A stretch of 59,527 nt of DNA from the IMG/VR virus record IMGVR_UViG_3300027976_000042, positions 1 through 59,527 of that record. The stretch is one strand, 5' to 3'. This DNA is from a virus (taxonomy: Duplodnaviria; Caudoviricetes). Made by a program: the position numbers and the translations under genes. The notes below the pieces were generated by a model that worked only from the letters and a program-made list of their open reading frames with translations, searched no databases and was not told where the DNA came from. Positions 1-59,527 of this stretch are shown here, one piece after another; the first letter of the stretch is position 1, and each line of letters opens with the position of its first letter.

Positions 1-99
1 CTCCTCGTCGGGGTCGAAGTCGCCAATGAATCCTTGGACTATGCCGTCAATGTCGTCGGTGTAGTCGTTGTCGTTGTAGCTGTATACTTGCTCGTTCAT
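1..99 (-). CDS. Acidic hypothetical protein, runs off the window start (MNEQVYSYNDNDYTDDIDG...)
   Basis: ATG at 97-99 preceded by AAGGAGG; frame open to position 1; read manually, not in the ORF track. Confidence 0.55.
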   Translation of the reverse strand, partial: MNEQVYSYNDNDYTDDIDGIVQGFIGDFDPDEE

Positions 100-133
100 C
101 TCCCCTCCTTCTCGTTAGCCGCGCCTTGGGTGT

Positions 134-394
134 TCATCCGAGAATTGCTCCTCCCTTATCTGCGAGCCGGCGAAGCCATTTCGGTGAATCCTCGATTTGT
201 TCAATCCGGTCCGCCATCGACCGGAGTTGCTCGGGTGAGTAAAATTGAGGGTCGTGGAATCCTCCCCACATCTCCACGTCCTCGCCGTAGGCCTTCGCAA
301 ATGCAGTCATTGCGAGCCATGTCAAGTTGGCGATGTTGACTTTCTCTGGCTCTTCGAAGTTTTCTTCGTCTTTAGGTGTTAGACTCACACTCAT
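134..394 (-). CDS. Hypothetical phage protein (86 aa)
   Basis: Minus-strand ORF collinear with neighbours; plausible composition. Confidence 0.6.
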   Translation of the reverse strand: MSVSLTPKDEENFEEPEKVNIANLTWLAMTAFAKAYGEDVEMWGGFHDPQFYSPEQLRSMADRIEQIEDSPKWLRRLADKGGAILG

Positions 395-404
395 CAGTTT
401 GTTC

Positions 405-444
405 GGTTATTTGGTTATTTGGTTATTTGGTTATTTGGTTATTT
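405..444. repeat. 8-bp tandem repeat (GGTTATTT)x5
   Basis: Five exact copies read directly. Confidence 0.95.
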
Positions 445-727
445 GGTCCGTCGATCGCACCGTAATGGCTGCAACCAGTTCATCCATCTTGGCGACATGG
501 CTGCCGAGCCATGGGAGGGAGCGGGCCTCGGCACGATCAGCGTCTGAACGCCCGACCCACTTAAGCAAGGATACAGCCTCGTTGGTGGCCTTTTTGGCAG
601 CGCTCCAATTGTTTACCGCTTGGGGCGGAGATGGTCGAGTGAGTTGGTGTCTTCGTCTTTGGGTATCAGACTCGCGATTGGCTATTGACGCATGAGTGAT
701 TCTATTCCACTTTGGATTTGCCATCAT
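431..727 (-). CDS. Hypothetical protein (98 aa)
   Basis: ORF ends at a TAA supplied by the 8-bp repeat. Confidence 0.5.
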   Translation of the reverse strand: MMANPKWNRITHASIANRESDTQRRRHQLTRPSPPQAVNNWSAAKKATNEAVSLLKWVGRSDADRAEARSLPWLGSHVAKMDELVAAITVRSTDQITK

Positions 728-814
728 CCCGGATATGATCTTCTACGCCACTTTCTCCAACTTGGTCAGATTATTTTTACTCATTTGGGTTTGTTGTCGC
801 TCACCATTTACTGG

Positions 815-1114
815 TCACTCACTTTTTGAAGCCCTGTTGTTGGCTCGAACAGATACTCTCTTAACTTCCTGTATTTCTTTGCTTAGCCTGCACTTTTTGA
901 CCTTGCTCCACCTAAGGGCCTTCGTTTCCTCGTTGGCAATCTTACACATGATTGTCATTTCTTTTGCTGAATAGACGCCACTGTCGGTCATGAGCAGGAA
1001 CCTGTCATTGCCAGTTCTGCTCCAGACTCTCCTTGCTCTGATCTTGGCTGTTGAGACTTCCCCGAAGGAAAGCACCGTGTCGTCCGTTGGGTCGTATAAT
1101 TCTACTCGTTGCAT
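815..1114 (-). CDS. Basic hypothetical protein (probable start MQRVELYD)
   Basis: ORF track frame; the extension upstream of this ATG looks non-coding and crosses a terminator-like hairpin. Confidence 0.5.
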   Translation of the reverse strand: MQRVELYDPTDDTVLSFGEVSTAKIRARRVWSRTGNDRFLLMTDSGVYSAKEMTIMCKIANEETKALRWSKVKKCRLSKEIQEVKRVSVRANNRASKSE

Positions 1115-1483
1115 ACTAAAAAAAATGCTGGGTGTTGGTGGGGTTGCCCTTTTTGAGGCTGGGCTGCCTATTGTTGATTTCCTCCGACGTCTTTGGTGTT
1201 GCCCAGGTGGACGCTTCCAGTGAGATATTAAAAAAAGACCTGCCCGCCCCACCGGAGTGGAGCTGGCAGATCCCTTCTTTTCTTTGGCGTTAAACCTCCC
1301 GATGCCAGAAGACCCGGGTCATGCCCGGGGAACTTGTGGTCCTGTGGACTTCAGCCAGGGGCTCACCCCCGCCCCAGATGAGGGGCTGACGCCAAGCGAC
1401 CCGCTTGGCGAAGGGGTCGGGGGCGTTTCGATTTTCCCCCTCCTTTGTCCAGTTGGTCGCCTTCCTTGTGGGGGGAGTCCTTA

Positions 1484-2071
1484 TCATAGGCCTCCTCCTT
1501 CGCACATGAACCTGGCGTGGCTTTCTCCAGCCAGCCGATGGAAGGCCCTTGCGTCTCCGAGCCTCGCGAAGCTCCTCACTTCGGCGGGCTCTTGGTCGTC
1601 GACTTTGCGGGCCCTTTCCTTGGCCCGCAAATAGCTCCCGGAGAATAACTCCGGGAAATTACCATTCCAGAACAGAATTACATGCCAGGTCTCTCCGGGA
1701 ATAAGGACTTCTTCAAACGCTACCACCATTATCACCGCTATGACGGCGATTGCGGCGAACGAGAGGGCCGCTACCCCCACCTCGTTCACCTCCATGGCAA
1801 ATGCCACCGAGGCACTTGCCACTAGCCCGACCACCAAACCCGCAAGCACCCTGCCTGCTGGGTGAACCGTTACCCCGCCCAGCCGAAGCCGGAGCTGCAG
1901 GTGGCTGTAGATCACCTTGGCCATCCCCACTAGGATGGCCAAGACCGATGCCGCTGCCGATACGCAGCTGGCGATTATTGTTTCCTCTCCGTCCCTCCGG
2001 AGGAGGGAGACGATGCCAACCACGGCTGCGATAGCCGCCGTAGTTATCAATCCATTTATTATTTTTCTCAT
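1484..2071 (-). CDS. Multi-pass membrane protein (195 aa)
   Basis: About four long hydrophobic segments (e.g. LITTAAIAAVVGIVSLL, VAALSFAAIAVIAVIMVVAF). Confidence 0.65.
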   Translation of the reverse strand: MRKIINGLITTAAIAAVVGIVSLLRRDGEETIIASCVSAAASVLAILVGMAKVIYSHLQLRLRLGGVTVHPAGRVLAGLVVGLVASASVAFAMEVNEVGVAALSFAAIAVIAVIMVVAFEEVLIPGETWHVILFWNGNFPELFSGSYLRAKERARKVDDQEPAEVRSFARLGDARAFHRLAGESHARFMCEGGGL

Positions 2072-2375
2072 AACAGCATGCCCGCTCTTCCCCGGGACTT
2101 GACCGAATTGTTATTGACCTTCTGGACGTCGGTGTCGCCCAGAAGCAAAATCTACAGCATGCCGCCGCCACATCCTCCAGCGGGGAGGAGCGACGACGAC
2201 ACTGCTGTTGTGCCACGTGTGGCTAGAGAGTGAGACTGTAGCTCTCCCCGGAGCAATTGAGCGGGGGGGGGAGCTGCAACTTAAGATAACTTAGGTTGAT
2301 CCCCTGTCTCTGTGTTAAGCCAGAGTTACGGGGTGGCGGCCAGTCGAACCGCAGGGAGCCTTTGGGGGCTATATT

Positions 2376-2419
2376 CCCTTCAAAGTATTATGGCATTTCT
2401 GAGGCTGTTTTTCACCGAT
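2376..2419 (-). promoter_or_regulatory. Class A repeated promoter motif, copy 1
   Basis: ATCGGTGAAAAACAGCCTCAGAAATGCCATAATACTTTGAAGGG; near-identical intergenic copies at 7634 and 33603. Confidence 0.75.
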
Positions 2420-2445
2420 CTCTCGTAGCTGTTCCCTTCACCGAT

Positions 2446-3588
<1,143 letters not shown>

Positions 3589-3595
3589 CGAAGAC

Positions 3596-4123
3596 TTACT
3601 TGTCCAAAGCAGGCGTTGCTACTTTTCTTTTTTTGTCCGATTTTTTCCCAAGAGTGTTCCCGTCTTTCTCGTTGTTCACCAGGGTGTCGGGGATTTTTGC
3701 ATGAAAGTGCTCCCAGACTATTTTCGTGTGGACGCTCGTGTTTCTGTCTGTGCCGGCATCCACGCTGTGATGAAAAAACAGTCCGTCGATGGGCCGCTTC
3801 TTTACGTATGCCGCCAAAGCCCGAACTCCGGGAGATGGAGATTCGGGGTCCCAGATGTCGGTGACTTCCAGATCTTTACTGACGAGAACTGCTCCGCCAA
3901 CATGCCTGATGAATGAGGAGCAGCAATTGCAGTTGTGGCTCTGCCTTTTTGCCTCATCCTTGAAGGCGTCGAGGTAGACGCTGTAAAGCACGTCTCGATC
4001 GTATTTGACGGAAAACAATACATTCTCCTGCTGTTTGTTTTTTCGAATTAAGCCTTCGAATCTTTCCTTGAGGCCCTTCTTGATTCCCGAAAAGCTAGAT
4101 TCTTCTATGTTAGTCGTAGTCAT
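3596..4123 (-). CDS. Conserved phage protein N-terminal domain (HNCNCC motif), possibly truncated
   Basis: YLDAF..RQSHNCNCCSSFIRHVGG and WEHFH resemble the N-terminus of a normally much longer phage protein family (recalled, not searched); A-rich leader. Confidence 0.6.
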   Translation of the reverse strand: MTTTNIEESSFSGIKKGLKERFEGLIRKNKQQENVLFSVKYDRDVLYSVYLDAFKDEAKRQSHNCNCCSSFIRHVGGAVLVSKDLEVTDIWDPESPSPGVRALAAYVKKRPIDGLFFHHSVDAGTDRNTSVHTKIVWEHFHAKIPDTLVNNEKDGNTLGKKSDKKRKVATPALDK

Positions 4124-4227
4124 ATTTTTTTTATTTTTTGTTACGCTGAGTAAACCCTCTATTGTCCCGAAGTCTACTTACTGTGATTCGTCCCCTTGGG
4201 TGGACTTGCTCTTAGATTACTTTGTCG

Positions 4228-4488
4228 TTATTGACATTGGCTTAACATGGAGATTTCCGCCTCGTTAAGCTCCCTGATTGCCCATGCAGCAAACGACGAA
4301 GTGGTCGAACTTCTCTCGTCTCCCACAGAGCCCGGACCGAGAGATTTTTTGATAATCTTGTATCTCAAGGTGTCGGTATTTACCTGACTATCGTATAATA
4401 CAAATTCAGGTCCTTTCCCCACCACGTGGCGAACGGTCCCCCTCATATTTGCATAATAACCTCCAACGTGAATTTTGGTTTTCTTCAT
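4228..4488 (-). CDS. Hypothetical phage protein (86 aa)
   Basis: ORF with A-rich leader; IHVGGYY...SFAAWA pattern. Confidence 0.65.
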   Translation of the reverse strand: MKKTKIHVGGYYANMRGTVRHVVGKGPEFVLYDSQVNTDTLRYKIIKKSLGPGSVGDERSSTTSSFAAWAIRELNEAEISMLSQCQ

Positions 4489-4572
4489 TTATGTTTGTGT
4501 CGTGTTTTCCTGAAAATCTCTGTCTGGGACCAGAAACCTTTTGCTCTGCAGTGAAGGTCGTTCTTCTCGGAT

Positions 4573-4773
4573 CTAAAGACCTTGAAAAAACTTCCGGAAT
4601 GTCAGGCTGATGCGCCAGTCACAGGGTTGAGGGTGCTTTGGGATTCGATGGAGCATCACTTCTTGGAATCCGGGGGGCATGATGAACAGCGAGCCACGCC
4701 CCAGTAAGTAGCGGTCTTCGGAAGGAACCGCTCCTGTTACCTGGATCATGCCGATTCCTTTGCACGTTGGGCA
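4573..4773 (-). pseudogene. alkB: C-terminal remnant of an AlkB-family 2OG-Fe(II) dioxygenase
   Basis: Manual translation: CPTCKGIG-MIQVTGAVPSEDRYLLGRGSLFIMPPGFQEVMLHRIPKHPQPCDWRISLTFRKFFQGL*; GSLxxM..Q..HxIPK..RIxLTFR is the AlkB C-terminal signature; the HxD half is missing. Confidence 0.75.
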
Positions 4774-4774
4774 T

Positions 4775-4808
4775 AAAAAAGCCCGCCCCGCCTTTCGGCA
4801 GAGCGGGC
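4775..4808 (-). terminator. Rho-independent terminator
   Basis: GCCCGC..GCCGAAAGGC..GCGGGC stem followed by TTTTTT on the minus strand, just after the stop at 4825. Confidence 0.75.
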
Positions 4809-4824
4809 CAACTCCAGCCGGGTG

Positions 4825-5628
4825 TTACGCGTCCGGATCTGCCCACTTGAATTTCTGGCTCTCGTAGCCTGTCTCAATGACCCAGTTAATCTTCGTGTCC
4901 GGCGCATAGAAACCTTCGCCATCGGGGTCCTGTCGGCCTCTGGTAAAACTTACATTTGATACTGGGAAGTCCTTTACCTCCACGTCCAGGGCGCTGATTT
5001 CATCTTTTGCCTCGTAGCTTGGCTCCCAATAATCAGTGTCGAGCACGGCTTCCTTCAAGTCGCCGATAAAATTCCTGATCAAGATTGCAGCTTGGGCCGG
5101 TGTGTGGATGTTTTCGATTGCCCAGCGCCCGGTGAATACAGAATCGCTTATGGTCGAGCCAAAAAACGAAGACGGAGAGATGGAAAACCCGTTTCCATTG
5201 TCTCCCATGTCTGCCGCTTTCAGGAAAAAGCCCATTTCATTGAATACCGGCATTAAGGCAGCTTTACCTGCGATGCAAGCCGCCGTCCCGCACGGATTCT
5301 TGGTCCCCCTCTCGATGAGATCTCCGATTTCCTCAGCGCGGTCCTTTGCTGAGACCATGTATCCGCAGAGTCTCCAGGGCAGATAGAACCATGCGTCCAT
5401 TTTTATGTATCCCACTGGTCCGAAACTCTCGAGCTCCCCGACCAGGATCTTGATTCTCTCCAGGAAAGGCTCTTTCAGGGTTACATTTCCGTCTACCACC
5501 GCCATGTCGTCACCATCCGAGTTGAGATACAAAAAATCTGATATCCCTGTATGGTCGCCTTCTTCGAAGTCTTGAAACTTATCTTGCTCAGGAAAATCAA
5601 TCTCTGGCCTTTCTTTTTCTTCACTCAT
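4825..5628 (-). CDS. Hypothetical protein with CGTAACIAG motif (267 aa)
   Basis: Long ORF, A-rich leader, CGTxxCxAG motif typical of small phage proteins. Confidence 0.75.
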   Translation of the reverse strand: MSEEKERPEIDFPEQDKFQDFEEGDHTGISDFLYLNSDGDDMAVVDGNVTLKEPFLERIKILVGELESFGPVGYIKMDAWFYLPWRLCGYMVSAKDRAEEIGDLIERGTKNPCGTAACIAGKAALMPVFNEMGFFLKAADMGDNGNGFSISPSSFFGSTISDSVFTGRWAIENIHTPAQAAILIRNFIGDLKEAVLDTDYWEPSYEAKDEISALDVEVKDFPVSNVSFTRGRQDPDGEGFYAPDTKINWVIETGYESQKFKWADPDA

Positions 5629-5696
5629 TTATTTTTTGCCTTTCGTTTTTGTTACAATGTTGAGAATACCCGGTATGTCCTGGGCCCTGCATTCTC

Positions 5697-5981
5697 TTAC
5701 TCTTCCCTGATTGACAGTAAGTCCGGTAGGTCCTCAAATCCTTCCCCCGTCATTCTCGTCTCTTCGAGATAATTCCCGATAGCGTTCCTGATGTGGTGAG
5801 CCATTGATCCCATTTCCGGCTGCCGATCGCAGAGATGAGCCAAGTCGCAGATCAAGTCTCCTATTACTGTCTCGTTCTCAGCTCGAGTAGCCTCCTGGAA
5901 AGCCTCAATCGCTTTCTTGGCCCAATAGCTTCTGTCGTCGTTCATCCCGTCGACGTCGGGTGGTATCTCTGTATCTGGCAT
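5697..5981 (-). CDS. Conserved hypothetical phage protein (DLICDLAHLCD motif)
   Basis: ORF track frame; start set at MPDTEI, downstream of a hairpin. Confidence 0.65.
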   Translation of the reverse strand: MPDTEIPPDVDGMNDDRSYWAKKAIEAFQEATRAENETVIGDLICDLAHLCDRQPEMGSMAHHIRNAIGNYLEETRMTGEGFEDLPDLLSIREE

Positions 5982-6008
5982 GATTAGTTTGGTGGGGATT
6001 AGCGATAA

Positions 6009-6036
6009 AGCCTCAAGCAATTCCCTGCTTGAGGCT
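6009..6036. terminator. Stable hairpin, probable terminator
   Basis: AGCCTCAAGCA-attccc-TGCTTGAGGCT, perfect 11-bp stem. Confidence 0.55.
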
Positions 6037-6233
6037 CTTCGGTTTTGTCACTTGCCTTTCTTTTTGGTAGCGCCGGGAATGGCCGGAGAGTAGTCAGGTA
6101 AGGATGTGACAACTCCTCTCAGCGACAGCCCACTTAGAGAGTTGTTTGCCGAGCTCAGAACATCTCTCATGAGTTCCTCTCCTCCCTGATTTCTGATCCT
6201 GGTTGTGACCGCCAGCTCAGCGTTGGCGAGTTG

Positions 6234-6422
6234 TCACGATATGTCTTCCTGCTCGAATCGAGCGGACTCTTGCTGATGAATAACCCAGTCTTCGTATCCG
6301 AGCCTTGTGTCTCGACTCCGAACTTCGTCTCTCCAGTCCTCCATTGTAAAGTCTTGGTCTTCAGGCCATAAGGTGTCCAGGACATCCTCAGGGAGATGGT
6401 TTCTTTGGTCGTTTAGGCTCAT
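6234..6422 (-). CDS. Small conserved phage protein (EDWRDEV..DTRLGYEDWV)
   Basis: Recurrent small phage-protein motif; A-rich leader. Confidence 0.65.
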   Translation of the reverse strand: MSLNDQRNHLPEDVLDTLWPEDQDFTMEDWRDEVRSRDTRLGYEDWVIHQQESARFEQEDIS

Positions 6423-6463
6423 TTGTGTGTTAGATAAAAAATTGATTACATTGATCGAAAGTT

Positions 6464-6488
6464 GGCCACCCCCTGTAAAGGGGTGGCC
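6464..6488 (-). terminator. GC hairpin, probable terminator
   Basis: GGCCACCCC-ctgtaaa-GGGGTGGCC directly after the stop at 6493. Confidence 0.5.
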
Positions 6489-6492
6489 GCTT

Positions 6493-7053
6493 CTATTTCG
6501 CCTGACTCAGTCTTTCGCCGACTTCGATAATGGCTTCTTCGATCATCTCGATGGTTGGCTGGAAAGCCCAGACGGGAAGGAGGCTGCCCTTGATCCACGG
6601 TGTGGTTTTTGGGATTTGGTATATCGACTCCGAGAATGAATAAGTCGGAAGTTCATTTGATTCGCTTAGGGTCCATCTGATTTCTTCTGATATCGCCAAC
6701 CAGTCTTGGACGCTGATCCAATCTGGTCTGTTTGGTGAAGTGAGGCACACTCCCCCCATGTGAAAACTGAAATCATTTTGGATGGAGCGGTCGGCTTGGA
6801 GAGTCAGGTAGATCCGAATCGGAACCCACCCTTTGGCATGGGACATATTAATCCCGCTGCCTTCGTTTCTGAGATCCACGTAGGAGAACTGTGAGAAGTA
6901 AACATCTCCCCATGACTTCTTAAAAGCCGACCTCACTCGCTCCACTTCGATAAAAGCGTCGAGTTTCATTTTCATTTCCATTTCTTCCGCCTCCTTTAAG
7001 GCTTTCCCGAAGAATGGAAGCGGGCTTCTTTTTAAGTGAGAGTCTCTTGTCAT
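6493..7053 (-). CDS. Hypothetical protein (186 aa)
   Basis: ATGA overlap with upstream ORF. Confidence 0.65.
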   Translation of the reverse strand: MTRDSHLKRSPLPFFGKALKEAEEMEMKMKLDAFIEVERVRSAFKKSWGDVYFSQFSYVDLRNEGSGINMSHAKGWVPIRIYLTLQADRSIQNDFSFHMGGVCLTSPNRPDWISVQDWLAISEEIRWTLSESNELPTYSFSESIYQIPKTTPWIKGSLLPVWAFQPTIEMIEEAIIEVGERLSQAK

Positions 7054-7541
7054 TTTTTTTGAGGGTTAACGATTATTGCCTCTTCCGCTCTTCTCGCGGA
7101 CGTCAGGACTTCCAACTGAAAATTGTAAGCGGGTCCACCTATGTTTCTTGCCGCTTTGCCTAACCCACACGCTCCTAGATTGCCTAGCCGACCTCCACTT
7201 TCCGTGAATAGAATCGGGGCTTTCACATACTTTTCGATTTCCCAGAGTGCGTCATGGAGGAAGGAGATATCAATGTTCAGGGGTAATGACGTGTGGATTG
7301 TCCACTCACCTCCGGGCAATATCCTCTTAGGCAGGACTAGATCCTCTGATGTCGCCATTTCGGATCCAAGACTCATCGGGAATATGCTTGCCACTCTGTC
7401 GTCAATTTCTCGAATCAAGATCACTGCACCCGGTTTTCTGATCCCATAGGCCTCCCTTACCTGATGTGGGGCCGGGAGACACTTTGGATCCAGCCGTCTA
7501 ATCTCTGGGGGCTGTTGGCCCTGCGTCATTAATCTTTCCAT
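7050..7541 (-). CDS. Hypothetical protein (163 aa)
   Basis: First ORF downstream of class A promoter copy 2. Confidence 0.65.
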   Translation of the reverse strand: MERLMTQGQQPPEIRRLDPKCLPAPHQVREAYGIRKPGAVILIREIDDRVASIFPMSLGSEMATSEDLVLPKRILPGGEWTIHTSLPLNIDISFLHDALWEIEKYVKAPILFTESGGRLGNLGACGLGKAARNIGGPAYNFQLEVLTSARRAEEAIIVNPQKK

Positions 7542-7633
7542 GCTGTTCGTAATGGGGGGGGTTGGGGAGAGAGAGCTAACAGCTCTCCCTCCCCCCGGAA
7601 CCCAACCGGTATAGAAAAGTTCAGGGTTGGGGC

Positions 7634-7676
7634 ACCATCAAAGTATTATGGCGTTTTTGGGCTGTTTTTCACCGAT
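7634..7676 (-). promoter_or_regulatory. Class A repeated promoter motif, copy 2
   Basis: ATCGGTGAAAAACAGCCCAAAAACGCCATAATACTTTGATGGT. Confidence 0.75.
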
Positions 7677-8086
7677 CAGTCCTCCCAAATGTTTGGGTGG
7701 GTTTGCAGATATTCCTTTACCTTTTTTGCATTTTCCGCCGACTTAGACGGGTTTTCGCCAAGGTTCATGTCCGCTCGGAAGAACTCCCATCCCAACTCGA
7801 CAGACATGAAATGTCTCATAGCTCTGATAGCCTCTATGGATTTTTCAAATTTCTCCTCAGATGCATCTCGATCTTTGATCGCAGTCTCGACTCTGGCGCT
7901 AAGATCTCGGACTTCCCGCTCTCTTGCGTTGTAAGCCTTTTCTGCTGCTTTCCAGTTGTCCAGCATGCACTTCCGATCGTTGCCCAGCCCCTTCACTCTT
8001 GTGATCAGGGGGCCCTCTTCTGTGACTGCGTCTCCGCTGTAATTCTCGATCCAGGCGGCGTTGATCGATTCGATTAATTTTTGCAT
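7676..8086 (-). CDS. Coiled-coil hypothetical protein (136 aa)
   Basis: ORF with A-rich leader; charged helical centre. Confidence 0.65.
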   Translation of the reverse strand: MQKLIESINAAWIENYSGDAVTEEGPLITRVKGLGNDRKCMLDNWKAAEKAYNAREREVRDLSARVETAIKDRDASEEKFEKSIEAIRAMRHFMSVELGWEFFRADMNLGENPSKSAENAKKVKEYLQTHPNIWED

Positions 8087-8148
8087 TTTTCATTTTTAGT
8101 TTCCGTCTTTTAAGTCTCTGAGTCTCGGGGGGTCGGACCCCGAGAACT

Positions 8149-8355
8149 TTAAGCCAGAGTGGAGAGAGCTTGTCTCCCATGAGGAATAATCTTGTCCAGG
8201 ACAAGACCTTTCGTTTCGCATTCAGGGCAGATCCCTGGAGCGAGTGTCAGTTGTTCCCCGGTTATCGGATTTTTGACTTCAACGACTTCCGGGGTAAACC
8301 GCTTCCGGCACGACCTACAAGGTCGAGGGGCAGTGACAGATAGTTGAGTTTCCAT
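8149..8355 (-). CDS. Small Zn-ribbon protein, probably leaderless (METQLSV..CRSC..CPEC)
   Basis: Two CxxC pairs; ATG 6 nt after the CATAAT of class A copy 4. Confidence 0.55.
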   Translation of the reverse strand: METQLSVTAPRPCRSCRKRFTPEVVEVKNPITGEQLTLAPGICPECETKGLVLDKIIPHGRQALSTLA

Positions 8356-8392
8356 CACAGTATTATGGCTGATTCCTGCCCGTTTTTGCCAT
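8351..8392 (-). promoter_or_regulatory. Class A repeated promoter motif, divergent copy 4
   Basis: GGCAAAAACGGGCAGGAATCAGCCATAATACTGTGATGGA; same spacing and +1 context as the other copies. Confidence 0.55.
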
Positions 8393-8491
8393 CCCGGGTT
8401 AGAGCCCCGGAACTTGGCATCCTCCTTTGCCACCGAAGCCTGCGCGGAACTATTCGGTGTCCAATGGCTCGTCCTGGTCTTTCTCCTGGGT

Positions 8492-8845
8492 TTACGACAT
8501 CTCGATTCCTTCCGGTTCGGGACTTCCGGGAGGGTTCAGTTGCTGAGGTCCTGAACGCCGCCACGTCTCTTCGTCAATCTCCAGGAAGACGGGGCCGTCT
8601 TCTCCGGTGAATGTCCCTTCGACGTTGAATGAGAGATATTCATCTGCCTCTTCCTCGGTCATGCTGGAGTGCCGAATCAACTCTTCAATCATACCCTGCC
8701 TGTCGTAGCAAACACGAGGTGCGATGTCGATCCCCGATATTACGCCAACGATGCAGGACTCGAATCCGTTAAGAAAAACGCAATTCATATTGTCCAAGTC
8801 GAAACCGGCTATGTGCCCCCTCTTTAGGATCTCGGTTTGATCCAT
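8492..8845 (-). CDS. Conserved hypothetical phage protein (117 aa)
   Basis: GFESCIVG..VCYD..MTEEEADEYLSFNVEG..GPVF matches a widespread phage family pattern. Confidence 0.7.
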   Translation of the reverse strand: MDQTEILKRGHIAGFDLDNMNCVFLNGFESCIVGVISGIDIAPRVCYDRQGMIEELIRHSSMTEEEADEYLSFNVEGTFTGEDGPVFLEIDEETWRRSGPQQLNPPGSPEPEGIEMS

Positions 8846-8849
8846 GATA

Positions 8850-9197
8850 TCAGGAAGCGACTTTGGGTCTCCGTTTCACGGCACGTCCGCCGTCAAACCA
8901 CTTGGGCCCAACGGTCCGAGACACGAAAGTCCTCCACGAGGCATTCCCCCCATATTGACTGTGGAGTCTCTTCAGGAGCATCGTCTCGATGGCTCCCGGC
9001 GAGGCCTTGCTGGAGTAGATGCCGTGCTTCTGAAGCGACTTCGCTAACTCCCAGAGCGCCTCTTCTTTCCCTGACTTGAGATGGCTGACCATAGCGAGGC
9101 CGAATGACGAAAAGAAATCCTGCCGATCGGCGTGAAGAATTTCCGCTGCATCGCTGAATTTGTTCCGGGCTACTTTAGTCCCTGGCTTGAATTTCAT
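8850..9197 (-). CDS. Hypothetical protein (115 aa)
   Basis: ORF with long A-rich leader. Confidence 0.6.
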   Translation of the reverse strand: MKFKPGTKVARNKFSDAAEILHADRQDFFSSFGLAMVSHLKSGKEEALWELAKSLQKHGIYSSKASPGAIETMLLKRLHSQYGGNASWRTFVSRTVGPKWFDGGRAVKRRPKVAS

Positions 9198-9239
9198 ACT
9201 TTTGATTTTTACTTTTTGTTTTTGCTTTGTTTTATCGAG

Positions 9240-9761
9240 TCACTCTGACTCTCCTTGACTAAGAATCTTTGCCTCTGCCATTTGTAGCAGAAACCTCCTA
9301 ACGTCTATCATCTCCTGACACCTGAAAAACGACTTCGCGTAAATCCTAACTTCACCTTTAAATGCGCTGGCCCTGATATTATGTCCGTTTTCCTCCAGGT
9401 ATTCTTTGCAACCATCTTCAGTGAATGTGATCATCTGATCGACCCATCGAGTCTGGTAACTGTATTCGGTGAAATCCCCTTGACCTTCGTCAGCCTCCTC
9501 GTCGGGGTCAAAATCAGGATCGCCCTCTCCTGGATGCAAATCGAAAACCCATTCGCCGTCGGCAAGTGAGAGCCAGCACCGCTTGTCAAACCAGCCCACT
9601 TCGTATCCAGGATCTGCTTCCAGGGACTGAACGCAGAACATCGGATTTATTGTGCTCCGGTTGTCCTGAGTTCTGATTTTCTCCCCTATCCCGGCCGCTA
9701 TTTCTTTGAGGCGTTCCAGGCGTTCTTTACGCTCTTCGGGGCTTTTCTCTTGTCGGGCCAC
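9240..9761 (-). CDS. Conserved phage protein resembling the domain found in Ead/Ea22-like proteins
   Basis: QDNRST.NPMFCV...FTEDGCKEYLEENGHN...RIYA.S..RCQEM pattern. Confidence 0.5.
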   Translation of the reverse strand: MARQEKSPEERKERLERLKEIAAGIGEKIRTQDNRSTINPMFCVQSLEADPGYEVGWFDKRCWLSLADGEWVFDLHPGEGDPDFDPDEEADEGQGDFTEYSYQTRWVDQMITFTEDGCKEYLEENGHNIRASAFKGEVRIYAKSFFRCQEMIDVRRFLLQMAEAKILSQGESE

Positions 9762-19069: not shown

Positions 19070-19990
19070 TTACAGAGCTTTGCCCGCTCTCCACTCTTCC
19101 ATCTCGAGATCTGAGACTCGAAACCAAGTCTGAACCCAGAATCCGTCTTCCGATCTCCTGACTTGAGCATCTTCGTCGATCAATTGTTCAGGGTCGTCGT
19201 CGAATACCCACTTTGCGAAGTCCTTTGCTTGGCATTCAGCTTCTGGTTTGTTTGCGGTAGGATCCCAAACTGAATCCAGGAAAGGGCATTCAGTCTCTCC
19301 TGAGAGGATCCTGACCAAGTCGCTTGGCCGGACTCTTCGATAATTTTCGAAATCTGCATTATCGGCTACGTGGAGACGCTCATCATAGTCGACAGCCCTC
19401 ACTCGAAATCCGGAGCACAATCTGGGAAAGGGGGTGTCAAAAGCATTTTCGTTGGCGACAAAAATGTATCCCACGAGCATAAAGCCTGAAAACGCAGAGC
19501 CGCCTCTTGATCCAGGATAGCCGGTATTTTTGATCAAGGGGATCCGAAAAGTAGGAAAGTTCCAGTCAAGCAGATCACTTGCGTAGATCATTTGATTATC
19601 GATCAAGACCTGCCGAAATTTCTCACACTCCTCATCCATCCTGCCCTTTACCGTGCCGTAAATAGAAGGCATCAGAAATCCAATGACTAAGGACGTGAGC
19701 CCTCCGTCTAACCTTGTCGCTGTTTCGCTCTCGGAAACAGACAGGTCAACCTGCCATTTTATCGGCCCATCTGCCAATCCGGAAAACGGAAAGTTAGGGA
19801 GTTTGAATTCCTCGAGAGATATGGACGCTTGATTTACCGACACGACCTTGTGGGTCTTCGATTGAAGCAAGAAGGTGCCCTGCACAGGGGAAGTCCCCTT
19901 GATTCTGACGACCCCGGGGTTGTCACAGTTTCCGCCTAGGACGATACCTAAGGATATGTCCTGAATTTTTGTTCGATGTATTTTAGCCAT
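19070..19990 (-). CDS. Hypothetical protein (306 aa) coupled to the RNAP beta-N gene
   Basis: TAATG overlap with the beta-N stop. Confidence 0.7.
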   Translation of the reverse strand: MAKIHRTKIQDISLGIVLGGNCDNPGVVRIKGTSPVQGTFLLQSKTHKVVSVNQASISLEEFKLPNFPFSGLADGPIKWQVDLSVSESETATRLDGGLTSLVIGFLMPSIYGTVKGRMDEECEKFRQVLIDNQMIYASDLLDWNFPTFRIPLIKNTGYPGSRGGSAFSGFMLVGYIFVANENAFDTPFPRLCSGFRVRAVDYDERLHVADNADFENYRRVRPSDLVRILSGETECPFLDSVWDPTANKPEAECQAKDFAKWVFDDDPEQLIDEDAQVRRSEDGFWVQTWFRVSDLEMEEWRAGKAL

Positions 19991-22359
19991 TAGCCATGGA
20001 ATTTAGGGAATAGAACTCTGCGTCCATAAATCTGAGAGGGGGTCCTCCAGACTTTTTTCCCCGTCCTGGCGTCGATCAGCGGAATGAAGACCTGATTGTT
20101 CGGTCCTTTTCTCGCTGACGATATGAGCCTTTGGTCAATGCCGACCATCCCCGATTCCGGAGTCCTGACAACGTCCACCACGCCCAATTGCGACGGGTGA
20201 ACATTCCTGGCCTCAACTGGAATCGATTCGCTGCTTCCAATCCCACCTTCACCAATCTGCGTGATGCGGAATCTGGCGTCCCATAGGTCAACTGGATTGA
20301 CTCCACCGACCGCCTGAGACAGGCTGTTGCCGACTATGAGACTCTCAAGTTGCGGGGTGAAGTGCCCCGACTTCAGGCCTTTCAGCGACCCATTGTATCT
20401 TGATCGGAATAGTAGAGTCCGGCCGATCTGGCCGGCGTCTTTAGCTACCCTCTCTTCCATGAAGTCATCCACAGTGTGGAAGGCCTGGTTCGCCTTGTCG
20501 TCTCGGTCATCCACGTCGGCCTCTCCCCTATTCATGGCGAGGAGCTTGCTGGTGACGTCTACAATTGTGTCTGGTCCGAAATTGGAATGGCTATGCCCAA
20601 GATTCCTCATCGAGATCTCTGGGTCAATTTCCATCTTGCTCAGTTGCTCCACTACGATACTGGCCCTTTCTTTTGTCAGGGCGTCCCCCTTGCCTCTCGG
20701 TAAGTCTGCCTGGGCCGGGCCGAACGATGAGGTCAAGGCCGCCAACTTAGGGCGAGCGGCACCGGGGATGGAGATTAAATCCCCAGCTCCCATCTCGGTT
20801 TTTATCAGCCTCTTGACCCCACTGGGGACCGATCCCTTCAGTGTGTGAATCCTGAACCCGGAAGGTTTGTGTGTGATCCCTGAGATTCCTTTATCTTCGG
20901 AGTCCACGAAGAACTCATCAGGCACCTCTCTCATGAGAGCGGTCAGGATTACCTGCTTCTGCTTGTAATTACCGCGGTCAGATTCTTTCTTTGCGGAAAT
21001 TAGAAGGTCGACCGCCCTTGATTGAGCCGTCTTCCTTTCTGATGCCGGAGACTTTACGTCATCGCTGGTTATCCAGTTCCTGAATTCCTGAATCGTCATC
21101 GGGGTAATGTTTCCGCACTTCCACCCCGCATTGAAATTTGAAAGATACAGATCTTTTGCCTCTTGGCGATTCTTTGTCCCGAACACAATTTTGTGCTTGT
21201 CAAACTTGCCACTCCCCTGAGTGACCTGATCTATGATAAAGACTATTTCAGAGCTTAGGTCTGGGCCCAGAAATACATCCAAGTGGTCTCCGTCGGCTCC
21301 GACTGTCCCTTTGATGTAGCCGTAGTCGCATTCCATTTTAGAGCTCCACCGGGCTCCGTTGGGTGCTATCCCGGATCTGATTGAGCCTTTCGGGTTCTCG
21401 ATCGTAATCGGGAGCCCGTCGATGCGGACATGGCCTTTCGCGTAATTTCCTGCGACGGCTCGAGCGTCGGATGGATTTTTGTCGACCATCCTTCTGGCCT
21501 GAGATAGGGCGCCTTTGTTGACGCTGAAGACGTCTTTTTTTCCGGGAACCACAATCAAGGCTGCTGCGGTCTTCCGCGGCCCATCGACAGAATCTCCACT
21601 GTCTTCTGGTTCTTCGTCCGGGATAGACAGGTCATCGGCAATTGCCGCGGCCTCCATCCTCTCCCTGAATCGATTAGCCCTGGTGCCGACCACCTTGTCG
21701 AAAAATTTATCAAAAGCCTTGTCGTCGGCCCCTTTTGAGTTCTGCTCCCAGACTTTTTCCCCCCATCTTTGCTTTAGGATGTCGTCGCTGACCCCGACTC
21801 CTTTCAGAATTGGGTAGAGTTTGATCCTGGAGTTCCCAATCATTGCTCGGAAGACTCCTGTCTCCGGCTCCATAAAAACCCTCATGGACGGTCCAGTCCC
21901 GGGTTTCGGATTCACGTGGGCCTCGAGTTCTCCATTCTCTTTTCTCCTGGAGTATACCCCAGGCCGCAGCCGGGTCTGGCTTGAGACCATGTATTCAGTC
22001 CCGTTATTGATGAAGGTCCCTCTCTCTGTCAGGTATGGGACGTTTGCGACAAGATGCTTTTTCTTTGTGTCGAGGAGTTCCCCGGTCACCTTATTGATCA
22101 TCTTGAAGTCTCCCCTAAGGGGGACCGAGAGTCGACCTCCGGACATCACAGCTTTCTTCTCGGATACTGGACCGTAGTAGAGCTTGTCCTCGTCGTAACT
22201 CAGATTAGAAAGTTCGATCCTGACGTCATTGTCCTCAAGTGGGAAGCGAGTCTCAAAGGCGCTTTTGGTCCTGTCCAGTATTGACGTGCGCAAAGCGTCC
22301 GTATCGTAAAACGATCGGAGCTGTGATTCGTCAATTTCTTGGATCTTGTCGCCGTTCAT
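19990..22359 (-). CDS. Phage RNA polymerase beta subunit, N-terminal half, with inserted InPase domain and a second unknown domain
   Basis: beta motifs: VPYLTERGTFINNGTEYMVSSQTRLRPGVY, VDDRD..N, LSQ..VNP..RITQIGEGGI, RNVHPSQLG..TPESGMVG; insert motifs: IENPKGS.R, DYGYIKGT, DGDHLDVF. Confidence 0.92.
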   Translation of the reverse strand: MNGDKIQEIDESQLRSFYDTDALRTSILDRTKSAFETRFPLEDNDVRIELSNLSYDEDKLYYGPVSEKKAVMSGGRLSVPLRGDFKMINKVTGELLDTKKKHLVANVPYLTERGTFINNGTEYMVSSQTRLRPGVYSRRKENGELEAHVNPKPGTGPSMRVFMEPETGVFRAMIGNSRIKLYPILKGVGVSDDILKQRWGEKVWEQNSKGADDKAFDKFFDKVVGTRANRFRERMEAAAIADDLSIPDEEPEDSGDSVDGPRKTAAALIVVPGKKDVFSVNKGALSQARRMVDKNPSDARAVAGNYAKGHVRIDGLPITIENPKGSIRSGIAPNGARWSSKMECDYGYIKGTVGADGDHLDVFLGPDLSSEIVFIIDQVTQGSGKFDKHKIVFGTKNRQEAKDLYLSNFNAGWKCGNITPMTIQEFRNWITSDDVKSPASERKTAQSRAVDLLISAKKESDRGNYKQKQVILTALMREVPDEFFVDSEDKGISGITHKPSGFRIHTLKGSVPSGVKRLIKTEMGAGDLISIPGAARPKLAALTSSFGPAQADLPRGKGDALTKERASIVVEQLSKMEIDPEISMRNLGHSHSNFGPDTIVDVTSKLLAMNRGEADVDDRDDKANQAFHTVDDFMEERVAKDAGQIGRTLLFRSRYNGSLKGLKSGHFTPQLESLIVGNSLSQAVGGVNPVDLWDARFRITQIGEGGIGSSESIPVEARNVHPSQLGVVDVVRTPESGMVGIDQRLISSARKGPNNQVFIPLIDARTGKKVWRTPSQIYGRRVLFPKFHG
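21070..21480 (-). other. Inorganic pyrophosphatase-like (InPase) domain inside RNAP beta-N
   Basis: GNYAKGHVRIDGLPITIENPKGSIRSG..W..M..DYGYIKGTVGADGDHLDVFLG..VFIIDQ..FDKHK..A..Y..F..W; DGDxLD matches the family I PPase metal-binding motif. Confidence 0.85.
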
Positions 22360-22379
22360 AGCTGCCAGCGTGCTGAAGC

Positions 22380-23393
22380 TTAGCCTGTGATGGGCAGGGG
22401 ATGGGCGTCAACTCCGATATCCATGAGGTCCTCTTCTAGGCCCAAAGATACCTCATCTGAATCTTCCCTGGCGGATTCCCCAATTTCTTGCTCCCGAGAG
22501 TCATTGGACCTCCGGGAAAATTCTTGAAGATTGAGGGCTATCAGTGTGTTTTGCAGAACCGATGCTGCGCCCTTCATAGACCGAGCTTCGCCGATCGACA
22601 CACTGGACATCAACAAGTCTGGATTTTTCTCTCGGAATTGTTTCCGGTTTTCGCTGATGTAAAGGTCGTCGAGGTCCCGCTCTTTTTGGAGCCTGCTCCT
22701 GTGCGTCAGAATTCCTGCCGCCACGGTAGTCAGGACCATCCCCCCAACCGCGAAGTCAGTGGCCCTGGAGAATTTATCCCCAAAGGACATAACGGCAGCT
22801 TTCCTTGAAGGCTCGGAACCCGAACCAGTTATCTTGTCGAGCCCCCCTTTTACAATATTTGGGAGATCGGATACTGAATCTGATACCTCATCTGACACCT
22901 CATCGACCACGTCCCTCTGAGGGACGCTCTCCTGCCCCCGGGTATGGGTGATCTTGTCCAGGTGCCTTGACTTCACAGTCCGAATTTCTCTCTCGAGCTG
23001 AGATTTCTCTCGGTTGTCCAGGTAGTTCGAAAGGATAGTGTAAGTTGCGACCCCGGGCAATGTCATTGCGGCAATTGAAACCGGGAGGTCCCAGGTTACG
23101 GGTCCTCGCGGAACTCCACCAAACCAGCCCCCCTCGGCAGAGAAGGTTTTCGACGCGACCTTTCGGCCCTCTTCCTGATCACCTTGTTGGGCCTCGGAGG
23201 CTGATCTCGCCTCAATTTTAGGAGCCGAGAGGAACTTCTTTCGGTTCCTCTCTTCCAGCTCTCCTCTGACGTCCGAGACCGCCTTCACCCCGAGCGCGAT
23301 TGCCACTCCTTTTGCGGCCGAAATGGTTCCGTATCTTGCGAGCCTGTCTTTGACTAGGCTGTAGACTCCGAGTCTGGGTTGGGAATTGGGCAT
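22380..23393 (-). CDS. Probable virion-internal protein with hydrophobic segments (337 aa)
   Basis: Gly/Ala-rich hydrophobic stretches alternating with charged linkers and RKxA motifs; same operon as RNAP beta-N. Confidence 0.5.
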   Translation of the reverse strand: MPNSQPRLGVYSLVKDRLARYGTISAAKGVAIALGVKAVSDVRGELEERNRKKFLSAPKIEARSASEAQQGDQEEGRKVASKTFSAEGGWFGGVPRGPVTWDLPVSIAAMTLPGVATYTILSNYLDNREKSQLEREIRTVKSRHLDKITHTRGQESVPQRDVVDEVSDEVSDSVSDLPNIVKGGLDKITGSGSEPSRKAAVMSFGDKFSRATDFAVGGMVLTTVAAGILTHRSRLQKERDLDDLYISENRKQFREKNPDLLMSSVSIGEARSMKGAASVLQNTLIALNLQEFSRRSNDSREQEIGESAREDSDEVSLGLEEDLMDIGVDAHPLPITG

Positions 23394-23420
23394 CGTAATG
23401 AATTGCTGGTTACTGGTTGC

Positions 23421-24089
23421 TCAAGCATCACCCTCTGGTCTGGTTGAGTCAACCGACTTGGGACCGGATCTTTTGAGCTTACGCCTGTCCACAACATCGA
23501 TTCTCTCCCTTTTCACCGCCGCCTCCGCTACGTCTCCCGTCCGGAGAACTATGATAGCCCGATAACCAAGCGGGGCGTTAGGGTCCAGAATAATGACCGG
23601 TGGAGCATCTTCCATGACCACGATCCTTTTTGATTTTGGGTGGCAGATGGTTTCAATCTCCTTTGAGTAAGCTGCGGCGTCCTCCGGTTTTGCCAAGTCA
23701 AAGACCACCGTCCTGATCTTCGCGTAATGCCTTACTACCTTCTCCTCTGTGTTTCTCGGACCGGGAAGAATGCCGTTGGTTGGGTCGGTTTGGACTTTGT
23801 TGAACTCCCCTGCGCCAAACCCTTCTTCTGGCTCGGCCTGATCTCGGGTTTTTTCAGGGTCTTCTTCGGCCTCGTCAAAATGGCTGTCAAAGCTGGTCGC
23901 AAATACGCTTTTGCCTCCAATAGGCGGGGGCCCTTCGGCCCTGTCAGCTTCTTTGGCTTCCTGGGGCTGAGAGCCCGATCCTTCGAGGTCTTCTTCTAGC
24001 AAGTCAGTCAGCATCCCTCGAAGCTCAGGCGGCATCTCGTGGTCGGCTTCCTGGTTCCCACCTTCTGTATCAAGTTGATCCTGCGTCAT
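23421..24089 (-). CDS. Acidic hypothetical protein (probable start MTQDQLD)
   Basis: Starts 2 nt after the upstream stop; VFDLAKPED..Y motif. Confidence 0.65.
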   Translation of the reverse strand: MTQDQLDTEGGNQEADHEMPPELRGMLTDLLEEDLEGSGSQPQEAKEADRAEGPPPIGGKSVFATSFDSHFDEAEEDPEKTRDQAEPEEGFGAGEFNKVQTDPTNGILPGPRNTEEKVVRHYAKIRTVVFDLAKPEDAAAYSKEIETICHPKSKRIVVMEDAPPVIILDPNAPLGYRAIIVLRTGDVAEAAVKRERIDVVDRRKLKRSGPKSVDSTRPEGDA

Positions 24090-24090
24090 C

Positions 24091-24558
24091 TCAGTCGAGG
24101 AGCTCAACCAAGGAGCCATTTTGTCCCTTGCTGTCAGGCTTAGGGGCTTTTGACGTAGTAGACCTGGACGCAACGTCGGGGCTTGATTGGGACGACTGCG
24201 GCTCTGCCTCCTCTTCTCCCGGGATAGCAAACCCGCCCCTGGACATGGCGATATCGGAGATTGCCCGAAGCCTCTCCCTTGTGTTCGCAACACTCGGACT
24301 TCTTCGTTTGCTGGCTGCAAGCTCGAGTCTGTGGTGCGCCCTGCCGGACATATCGCCGACTACTGCTGCAAGCACTGGCGGGGCCAGAAGCAAATACGGG
24401 GCTGCCTTTAATGCGCCCTCGATCATGTTTGCCTGTTTCATCTGGCCCGTGCGATCGCCGAAATGACTTCGAATGCCAGACTGGATGGCAAACCTTCTGT
24501 GTTTTTCGGAGTATTCGCCCCCCTTGATTAGATCGCTGATAATTTGTGACTCGTTCAT
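24091..24558 (-). CDS. Probable virion-associated protein (155 aa)
   Basis: MKQA motif followed by hydrophobic LLLAPPVLAAVVG. Confidence 0.55.
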   Translation of the reverse strand: MNESQIISDLIKGGEYSEKHRRFAIQSGIRSHFGDRTGQMKQANMIEGALKAAPYLLLAPPVLAAVVGDMSGRAHHRLELAASKRRSPSVANTRERLRAISDIAMSRGGFAIPGEEEAEPQSSQSSPDVASRSTTSKAPKPDSKGQNGSLVELLD

Positions 24559-25410
24559 TTATCTGTAAGTTTTGAATCCTGGGGTGTAAGTCCAACTGTC
24601 GGACCTTTGGTTCTCTAAGACTGCTCCTCCGATCATAGCTCCAACGACTGCGGAGATTCCTCTTTGAACTGGCCCGGCGCCGGCGGCTCTGGCTGCAAAA
24701 TAACCAGCTATGGCTCCTCCGCCCTGGTGGATTAAAGAGTCCATGGACGCTGACCTGCCAGATCCGCGTGTCGCTTCGTCGATCTGACGGAACATAATCC
24801 TTTTGGTCTCAAACGGGATTGCCGAGTCAGCCATGACCTGCCTTTTTAGTTGATCGTCTGACGCCCTCCAGGCTGCCTTTTTTTCCGCCCACATACGTCC
24901 TAGGCTCACTGACAGGTCTTTAGGCGGCGGACCGTGAAGGAGGTCGTTCCAGGGACCAGGAACCTGCGGCATTCGGGCCCTGACTCTGGTCTCGATGTCG
25001 CTGCCCGGCTTGACCAGAAGTTTCTGAATCGACCCTCCCGGAAGCAGGGGTTCGGACCCTCTCTCCGGGACAGACCTTTTAAACAACGACAGATGCTTTC
25101 CGATCGTAGACTTCGGATTGTTTGCCGCTGACACCGCGGCGTTAGTCAAGGCTGATGTTCCCAGTCCTGCGGCGGCGCCGTAGAGCCCCCGCCTGAGCCT
25201 CCTCCTCCTTGCTTCGTCTGGGGTCGCTCCTGGGTCGTTTAACCCAAATCTGTCCATTGCCACGTCAGACGCCATTCCCAATCCAGCCCCGATGGCGGTT
25301 GCTGCAGCCAGAGATCCAACGACTGATCCTCCTTTCGGCGGGGCTATGGGGGACAGAAGGAAATCCCCAATCCCGTAACCCTTTGCCAATTTCTGTCTTG
25401 TCGTGATCAT
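24559..25410 (-). CDS. Gly/Ala-rich probable virion-internal protein (283 aa)
   Basis: Glycine-zipper-like segments (AIGAGLG, GAAAGLG, GAIAG, GAMIGG); KxA motifs. Confidence 0.55.
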   Translation of the reverse strand: MITTRQKLAKGYGIGDFLLSPIAPPKGGSVVGSLAAATAIGAGLGMASDVAMDRFGLNDPGATPDEARRRRLRRGLYGAAAGLGTSALTNAAVSAANNPKSTIGKHLSLFKRSVPERGSEPLLPGGSIQKLLVKPGSDIETRVRARMPQVPGPWNDLLHGPPPKDLSVSLGRMWAEKKAAWRASDDQLKRQVMADSAIPFETKRIMFRQIDEATRGSGRSASMDSLIHQGGGAIAGYFAARAAGAGPVQRGISAVVGAMIGGAVLENQRSDSWTYTPGFKTYR

Positions 25411-25425
25411 TCTTGGTTTTCCCAG

Positions 25426-25454
25426 AGAATACTATTCGTTCCTGGCGAGCTCAA
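25426..25454 (-). promoter_or_regulatory. sigma70-like promoter heading the virion/RNAP beta-N operon
   Basis: TTGAGC-N17-TATTCT, 15 nt upstream of the ATG at 25410. Confidence 0.55.
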
Positions 25455-25505
25455 GACGTTTCTGATGGCTTTCGGGTCTGACTTTGTCGGCCTTGGCCCT
25501 TTTTG

Positions 25506-25859
25506 TCACTCACTGTCATCGATATCATGTTTGTTCCACCTAGCACCCAGAGAATACTCATCCTGGATCCCTGCCGAAAAGCCGGGAATCATTTCGGTGA
25601 GTTCCGCTGCGCCCAAGATTTCCGGGCTGTCGATGAGTCTGACCTCCTTTACTTTGGCTGGGCAGCCTTCTTTCTCGAGGGCTGCTACACGAGATTCTGC
25701 TCCCGACTTTGTCAGCCACACAGAGTCGACTGGTTTTTCCCAGTTATCCGCAATTACGAGATGCAGCCCTTTAAGCATTCTCACCCCTCCTTCCAACCTA
25801 AGGGTTATCCCCAGCTCAACAATGGAGCGACTGACCAATATTCTGCTATCTTTTGACAT
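25506..25859 (-). CDS. Hypothetical protein (117 aa)
   Basis: Collinear ORF. Confidence 0.55.
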   Translation of the reverse strand: MSKDSRILVSRSIVELGITLRLEGGVRMLKGLHLVIADNWEKPVDSVWLTKSGAESRVAALEKEGCPAKVKEVRLIDSPEILGAAELTEMIPGFSAGIQDEYSLGARWNKHDIDDSE

Positions 25860-25861
25860 AA

Positions 25862-27184
25862 TTATCCTTCATCCCCATCTGGGGGGTTTACGAGTATGGG
25901 TTCAAACCATTTTTCTTTTTTCTGTTGCCGGCCCTTTCCGAAAGATACGGTATGGATGTGTCCGGCCCTCCAATGGGTAACCACTTTTTTACCACTTGGC
26001 TCTAGCCCTGGCCCTGGCGGACTTTGATAAGTTACCCTCCTCTTGTATGACGCGCCTATTGTCCTTGGAGTCCTGACGTCAACCTGACCAGATTTCCGGC
26101 TTCTTATGGTTCCTGTTTTTGAACTTGAACCCATTAACTCTGGCCGCATTGAGGCGATGAGGCATAAGTTAACTGCCGCCGAAACTGTAGTTATTATGTG
26201 ATCCCTACTGACGGGTTCGATCTCCTGCCCATCTCCTGTGCTATGGCCGAAGTTGGCGTTTCTGAGCCTCTCTATGGCCTTTCCAACTTGACATGCTCCG
26301 TCTTCTACTTGGATTGGTATTGACGTTATTACCCGGCTTCTATTGCATGCATGCACATTGACAAACCTCAGTTCATTGACATTTACGACGTGGACAAAAA
26401 GATGAGTAATTTCGACATCGGCCGAATACGTCAACCCGCGAAGGTCGGACATTCCTTTTGGGACAACGAATGTCATCGATTTGAATGGCATCGGAGTCAG
26501 GTCCATATTCCAGACTTCGGGGGGTTTTGTTCTAAGGGCAGCGTCATACATTTGTCGACCTACGATCCAAAATGGAAAATCGTGTAACTGCCCAGCTACA
26601 AAGGCCATTAAGATATTCCTGTCATCGCCGGCCATGATGGATTTCATCCGCATGTGAGCGATCTCGTAGCTGACCTTCTTTCCCTTAAATTCCGGACCAG
26701 AGATATCCGAGGTCCCGGCTTCTAAGCTCTGAGTATGACTCCGAAACCTTTCGGTCACCATGGCTCCCCTGGCCATAAAGGCCGCTACTGGTCTCACTCC
26801 ATGTGACCAGTTCGGACAATCCCATTTGATTTTTTTGAATACCTCAAACCATCCCTTGTTGTTTTTTGCGGCAAAATTTTCGTAAATATCTTCGCATTCT
26901 CTTTCCTGCTCACGAAACGCGGAATCCGTTAGGGTCAGGCAGCTCAAGGTGATTAAGCTCGAGCATTCTGACAATGGGTAGATCTCCGTTCCGGTGGACT
27001 GAGTCCCGGGAAGCTTCCGAAACATATCGGCAAGATTCAATAAGTCTCCGCTCTTAATGAATTTGCTTATCTCGTGGATCCATATCCCAGTTAGTTCCTT
27101 GATGGCCTCCGCAATTTTTACCGCCTCTGCGTCTTTGTATAAACTCCTGAACCTCTTGTCCAATCTTTCGAGTTTGCTGGTCAT
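25862..27184 (-). CDS. Hypothetical protein with C-terminal HWRxGH motif (440 aa)
   Basis: THWRAGHIH..GKGRQQKKEKWFEPILVN, a recurrent phage C-terminal motif. Confidence 0.75.
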   Translation of the reverse strand: MTSKLERLDKRFRSLYKDAEAVKIAEAIKELTGIWIHEISKFIKSGDLLNLADMFRKLPGTQSTGTEIYPLSECSSLITLSCLTLTDSAFREQERECEDIYENFAAKNNKGWFEVFKKIKWDCPNWSHGVRPVAAFMARGAMVTERFRSHTQSLEAGTSDISGPEFKGKKVSYEIAHMRMKSIMAGDDRNILMAFVAGQLHDFPFWIVGRQMYDAALRTKPPEVWNMDLTPMPFKSMTFVVPKGMSDLRGLTYSADVEITHLFVHVVNVNELRFVNVHACNRSRVITSIPIQVEDGACQVGKAIERLRNANFGHSTGDGQEIEPVSRDHIITTVSAAVNLCLIASMRPELMGSSSKTGTIRSRKSGQVDVRTPRTIGASYKRRVTYQSPPGPGLEPSGKKVVTHWRAGHIHTVSFGKGRQQKKEKWFEPILVNPPDGDEG

Positions 27185-27396
27185 GAGATCAGGTAAGCTT
27201 TTGTTGATGCTGCCACGTCCGTTGTCGTGACTTCTATTGTCCCGTCAAATTTCATTGTGTGGAACGTGACGTTGGGAATCTCGAGGATCTCATCCCCGCG
27301 AGCGTCTGTTAAAACCCCTTCGGCCATGGACATGGTAAATCCCTCCGGGAAAACGCGGCCTTCGATTTTAACACTTTTGGTAAATACGTATTTCAT
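27181..27396 (-). CDS. Small hypothetical protein (start MKYVFTK)
   Basis: The longer ORF-track start would run through the terminator; ATGA overlap at the 3' end. Confidence 0.55.
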   Translation of the reverse strand: MKYVFTKSVKIEGRVFPEGFTMSMAEGVLTDARGDEILEIPNVTFHTMKFDGTIEVTTTDVAASTKAYLIS

Positions 27397-27425
27397 ATTT
27401 TTGATAATTTTGCAATTGAGCCATG

Positions 27426-27457
27426 AAAAAGGGGCCGACAGTGAAGTCGGCCCCTTT
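27426..27457. terminator. Rho-independent terminator
   Basis: AAAAA-GGGGCCGAC-agtgaa-GTCGGCCCC-TTT. Confidence 0.85.
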
Positions 27458-27506
27458 CTTGCTCTTTTTTCTTGGGGCTCGCCCAATTCCTCCGCAAAGC
27501 TGAAGA

Positions 27507-28070
27507 TCAGCCGTTGGTTTTTTTGGGGCTCTTCACTATCTTCAGCTCTGTCGGCGCTGCCTTGTCGGCTGCTGCCTGCTCGGCTGCCTTGTCGGCTGCT
27601 GCCTTGTCGGCTGCTGCCTTGTCGGCTGCTGCCTTGTCGGCTGCTGCCTTGTCGGCTGCTGCCTTGTCGGCTGCTGCCTGCTCGGCTGCTGCCTGCTCGG
27701 CTGCCTCGTCGGCCGCTGCCGGTTCGGTTGCGGATTTCACCCCAGGCGTCACGGACAGAGAAGGAGATGGTGGGTTTTTGTCGGCGTTCGGTCTTTCGAT
27801 GACCTGAACGTATAGGCTACCCACGGATGATCTCTGGATCCTGCTGTCTTCCGCGCCGGAAGGTGAGCCATTGTCGTCTTCGGTTTTGGTTTCTGCGGCT
27901 TCGGCTTCTGCGGCTTCGGCGACAAATGAGTTGAAATTCTGGACGAGCTTCTCGATCCCATTTTTGACTGCGAGGCCTTGTCTCGACGTCGAGATTAGAT
28001 GGCTGTCAAATTTTAGAGCTGAGATGAAAATGCCGCCTTGCCGATTCTGTGAAATGATGATGGATACCAT
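27507..28070 (-). CDS. Ala-rich repeat protein with (AAADK)n
   Basis: Own promoter and terminator; in-frame pentapeptide repeats. Confidence 0.7.
   Translation of the reverse strand: MVSIIISQNRQGGIFISALKFDSHLISTSRQGLAVKNGIEKLVQNFNSFVAEAAEAEAAETKTEDDNGSPSGAEDSRIQRSSVGSLYVQVIERPNADKNPPSPSLSVTPGVKSATEPAAADEAAEQAAAEQAAADKAAADKAAADKAAADKAAADKAAADKAAEQAAADKAAPTELKIVKSPKKTNG
27556..27720. repeat. 15-bp coding tandem repeat (GCTGCCTTGTCGGCT and variants)
   Basis: Several exact copies plus EQ-type variants read directly. Confidence 0.95.
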
Positions 28071-28105
28071 GTTCCCATATTATCTGCCTATGCTCGGCCT
28101 GTCAA
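28071..28105 (-). promoter_or_regulatory. Consensus sigma70-like promoter, leaderless spacing
   Basis: TTGACA-N17-TAATAT-N6-ATG. Confidence 0.75.
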
Positions 28106-28674
28106 GGGAGAGATCCGACAGGACAGCCGGCGGAGGATCCGGGAAAAGCCATTTCCACGACGTCTGCCGAGCCGGCAAACGCTGGAATAAGTAAGATCAC
28201 AAGTCCTGAGTCCAAGGAGAAGACGTATCCAGATCCAAGTCCTTCGCCGCCGGCGTCGCTCAAAACCTCGATGTCCAACTTGGACACGAGTGACCCCCCG
28301 GTGATCCCCTTCTCGGATATTTCCTGAATTACCTCCTCTGCTCTATCGGTATTGCTGCCACCTGACGGATCATCTTTCCACTTTTTGAGATCCACTCCGA
28401 CCGCGTCTAGGAAGGAACTTGTCGTCAAAGCTGAATTACTGGACTGGTCTACCATCAAGATTGGCAGTCCACCATTCTCCAAGATCCAGGAGATGTCGGG
28501 ACCTGACATGTCCTTGATGATAGATGCGACCTTGGTGGTCGCCAAGTGCTTCGAGATCATCGTGACTCCGGCCCCGGCAACCAGAATTAAAACCGCCAGG
28601 ATGGACAGTCTTTGCCAGAGACTCACAAGGCTGTAGCTTGCGCTGCGCGACATTGATTCAGTTTTTGATCTCAT
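28102..28674 (-). CDS. Membrane-anchored protein coupled to the holin gene
   Basis: ATGA overlap with the holin stop; N-terminal TM LSILAVLILVAGAGVTMI. Confidence 0.6.
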   Translation of the reverse strand: MRSKTESMSRSASYSLVSLWQRLSILAVLILVAGAGVTMISKHLATTKVASIIKDMSGPDISWILENGGLPILMVDQSSNSALTTSSFLDAVGVDLKKWKDDPSGGSNTDRAEEVIQEISEKGITGGSLVSKLDIEVLSDAGGEGLGSGYVFSLDSGLVILLIPAFAGSADVVEMAFPGSSAGCPVGSLP

Positions 28675-29150
28675 CTGTGTTTGGGCGGTGTGGTTTCTTT
28701 TTCTTGTTCTTCCTCTACGTCTACCCCGAGGAGGACAGATGCCTTTTTCTTCAAAACCTTGATGCTGAAGTCGACCACGGTAGTCCCTCCAAACCCCGCC
28801 ATGGCAGAAATGCCAATGAGCAAGTAGATGTCCTGCCCTGCAAACCGACTCCAAAGAACCAGGGCCACTATGAAGCCCATGATTCCGCTATTCAGAATGG
28901 CGGAAACTATCTGGACCCAGGTGATGCTTTGACCACTCCTCAGAAGCGCCGCAAGGCCTCCGAGCGAGGCGAAAAGAAATATTCCGCAAAAAAAGACCCA
29001 GTGGTCGGTGCTGTAGCCCTGCTCACCGTCCTGGAATCTCCTGTCGTCAGCCTGGGCGAGAGTTGAACTCCCCGGGGTTGATTGATGCAGCCACGGTGAG
29101 GTCTTCCTATCGTCTTCCTCGCGATTTCGAAACTGGTTTTCGTTGTTCAT
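28671..29150 (-). CDS. Putative holin (LydA-like)
   Basis: Three TM segments: LFASLGGLAALL, ILNSGIMGFIVALVL, IGISAMAGFGG; charged C-terminal tail. Confidence 0.65.
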   Translation of the reverse strand: MNNENQFRNREEDDRKTSPWLHQSTPGSSTLAQADDRRFQDGEQGYSTDHWVFFCGIFLFASLGGLAALLRSGQSITWVQIVSAILNSGIMGFIVALVLWSRFAGQDIYLLIGISAMAGFGGTTVVDFSIKVLKKKASVLLGVDVEEEQEKETTPPKHR

Positions 29151-29154
29151 AAGG

Positions 29155-30948
29155 TTACACTTGCCCGCTTAACACCGCCTGCATCCCAGCATCTTGCCCC
29201 ACGCTCCTTGCCAGGCCCCTCTTCTCCTTCATTTTCTGAGTGACCATCGCATGGAGAGCCTCGTTTGTCTGCTTAATCGACCTGAGCCGTCGATTAACCT
29301 CCGCTTGTGGGATGTTGGGGTCAAGTAATTCTCCGGCTATCTGATCGGCTTGCGACACAGACTCCATTGGGTCGACGCCGCCTTGGCCGCTTTGGCCGCC
29401 CTGACTGCCCTGACTGGAATCAACGAGGGAGAGTTGCTCCATTTCGAGCTTCTCCTGAGCCTCCGTTTGTTTCCTTTGCTGGGTCATCTGCTCCTCAATG
29501 ATGAGGTCTTGCTCGAGAGATGGGTCAATCCCCATCGGGCGGAACCCCGTCTCCTGCGAGACCATCTGACCAGACACAGCTTGAAGTCTCCACATTTTGT
29601 TGTCGAGATCGTCAACAATCGTAACTGATTCCATTTCACAGGTGTAGCTCCCGTGCTCCAGATACGACGTTAGAATGTCTGCCCACCATTGCAGAACTTT
29701 GTTATTCCCGTTCACAAGGTTTGACCAGCTCCGTTCGAAAAGCCTGAGCGCGACTGGGGCCGCCTGCAGTGTCATGCTGGCTCTGTAAAACTCCGGAGGA
29801 ACCCCGCGAGCATTTAGAATCCGTCCTTCCTCGTCTTCGACCAAGTCTCGAGTCGAGGCGGACCTTCCCTCCCCGCCTATCGCCTGATAGTCGACTGGGA
29901 AAGGGAGCACGTGCCAGTCAATTCCACTCATCCTGTGCGTTTCTACCGCGGACTGGAAATTAGCAGCAAACTTGGACATGGACGCATTCATAATCGAATT
30001 GCCCTCTGAGTATGAACCTTGCTTTGGACTGACCAGCCTCATGGGCGTGATGTAGTCCAGCATTAGCCTCTCGTCCTGGCGCATCAGGATCTGGAGGCGA
30101 AAGAAATTCCTGAAAGCGCCCAGGATTGGAGGTGACCCCCACCCCCTGGTTGGCAGTCCAGCAAGGGTTGGCTCCTTCAGGTGAAGAACGTATTCAGGCC
30201 TGAGCTTTAATTTCTGATTCCTCCTGATGCAGTCCAGGACCGGCATTGGCAGAGTCTTGAGAAAAAATTGACTGTTGTCCCGGACCTTTCTTTTTGTGTG
30301 CTCTGAGATTGATACCCAGTATTCCGCCTCCTGGGTGATGTCGTTGAATTCGATGTGAACCTTCTTGGGGTCCCACACGACCATCTGGACCTTCTTCGGG
30401 TCTTTGTCGGGACGATCGATTGCTTTGTGCACCGTGGTTTTTTTGCACTTCCTACAGTCGAGGGTGAAGTCTCCCGTCTGAAAGTTAAACGCTGCGGTGC
30501 TGGAAGCTCCCGAAAATGTCGTCTCGGTTTTACACGTTTGGCACGAAAGAGACCGGATGAACGGAAAATGCGGAGATATGACGGCATTGCCGTAGGCCAT
30601 AAAATTCACGTCAACCTGCCTGAGCTTTGAGACAGTCGTCGTGTCTCTTGTCAGGACTTCTTCAAACTCCTTCCTTTTTTTGTCGTCGCCTCCGGATAAC
30701 TTGATGGAAGTCAGGAAATAATCCACAACCCTCTCTGAGCCTTTCTTGTAGGTGGGAAAGTTCTCGTAGAGAAATTCACACATTCGAAATGCCTCTGACA
30801 TGGAATTGGGGACATATTCAGATGCCATGTCTCGCCAGACATCGCCAAACTTACTCCTCGCCAGCCCCGCCATCGGAATTGAGGTTGGGACTGCGATTCC
30901 GCTGGCGGACGCCCACGAATTTGATGCCGGTGCGATAGAATTGTTCAT
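29155..30948 (-). CDS. Putative portal protein with inserted Zn ribbon (597 aa)
   Basis: Portal-like size and patterns (FMAYGNA, VLHLKEP..RGWGSPPI, ILNARGVPPE, C-terminal coiled coil); CQTC..CRKC insert; context next to holin. Confidence 0.55.
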   Translation of the reverse strand: MNNSIAPASNSWASASGIAVPTSIPMAGLARSKFGDVWRDMASEYVPNSMSEAFRMCEFLYENFPTYKKGSERVVDYFLTSIKLSGGDDKKRKEFEEVLTRDTTTVSKLRQVDVNFMAYGNAVISPHFPFIRSLSCQTCKTETTFSGASSTAAFNFQTGDFTLDCRKCKKTTVHKAIDRPDKDPKKVQMVVWDPKKVHIEFNDITQEAEYWVSISEHTKRKVRDNSQFFLKTLPMPVLDCIRRNQKLKLRPEYVLHLKEPTLAGLPTRGWGSPPILGAFRNFFRLQILMRQDERLMLDYITPMRLVSPKQGSYSEGNSIMNASMSKFAANFQSAVETHRMSGIDWHVLPFPVDYQAIGGEGRSASTRDLVEDEEGRILNARGVPPEFYRASMTLQAAPVALRLFERSWSNLVNGNNKVLQWWADILTSYLEHGSYTCEMESVTIVDDLDNKMWRLQAVSGQMVSQETGFRPMGIDPSLEQDLIIEEQMTQQRKQTEAQEKLEMEQLSLVDSSQGSQGGQSGQGGVDPMESVSQADQIAGELLDPNIPQAEVNRRLRSIKQTNEALHAMVTQKMKEKRGLARSVGQDAGMQAVLSGQV

Positions 30949-31142
30949 TAGCTTTTTGCCGTTACCGAATCGCTCAGGCTCAGAATCTCGTTCTCGATCG
31001 AAGTCGATTTACCCGCTTGGCATTTTCCGCACTTAGCCACTCCCGATGACGTCAAGCGGGATTCTCCGCCGCATGACGCGCACGGGGTTCTGTGGGCTTT
31101 TACGTCCCCGGTCTTTTTTGTCACCTTTCGATCCTGAGCCAT
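30948..31142 (-). CDS. Small Zn-ribbon protein (CASC..CGKC)
   Basis: TAATG overlap with the portal start; own promoter. Confidence 0.6.
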   Translation of the reverse strand: MAQDRKVTKKTGDVKAHRTPCASCGGESRLTSSGVAKCGKCQAGKSTSIENEILSLSDSVTAKS

Positions 31143-31176
31143 GCCCGACTCTATCTTGTGATACCGCCCAGGTCAA
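31143..31176 (-). promoter_or_regulatory. sigma70-like promoter, leaderless spacing
   Basis: TTGACC-N17-TAGAGT-N5-ATG. Confidence 0.6.
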
Positions 31177-31261
31177 GCTTCTCCCCGATTCAAGACAGTG
31201 ACCGGTGTCGGCCTCAGGCATTTGTGCTCTCGTGGAGCGTGTGTAGGGGGGGCTTGCCCCG

Positions 31262-31876
31262 TCAAGGCTCTTCCCCTGAGACCTCGATAAAGACCGAGAC
31301 ATCCAACCCCATAATCCGAGATCTCAGTCCGGTGGAGTAAATGTGAATCTTCTCGTTGAGTTCGGTGATCAGGCACTCTTCTCCTTGCGGCATCTCAAAT
31401 GAGAATGGGGATCCCGGCTTTGTGGCGATCAAAAGAGCCCCATTGTCACCTCTCGACATTTCCTCGATTTCCACCCCCTTGAGCTTCAAGTTTCCGTATT
31501 CCAAGTCGATCGTCTTCCGGCTCATTGCCTCACTTCTGGTCTGTTCGTGGTGGCTCACAGGCTGAGCTTTGGCTTTTTGGACCCTAACTTTTTTTTCTTT
31601 GATCGGCTCAACATGCACCTGGATCTCTTTGATGCTTTCAGCTTGGGGGCTTTGATCGGAGACGACAATAAGCCCTCGGTCCACCAGCTCCGGCATTTCC
31701 TCCACTATCAGGAACGGGATTTTCCCTGCTGATTCTGTGAGGTCAACGGGCCTATTGTCCATGTCAACAACGTGAAGCGTTTTATCCGTTCCGCGCCTTC
31801 TCCCCCCGGCCTGGACTTCAGAGGCTCCAAGATTCCTAATTAGGGAATTTTTCTCAATGTCGTTATTTGATGCCAT
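31262..31876 (-). CDS. Hypothetical protein (204 aa)
   Basis: Collinear ORF. Confidence 0.7.
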   Translation of the reverse strand: MASNNDIEKNSLIRNLGASEVQAGGRRRGTDKTLHVVDMDNRPVDLTESAGKIPFLIVEEMPELVDRGLIVVSDQSPQAESIKEIQVHVEPIKEKKVRVQKAKAQPVSHHEQTRSEAMSRKTIDLEYGNLKLKGVEIEEMSRGDNGALLIATKPGSPFSFEMPQGEECLITELNEKIHIYSTGLRSRIMGLDVSVFIEVSGEEP

Positions 31877-31882
31877 AGCCTG

Positions 31883-32521
31883 TCACCCTCCTGTCAGTCC
31901 GGGCTTTGCCGATAGCGAGTCAGAGCCCCCAGGTCTGATTGCCTCCCCCTCCATTGCAACCGGGTCGGACATGATTTCGGTTTTGGCGTCCTGGTCGGTT
32001 ATCTGTGGAGGTGCAAAAGCGTGCCCCCTGGTTTCCGACAGAGCAGCAATAGACGGTGTTCCCGGGATCTCCGAGTTCACTTCTTGGTCAAGCTTGTTCT
32101 CCAGCGCCAGGAAGCTCCCGCCGTCGGAAACCATCTCGAAGATGTCATTTTCCTCTGTCTCGATTTTTTTGATCATCTGCTTGGCGAATCTCTTCGCCGC
32201 ACCTTCGGGTAATGTGGCGACCTTCTCTTCAAACCCGGCCCTTTTTTCCGCAAGGGCCATGAAATGCTCCATAGTTGTGTCTTCGATTACTCCCTGGAAT
32301 CGTTGGCCTGCCTTGAGCATTGCCAGCTTGCTCGAAGCTCTTACAAACTGCTCCGAAATCTTAGTGATGTTCCTGGCCGACTCGACCATCGTTCGGCTAA
32401 TCTCCACGGTGGCTTCTCCCACCTGGGACGAGATGTCAATCATCGCCGTTTCGACCGACTCACTAAGCCTGTCGATCCCCTCCCCTATTCTTGTGTTATT
32501 GTCTTGGTTTTGGTCTTTCAT
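31883..32521 (-). CDS. Helical hypothetical protein (212 aa)
   Basis: ATGA overlap; EKRA/EKVA motifs. Confidence 0.7.
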   Translation of the reverse strand: MKDQNQDNNTRIGEGIDRLSESVETAMIDISSQVGEATVEISRTMVESARNITKISEQFVRASSKLAMLKAGQRFQGVIEDTTMEHFMALAEKRAGFEEKVATLPEGAAKRFAKQMIKKIETEENDIFEMVSDGGSFLALENKLDQEVNSEIPGTPSIAALSETRGHAFAPPQITDQDAKTEIMSDPVAMEGEAIRPGGSDSLSAKPGLTGG

Positions 32522-32910
32522 ACTGAGTAAATTTGTGCAAAAATGTTTAAGTCTTCCCCTATCCCTGCTTGGTCCAATGATCCTATTTGTGACGACCCGG
32601 ATATGTAAAATCCTGATCCCATCATTATCGGGCCATGCAAGAACACGAACCCGCCCTCTCTGATTGGCAACCTGATCTTAGGGATATCCCCCTCAATCGG
32701 ATATCGATCTAAATCGAAAATTTGGATCCATTTCTCGGCGCCACCGTTGGTTACGATTAGACTGCCAAAGCGGCACCCCCTATTGGAAACCTCTACGCAC
32801 AAGACGGGATCTACGGTGAAGAACTGAACCCGGAGGTCCGTAGCCATGAGCCCTATATTGGCCCTCATCTGCTCTCTTATTGGACCTCGCTTCCCGCTCT
32901 CGTCTTGCAT
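32518..32910 (-). CDS. Hypothetical beta-rich protein, possibly virion-associated
   Basis: WIQIFD..P..GDIP...P pattern. Confidence 0.55.
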   Translation of the reverse strand: MQDESGKRGPIREQMRANIGLMATDLRVQFFTVDPVLCVEVSNRGCRFGSLIVTNGGAEKWIQIFDLDRYPIEGDIPKIRLPIREGGFVFLHGPIMMGSGFYISGSSQIGSLDQAGIGEDLNIFAQIYSV

Positions 32911-33006
32911 TCCAATCAATCACCCGTGACTCGACTTGGGTCAAGACGATTCACGGGTTTCTCCGGCTACTGGCGCGAGAGATAAAAAAATGCCACTGAA
33001 GGAATA

Positions 33007-33050
33007 GCCCCCGCCCAACCTTACGGCTGGGGCGGGGGCATATCTTTTTT
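33007..33050. terminator. GC-rich hairpin terminator
   Basis: GCCCCCGCCC..ttac..GGGCGGGGGC with T and A runs nearby. Confidence 0.65.
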
Positions 33051-33065
33051 GGGAGAGATCGAGGC

Positions 33066-33551
33066 CTATGCGGCCTCGTCTCTCTTTGCCTGAGGCTCGA
33101 CCTGAGCCTCTGATGATGTGGTTTCGGTTTCCACCGTCAGCTCCGTCTCCAGAGCCCAGGGTTCTACCGGCCCGACCGCATCTATCGGGGCATCTTCTTT
33201 CTTCGGAGCGACGCCACTGGGCGTCACCTTTGTCGTTTTCGTTGTCGTGGACGTCTCCGTCCTGGTTCTCCTGGCCTTGACCAGTTCGGCGATGGAACGC
33301 CCAAAGACGAATAGGGCCAAGGCCCCGACCAGGATGATGGCCACCGTGGCCGCCGCCTGCGTCTCGTTGCGAGATGTGTTCGCTGCCGCGGCCGAAAGGG
33401 CCGCGAAGGTTGCCGCGTTCTCGGCCCTGATGGCCGACTGCTCCGTCGCGGAGGACAGTGCCTCCAGCCTGTCGATGGGGGAACACGAGGTTCCCAGGAT
33501 CGAGAATGCTACGATGGCCATAAGGCCGGTTGAGACTTTAATTGTATTCAT
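33066..33551 (-). CDS. Putative lipoprotein with an additional TM helix
   Basis: Signal MNTIKVSTGLMAIVAFSILGTS-C; internal TM AAATVAIILVGALALFVFG. Confidence 0.6.
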   Translation of the reverse strand: MNTIKVSTGLMAIVAFSILGTSCSPIDRLEALSSATEQSAIRAENAATFAALSAAAANTSRNETQAAATVAIILVGALALFVFGRSIAELVKARRTRTETSTTTKTTKVTPSGVAPKKEDAPIDAVGPVEPWALETELTVETETTSSEAQVEPQAKRDEAA

Positions 33552-33602
33552 ATTTTTGGGTTCTGGTTCGGGATCGTTGCTGTCAACCGCGACGGCTATG
33601 AT

Positions 33603-33643
33603 CCCTTCAATACATTATGGTAGTTTTAGCCTGTTTTTTCACC
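33603..33643 (-). promoter_or_regulatory. Class A repeated promoter motif, copy 3
   Basis: GGTGAAAAAACAGGCTAAAACTACCATAATGTATTGAAGGG. Confidence 0.7.
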
Positions 33644-33648
33644 CCACC

Positions 33649-35172
33649 TCATGGCAACCATTTTGCGAAGGAGAAGGCCCCATACTTGTCCGCATTCTTG
33701 TCGCTTTCCTTGATCGCTCCGGCTAGATCCTGAATCCTGGATTCTATCCTGCTGCCCGGAGTTGCCGGAGAATACTCCGCAGCCACAGCGAGACTCCCAT
33801 ACCGGTCTCTCTCCATTTTCTTGCTAATCTCTAACTCTGCAAAGCCCAAGGGCTCTATTTGATTCCCTATTTTACACGTCCAGGGACAGCTATAAGCAAC
33901 CGGAATTTCGGAGATCCCGGCCTGTCTTCCGCGCCAAGTCTCACTTCCCTCGTTGCGATTGACTCTACGGTGGAACAAGTTAGGGGCCGAATACTTGTAG
34001 GACGCTTTGTATCTGCCCGTTGGGTCGACAGTCGACAGCTCCATCCAGCAATCGTCACTGAGGTATGCATTTGCGGTTGCCACCCCCCAATCCCAAGAGT
34101 CCCGAAAAAAACCACCCCGTGAAATACTTTCGTCCGGGGTGAGGGACAGAGGGCCTGGCACGTCTCCTAACGGCCAGGGATGGGGTGAGCCGAACTCCCA
34201 GTTGGCCATAGGGTTAAACTCCAGCATCATAAATAGGGCCTTGAGACCCGTGGTAGGGTCATTCAGTTCTATCCGCTTGGCTCCCGCTCCCAGCAACCCA
34301 CTCGCCATTGCCACTGTGGCCGTCGCCCATCTTTTGGCGCCCTTCATCGAGTCAAAATGAAAGGCCGGGGTTATTGAGAAGCTCCGAGTGGGAACTAACG
34401 ACTCTGCCGCTATAACCCTTAGTATTTCTGCCAGCCGTAGCCTGTCTGTGTTCGAAGTAGGATGAATTTTGTGGATGGAAGCCAAGTGTTTACTCGATCG
34501 CTCCACCAGTAACTTGATGATTGAGCCGATGTATTTCCAGGACAGTAAGGCGCTATCTGGGTGCCCGAAGATTGACTTCCTGATCTGTTCTGAAACATAC
34601 TGAGCCTTCATTCCCATCAGATCCCGACAAGCTCCTTGACTGTGGTGTGTCCGAAAGGGAGAGTTATCGGTCCGATAATTCGAAGTTTTGTGGCCAAGAA
34701 TTACCGTCTTGTGGGTCAGCATAGAGTAGATAATTCTCGCAGCCTTGCCCTCGATTTTACCTACCTTCGGGGTGGCGGATACGAGGCAATAGGGGTAAGC
34801 CGCGTGACCACTTAGTGTTTTTCTGACTTGGCAAAAACTCGAATCTTGTGATTCTGCGTTGACGGCCCTGGCCATCGAGGCTCTGAACCACTCCAGAGTG
34901 GGGCAGATCTTTTCGTAAAGAATCGAAAATTCACTCTTCGGGTCTCGGACTAGGATTCTATCCCCGGGCTCCATCAGTTCTCGCTCTTCCTTCGAGGGTG
35001 GAGGCAATCTTGGATCCCTGGTTATGATTTGAGGGCTTGGGTCAAATGACCCCCAGCCGGCGGCATTCGGGAATTTTGTGTAGGCCCTTTGGCCGGATGG
35101 GGAAAGCCAAGAAGTTCTCATCCTCCTTTGCCATCTCTCTGATCGGCTATTTTTTCTCTTCCCGTCCGTCAT
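33649..35172 (-). CDS. Hypothetical protein (507 aa)
   Basis: Long ORF, no motif recognised. Confidence 0.75.
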   Translation of the reverse strand: MTDGKRKNSRSERWQRRMRTSWLSPSGQRAYTKFPNAAGWGSFDPSPQIITRDPRLPPPSKEERELMEPGDRILVRDPKSEFSILYEKICPTLEWFRASMARAVNAESQDSSFCQVRKTLSGHAAYPYCLVSATPKVGKIEGKAARIIYSMLTHKTVILGHKTSNYRTDNSPFRTHHSQGACRDLMGMKAQYVSEQIRKSIFGHPDSALLSWKYIGSIIKLLVERSSKHLASIHKIHPTSNTDRLRLAEILRVIAAESLVPTRSFSITPAFHFDSMKGAKRWATATVAMASGLLGAGAKRIELNDPTTGLKALFMMLEFNPMANWEFGSPHPWPLGDVPGPLSLTPDESISRGGFFRDSWDWGVATANAYLSDDCWMELSTVDPTGRYKASYKYSAPNLFHRRVNRNEGSETWRGRQAGISEIPVAYSCPWTCKIGNQIEPLGFAELEISKKMERDRYGSLAVAAEYSPATPGSRIESRIQDLAGAIKESDKNADKYGAFSFAKWLP

Positions 35173-35509
35173 TCTTGGGTTTCTCGCTTTCGTTCTTGAG
35201 ATTCACGACATTGGGATGCGAGCTACGATCCTGAATTTTGTCGTCATCGTCCATCAGGCCGTTAAAGAACTCCCCGACACGATCGGAAAAATCAAAATTT
35301 CTAGTTCGGACCAGGAGTGCTAACACGGTAAGGCCTAAGACCGGGACAATCACGCTGATGAGAGCAGCGGACACAAACAGGGCTGATAGTAGAATACCGA
35401 AAGCCGTGGCGAAGAGGATGGAAGAGCCGAGTCGATTTTCGTCTTCCTCAAAAAAAAGGGCGACATTGAATGCCGCCTTTCCGATTACCGATAATATTTT
35501 GTTTTTCAT
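35147..35509 (-). CDS. Small membrane protein
   Basis: Hydrophobic stretch of about 38 residues. Confidence 0.6.
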   Translation of the reverse strand: MKNKILSVIGKAAFNVALFFEEDENRLGSSILFATAFGILLSALFVSAALISVIVPVLGLTVLALLVRTRNFDFSDRVGEFFNGLMDDDDKIQDRSSHPNVVNLKNESEKPKNDGREEKK

Positions 35510-35514
35510 TTTTT

Positions 35515-35838
35515 CTAATTGAGAGCCTCCCGCGCTGAGGGGAGGGCTTTTGCTTCAATGCGGCCGGGGCCGCAAGTCTCCGATTCTCTGATCTCCACTA
35601 ATCTCCTTTTCATTAGGGAATTTACGATTCTCTCGTGTTTGCTTTTTCCTCCGTATGAGGATCCGCAGATTGTTTCCCCGACGTTACACCACCCGCCGTT
35701 ATGGAGCAGCTCCGAAAGCAGCTCCTGTTGATTGCCACCAAGTTGCGGCCTGTCAGACGCAAATTCTCGGGTGGCGTTTTCTTCTGGTGGGAATGCCTGC
35801 ATTCTAGTGAAGAAATCAAGTATTCCTGGGTTTGTCAA
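35515..35838 (-). CDS. Hypothetical protein, possibly winged-helix
   Basis: QQELL.EL..IVNSLMKRRLVEI pattern. Confidence 0.45.
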   Translation of the reverse strand: MTNPGILDFFTRMQAFPPEENATREFASDRPQLGGNQQELLSELLHNGGWCNVGETICGSSYGGKSKHERIVNSLMKRRLVEIRESETCGPGRIEAKALPSAREALN

Positions 35839-36364
35839 GAGCTCCTCTTACGGCTTTGACGGTCAAGTCTGGGAGACTGCTCCGAAGCTCTTTTTGTATA
35901 TCGAGGATAGTTAAGGCTGCGGCGTGGCCGGCATTCGCTGCGTTGGACTTGGCTTCCGTCCTCTGTTTTGTGTAGGAGTTCGAGTTTACAGACTTGGCAA
36001 GAGCCGAGATGGCCACTATGACGATGGACCAGCCGTGTGGGATCTGCGCATCTCCAAAATACATGGAAATGGTGTAGATAATGATTTCGAGGATTGGAGC
36101 CAGGACGGCGACGATCGAAAGAAAACTGTCTACTCCCTTAGCTAGGGACCACTCCGACGTGTCGTGGCCGCGGCTGGACTCTGCGCTCTTGACCAAAACC
36201 TCCGCCGCCATTTCTGCGATTTCCAGGATCCTGGGATCAACCCCCACTATAATTTTGGGGGTCTCTCCGGGGGGCCGATCCTCATTCCACCATTGATTGT
36301 CCTCGTCGACTTTGAAAGCCCGAGTGGGTTGGGGCGTCGGCTGGTTTTTGGAGGATTCTACCAT
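35816..36364 (-). CDS. Two-TM membrane protein (holin-like pattern)
   Basis: TSEW..two TMs..SYTKQRT.AK. Confidence 0.55.
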   Translation of the reverse strand: MVESSKNQPTPQPTRAFKVDEDNQWWNEDRPPGETPKIIVGVDPRILEIAEMAAEVLVKSAESSRGHDTSEWSLAKGVDSFLSIVAVLAPILEIIIYTISMYFGDAQIPHGWSIVIVAISALAKSVNSNSYTKQRTEAKSNAANAGHAAALTILDIQKELRSSLPDLTVKAVRGALDKPRNT

Positions 36365-36410
36365 CCCCCTTAATATTTCCTATACCCACAATAGTCAAGA
36401 CAATCTTATC

Positions 36411-37214
36411 TCAGGAAGGGATTGCGTCCCTAATTGACTCGACGCTCATTGCTACGGTCTCATTCAGTCCTCTGCTCGAGATCATGTCGGCAAAGTGAAG
36501 TGAGATCGCAAGAAGTGATTCAGACCCCGCATGATGACTTCTTCTTGCTGAATACCCTCCGTCGTGGATTTCGATTGCCTGGGTCACATCTTCCTCAAAT
36601 AACTCGAGCATCCCCGGGTGCAGGGAATCTACGAGCGCTGCCGATATCCAACCTTCGGATAGCGTGTTCCCCCACCTGTTGACCATAACTGTGGCGAAAT
36701 TGTGGGCCATCCAATCCACCTTTTCGTCTTCGCTTGCACCCTCCGGCAGGTTGTTTGGCGGAGACATGGACAGAAAATTCGGATCCCGCTTAAAAGGTTT
36801 TGCCGTCGATCTCTCTCCCTTTTTGAGGATGTTGGGAATGTAGAGCGGGCGCCCAAACATATCCTGAACCTTGTTGAAATCGTGAAGCATGGATGCCACT
36901 AAGGCGTTTGCTTTGTCCGACCTCGACAAGCCCCTTATGTCGAGCCGAAGGTCTTGCCACCCGACTACAGATGCCATTGTTCTGCACGTCTGAATGAAAA
37001 CCTCCACCGAGTGGACCATCATTCCGCCTGGGTAAGCATGATGTCTTGTCCCGGAGCTTGAGGCCGGCGATTCCATATACCCTCCGATCCTGGCAATCAG
37101 GAATTGGTTGAATTTTTCTGCGGCCTGAGTTGAGACGCCAACACTCACAACATCCGTCGCCCATTCGATGAATTCACTCTCAAAATTTTGCTCAAATAAT
37201 ACTGCGTTTTTCAT
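36411..37214 (-). CDS. HD-domain phosphohydrolase (YhaM-like HD domain)
   Basis: SPAS..HHAYPGGMMVHS.EV, LHDFNK, IHDG, LHFADM. Confidence 0.85.
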   Translation of the reverse strand: MKNAVLFEQNFESEFIEWATDVVSVGVSTQAAEKFNQFLIARIGGYMESPASSSGTRHHAYPGGMMVHSVEVFIQTCRTMASVVGWQDLRLDIRGLSRSDKANALVASMLHDFNKVQDMFGRPLYIPNILKKGERSTAKPFKRDPNFLSMSPPNNLPEGASEDEKVDWMAHNFATVMVNRWGNTLSEGWISAALVDSLHPGMLELFEEDVTQAIEIHDGGYSARRSHHAGSESLLAISLHFADMISSRGLNETVAMSVESIRDAIPS

Positions 37215-37215
37215 G

Positions 37216-38034
37216 TTATTCTTCCTTGTCTGATGTTTCTTTTTTTCTTGCTGCTTCAAAAATTGATTGGAAAAATTCCTGAGGGGGCTGGGGTAAGTTT
37301 GAAATTCCGGATATGTCTACACCGTAGTCACTTCTGGTGCTTTTCTTATCGCCCCTTCTCTGGTTTTTCCCGTGTCTGCCGCCTTCCGTGTCAAACCAGT
37401 TGGACGCGGCTTCCTCATCGTCTGCCACCGACTTGGCAAACGCCGAGTAGAGAGGTGAGCAAACCCCCTCAAATTTGACGAATGATCTTTTCAAAGCTTC
37501 CAGCAGGTCCTCCGTAGTTGATCCGGACTGGATTGGGGTTTTGCTTCTGGCCCTCCTAGTTTTTGAGATAAGGAATGGGCTCGAGGCTACCTTATTGCCC
37601 TCGGCGAGCGCACCGCTAATCATCGACGCCACCATTACTAAACCTCCGTTGCCGAGCTCTGGCTCGTCTGACTCGTCTGACTCGTCGATCCAAGTGCTCT
37701 TAAAATTCCCTGAGCCTGAGTCTTTTGCTCCTCCGATATTGTAAGATCCGTCCGGCATCTTCTCTCCATCTTTCATCAGCTTTTCCAACCCCTTGATGAT
37801 GACCATCGTGGAGATCATGTAGAATAAGGCATCCCCACTTTCGGAAAAAGCAGAAATGCTTTCTTCGTTAAGCTTCTCCATAGAGAGAGCGTAAATATTC
37901 GGCCCCGATCCTGTCATGATTATCTCGTGTGGGTCCATTACCCTCATCGAGACGATAACGTAGGACAGCTGCGAAAGTCCTTCCAGACTTCCTCCAATTA
38001 CATCTTCAAGTGTCTGAGTTTTTGAATCTTCCAT
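37216..38034 (-). CDS. Hypothetical protein (272 aa)
   Basis: Long collinear ORF. Confidence 0.7.
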   Translation of the reverse strand: MEDSKTQTLEDVIGGSLEGLSQLSYVIVSMRVMDPHEIIMTGSGPNIYALSMEKLNEESISAFSESGDALFYMISTMVIIKGLEKLMKDGEKMPDGSYNIGGAKDSGSGNFKSTWIDESDESDEPELGNGGLVMVASMISGALAEGNKVASSPFLISKTRRARSKTPIQSGSTTEDLLEALKRSFVKFEGVCSPLYSAFAKSVADDEEAASNWFDTEGGRHGKNQRRGDKKSTRSDYGVDISGISNLPQPPQEFFQSIFEAARKKETSDKEE

Positions 38035-38098
38035 TTTGATAAAATGAGGGGCGCCACTGACTGCGACGCCCCTCTTGAGTTGACTTACATCCTATGAC

Positions 38099-39883
38099 TT
38101 ACCTGGCGAGCTTTTCCATGTCCAGGGTGAACGGAGGTAACCCCCCCATTGTCGACTTGTACACCTTCATGGGCGTGGCCATCTTTGCAGCCCATAGAGC
38201 CGGCGGGATGGAACCTTTGACCTGGGGCGTTTGCCCTGGTGAAACCCATTCCGACGTAAAACACGGAATCCCTCTGTCTGCTGTGGGGCTGACCGAAAAG
38301 TAGGCTTTGAGAAGTCGGAGAGACCCACTCATAGCTTCGTTACACGATTTAATTTCCTTCACGTAATCACTCAATGTCCTATTAAAGACCAACGGGGCTT
38401 GCCCCGAAGCCTGGGACGAAATGAACGCCGCTGCCTCGTCTGCTCCAAACTGACGAACCTCACCGAAAAAGCGAATCAAGGCTGCTTCCGCCCCTTGATC
38501 CCCCATCCTTCTCCTGAGGGAGCGATTATGCAGACTGCGACGAGCCGGGAACAGCGAGGAGGCGGCATAGTTGCGAATCTCGTCTGCAAGTTCCCTGGCT
38601 ACCGCAGCAAAAGCTGTGCTTGCCGCGGTTTCGAAGTTTGAAACACCTCCCGTGAGTGCCGCATCCCTGATTGCATCTGCCCTGTCGAGTGCCGACGAGA
38701 ACAGCTTCATGATCCCACCACCTCCCAGCTCAGTGCAGTAATGCCTTGCCGCTGACACGACAAAAGTAGACCATCGATCGAGGCTCACGAATCTGGGATT
38801 CGCATGGGTAGAGAACGAATCCTCTTTCTCAAACATGGCAATTGCATCGTCGCTTGTCCAGACTGATGCCACCAGGATTTGATCGGAGCTCTCGGCTTCC
38901 ATTGACATGTCCACTTTGAGATGGGCCTCGGCAAAGCTGAAGAACTCAGAGCCGTGGATGCCGGGGGTATTTGCTGTCCGGCGCTCTAGGCCCGCCTCAA
39001 TAGAACCTGGAATCCCGAGGATCTTGTTGAGACCTCTGCCTCTGGCTTCGATTGCAGACCTGACGACTTTTGAGCCGGCCGCCTTTGCTCCTTCTTTGAC
39101 CTTGATGTGGCCGCCCTCCACGTCGCTGACCAAGCAAATCGCGTCGCCACTTGCGAAGGCTGAGTTGCCCAGAGCCGAGGCGACGTAAGTCCTGAGGGAT
39201 CTGAAATTGTCCCGATGTTCGGAATCCCGGATCCCACCTGAATACTTCAATGTCCCTCCCTGGAACAGATATGTCGACATCCTGACGTCTGGGCCTTGGT
39301 TGGCTTCGCTGTTGACTGGATCGATTCCCAACTTCTCCAGGATATCATGTGGCAGAGCCGGATTTTCGATTGGGCCGCCCCTGAACTTCAGAACCGGGTC
39401 TCCTTCATTCCTGATATCTGCCGCCACGATCATCAGCCCATTTGCCGGATAGATATTATCCATCCCGAGCACTTTAGTGTGAGTGACCACAGGGGCGTTA
39501 GAGTTTTTGTCGAACACCGAGATCAGAGTCCGGTCCCTCACTTTGGTCGGCGCCGCCGCCTTTTTCTTTTCTTTTACCGCCTTGGCCTTTTGTGTCGCTT
39601 CCTTGGCCTGCTCTGGTTTCTGCTCCGGCTCCGGCTCCGGTTCCGGTTCTTTTTCGTCTTGGACTAGCTCGACAGCGAGGTCGAGAAGCGCCTTGGCTTC
39701 TTCGATCTGCTGGACCTCCAGTCCAGTCTCGTTACTGCCTCCGCTGGACAGCTCATCCAGCTTTGCGTGCAACGACTTGGAGAGGCTTTTGATTCCTGTT
39801 CCTGTGGAGATGTCTGCTGGAAAAGCATCTCCGATAATACCGACGGCCTCTAAGGCCAACTCATGAGCTTGGGTTCCTATCAT
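38099..39883 (-). CDS. Large hypothetical protein with Pro/Glu and Lys/Ala linker
   Basis: Probable start MIGTQAHE after A-rich leader; EPEPEPEPE linker. Confidence 0.75.
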   Translation of the reverse strand: MIGTQAHELALEAVGIIGDAFPADISTGTGIKSLSKSLHAKLDELSSGGSNETGLEVQQIEEAKALLDLAVELVQDEKEPEPEPEPEQKPEQAKEATQKAKAVKEKKKAAAPTKVRDRTLISVFDKNSNAPVVTHTKVLGMDNIYPANGLMIVAADIRNEGDPVLKFRGGPIENPALPHDILEKLGIDPVNSEANQGPDVRMSTYLFQGGTLKYSGGIRDSEHRDNFRSLRTYVASALGNSAFASGDAICLVSDVEGGHIKVKEGAKAAGSKVVRSAIEARGRGLNKILGIPGSIEAGLERRTANTPGIHGSEFFSFAEAHLKVDMSMEAESSDQILVASVWTSDDAIAMFEKEDSFSTHANPRFVSLDRWSTFVVSAARHYCTELGGGGIMKLFSSALDRADAIRDAALTGGVSNFETAASTAFAAVARELADEIRNYAASSLFPARRSLHNRSLRRRMGDQGAEAALIRFFGEVRQFGADEAAAFISSQASGQAPLVFNRTLSDYVKEIKSCNEAMSGSLRLLKAYFSVSPTADRGIPCFTSEWVSPGQTPQVKGSIPPALWAAKMATPMKVYKSTMGGLPPFTLDMEKLAR

Positions 39884-40026
39884 AGTATATTTACTGATTT
39901 TTGTTACTGTTGTTATTTGTGGCCCTTGAGGATTTCGCGTCCACGGTCCACACGGTCCACACAAAATTTGACGCTTTTGGATAAAACACTTCTAGGGTGT
40001 TTTGATCCCGAATTAGTTGCATACGC

Positions 40027-40061
40027 AAAAAAAGCCCCACTCGATTTCTCGAGAGGGGCTT
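40027..40061 (-). terminator. Rho-independent terminator closing the replication block
   Basis: AAAAAAA-GCCCC.CTCGA-ttt-c-TCGAG.GGGGC. Confidence 0.75.
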
Positions 40062-40094
40062 AAAATTTTCCCTTATCTGAGCTTGCCAGAATCG

Positions 40095-40670
40095 TCAGGG
40101 CATCCTGGTATAGGGCTGATATGAATGCACTCCGAACTCCTTCACCAGCGGCTGGATCACTTTATTGACCACTTGAGTGGGGGCAAAAGCGTATCCGAGA
40201 ACCGAGAATTCAATGCCTGACTTCCCTTCGAGTGTCCTGACTGCACAGACCGGTCTTGGGTCATTCCCCGAGAAAAGCCCGAACATCCCAGCCCTGTGCG
40301 TGCCCTCCATCTTCTTGACTACCAATCCGAAGGACGCTTCGATCACAGAGTTGATTCTTGCCAACACGTCGACCTGGGGGGTTTCGGACTTGTCCTCTTT
40401 GGTTTGTCCGCCCTCCAGGTCGTGCAGTTTGCCATCGTTGCCGACCACTTTTTGGGGCAGGTCCTTAGAGACCTCCTTGATTATGCTCACCCCCTTGTGC
40501 GCTGTGTCACCCTTTCTTTTTGGTCCTGCCTCTTGCCCCCAAGGTTGTTTCACTGGCCCGGGCGGACCGGTTAGGACGACCTGGAGGGGTGTGGGGGCTG
40601 GTTCCTGAGCTTCAACCCCCTGGTCTGGCTTGCCAGGGGCTTCTGGGTCTTGAGTATCTCTTGATTCCAT
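40095..40670 (-). CDS. Hypothetical protein (191 aa)
   Basis: Collinear ORF. Confidence 0.65.
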   Translation of the reverse strand: MESRDTQDPEAPGKPDQGVEAQEPAPTPLQVVLTGPPGPVKQPWGQEAGPKRKGDTAHKGVSIIKEVSKDLPQKVVGNDGKLHDLEGGQTKEDKSETPQVDVLARINSVIEASFGLVVKKMEGTHRAGMFGLFSGNDPRPVCAVRTLEGKSGIEFSVLGYAFAPTQVVNKVIQPLVKEFGVHSYQPYTRMP

Positions 40671-40715
40671 TTCTTCTATTTTGGGTTATTCCTTTTTGCC
40701 TTTGGTCGGCTACTG

Positions 40716-41201
40716 TCAGCGAAGCAGTTGCATTGGGGCGCTTCCCTTTTCGTCGATTATGGCCTGCATCACGCAGATGGCATCTGCCATGTCGTGGGTC
40801 ATCTTCTTCGCCTTCGGCCGGATTTCCATAGCCCTCGCAATCATCGCGTCTTTTGATGCCCCCCCGTGGCCAGTAGCCAGGTTCTTCAGTTCGGTGGGGG
40901 CGTAAGCCCTGTATGGTATGTCCTTGGCCTCGCAGAAGAGGATGATCACTCCTTCAAAACGGGCCTGCAGTTTGACACCGCTGCCCTTTGTGCAATTTGA
41001 CGATTCGAACGATACAATGTCCAGGCCTGGCCCCAGTCTCATCTTCTCGAGAAAATTCCAGAGCCTCAGGAGTCTCATCCCGGGGGACTCATCTTTGTTC
41101 TTGGAAAGATCAATTACGCCGAAGGTCCCATCGGTGTGGGACCATCCGCAAGTCGTTGCCGGGTCAAGTCCGAGGACTCGGATATCTTCATTGCTGTCCA
41201 T
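40716..41201 (-). CDS. ruvC: RuvC-like Holliday junction resolvase
   Basis: VLGLDPATTCGW, VSFE, PTELKNLATGHGGASKDAM, HDMADA. Confidence 0.88.
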   Translation of the reverse strand: MDSNEDIRVLGLDPATTCGWSHTDGTFGVIDLSKNKDESPGMRLLRLWNFLEKMRLGPGLDIVSFESSNCTKGSGVKLQARFEGVIILFCEAKDIPYRAYAPTELKNLATGHGGASKDAMIARAMEIRPKAKKMTHDMADAICVMQAIIDEKGSAPMQLLR

Positions 41202-41209
41202 TCGTCATG

Positions 41210-41824
41210 CTACTCCTGGAGTGTAAAGGCGTCAAGAGTGGAGAGCACCCTCCTTGACGGCCTTCTATCTTCCCAGACCCACATCGAGATCATGGGGTGA
41301 ATCGAAAGGGTGTCGATCGACATCGTTTTCCTGCTGCCGTATCTGTAATACACCATCAGGACTCCCTTGCTGGATCTGAAGACCATCGCCGTGTCGTCTA
41401 CCCTATGTCTGCTGACCCAGGCTCCGGCGGTGTTTTTCGCTTCTGTGAATTCATCTTCGAGGATCTTGGCTGGCGACCTTGATCTCCCGGTTTTTGCGTG
41501 GGCCTCTTCCAGATCGACTCCTCCTGTCCCGACCATCACCCCCAACTCAATATCGGCGGCTTTAGCCGGAACCCTTCTATACACCAGAATAGACCCTTCA
41601 AGTTCGCCGAATGACTCCAATGAAAGGTTTATCAGGGGGCACTCGGAAATCCCTCTGGGCTTGTATCCATCGGGAAGCCCGAGTCTTTTTGCGACCATCG
41701 AGGCAACCAAAGATGATTCGTCTCTCGACGTGTTGCTCGGCTCTTTCCTCTTATCTCGCATCGCCGCCGCCATCCGGTCTCTGATCTGGCCTGGGGTTTC
41801 TTGTTCGTCCTCTGTATCAGTCAT
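41210..41824 (-). CDS. Hypothetical protein (204 aa)
   Basis: Between RecA-like and RuvC-like genes. Confidence 0.65.
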   Translation of the reverse strand: MTDTEDEQETPGQIRDRMAAAMRDKRKEPSNTSRDESSLVASMVAKRLGLPDGYKPRGISECPLINLSLESFGELEGSILVYRRVPAKAADIELGVMVGTGGVDLEEAHAKTGRSRSPAKILEDEFTEAKNTAGAWVSRHRVDDTAMVFRSSKGVLMVYYRYGSRKTMSIDTLSIHPMISMWVWEDRRPSRRVLSTLDAFTLQE

Positions 41825-41842
41825 GGTCTTTGAGTTGCCGTA

Positions 41843-43279
41843 TTATTCACCTTCGTCCTCGTCTTCCTCTTCTTCGGAGGTGTGGACTGTCCCCGCGGCG
41901 CCGGCCGCACTTGACGAAAACTCCAAAAAGTTCGGGACCTGTCCGCCCCACTCCGACGGGAAGTAAACTTGCGAAATTCTTGGTGGCATCTCAATGTCGA
42001 ACTTTGACATAAACCATGCGATGTGGTCTACCGAGTGTATCGCTTTGTAGAAGTCGATGTAGCCCATCGGCCTGCCGTCGGACCCGATGTCTCGTTCCTC
42101 GCACCAAAATTTTGGCCCCTTCACTTTTGAAATTCCGCAGAGATCCGAAGCGTAAAGTGCATCGATCGTGGGTCTCTCAAAAATGACCCCTCTCTGGAAG
42201 TCGACCTCAGAGGTGAATTGTCGGAACGGGAATCGGACCTTGTTCTTCTTGAAGGTGTGCCTGATCTGGAAACCTCTTTTGCCGCCCGAGGCGTCTTTGA
42301 TCACGGCACCCTTTTGCAGGTATTCCCAGTAGGTCGTGAAAAAGTCGAGGGATTTGCCACCCTCCCCTTTGACCTTGTCAATGGTCGCTCTTTTGATCCT
42401 CGACTCCAGGCCGGTGTAAATCTTCTCCTTTCCCTGGTTCCCGAAGATCAGGGTTGTGTTTGTGTCTTTGAGCCTCTTTCTCACGTGCTCCAGGTAAGGC
42501 TTCAGAATGCGGGCTTTTTCGCCAAACCCCACTGAGAGAATCTTGGAAACTTCCAGACTTTGATCTTGCACATTATTCGTGGCCGATCCAGCCACGGAGT
42601 CAAATATGATGATCTTTGGCAGGGTGCCTCCCTTGTCATATTTTTCAAATGTGTCCAAGGCATCCAGAACCATTTGCAAGCCGCTCTCGAATGTGTCGGC
42701 CTGGAAAAAGTTGTCTTGGAATAGGTCGTAGTGTTCGCCCAAGACAGCTGCTGCGTGAGAGTGGACTACTGCATCTTCGGTTTCCACCATTGCTGCAAAG
42801 CCGCCCACGTCCATCACCATTTTGGACATCCAATACATCGATGTTGTCTTTCCGCACCCCTCAAAGCCCAGCATCTCGCCGATCTTTCTTGTTGCATACC
42901 CAGGCCGCCCCAACGCCCACATGGCGCAAATGTCCGGCAGGAAGATGTAGCTGACGTGCTCTCCCACTTCATCCATCGTGGCAAGTTCGGATTTTCCATA
43001 GCGCTTCCGCGCTTTGTCCCCGTTCCGAAATTCTTTCATGGCGGCCCTCATCCCTTCCTGGGTGGCAGGCTCTACCTTTTTCTTTTTCGGAACTTTTTTC
43101 TTTGGCTCTGCTGCCAACTGTTTTGCGGTGCTGGCTTTTCTTACCGGCGGGCTGCCGACTTCGTTGTCGTCCAGGGTTCGTGCCTTCGTCCCTGACGGCG
43201 TCTTCTTGCTTGTCTCTTTAGCGACAGCCTCTGCTGGCACCTCGGATACAACTTCTTCCTCTTTTTCTTTTGGGTTCAT
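41843..43279 (-). CDS. recA: RecA/UvsX-like recombinase
   Basis: Walker A GFEGCGKTT, VETE, Walker B IIFDSVAG, GNQ, GGKSLDFF, KKNKV. Confidence 0.88.
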   Translation of the reverse strand: MNPKEKEEEVVSEVPAEAVAKETSKKTPSGTKARTLDDNEVGSPPVRKASTAKQLAAEPKKKVPKKKKVEPATQEGMRAAMKEFRNGDKARKRYGKSELATMDEVGEHVSYIFLPDICAMWALGRPGYATRKIGEMLGFEGCGKTTSMYWMSKMVMDVGGFAAMVETEDAVVHSHAAAVLGEHYDLFQDNFFQADTFESGLQMVLDALDTFEKYDKGGTLPKIIIFDSVAGSATNNVQDQSLEVSKILSVGFGEKARILKPYLEHVRKRLKDTNTTLIFGNQGKEKIYTGLESRIKRATIDKVKGEGGKSLDFFTTYWEYLQKGAVIKDASGGKRGFQIRHTFKKNKVRFPFRQFTSEVDFQRGVIFERPTIDALYASDLCGISKVKGPKFWCEERDIGSDGRPMGYIDFYKAIHSVDHIAWFMSKFDIEMPPRISQVYFPSEWGGQVPNFLEFSSSAAGAAGTVHTSEEEEDEDEGE

Positions 43280-43282
43280 TGC

Positions 43283-43316
43283 AAAACGGCGACAAGGCGG
43301 GCGGCCTTATCGCCGT
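43283..43316 (-). terminator. Hairpin with T tract between putative SSB and RecA
   Basis: AAAACGGCGA.AAGGC-ggg-c-GGCCTT.TCGCCGT. Confidence 0.5.
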
Positions 43317-43344
43317 AGCGGTTAAAGGTTATGTGACTTTCAGG

Positions 43345-44865
43345 TCAGTCTTCGTCGTCGAGCATCGCCGAGATTTTAGTCCTGCTTCCTGAGTTGGAGC
43401 GGGCCGAAGAATCGACAGCCGCTTTACTGGCCTGCTTCTCTGCCTTTTTGGGTGCTTCGTCTTCATCAAACGGGGGAGCGTCTTCTTCGTCCACCGGTGA
43501 CAACGGGGGCTCCTCCTTCTTGGCCTTTGTGGGCTTTGCCGGAGGCAAGTCGTCGTCGTCGTCTTTTGATGCCTTTGACTTGACCGGGGGGAGATCATCA
43601 TCAATCAGATCGTCCTCCTTGTCCAACCCGGACTTTGCTTTTGCCGCTCCTTTTGCCGGAGGCTCATCGTCGTCGATGTCTTTCTTGCGATTGGATTTCG
43701 ACGCGGCTGCTGGTGGCAGATCGTCGTCGTCGTCCTTGTGGCTGCTCGCCCGGGACTTACCGGTCATTGGGATGTCGTCGTCTTCCTCTTCTTGAATCGA
43801 CCTTTTTTCTGGTTTTGACTTCCTGTCCCGGCTTCCCATGGCTGAGCGGGGCGACGCCTTACTTGCCGACGAGGAGGCACCAAAGAGCTTCGAAATGAGA
43901 GCCTCATATTCAAGTCCTTCATTGCCCCAAGCCTCGATCATCAGATCTTTCGCATCTTCTCCGTGAGGCAAAAGAGCCTCCGCGGCCACCTTTGCCGTCT
44001 CGATGGCTGTCATGCTCACGAACACCTCTTCCGGGGTCAAGCGGTTGGCCAGGTTTGACTTTGAGATTTTGAACCTGGCCTCATCCTCCAGAACGTAGGC
44101 ATTGTAGACCGACTGGCCTCCCTGAGGGGGCCGGCAAAGAGACACTTCGCACAACGCCATGTTCCTTGGGTCTGTAATGTCCCCGTGGTAAAACCGGCCT
44201 TCGAAGTCGTCTTGTTCCAGTTCAGTGTGTCCCTTTACGAGCGTATCCAGGCTCTCGGCAAGCCCCCAGACTCCGGAGTCTTTCTTTTTCTTTGTGCCGG
44301 ACTTGGCCGAAAGTTCCTCGTATTGATACGGGAAAATCGCCTGCCTTGAGCACACGAGGAACTTGTTCACCAGGTCGCGCCTTTCTGGGACTACGACGTT
44401 CATCCCGATTCTCAAGTCAGACCGGCGAAGCAAGTGATCTTTCCATGCGTCGTCGTCTTTTTTGATCTTCTTCGTTTCGAGATCCTTCCCGATGAGATGC
44501 CAGTAATCCGTCCCGTCCCATGCGGTTTTCCAGAGAAGCTCGACCGGATCGGTCTCTTCCGGACCAAAGAAGAACTTTGGAGAAATGATATTGTGAGTCC
44601 CACCAACGCCCCTCCACTGTGGGAACAGCCACATCCATTCGGAAAAGCTGTCGTCTTCGAGCCGGAAGGGAAGGTAGGACCCCTTGTCGTATTCGCCATC
44701 CTCGTCCACCGCGATTGCCGGCAAGACACCAAATATGATGGCCGCGTCTTTACTGGCAAAAACGACCTGGGATGTTGCCGATGGAAGGAAGGTCAAGTCT
44801 TTAAAACTTCCTCCCCCTGTGTCTGAGGCTCTGAGTGCGTCAGTGATTCTTTGTCTTTTTCTCAT
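43345..44865 (-). CDS. Putative ssDNA-binding protein
   Basis: Aromatic-rich N-terminal domain, long acidic/Lys tail with DDDDLPP repeats ending LDDED; lies between DnaE and RecA. Confidence 0.5.
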   Translation of the reverse strand: MRKRQRITDALRASDTGGGSFKDLTFLPSATSQVVFASKDAAIIFGVLPAIAVDEDGEYDKGSYLPFRLEDDSFSEWMWLFPQWRGVGGTHNIISPKFFFGPEETDPVELLWKTAWDGTDYWHLIGKDLETKKIKKDDDAWKDHLLRRSDLRIGMNVVVPERRDLVNKFLVCSRQAIFPYQYEELSAKSGTKKKKDSGVWGLAESLDTLVKGHTELEQDDFEGRFYHGDITDPRNMALCEVSLCRPPQGGQSVYNAYVLEDEARFKISKSNLANRLTPEEVFVSMTAIETAKVAAEALLPHGEDAKDLMIEAWGNEGLEYEALISKLFGASSSASKASPRSAMGSRDRKSKPEKRSIQEEEDDDIPMTGKSRASSHKDDDDDLPPAAASKSNRKKDIDDDEPPAKGAAKAKSGLDKEDDLIDDDLPPVKSKASKDDDDDLPPAKPTKAKKEEPPLSPVDEEDAPPFDEDEAPKKAEKQASKAAVDSSARSNSGSRTKISAMLDDED

Positions 44866-44874
44866 ATTATTGTC

Positions 44875-47800
44875 TTACTGATTTTCCGTTTCCGGGAATA
44901 TTATTGTGTCTGCGACCAAGGAGCGTTTGCCTCCAAAGTCATTGATTCTTCCATTCACCACAACCAAGTCCCTGACTTTTAAGAAGTCTGCGACCTCAGA
45001 ATAGAGGTCACTGAAGACTGTTACCGAAGCAGTTGAATCTTGATTAGCAACCGAGATGAAGCACATGGCGTCTCCCTTTTTCGTGTTGATCTTCTTGATT
45101 TCCCTGACAACTCCCCCTATCGACGTTCTCGCTCCGTCTGCCCTCGCTGCTACGACCGAAGCACACTGAACGGATCTCTCCGTTATCCTGGAGAGGTATC
45201 CAGCATAGTCCGGCTCGATCATCGGGAACGCATCTCCCTGAGCCTTCATTACCTGAATCTCGTTTAGATCCGTGAACGAGCTTTGTTTCTCCCCCCTCAG
45301 CTCCAGATATCTCCTGTAGATTGCATTTCTTCCCAGGATACTATCCCGGGGTCCGACGCCGAACAGGTTATCCATGGCCCCAGACCAGATCAAAGCTGAG
45401 AATACTCTCTTGTTCGCTTTCTTCCGATCAATCTTCTGGTAAAGCTCCTCCATTGAGCAGAACGGCCTGGCCTCGATGACAGCTTCGGCCGCCGTCTTGA
45501 CTCCGTGGACCATCCTGAGAGGGAACACGATGCGTCCCTTGTCTGACCTGCCCACCTTGTCGGCGACGAACACATCAACATCACTTGATATGACATCAGG
45601 TGTCGAGATGTATCTCGAGCAGAATCTGGCGTTAGCTCTCAGGTCGTCCTTGCTACTATTCTGCAGGGCGCTTGCCCACCACTCGACCGGGTAATTCTCC
45701 TTGAGGTATTGGCAAACATATCCCAAATAAGAGTAAGCCAGTGAGTGACTATTTGACACCACCACCCCATTGGCGATGAAGTTGTGATCCTTGCTGTCGA
45801 CCTCAAGGTCCCGGGTGGGCGCCATGCCTAAGCTTCTGACAGAGACAATTTTGCTCAATTGCGTAATCTCGCAATCGCTGTGTGGCCACTGAGTGAACAC
45901 ACGCCATCCATTTTGCAGGATTTCCCATAGAGGGCGCTGGGTCCCGTCTTCGCAGAGGTATTTGTGATTTATTGATGTCTGCAATTTCATCTCATTCTCC
46001 AGCTCCACCTCCCACAGCTCGGCTTCCGAATCCATCACGTCCGTCACCCGGACGAAATGTTCAGAGCCCGTAGCAACTTCATAAGCCTTCACGAATTCTC
46101 CCTTCTCAATGCATCCGATGGGCCTGTCCCCGTTGGGCGTTTGCAGTTTCACGTCAAGCCCGATGCATTTATTAAACGAGTAGTTCGAGGCGGCAATGCA
46201 GAGCGAGATAAATGATTCGGTCTGGGATTCCGTCCATCCATTGGCTGACAGCCTTAATCTGATCTCCGGGATCAGGGCATCCATTTTGTCTTTCTTTTTC
46301 TTCCCCACAATCTCCCGGATCTCATCGGCTTCTTCCTCTGAATAGCCGCAGGCAATCTGGAACATCTCTGTGATCTGCTCCTGAAAAAGACAAACCCCGC
46401 CGGTGGGCTCGAGAATGCCTTTTACCGATGGGTGAACGAAAGACGGGTTCTTAGACATATCCCTCACTCCAACCCACTGGTCGACCAGAGTTGTCTCCCC
46501 GTCCGGCATCAAAGCAAACAGGGTCCCTGGCCTCCCGGCGGCGGTCATCTGGGCCAGGTCGAGAATCGAGACTGGCTTGTATCGGCGAGAGAGATCGATC
46601 CCGATCGGCTTGTTGAACTGAAACACCGTTTCATTTCTGCCTTCATGAAAAGCTAACCAAGTCTTCTCGTCATCCAAGGGAATGTCGTAGATATCGATGT
46701 TCTTCCCCCTGATTCTTCCGACCCATGATACGGCGCCGCTGACATCCTTTAGGGTGTTCAACCCTAGGATGTCCATCTTTATCAGCCCCATGGCCTCCAC
46801 CGGTCCCATCGGATACTGAGTGCATTCTTCTCCGTTTACCCGGCAAATGGGGATGATGTCTGGAATTGAAGAGTCTGCTGCGGCATAGGCCGAAGCGTGT
46901 CGCCCGATTGATTTCGGAATATTGAGGACGTCCTCAACTCCTCGTCTTACCTGGGGATACTTCTCAAAGAAGTTTGCCACGATCGGTATTTCGTCAATGA
47001 TCCCGGGATGAAAGACTTCCATTTCGTCCGTGTATCCGAAGATCCATCCTTTTGAGTCCGCTACCCCTTGAGGGGCAAAGGGCAATGCTTTTGCCACCTC
47101 ATCCACCTCAAGAGCCTTTTCCGGATCGGTCTGAGTCGATAGCACCACCCGAGAGACCTCCCTGATTGCGCTTCTGCCTCTGATGGTTCCCAGGGTGCAG
47201 ATCCTGATGAATCTGTCCCCAAGCTCGGCTTTCATAATCTCAGCGACCACTGATGGGTTGGCAAAGTCCAAATCGATGTCGGGGAATTTTCTCCTACCGA
47301 TCCGAGCATTAGACAGAAATCTGTAAAAGCTTAGGCCCCACTTGATAGGGTCCAAGTGGGTGATATTCAAAAGGTAAGCCAGCAAACATCCAGCCGCGGA
47401 TCCACGCCCGGGGCCGCTATTCTCGCCGGCAGCTCTGGCTTTCCGGCACACCTCCTCGACAAAGAGGAAGTATGGCAAGAAGTTGACAACCCCATTGTTG
47501 GCAATGACTTCGATCTCCTCTTCCAGCCGTGTTATATATTCCGGTTCGTCTCTTGGCATTCTGCCATGCTCCTTAATCAGATCTGCGATCATCCTAAGAT
47601 ATTGGGCGTCAAGGTCTTCCGGAAATTTGTCTTTCACCTTCTGAGGGACGTTGACGGAGGGCATCCGAATCCGGGTCTCGACGTGGATTTTGTCCACCAT
47701 TGAAACCAGGAGTTCGTTGTTTTCGACAGCCTCTTTGAACTCGGAAGAGAAGTCTGCCAACCCCAGGCTGCCGGACCATAGATCCCACGCCTGCTCCGTG

Positions 47801-48057
47801 GTCATCTGGTAGTAGGCCTCTGTGAATCTCCAGCCATCCGGGTTCCCGTTTTGCAGGAGGATGTCTTGAACAAACTTGAGGTCGGGGCTGACCATATGAC
47901 TGTCCGTGGTCAGCAAAAGCGGAAGTTTTAGGTCGTTTGCCAGCTCCATCATCTCCAAGTTTATGAACCTCTGGGTGTCACCACTTGGCATGTCGAACGT
48001 GCACTCCTTGCCTACTTTGCCACCTGCCACGCTCCACGATTTGATCCTTTTTCCCAT
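44875..48057 (-). CDS. dnaE: DNA polymerase III alpha (DnaE), large C-terminal part, intein-containing
   Basis: TTDSH, GPGRGSAAG, PDIDLDF, GRHASA, KMDILGL, VFQF, RPG, FQEQ, YSFNK|SHS.AY, C-terminal OB fold (TKKGDAMCF). Confidence 0.95.
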   Translation of the reverse strand: MGKRIKSWSVAGGKVGKECTFDMPSGDTQRFINLEMMELANDLKLPLLLTTDSHMVSPDLKFVQDILLQNGNPDGWRFTEAYYQMTTEQAWDLWSGSLGLADFSSEFKEAVENNELLVSMVDKIHVETRIRMPSVNVPQKVKDKFPEDLDAQYLRMIADLIKEHGRMPRDEPEYITRLEEEIEVIANNGVVNFLPYFLFVEEVCRKARAAGENSGPGRGSAAGCLLAYLLNITHLDPIKWGLSFYRFLSNARIGRRKFPDIDLDFANPSVVAEIMKAELGDRFIRICTLGTIRGRSAIREVSRVVLSTQTDPEKALEVDEVAKALPFAPQGVADSKGWIFGYTDEMEVFHPGIIDEIPIVANFFEKYPQVRRGVEDVLNIPKSIGRHASAYAAADSSIPDIIPICRVNGEECTQYPMGPVEAMGLIKMDILGLNTLKDVSGAVSWVGRIRGKNIDIYDIPLDDEKTWLAFHEGRNETVFQFNKPIGIDLSRRYKPVSILDLAQMTAAGRPGTLFALMPDGETTLVDQWVGVRDMSKNPSFVHPSVKGILEPTGGVCLFQEQITEMFQIACGYSEEEADEIREIVGKKKKDKMDALIPEIRLRLSANGWTESQTESFISLCIAASNYSFNKCIGLDVKLQTPNGDRPIGCIEKGEFVKAYEVATGSEHFVRVTDVMDSEAELWEVELENEMKLQTSINHKYLCEDGTQRPLWEILQNGWRVFTQWPHSDCEITQLSKIVSVRSLGMAPTRDLEVDSKDHNFIANGVVVSNSHSLAYSYLGYVCQYLKENYPVEWWASALQNSSKDDLRANARFCSRYISTPDVISSDVDVFVADKVGRSDKGRIVFPLRMVHGVKTAAEAVIEARPFCSMEELYQKIDRKKANKRVFSALIWSGAMDNLFGVGPRDSILGRNAIYRRYLELRGEKQSSFTDLNEIQVMKAQGDAFPMIEPDYAGYLSRITERSVQCASVVAARADGARTSIGGVVREIKKINTKKGDAMCFISVANQDSTASVTVFSDLYSEVADFLKVRDLVVVNGRINDFGGKRSLVADTIIFPETENQ
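45751..46167 (-). mobile_element. Mini-intein (139 aa) in DnaE, no homing endonuclease
   Basis: CIGLDVKLQTPNG..TSINHKY..TRDLEV..HNFIANGVVVSN followed by Ser; removal restores FNKSHS. Confidence 0.93.
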
Positions 48058-48899
48058 TATAGTATTTCCTCCGTCTCTAGGCTGCCTACAGAGACAACCC
48101 CACTGGATGTTAAATGTTTGATGAAGTCCTTCGTTCCGAATCTCTCGGGTGTAACCGAAATGATTTTCGTGACTCCGGGCTTTCCGGCGGCTTGCTTTGC
48201 GGTCATGTCTCCCAGGTTAGTCTCGAGAATGTCATACGGCATGAATGCACAAGTCTCTCCATCTTCTGTCTCGGCGATGACTACTTCTTTTGCCCAGTCT
48301 GAGTTTGACGGAGTGGGCATCACTTCCACAAATAGTCGACCCTTAAAGATTTTCCTAAGCCTCTTGATTGATTTGGCAGCTTCGTGCCTTTCACCCCTGA
48401 TGAGGGGGTAAGACACTGGCCCGAGAATACACCCGGTGCCGCAAATCAGATTCTCGGAGAAGTTGTAGAGATCTTGCCAGGTCACCCTTGGTTTTGAATT
48501 GCCGAACTTTTTGACAACTCGGCCTTCCTGCCACGATGTGTTGCAGAGACACATCAGGTCTCTGTAACCTGCCGTGTTCCTGGCCCACAGGGTCAGATGG
48601 AAGTAATCGAATTTCGTCCGTTTTTTCCCGGGCTGCTCCACAAACTCGTAGTCGTCTCCAGGGTGAAGGTAGACTTCAACCCCCGGTATGGGCTTTATCT
48701 CCCTCTCCCTGCTGAGGCGAAATAGATCGTAGTGTCCCATGACGTAGCCGTGGTCGGTGCAAGAGCACGCTAAAAGGCTGTGTTTGGTGCACCAATTGAT
48801 GTAATCGCCAACCGTGCTGACAGCATCCAATATGGAATTATCCGTATGGACGTGCAGTGGGTAAATTTTACTCTTGGTCGGGGGCTCCGTTTTTTTCAT
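48057..48899 (-). CDS. dnaE: DnaE N-terminal PHP part encoded as a separate gene
   Basis: LHVHTDNSILD, TDHG, PIPGVEVY, HLTLWARN..GY..L, TGCILG, FVEVMP; start MKKTEPP overlaps the primase stop. Confidence 0.9.
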   Translation of the reverse strand: MKKTEPPTKSKIYPLHVHTDNSILDAVSTVGDYINWCTKHSLLACSCTDHGYVMGHYDLFRLSREREIKPIPGVEVYLHPGDDYEFVEQPGKKRTKFDYFHLTLWARNTAGYRDLMCLCNTSWQEGRVVKKFGNSKPRVTWQDLYNFSENLICGTGCILGPVSYPLIRGERHEAAKSIKRLRKIFKGRLFVEVMPTPSNSDWAKEVVIAETEDGETCAFMPYDILETNLGDMTAKQAAGKPGVTKIISVTPERFGTKDFIKHLTSSGVVSVGSLETEEIL

Positions 48900-49963
48900 A
48901 GGTTTAGTGACTCCCGGAGGAACTTCTTGATTTCGCTTCTTGTGACTTCCTTCTGTCCGGGGTCTTCTCTCCCGGGGAGCTTCCTGACAATTAATCGGCA
49001 AGACTCCATTATTGATTTCATTGCGTCCTCGATCGACCTCTTCTTCATGTCGACTCCACTGTCGGGGACCCAGACGACCGTCTCGAACCTGTTTTTTAGG
49101 ATCCTTATTTGGTGACCCGACGGGACTTCGCCAAAATAGGCGACACTGAATGGTCCGATCTTGTGGACATCAAACACGCCCTCAGATATGACAACCGTGT
49201 CAAACTCTGATGCCGAATCAAGATTGTAAAGAAGGGTCGATTTCCTCATCGACGGGAGGTGGAACCATTTGGGAATGTGGTGATCACCCCATCTCCCCCC
49301 TTCTCCGCTCTTCTCGATGAGATTCCATTTTTTTCCGTCCCAGACCTCTTTTGTCTCTCCTTGAACCAGATCCCTTTCGATTCTCCTGGCGGTCCACCCA
49401 ACGGGCTCCCCTCCTTGCATCACGGGGAACACAATCCGGCCTTCCGTTTTGAGCTCTCCATTCATCAACTCGAACTGACCCTCAGCACAATACAAAGCCG
49501 CGAATGGATGGTCCTCTGATGCAAATTCATCTGGATCCATCCCTCGGTGGACTTCGAGATACTCATAGGCCGGGTGCCCGCGGGGGAGGTCATGCAATGG
49601 AATTGTCCTTCCTGGCGCCAGGATCTTTCCGTCGGCCCACCTTTGGCTCTTGCCCTGGGAGGCAATGAAACCACTCCTGTGCTGACCCTGTGGTTCGGTT
49701 CTGTCTCTGACCAGGTGAAGATGACCATACCTCCTTGAAACTATCCCATCAAAAAACGAGGCCCATGCGTCTCCGCTTCGGCTGCAGTCCTGACAGTGAA
49801 AGGCCCCTCCCTCGTTGATGTAGAGTTTATATCGCCCCCCTTTTTGATGAGGGAATGGGCAGTGGACTACAAACTCCGATCCATTTCTACCATACGTTTC
49901 CCGGGCTTCGGGGAACACTCTCTGCACTATCTCGACGGTGAGTGGATTTTTTTCCTTACTCAT
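48896..49963 (-). CDS. dnaG: DnaG-like DNA primase
   Basis: Zn finger CPFPH..FHCQDC, GRIVFPV, GWTAR, LLYN, TOPRIM EGVFD, EDPG. Confidence 0.88.
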   Translation of the reverse strand: MSKEKNPLTVEIVQRVFPEARETYGRNGSEFVVHCPFPHQKGGRYKLYINEGGAFHCQDCSRSGDAWASFFDGIVSRRYGHLHLVRDRTEPQGQHRSGFIASQGKSQRWADGKILAPGRTIPLHDLPRGHPAYEYLEVHRGMDPDEFASEDHPFAALYCAEGQFELMNGELKTEGRIVFPVMQGGEPVGWTARRIERDLVQGETKEVWDGKKWNLIEKSGEGGRWGDHHIPKWFHLPSMRKSTLLYNLDSASEFDTVVISEGVFDVHKIGPFSVAYFGEVPSGHQIRILKNRFETVVWVPDSGVDMKKRSIEDAMKSIMESCRLIVRKLPGREDPGQKEVTRSEIKKFLRESLNL

Positions 49964-51426
49964 TACGCAAAATCCTCCTCCAGGGTTGAGGACCTTGTCC
50001 CTGGCTCAGCCCTTCTGGACGCTGCGCCGACAGCCGGCATGTCGCTGTTTTGGTCATAGTCGTAGAAGGTCTGGGTAGCCCCATCTCCTCTGATCTTTAT
50101 TTTGAATTTGTCACCGTCTCGGTTTTTGGCACATCGGAAGTTGAATATTCCTTCCGAGAGCTGTGCCTCGGATCCCCCAAGGGAACACCAGATCGAGATC
50201 GGGTCGTTCTTCTTTCTGGAGTCTCGAGCCGCAGTAAGCCCGGGAGCGGTGTTCTTGTTTCCCTCGTCGTTGGCCTGGGTCAGTATCCACCCAGCCACCC
50301 GCTGGCTTCCAAACACTGAAGTCAGTTGCTTGGACATTTCTCCAATCTTGTCTCGAGTGTCTTTGTTTGCCGCATCAAATTCCTTTGTCTGGGGGAGGCC
50401 CATGATCTCCAGGTAATCAGCCACTGCGAGTTTTGGGTCCTTACCCTCTTCCCTTAGCTTCTCGAGTTTTGCCTCCACATCAAGGAAGGTCGGAGTCCTA
50501 TCTATGATTTCGCAGATATCCAGAAATTCGAGTGCGTTTCTGATTGTAGCGTCTGAGTCGATTCTCCTTTCTAGTTCTTCTTGCACCTCCTCGTTGATCT
50601 GCGTTCGGCTTTTGACTCCGGTGTAATCGCCTTTCCAGATCAGGTCGTAAGGGTATCCAATCAGGGACGAGACGTATCGGCACATCAACTGCTCCGCCGG
50701 CATCTCGAATGAGAAGAAAGTCGAGTGCTTCCTGATCCTTGCGTTTCTCTGGCATATGTGAAGTCCAAATGATGATTTTCCATAGCCAGTGTAGGCACAG
50801 ATCATCCCGGCTTGTCCAACTGGCAGGCCACCTCCAAGCATCGAGTCAACTGAGTCAAGGCCAACGCCGATGACCTCTTTGTCATCATTCGGAAGGAAGG
50901 TCTGAAGCAGGTCCATTGCCCGGGTAGGCCTATCCCCTTGGCCGGAAGACATCGCCCTGGCTCGTCGGTAGATCGACGTTAGATTGCCTGCGATCGACTC
51001 TGGGCTGTCCAGGTCGCCCTCCGACACACCCAGGATTTCCCTCCGTGTTCTCTGGTAAGCCACGAACCTGGGGATCATCTCCATGATCAGGGTCGGGTGA
51101 AGGCTTACTTCCCCGATTTCATCTAAAACATCTTCAACGTCCTGGATCTCCTCTCTGGTTATCTGGCCTGATTTTGCCATTTCCGCAAGCACAGGGACCA
51201 AATAGTCAATGGGGGCGCAATCGTCACCACCGGCAGCAAAAGACCTGTGCCCCTCTGAAAACTCCTGCATCGCCAGGAACACTGCCCGGTGCGATGGAAC
51301 GTCGAAGTCAGTTTGGGATATTTCCCCTCTGACAAGAAGGCGCTTTACTGGGGCCGACCTCCACAGGTGACTCAGGAGGTTCAACTGCCAGTGTCGATTG
51401 AAAAGCTCGTGCTGACCTAAATTCAT
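49963..51426 (-). CDS. dnaB: DnaB-like replicative helicase
   Basis: Walker A AYTGYGKS, FSFEM, VADYL, LTQAN, AKNRDG. Confidence 0.9.
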   Translation of the reverse strand: MNLGQHELFNRHWQLNLLSHLWRSAPVKRLLVRGEISQTDFDVPSHRAVFLAMQEFSEGHRSFAAGGDDCAPIDYLVPVLAEMAKSGQITREEIQDVEDVLDEIGEVSLHPTLIMEMIPRFVAYQRTRREILGVSEGDLDSPESIAGNLTSIYRRARAMSSGQGDRPTRAMDLLQTFLPNDDKEVIGVGLDSVDSMLGGGLPVGQAGMICAYTGYGKSSFGLHICQRNARIRKHSTFFSFEMPAEQLMCRYVSSLIGYPYDLIWKGDYTGVKSRTQINEEVQEELERRIDSDATIRNALEFLDICEIIDRTPTFLDVEAKLEKLREEGKDPKLAVADYLEIMGLPQTKEFDAANKDTRDKIGEMSKQLTSVFGSQRVAGWILTQANDEGNKNTAPGLTAARDSRKKNDPISIWCSLGGSEAQLSEGIFNFRCAKNRDGDKFKIKIRGDGATQTFYDYDQNSDMPAVGAASRRAEPGTRSSTLEEDFA

Positions 51427-51967
51427 AATTTTTCAAAATGTGACACTTCAGGTCACGATCCCACTTCATCTTCTCTGCCGCCACTTTCCCTAAGCTTGCT
51501 TGGACCTCGGGGAAATCGACCTCCGAGCAGTGTATCACCTTCGAGAGTGCCGAGAAGTCACTGAGTCGTATCGCTTCGTCGAGCGGAGTCCCATGACTTA
51601 GGACCATCATCGACAACCTCTCCTTTTCCAAGATGAATTTCCTGAGCCCCATTGATGGCCCGTCCCGGTAAGTCTCGTGGTATGAGTTTATGGCCCACTC
51701 GCTTCCGATCGACGCCAGGTATGGGTAAGCGCCGGGACACGTGAGAAACAGGGCTCTCATGAACTCATAGGGGTCGGCCTTTGCCGATTCCACAAATTCG
51801 GAAGCCCTGGCTATGGCGTTTTTCGTTTTCTTGCAGTTTACCGGGATGAAGTTTTTTCTCTCGCTGCCGGACCTCAGGAGCCCGTAGGCCATCTTCAGGT
51901 GCTCGGCGGTGGAGGCCGCTGGTCTCGAGATTGAGAATTTTATTGGGAGATCAACCTTCTTTGTCAT
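51308..51967 (-). CDS. Hypothetical protein upstream of the helicase
   Basis: Start MTKKVDL by ATGA overlap; 3' end overlaps the helicase start. Confidence 0.6.
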   Translation of the reverse strand: MTKKVDLPIKFSISRPAASTAEHLKMAYGLLRSGSERKNFIPVNCKKTKNAIARASEFVESAKADPYEFMRALFLTCPGAYPYLASIGSEWAINSYHETYRDGPSMGLRKFILEKERLSMMVLSHGTPLDEAIRLSDFSALSKVIHCSEVDFPEVQASLGKVAAEKMKWDRDLKCHILKNYEFRSARAFQSTLAVEPPESPVEVGPSKAPSCQRGNIPN

Positions 51968-53349
51968 TTCTCGGCCTTTTCTTTCTTCAGCTCCTGGAAC
52001 CACGGCTGAGCAATGAGCCACGCTTCCCCTTTCGGAGTTACGACGGTTTGAAGGCCCCTCACGTATTCTCTAATCTTACCGTTCCAAATCTTGGGCCGAG
52101 TGATCCTGAAACGCCTTTTGTCCGGGACTGACTCGTAAGGCACCAAAGACCCGACCCTGGATGGACTTCCCTGAAACCGATAGAGAATTTTCCTGTCCAG
52201 GAGGTTCTTGAAAAAACTGGCTGGGCAGACTTTGTGAGATTTGGCCACCTCCATCAGCGACAGCTCCCCCGGAGCTTTGTCCATGCTGTCCACAAAATTC
52301 ACTGCCGGCTCCTGAAATTTGATGACCTTATTGGCTTTCTCAAGCTTTTCGCTCACCTCGGTCAATTTTGCAAGAGATCCTGAGTCGATCTCTGCCTTGG
52401 TCATCAACCTCTCGACCGCATCTGCGCAGATCCTGAGGGCTTGGGCCAGGTCCTGTGGCGTTTCGATGCTGATCTGATGAGTGCGCAAGGCCATCATTTT
52501 GTCAAATACAGCTACCGCCGCCTCCTTCGAGTAACTCATCATCAGAATCATGCACTCCCTCTGAGGTAGCTGGTAGTAAGGCTGTGGCCGACCGAGCGCA
52601 TCAAAATAGATCTGCTCAAACTTGAGCAGATCTCCGCTCAGCCCCTTCGCTGTCGACCGAACGTCCCGCAGCACGTTACGGTGAGGTTTATTGGTGATGG
52701 CCGCGATCTCTAGAGTCGAGATGGATACCGGACCATTTCCCGTGCGGGCCGTCTCGTCGAGAACGTCCAGTTCAATCCGGCTTCCATTTTCATCACTGGG
52801 TGTCGTGGCGGGCTCGGCATCTGCGTCTGCACCCCCAAGTCCCTGACTCTTTTGGGATAAAAACTCCTCTTCCTCTGCCCTGGCTTTTTCTCTGTTGCTT
52901 ACTGACGGATCGACCTTCTGATTTTCTGAGATCACTGATTCAGCAAGAAGATAAGGAGTCTGAATCGCGGCTACAACTTTTGCAAAATCGTGCGCCCTGG
53001 ACTGTGGCTTGCGCATCAGAGAGTAAGCCTTCAAAATGCCGGCTTTTGTCCAGAGATCGTAATGCAGTGAGTCGCTGTCTTTTTTGTGAATGCGCCCATA
53101 TCTACTCCCCTTGAGGATGTGAACCCCGTCCTCCAGGATTCCGGCGTTCCTCCTTTTGATTCCGCGCAGCGCCCCCTGCGAGATGCCAAAGCCTTTTGCC
53201 GCCGACTTGGGGGTCATTACCACCGTGTGATCTTTGTACATCCTGGCCGGGACTTCCACTCCGTTTACCTCTATGGTAATTTTGCCGAATTGAGTGCACA
53301 TATTAAATTCCAGCTGTTCGTAATTGTTGCTGTTTTTGTTGTCGCTCAT
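51964..53349 (-). CDS. Rha family regulator/antirepressor with KilAC (ANT) C-terminus and an extra N-terminal DNA-binding domain
   Basis: ISTLEIAAITNKPHRNVLRD (Rha); FVD..LSLMEVAK..QTVVTPKGEAWL (KilAC); N-terminal AKGFG..LEDGVH..LWTKAG. Confidence 0.8.
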   Translation of the reverse strand: MSDNKNSNNYEQLEFNMCTQFGKITIEVNGVEVPARMYKDHTVVMTPKSAAKGFGISQGALRGIKRRNAGILEDGVHILKGSRYGRIHKKDSDSLHYDLWTKAGILKAYSLMRKPQSRAHDFAKVVAAIQTPYLLAESVISENQKVDPSVSNREKARAEEEEFLSQKSQGLGGADADAEPATTPSDENGSRIELDVLDETARTGNGPVSISTLEIAAITNKPHRNVLRDVRSTAKGLSGDLLKFEQIYFDALGRPQPYYQLPQRECMILMMSYSKEAAVAVFDKMMALRTHQISIETPQDLAQALRICADAVERLMTKAEIDSGSLAKLTEVSEKLEKANKVIKFQEPAVNFVDSMDKAPGELSLMEVAKSHKVCPASFFKNLLDRKILYRFQGSPSRVGSLVPYESVPDKRRFRITRPKIWNGKIREYVRGLQTVVTPKGEAWLIAQPWFQELKKEKAEK

Positions 53350-53579
53350 AGTTCTCTAAACTTTGGCTCTTTTTGGGTTTCTAAATTTTTGACCTTCTCC
53401 TGCATCGAAGTTATTTCGGCCTTTGCCTCCCTGAGTCTGGACTCAGATATCAGTAGATGCTCTCTCAGTTCCGCTTCCTCCGTGGCTCTGTCTGCCGGCT
53501 TGACACTCTCTGTCTTACGCATTCCGGCCGAAAATGCCAGGAGGGCAAGGCAGAAGAACCACAGCGCTAAAGATGCCAC
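53346..53579 (-). CDS. Small membrane-anchored coiled-coil protein
   Basis: N-terminal hydrophobic helix and heptad tail; ATGA overlap. Confidence 0.5.
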   Translation of the reverse strand: MASLALWFFCLALLAFSAGMRKTESVKPADRATEEAELREHLLISESRLREAKAEITSMQEKVKNLETQKEPKFREL

Positions 53580-53628
53580 GACGACTGCCAGGCGTTTATG
53601 CCTATTGTAACTGGATGATTTTTTCCGC

Positions 53629-55107
53629 TCATTCTGGTGTCTCCAAAAAAGAGATTTCTCTGTGGTGCTCCGGCCTTAGGATTTCATATCCACGGTCTCG
53701 ATAAACTGAGATCCTGGTGGCAGACTTCCTTTTCGTCTGATTGTCAAATCGGTCGTCAAATGTGACGATATATCCGACCGTCTTGCCCGGAGCTTTTCGG
53801 CGGCATCGTCCGGCCCTTTGGGACACCTTGACGTTTGACGACGTCCAATTGGCGTCGATCACCACGCGGAGATTACTCGGGTCAACTCCCTCTCCCATTG
53901 CGTCGGTTGAAACAATTCGGAGAAGATCTCCGGATTCAAACCCCTCCAGTATCCTGGTGTATTCGTCGGCCGGCAGGTCGGAATGGAAAAGTTCAAACCC
54001 CTCTGGGAGGTATTTCTCGGCGAGAATTTTCGCATGTTCCAGGGTCCTGACAAAAACAATGGTCTGCCACTCAGGGGGAACTTTCTCGGCTACCTCCGCT
54101 ATGATTTTGTTTCTTGTTGGGTTTCTCCAGATCGCTCTTCTCTCTGCGGAGATCGGAGATTTTATGTCTGAGATGTTTGGGCCCCTTTCTACTGGTGCCA
54201 CGAAGATTTTTAGTGGGACGACCCGTCCGAGTTCTTCTGCCTGCTCATCTGATATGACAGAGCAGACACCGCCAAAGATCCCTTCTATGAGGTGGTGCCG
54301 ACCATCGAACCTGTCGACCACAGTTCCACTGAGTCCAAATTTGACCGAGTTGTGGAACTTGGTGAGGGCCTTGGTCTGAAGTGGTGCTGCTGCGTGGTGG
54401 ACCTCATCGTAAATCAGGCATCCGGTGGCATCCGGGTCAAACCGATCGAGGACCGCATTTGTGCAGACTACGACGTCTCCATTTTTGAATTTGGCACCTT
54501 GCCTTGTTCCGACGGTTATCCCGTCGTCTTTCAGGAGCTCTTTCAGGCCCGTCACGAGGCGACGAACCACTGTGGCGCTCTTGGTGGTGACCACGACTCC
54601 AGATCCCCTGTAGGCTCGGCAGAGCGCAGCAATGAGATAGGTCTTGCCGTATCCCATCGTTGCGTCTACAACGGCCCCACCAGCCAGGTGATTCTCACCG
54701 TCCCAGACCTGAGACAGGGCATCGATCACCACCAACTTCTGATCGTCCTTGAGCCCCCGGACTATGGACCGGTTGATAATTGGGATTGGTGCCGAGTATT
54801 CAAGCCTTTGGATCAAAATCCCGGACATCCCCCGGGCAATCAGGATATCTCGGACTCTCCCCAGGAATCCATCATAGGTGGAGATCTCACCTTCCTTACC
54901 TTCCCGATACATTCTGTATGTTCTGGTAATTATCCTTTTTGTGTTTCTGAATCCGGTGTGCCTCACTCCATTCCCGTCGACGTAGGAGTATTCCTCGGTT
55001 GCCATCTCCTTGGCCTTGTAGGTCAGCTTCTTTTTGATCTCCTCGGTAGCCAGGCTGAACGGGATTCTCAAGGCTCCGCACCTCAGGGTAAGGGTAATTT
55101 CATTCAT
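53629..55107 (-). CDS. Superfamily 2 (DExH) helicase, UvsW/Rad25-like
   Basis: ATMGYGKT, DEVHH, GLSGT, EGVD, QRAGRCRR; start MNEITL. Confidence 0.9.
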   Translation of the reverse strand: MNEITLTLRCGALRIPFSLATEEIKKKLTYKAKEMATEEYSYVDGNGVRHTGFRNTKRIITRTYRMYREGKEGEISTYDGFLGRVRDILIARGMSGILIQRLEYSAPIPIINRSIVRGLKDDQKLVVIDALSQVWDGENHLAGGAVVDATMGYGKTYLIAALCRAYRGSGVVVTTKSATVVRRLVTGLKELLKDDGITVGTRQGAKFKNGDVVVCTNAVLDRFDPDATGCLIYDEVHHAAAPLQTKALTKFHNSVKFGLSGTVVDRFDGRHHLIEGIFGGVCSVISDEQAEELGRVVPLKIFVAPVERGPNISDIKSPISAERRAIWRNPTRNKIIAEVAEKVPPEWQTIVFVRTLEHAKILAEKYLPEGFELFHSDLPADEYTRILEGFESGDLLRIVSTDAMGEGVDPSNLRVVIDANWTSSNVKVSQRAGRCRRKAPGKTVGYIVTFDDRFDNQTKRKSATRISVYRDRGYEILRPEHHREISFLETPE

Positions 55108-57313
55108 TTTCGATTGTAATAATCTGGTCAAAGCTCTCCATGAGTGATGTGTCGTGGGTGACGACGAGGTATTGGGTTCCGGACTCCCTGGCCAAGTTGG
55201 CCATCCTTTCCATGACCCTGGGGAGATGGGCGACCTTTTTCTTGTCAAGCCATACCGTGGGTTCGTCAAGGACCAGGAATCCAGCGCCGGCGCAAAAGGT
55301 CTCGGCGGCTGCCAACCGAAAAGCGACGGACAGGGCTACCTGTTCCCCGCCGGAGAGGTCCTGTGGGGACATTACCTTTCCCATCACTCGCCCCCCGAAA
55401 ACGCAGTCAAAGTCAAAACCCTCTTTCGCATCGACGTAGAAATTTGATTCCAGAGCGTCGAGGTAATCATTGATCCTTGCGCTGATTTTTTTCACCCTTG
55501 CGCTGACGATCTTCTTTGGGGCCGCGGAGTAATGGAAGATAGACCTTACCCCGGACACAATCCTTCTGGACTTTTCCGAGGCGCTCAAGTCTTTTTCAAA
55601 CCCCAAGGCTCTTCCCAGTTCTTTCCTCAGATCCTCGAGTTCGGCCTGGCAATTCCAAACCTTTGCTCTCGCGGGGGCCACTAGCGATTTCTTATCGGAC
55701 AGCTTTCCCTTAATCCTGTCCAGTTTCTCAAGCTCTTTTATCGCCTCTGCGGCCGATGCGAACTCAACCTCGGAGTCTTGAATGTCAAACTCTCTGGTTT
55801 GTTTGAGCTCGGCCTCCATGGCGAGCAGGGACTTTTGCTTTACCCCTAGGGCTTCTTCATCCGCCTTGATCCCTGATGTGACGTTCCGGACCTGCTCAAT
55901 AACCTGTTCCAGTTTACTCGATTGAGTGATTCTTCCCCAGGTCTCAATAGCCGAGTCTGACGCTACCTTCAGTTCTTCCTGGGCTTCTTTGATCTGAGAT
56001 TCATAGTTCTCAAGCTTCCACTCGCTTTTGGAAATCTCTTTTGTTATCGAGTCCACCTTCGCGACTTTGCCGTCTAGTTTCGCTTTCAGGGACGAAACCT
56101 CGTCTCCGCTCTCGGATAGGATCTTCCTGCCCCTGTCGTATTCTTCCTGGATCTTTTCCGTGTCTTCCTCTGTCAGTCCGCTTCTCAGGCAGGTTAGACA
56201 TTCGGCGTTGTCTCCGGTAAGCAAAGCCCGCCTTGCGACGTCCTGGTCTTTTGCGCTTCGGAAGTCGTCGCTAAGGGTCTGGATTTCAATCTTGAGTTTT
56301 TCCACTTCTGTCACCAGCTTGGTGACAGACTTGCCCGACTCCTTTTTGACTTCCTCAAGGTCTTGCCTGAGTGGATCTGCGGACCTTCTTAGGGTTTTGA
56401 TTTTCTCGGTCAGGCTCTCGATTTTTTGCGAGTAACCAAGCCTTTCTTTGAGATCAGCCAGTGATACCCCATGAATCTCCACTCTTTTGGCGGCTACACT
56501 TTCTTTGAGCTCTTCGATTTCAGATCTGACTCCGGAAACCCGTCCGACGATCAGAGACTCTTGGGTGCTCGTCTCACGAAATTTGATCCAGTTTCTAGCT
56601 GGGACCGCTCTTTGGGATTCGAACTCCTTCATCTGCTCGTCGACATCGCTGACCTCGCGCTCCAGATCTTGAAGCAGAAGCTCTGCCTCATCTGTTGCTT
56701 TTTCCGCCTCCGGAATCAGGATCTCGGTCAACTCCTTGGATGGACGATACCCGTGTGGAACCTTGGGGATTGGAATGTCTGAAAGAACCTGGGCTATCGT
56801 TGCTTCGATCGTCTCTGCTTTCTCAACCCCAAAGAACGACATCGCCATCCTTTCCCTGACTGAACTCTTCGGGTCGAACAGAAGTGAGGTGATGTCCGTC
56901 TGGGGCGTGAATATGACCCCCTTTAGGACGGTGGCTGGATATGGGAACAACTCAGCCATCGCGGCATTCACCGGCCCCGAAGCTGTCTTTGGTGACCAAC
57001 TCAGCGGATCGCCATTGTGGTCCTTTCCACTCAGTGAGCAGCCGGACCCGTCGAGATCCCTTGAAACGGTAACAGTCTCCAGGCCATCATTGGTCATCCA
57101 GTCAAGAATCACAGACCCCTTCCTTTCTCCGTAGGTGATCATCTTGTCTTTTTTCTTCCGAAAAGATCCTGTAATGGCCTCTCCTATGGATGAGACAAAA
57201 TTGGTCTTGCCGCTTCCATTCTCCCCGACTATCCCGATTAGATTGCCGGTGAAGGTCACGTCCAGCTCTCGGTGTTGGCAGTAGTTGTTTAGGCGTAGCC
57301 TGAGAAGTTTCAT
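55100..57313 (-). CDS. sbcC: SbcC/Rad50-like SMC ATPase
   Basis: GENGSGKT, Q-loop PQ, coiled coils with CLTC hook, LSGGEQ, LDEP, VTH. Confidence 0.93.
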   Translation of the reverse strand: MKLLRLRLNNYCQHRELDVTFTGNLIGIVGENGSGKTNFVSSIGEAITGSFRKKKDKMITYGERKGSVILDWMTNDGLETVTVSRDLDGSGCSLSGKDHNGDPLSWSPKTASGPVNAAMAELFPYPATVLKGVIFTPQTDITSLLFDPKSSVRERMAMSFFGVEKAETIEATIAQVLSDIPIPKVPHGYRPSKELTEILIPEAEKATDEAELLLQDLEREVSDVDEQMKEFESQRAVPARNWIKFRETSTQESLIVGRVSGVRSEIEELKESVAAKRVEIHGVSLADLKERLGYSQKIESLTEKIKTLRRSADPLRQDLEEVKKESGKSVTKLVTEVEKLKIEIQTLSDDFRSAKDQDVARRALLTGDNAECLTCLRSGLTEEDTEKIQEEYDRGRKILSESGDEVSSLKAKLDGKVAKVDSITKEISKSEWKLENYESQIKEAQEELKVASDSAIETWGRITQSSKLEQVIEQVRNVTSGIKADEEALGVKQKSLLAMEAELKQTREFDIQDSEVEFASAAEAIKELEKLDRIKGKLSDKKSLVAPARAKVWNCQAELEDLRKELGRALGFEKDLSASEKSRRIVSGVRSIFHYSAAPKKIVSARVKKISARINDYLDALESNFYVDAKEGFDFDCVFGGRVMGKVMSPQDLSGGEQVALSVAFRLAAAETFCAGAGFLVLDEPTVWLDKKKVAHLPRVMERMANLARESGTQYLVVTHDTSLMESFDQIITIENE

Positions 57314-58680
57314 ATATTTTTGAGCGTTGATTCGATGCTGCCCGGATTCACCCAGGCCTGTTTTGCGAGGTCTGAGATCTGACTGGCAAATTCGTCGTCT
57401 GCTGTTATCTCCAATGATGAGGCCTCGATAGCCATCATGACGATGTCATCGGTGAAGGTGCCCTCCTCGTCGTTCGTGTTTCTGACCCAGCTGGACATAT
57501 CGGTCTTGCTCGAGACGTCTTTCCCGTCAACCGGATCTGCCACGACTATCGAACATCTTTCCGTTAAGCCCTCTCTGTCTTTTGACGTCCTGATTAACTC
57601 CTCGCCAAACTCTACGGCTTTTCTCCTGTTCACAATCTCCGAGTCGTGCGGGTAGAGGACTCTTAGCAGGATCTTGTCGAAACACTCGAATGTCTGCGGT
57701 TGCTCCTCTAGCTGGTCTGTCACGGAAAAAATTCCGAACATCTCACACCCGATTCGGGTGTAGTCCGCATTGGCAATCCGGTAACTCTCTGAGTCAAAAA
57801 TTCCCATGCTCCCAACGAAGGATGGAGTTGTGATCAGCCTGTAACCTCCGTCGTCAGACCCTCTGATCTCGATCTCGACTATGTGCCTTGTGGCTTCCGG
57901 GCAAATCCGAACCATGGTGAGCTTGTCGGCATCATCAGCGGTTTCATCGATAGTGATGAGCCACGCACCTTCATTTCCGGACTCATTCTCTTTGATCCAG
58001 GTGGAAGGACCACTGTATGCGATGGTGCTTTTTCCTCTCCTTCTCACAGCCATTTTGTGGATGTCGCCCATGGCAACGTAAGTAGCTATTCCGTCTACGG
58101 AGTCGTCGTCCAGTTCCGTCTCGAATATGCCGCCGGTGGCCCAGGAGGCGCTTTGATGGCATATCAGAATGTCCGGGTGAATCTCTGGGCTGTATCTCAC
58201 TTGCCCGAGTATCTCTCTGATGTGAGGGCCTGGAGCAAAGTCGAGAGGGAGGACGGTGACGCCACCAGGGGAAACTTCCTGTAAGTGGTATTTTTTCTCG
58301 ATCGCCTCGTCGTAGCTGAACGACTTCATCACCGTGTCTGGAAACCCGACTCTGAGACACTCGGACCACGTCCTGGTGTCTTGATTCTTTTTGTTGCCGG
58401 ACTTTGAGTATTTCATCGAATCGTGATTCCCGTCCACGATCGCAATTTTGCAGCCATGCTTTTCGGCAGTTCTGATGAGGTGAAGGATAGGGATCAGGTC
58501 GGTTGGAGTAACGACTGGAGAGTCAAATGTGTCTCCCGCCAGGATAACCAGATTTGCTGAGGTTTTCCTGATCTGCCTTGAGAGCCAATATACAAAATGA
58601 GAAATGTCTCTTCCTAGGTCCCGCTTTCCCATCGGGATTGCTCCCAGGTGGATGTCTGCTGCGTGAATGATCGTAGTCAT
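57310..58680 (-). CDS. sbcD: SbcD/Mre11-like metallophosphoesterase nuclease
   Basis: ADIHLG, AGDTFD, GNHD, HQ, MGDIH, YSGP. Confidence 0.92.
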   Translation of the reverse strand: MTTIIHAADIHLGAIPMGKRDLGRDISHFVYWLSRQIRKTSANLVILAGDTFDSPVVTPTDLIPILHLIRTAEKHGCKIAIVDGNHDSMKYSKSGNKKNQDTRTWSECLRVGFPDTVMKSFSYDEAIEKKYHLQEVSPGGVTVLPLDFAPGPHIREILGQVRYSPEIHPDILICHQSASWATGGIFETELDDDSVDGIATYVAMGDIHKMAVRRRGKSTIAYSGPSTWIKENESGNEGAWLITIDETADDADKLTMVRICPEATRHIVEIEIRGSDDGGYRLITTPSFVGSMGIFDSESYRIANADYTRIGCEMFGIFSVTDQLEEQPQTFECFDKILLRVLYPHDSEIVNRRKAVEFGEELIRTSKDREGLTERCSIVVADPVDGKDVSSKTDMSSWVRNTNDEEGTFTDDIVMMAIEASSLEITADDEFASQISDLAKQAWVNPGSIESTLKNI

Positions 58681-59321
58681 GGTCTTATTGTTCGAGCTTT
58701 TGATATGAGGTGTTTTTCCATCTCCATCACCGGCACTGGGCCCGACTTCACTTCGCTACTTGAAAAGAAGGAGGGGTCGACCAGGTAAATTGAACAGGAG
58801 TGGGATACAGCTGCCGGGTCCTCGAATGTGACCCCGTGGATCCTGTTTTGGCCGGATATCTTGTCGGCAATCTCCAGCCCCCACGTCGTGTTCCTGGGTC
58901 TCCACTGAATGGAAACGCCACCTGGGAATAACCCAGCCAGGCTGCTGAAATCCCTCCATAGCGACCCCCTGATCCCAGACGGTGTTTTCTTGCCTGGAGC
59001 GGAAGGCGGGGTAACCCCCCTGGCCGTCCTGTCTACCTGGGCGTTGTCGACATACAGGTCAAGCGACGTAGATTTCAGATCTTCGTCCCCTACCAGAAAT
59101 CTCGCAGCCTTTAGGCCCGATAGGACCCCAGCTATTTCCGCACCTAGGACTCCAGACACCGAACTGTCGGATCTTCCCGTGACTGCCATTGCGAAGCTTC
59201 CTCCCGGGGTATCGCAGATCTTGCAGTAATCCTGCTTCCATTCCAAGACTGCGCACCAGGCAGCAGGCTTCTCCTTTTTTCCGGACACGGCAGAGGCGTC
59301 CGAAGATATTCTGATTTTCAT
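58677..59321 (-). CDS. RNase H-like protein
   Basis: ISSDAS, AEIAGV, YVDN, IQWRPR..ADKIS give the D-E-D-D catalytic pattern. Confidence 0.75.
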   Translation of the reverse strand: MKIRISSDASAVSGKKEKPAAWCAVLEWKQDYCKICDTPGGSFAMAVTGRSDSSVSGVLGAEIAGVLSGLKAARFLVGDEDLKSTSLDLYVDNAQVDRTARGVTPPSAPGKKTPSGIRGSLWRDFSSLAGLFPGGVSIQWRPRNTTWGLEIADKISGQNRIHGVTFEDPAAVSHSCSIYLVDPSFFSSSEVKSGPVPVMEMEKHLISKARTIRP

Positions 59322-59428
59322 TTTTACGACTACCTCTTTTGGTTTTGCCAGACATAGAGGTCTCAGACCTGGCTTTAGGTTTGGTCCTGCAGGGCAACAG
59401 GATTTCCGCCCGATGGTTGACTAAAATT

Positions 59429-59527
59429 GGGGCCAGGATCTCGACCAGGGGCCAGGATCTCGACCAGGGGCCAGGATCTCGACCAGGGGCCAGGATCTCG
59501 ACCAGGGGCCAGGATCTCGACCAGGGG
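59429..59527. repeat. 19-bp perfect tandem repeat (GGGGCCAGGATCTCGACCA), at least 5 copies, continues past the window end
   Basis: Five exact copies plus the start of a sixth. Confidence 0.97.

Follow-up and report, generated by a model that had tools for sequence, protein, structure and literature searches.

An inorganic pyrophosphatase domain inserted at the gate loop of a phage RNA polymerase beta subunit

The window, the whole stretch of 59,527 nucleotides analysed here, comes from a tailed freshwater phage, roughly 190 kb in size, whose relatives include Salmonella phage Arash and Vibrio phage D181. It encodes the N-terminal part of a bacterial-type RNA polymerase (RNAP) beta subunit, broken by an insert of ~335 residues that holds an inorganic pyrophosphatase (InPase) domain. 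The fusion is confirmed as real: the identical protein occurs on six contigs, and Logan contigs of ~24 kb from three runs, which may be the source samples, cover positions 19800-22500 with no differences and no joints, so that the assembly chimera considered in the initial annotation of this DNA is set aside by three separately assembled contigs. We favour, at a probability of about one half, the reading that the InPase is a tethered passenger enzyme carried by the phage polymerase, the loop serving as a cargo platform. In the model, the chain leaves the polymerase at the gate loop, at the tip of the beta lobe, folds into the InPase and a module of ~65 residues, and returns through a second linker. 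On this reading the InPase would lie outside the polymerase mechanism and be kept at one copy per polymerase, and so would accompany it in place and time, plausibly from the start of infection.

Table 1. Features of the beta-N gene and its neighbourhood (window positions; residue numbers are those of the encoded protein).
Feature	Position	Strand	Basis
RNAP beta-N gene with insert, 789 aa	19990..22359	-	Single ORF; beta homology on both sides, InPase within
N-flank, residues 1-229, beta protrusion and first part of lobe	21673..22359	-	Alignment to insert-less relatives and bacterial beta
Insert, ~335 aa, residues ~230-565, gate-loop position	20665..21672	-	Missing from 5 insert-less sequences
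Linker 1, residues 249-279, acidic, predicted disordered	21523..21615	-	pLDDT <50, full model
InPase domain (PF18823), residues 300-430	21070..21462	-	Pfam, genome search, fold match
Lys388, codon AAG	21196..21198	-	26/27 related InPase segments have Glu (FDEHK)
Post-InPase module, residues ~445-510, two helices and a three-stranded sheet	20830..21027	-	Ordered in both models
Linker 2, residues 519-557, predicted disordered	20689..20805	-	pLDDT <50
C-flank, residues 566-789, remaining lobe through fork-loop and Rpb2_3 region	19993..20664	-	Alignment to E. coli beta and insert-less relatives
Partner gene, 1008-aa beta-C::beta'-N fusion, NADFDGD intact (916-922)	13556..16582	-	Pfam, motif search
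Portal protein homolog, upstream	29155..30948	-	BLASTP E 2e-50 to Arash gp204 (annotated portal), 1e-51 to D181 0261

Both flanks of the insert are recognizable as beta. Searching PDB beta chains with phmmer recovered two stretches (E 1.7e-17 to 1e-8), residues 37-199 and 607-753 matching the solved bacterial chain 8syi_C at E 1.7e-17, and residues 594-745 align to E. coli beta 420-575. A profile built from insert-less relatives scores the protein at E 7e-26, Foldseek with the full model matched beta chains (E 2e-16), and Pfam Rpb2_3 falls slightly below its cut-off (20.5 vs 21). The interruption of beta homology noticed in the initial annotation is real, but the homology does not stop at SDDIL; it runs ~30 residues further, to about residue 229, as far as the N-flank can be aligned with insert-less relatives (with bacterial beta, over 39-200). 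Measured against those relatives, the insert spans ~335 residues rather than the ~290 first given, and it is missing in all five insert-less sequences of one alignment, Vibrio phage D181 among them.

By sequence alignment, the insert sits in the beta lobe at the gate loop. The insertion point falls between PGEP and PT of cyanobacterial beta, corresponding to E. coli RPGEPPT 371-377 and thus inside the gate loop (368-378). This mapping, made from sequence only, uses contiguous HMMER alignments to three cyanobacterial beta chains, with B. subtilis beta in the same register; the hhalign profile alignment to E. coli beta is unreliable across SI1. Placement in the beta2/lobe region had been proposed before and holds, but the proposed match to the dispensable E. 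coli insertion does not: an SI1-type site (beta-i4, 225-343) is ruled out by the alignment to 371-377. In the accessible part of the literature, the gate loop is assigned a gating role in promoter loading and a share in the contact with NusG/RfaH.

The identity of the inserted domain, which had been recognized from its motifs, was borne out by Pfam: PF18823 scores 167 bits (cut-off 26.8; E 2.6e-49) and is covered from profile position 3 to 134 of 135, and a search of the genome for InPase returned the same segment at E 1.2e-51 (169.7 bits). The canonical family I pyrophosphatase profile PF00719 stays below its Pfam cut-off (15.9 bits vs 23.5) and covers residues 340-363 only. Structure comparison indicates that the modelled domain has a family I PPase-like fold. 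With the insert model, pyrophosphatases made up all of the best 50 PDB matches listed by Foldseek, at E just 5e-4 and TM 0.3-0.4, and the top eight in VIA (Z 5.0-5.7). Matches in BFVD were polyvalent, portal and tail InPase proteins (E down to 1e-21; rmsd 1.4 over 167 columns). In sequence, 129 residues pair with the InPase at the C-terminal end of the 9b41 portal (E 4e-27). The earlier statement that such domains occur in phage polyvalent proteins agrees with the portal and BFVD matches and with those in PHROG, which give this InPase the type found in polyvalent and portal proteins.

All of the motifs first quoted are present (IENPKG 320-325, DYGYI 345-349, DGDHLDV 356-362, FDKHK 386-390). 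The acidic and basic active-site residues E321, Y346, D356, D358, D361, D387 and K390 are retained, most of them invariant in two alignments of related sequences, and E321, YGY and DxDxxD align to E20, Y55 and D65/D67/D70 of E. coli Ppa. In one region the phage domain is ~10 residues shorter than Ppa in the hhalign sequence alignment. As a passenger the domain would be a phosphoanhydride hydrolase, with pyrophosphate (PPi) as its most likely substrate. The activity of the window copy is doubtful, because Lys388 replaces a Glu found in 26 of 27 related InPase segments; with the near-invariant FDEHK motif changed, the enzyme of this phage may be weaker or act differently. The FDKHK motif had already been flagged as a caveat, which is now strengthened: the Glu is kept in all 22 other RNAP-linked InPases, and Lys388 shows no variants in contigs from the three runs. 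Its position may be equivalent to D102 of E. coli Ppa, at a point where the hhalign alignment is unreliable.

The full beta-N model has a pLDDT of 83, with the N-flank mostly >90 and the two linkers of Table 1 below 50; the model of the insert alone reaches 90.7. In the full model the InPase and the ~65-residue module form a compact unit tethered to the lobe tip by two low-confidence linkers, of ~30 residues on the way out and ~40 on the way back. Judged by their low pLDDT alone, both linkers are probably flexible. The post-InPase module shares 47% identity with the C-terminal end of a DNA ligase in locus L031 and is found also on a 2H-SAK protein in L078; our searches, VIA structure comparison included, assigned it no family or fold.

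The 1008-aa neighbour, which had been taken for a plain subunit, proved by its Pfam domains (Rpb2_6, E 4.3e-41, with Rpb1_1, Rpb1_2 and Rpb1_3) to be a beta-C::beta'-N fusion, with homologs in D181 (0267) and in Arash, where it corresponds to the last two thirds of gp206. No beta'-C was found within the window, which is a fragment estimated to be 31% complete. The order portal, beta-N, beta-C::beta'-N is common to the window, Arash and D181. A tree of the flanks with 148 rows places 138 of them, including the window's, in one clade (support 97), with the four bacterial-like outgroup rows outside. This RNAP probably falls in the mReC lineage (Weinheimer and Aylward 2020).

A search for other fusions of this kind found 22 further database proteins, so that beta flanks and InPase are joined in 23 of the 189 proteins collected; because the queries contained InPase, InPase cargo is over-represented among the best matches. 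Among relatives collected without such a biased query, no InPase was found in beta-N at 41 viral or 80 metagenome loci. Nine of the 11 gate-loop InPase rows fall in one clade (support 99), with P0056 and P0059 elsewhere. The domain also occurs at the N-terminus (P0050) and between Rpb2_3 and Rpb2_6 (P0091), so that it has been joined to beta at three different positions, in separate lineages. Whereas the window protein has InPase and one post-InPase module, relatives add HAD-like, GNAT, Acb1-like 2H or AAA_18 domains: in P0023, P0124, P0065, P0111, P0003 and P0004 the InPase is joined by Acb1-like 2H, AAA_18, HAD_PNKP or GNAT. The same loop boundaries (query ~224-229 and ~569-576) enclose 2H-SAK in L010, L011, L014, L015, L016, P0068 and P0075, with or without SET, LNS2 or DUF5661. 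Relatives that lack InPase have at this loop a 2H-SAK phosphoesterase, SET or HAD-type domains, or the point at which beta is split into two halves in neighbouring ORFs; across all relatives the kinds of domain are InPase, 2H-SAK or Acb1-like phosphoesterase, SET, HAD-type, GNAT and P-loop.

Because relatives carry unrelated domains, or split beta, at this place, the sequence comparison identifies the gate loop as a cargo platform in this phage lineage, with a repertoire in part shared with phage polyvalent proteins. InPase itself appears dispensable for the lineage, since it is absent from the whole complete genomes of Arash and D181, and in L121 an insert-less beta has close by a separate protein that combines InPase with LNS2. 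We also considered, as a rather doubtful extension, that the multisubunit RNAP of this lineage might be a virion-delivered "polyvalent polymerase", its gate loop a plug-in socket for counter-defence and nucleotide-clearing early effectors (InPase, Acb1-like or SAK 2H, SET, GNAT, HAD, kinase), which would enter the cell along with its first transcription machine.

The initial annotation had offered two explanations, an RNAP acting as carrier and PPi removal tethered to transcription. The carrier fits better with the sequence comparisons, because the same loop in relatives holds 2H-SAK, SET and HAD-type domains and two complete relatives do without InPase. A dedicated PPi sink, in which the tethered InPase would clear PPi at each nucleotide addition, suppress pyrophosphorolysis or product inhibition and so speed phage transcription, seems to us unlikely. 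PPi exits RNAP by way of the secondary channel, remote from the gate loop, and its diffusion is fast, so that tethering an InPase would gain little over a free one; none of the other domains at the loop is linked to PPi, Arash and D181 lack the enzyme, and the window copy has Lys for the near-invariant Glu. Nevertheless, the DxDxxD, IENP-Glu, YGY and Lys390 positions are retained, and the joining of InPase to this beta family at three positions could mean a specific link with polymerase chemistry. Iyer et al. (2017) propose, in the accessible part of their text, that polyvalent InPases may clear PPi and so help early transcription or replication, and an active HD phosphohydrolase fused to a beta C-terminal homolog in AR9-type Bacillus phages is described in the accessible part of Iyer et al. 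(2021).

Less probable still is a role in counter-defence, in which an RNAP injected from the virion would use its loop cargo against host nucleotide signals or proteins, the InPase cleaving, instead of PPi, a nucleotide-derived messenger or an alarmone. The accessible part of Iyer et al. (2017) describes InPase as typical of polyvalent proteins and of portal fusions thought to be injected, and the co-cargo includes Acb1-like 2H (the name of an anti-CBASS family), GNAT, HAD and kinase-like domains, but Pfam family names are no tests of function. The RNAP genes adjoin the portal gene and in Arash lie between genes annotated as structural, yet are not so annotated themselves; no virion proteomics was found, and a literature search on Arash gave no results. 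An in-frame insert would, moreover, stay on the polymerase unless cleaved.

We regard as improbable a non-catalytic appendage, a pseudoenzyme whose bulk at the gate loop would change how DNA is loaded or how the cleft closes, or would obstruct NusG-like factors. The functions described for the gate loop, in the literature as far as accessible, and the fixed Lys388 would suit it, but the Glu is kept in every other RNAP-linked InPase, the domain also occurs N-terminally and at a second internal position, and in the model it sits on long, low-confidence linkers and is not packed on the lobe. An assembly chimera, intein or inserted mobile gene has a negligible chance: although the window is a metagenome assembly and inteins are known in beta-N of relatives (P0014, P0055, P0058, where Hint, intein or LAGLIDADG are found), the window protein has no Pfam match to any of these three, its frame is single and open, the contigs agree, and diverged homologs share the architecture.

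Throughout a large phage lineage that is widespread in the environment, a conserved functional loop of the beta lobe carries interchangeable enzyme-type domains. Should the InPase be a passenger, the gate loop would be a naturally tolerated graft site, and even a split point, on a bacterial-type RNAP, with possible use in engineering. If the polymerase is injected, the idea of polyvalent proteins would extend from single-subunit N4-like to multisubunit enzymes. If, instead, the InPase aids transcription, the system would offer a direct test of PPi limitation of RNAP in cells, with the natural Glu388Lys variant as a built-in control.

The initial annotation knew of no characterised multisubunit RNAP with this fusion, and our literature search likewise found no report of one. 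The phage insert and E. coli SI1 are both lineage-specific beta-lobe insertions tolerated by the core enzyme; SI1, however, lies at another site and is a non-enzymatic domain, whereas the phage insert carries an enzyme-type domain. More generally, cellular RNAPs are not known to have enzymatic domains among their lineage-specific inserts. The RNAPs of Arash and D181 share with the window the same split (beta-N, then beta-C::beta'-N), the gene order after the portal and 30-47% identity, but their loop is short. In bacteria the gate loop is short and, according to the accessible part of the literature, contacts sigma region 1.2 and NusG/RfaH; in these phages it is ~335 residues longer or, in relatives, a split point of beta. 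Polyvalent and portal InPases (PF18823; Iyer et al. 2017; PDB 9b41, gp19 portal) belong to the same family, with the same fold and with DxDxxD, YGY and Lys kept, but they lie at a protein end and have FDEHK, whereas the beta copy is an internal insert with FDKHK. The HD fusion of AR9-type Bacillus jumbo phages (Iyer et al. 2021, accessible part) likewise joins a phosphohydrolase to a phage multisubunit beta homolog, although the enzyme is of another superfamily, the RNAP lineage is distinct and highly diverged, and the fusion is terminal rather than a gate-loop insert. The N4-like virion RNAP found in polyvalent proteins (Iyer et al. 2017, accessible part) similarly joins a phage RNA polymerase to accessory effector domains, but it is single-subunit, T7-like and shown to be injected, whereas the RNAP of the window is multisubunit.

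Pfam returned an inorganic pyrophosphatase domain (InPase, PF18823; E value 2.6e-49) at residues 300-430 of the 789-aa beta-N protein, where the initial annotation had read one, and a family search of the whole record recovered it again at 21070-21462; every motif that had been quoted for the domain is found in the protein. Solved bacterial beta chains are matched on both sides of the InPase, so that the proposed interruption of an RNA polymerase (RNAP) beta subunit stands: residues 37-199 and 607-753 match a cyanobacterial RNAP beta, and residues 594-745 correspond to E. coli beta 420-575. An assembly artefact can be dismissed, since six contigs bear the identical protein, ~24 kb contigs from three freshwater-metagenome runs each cover 19800-22500 at a depth of 10-26, free of differences, joints and loose ends, and diverged homologs share the same architecture. 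Because these three runs are possibly the source samples of the record, their contigs are independent of the assembler, not of the sample. Run X4 contains two short identical pieces only, no RNA runs are listed among the sequencing runs with the sequence, and Pfam found no intein signature in the protein.

Positions of the RNAP genes, the insert module and related features (window coordinates unless stated)
Feature	Position	Strand	Remarks
beta-N gene with insert	19990-22359	-	single ORF, 789 aa
post-InPase module	about 20812-21027	-	~65-70 aa, two helices and a three-stranded sheet
beta-C::beta'-N partner	13556-16582	-	1008 aa; Rpb2_6 (E 4e-41), Rpb1_1, Rpb1_2, Rpb1_3; intact NADFDGD
portal homolog	29155-30948	-	597-aa ORF
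gate-loop cargo of related loci L010, L011, L014, L015, L016	about 10631-12031 in the loci		without InPase

All large ORFs of the window lie on one strand, and the viral record is estimated to be 31% complete. In contrast to cellular RNAPs, the window encodes beta-N separately and joins beta-C to beta'-N over the canonical beta/beta' boundary; beta'-C (PF04998) was not found in the window, the record being a fragment. Among the named relatives, which are Salmonella phage Arash (181 kb) and Vibrio phages D181, D148 and D69 (187 kb), D181 shares the split, with a beta-N of 514 aa and a beta-C::beta'-N of 1006 aa, and a free-standing homing endonuclease gene lies between the two (10728-11345 in its locus, L002). 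In Arash, on which a literature search found no publication, both parts are fused as a 1525-aa protein directly after the portal gene. The family as a whole, 13,331 representatives at E values up to 1e-3, extends from the window-like split to proteins of 1500-3000 aa with both beta flanks, which are probably whole-beta or beta-beta' fusions, and it agrees with the RNAP-encoding tailed phages of Weinheimer and Aylward (2020), in whose main text a term search finds neither 'pyrophosphatase' nor 'insertion'.

The surroundings of the RNAP genes offer some further observations. Portal and beta-N are almost adjacent in Arash and D181, unlike in the window, where ~7 kb of ORFs with no match to a known family (22380-28854, minus strand) come between them; one of these, 22380-23393, is weakly similar (E 1.5e-10) to a homolog that immediately precedes beta-N on its upstream side in the related locus L006. 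Downstream of the RNAP genes, also on the minus strand, lie a MYG1/UPF0160-family protein (11408-12562, E 5e-54) and a tRNA-Arg(CCT) (10609-10683). A DNA polymerase III alpha homolog of 1060 aa (44875-48057, minus strand) has no Pfam match in its first ~170 residues, the usual place of the PHP domain.

When the protein is aligned with relatives that lack the insert, D181 among them, the insert spans about residues 230-565. In a profile of six insert-less relatives, aligned contiguously to three cyanobacterial beta chains, the insertion point faces PGEPPT, between PGEP and PT; B. subtilis beta gives the same register, and RPGEPPT occupies residues 371-377 in E. coli beta. The gate loop is defined in a passage of PMC9300723 as E. 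coli 368-378, and SI1, from the deltaSi1 construct described in a passage of PMC6970531, as 225-343. This register argues for a lobe insert in the gate loop rather than in SI1, a placement to which we assign a probability of roughly 80-85% on the alignments; on this mapping the initial annotation was right about the lobe and wrong in equating the site with that of the E. coli insertion. An hhalign comparison of the insert-less profile with E. coli RpoB threaded the site across the SI1 region without confidence, is unreliable there, and was for that reason left out of the mapping.

The fusion is recurrent. The search for further RNAP-InPase fusions that had been suggested at the outset found beta flanks joined with InPase in 23 of 189 gathered proteins (a census of the best 150 representatives and 45 word-index hits), a count biased upward because the query contained InPase. 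The domain sits between both flanks in 12 of the 23, while eight have the N-flank and cargo without the C-flank and one is a fragment; it is N-terminal in P0050 and lies between Rpb2_3 and Rpb2_6 in P0091. On a quick FastTree built from both flanks joined together (148 rows, after 41 proteins lacking a flank were dropped), nine of the 11 rows with a gate-loop InPase form one clade with support of 99, whose sister is a group of insert-less proteins of about 500 aa, and P0056 and P0059 fall outside it, the label changing three times on the tree. On this tree the fusion is therefore old in one clade and emerged anew elsewhere. No InPase was found in beta-N at any of 41 viral or 80 metagenome loci fetched by RNAP patterns or alignments, or anywhere in the complete Arash and D181 genomes, and a single-protein search for related loci among viral contigs gave no match.

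As a control for the InPase bias of the query, other large inserts enclosed by these flanks were scanned, and the loop proved to carry varied cargo. Flanked at the same two points (query about 224-229 and about 569-576), a 2H-SAK phosphoesterase ('Swiss Army Knife' 2H, the name being taken from Pfam) occurs in five loci (L010, L011, L014, L015, L016) and two gathered proteins (P0068, P0075), in some of them alongside SET, LNS2 (HAD-type) or DUF5661; in P0025 (593 aa) it precedes the C-flank, with no N-flank detectable. InPase itself is partnered by a HAD-like segment and GNAT in P0002-P0004, by AAA_18 in P0065 and by HAD_PNKP in P0111, and in P0023 and P0124 a beta-N fragment is followed by InPase and then by a 2H domain that also hits PF23474, the anti-CBASS Acb1 family (E 2e-6 and 3e-5). 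The lobe halves lie in neighbouring ORFs at six of 13 viral loci examined (L024, L028, L029, L032, L034, L037), the first half with about 270-300 extra C-terminal residues, so the gate loop also serves as a split point of beta. At locus L121 InPase forms the N-terminal part of a separate 953-aa protein (31-2892) that also has LNS2 (HAD-type); its gene lies ~4 kb upstream of a fused beta gene without insert. The large gaps seen in L018, L031, P0014, P0055 and P0058 were rejected as loop cargo, being LAGLIDADG inteins at other positions of beta-N.

The full AlphaFold2 model (mean pLDDT 83) predicts the flanks well and presents the insert as a tethered fold, low-confidence stretches at 249-279 and 519-557 bracketing an ordered unit. 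Modelled alone, this unit reaches a pLDDT of 90.7, and in structure searches its residues 16-155 match family I pyrophosphatases as well as viral proteins with an InPase, namely polyvalent, portal and tail proteins; these searches assigned no fold to its last ~70 residues, and residues 436-520 gave generic helical or TPR-like matches only (Atlas feature score 0.87; Z at most 4.7 in a VIA-wide search). The module that follows the InPase is present in nine of the 23 RNAP-InPase proteins and recurs outside them in sister phages, at the end of an ATP-dependent DNA ligase (L031:1-1311, L025:3-839), of a 2H-SAK/DUF5661 protein (L078:517-2178) and of an unassigned protein (L033:677-1489), with matches at an upstream position similar to that in L078 in six further loci. 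The module resembles a portable unit for docking or targeting, for which our searches found no fold or partner. A complex prediction of the insert with beta'-N residues 565-1008 scored 0.01, was run without controls and is uninformative either way.

The window InPase keeps E321, Y346, D356, D358, D361, D387 and K390, of which the first five align with E20, Y55 and D65/D67/D70 of E. coli Ppa (hhalign, secure in the N-terminal half), which are active-site residues of the E. coli enzyme. The caveat that FDKHK replaces the usual FDEHK holds: residue 388 is Glu in 26 of 27 related segments and in the 9b41 portal, and Lys (AAG, one transition from GAG) in the window. From strand register we infer that Lys388 may correspond to the metal ligand D102 of Ppa; hhalign is unreliable around FDKHK. 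Normal pyrophosphatase activity of this copy is possible but less likely than not.

We suggest that the insert is a passenger enzyme carried by the polymerase, so that a single hydrolase would accompany each polymerase everywhere; PPi would be the most likely substrate, and early infection the most plausible time of need. The polymerase may be brought into the cell with its loop cargo, a reading based on the polyvalent type of the cargo repertoire and the proximity of RNAP genes to the portal gene. A dedicated sink, in which the tethered InPase clears the PPi of the polymerase's own reaction, could draw on the repeated fusion of InPase to beta at different positions and on the HD-beta fusion reported in a passage on AR9-type phages (PMC7824862), but relatives that lack InPase, and those with unrelated cargo in this loop, count against it.

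The passages of Iyer et al. (2017) on InPase and N4-type fusions place InPase in polyvalent and portal proteins, suggest that it helps early transcription by clearing PPi, and also treat N4-type virion RNAP fusions, with no mention there of multisubunit RNAP. Our literature searches, covering main texts, found no report of an RNAP-InPase fusion, in keeping with the initial annotation, or of gate-loop cargo, although such architectures may be listed in supplements (File S2 of Iyer et al. 2017, the datasets of Weinheimer and Aylward 2020). The passages of Iyer et al. (2017) make InPase known as a domain of polyvalent and portal proteins, while its presence in a multisubunit RNAP beta, as read from sequence, appears to be new within the main-text literature searched. 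The fusion described for AR9-type phages in PMC7824862 joins an HD domain to beta, whereas here an InPase would occupy the gate loop, and the N4-type fusions discussed by Iyer et al. (2017) concern single-subunit virion RNAPs, whereas the polymerase here is a multisubunit one.
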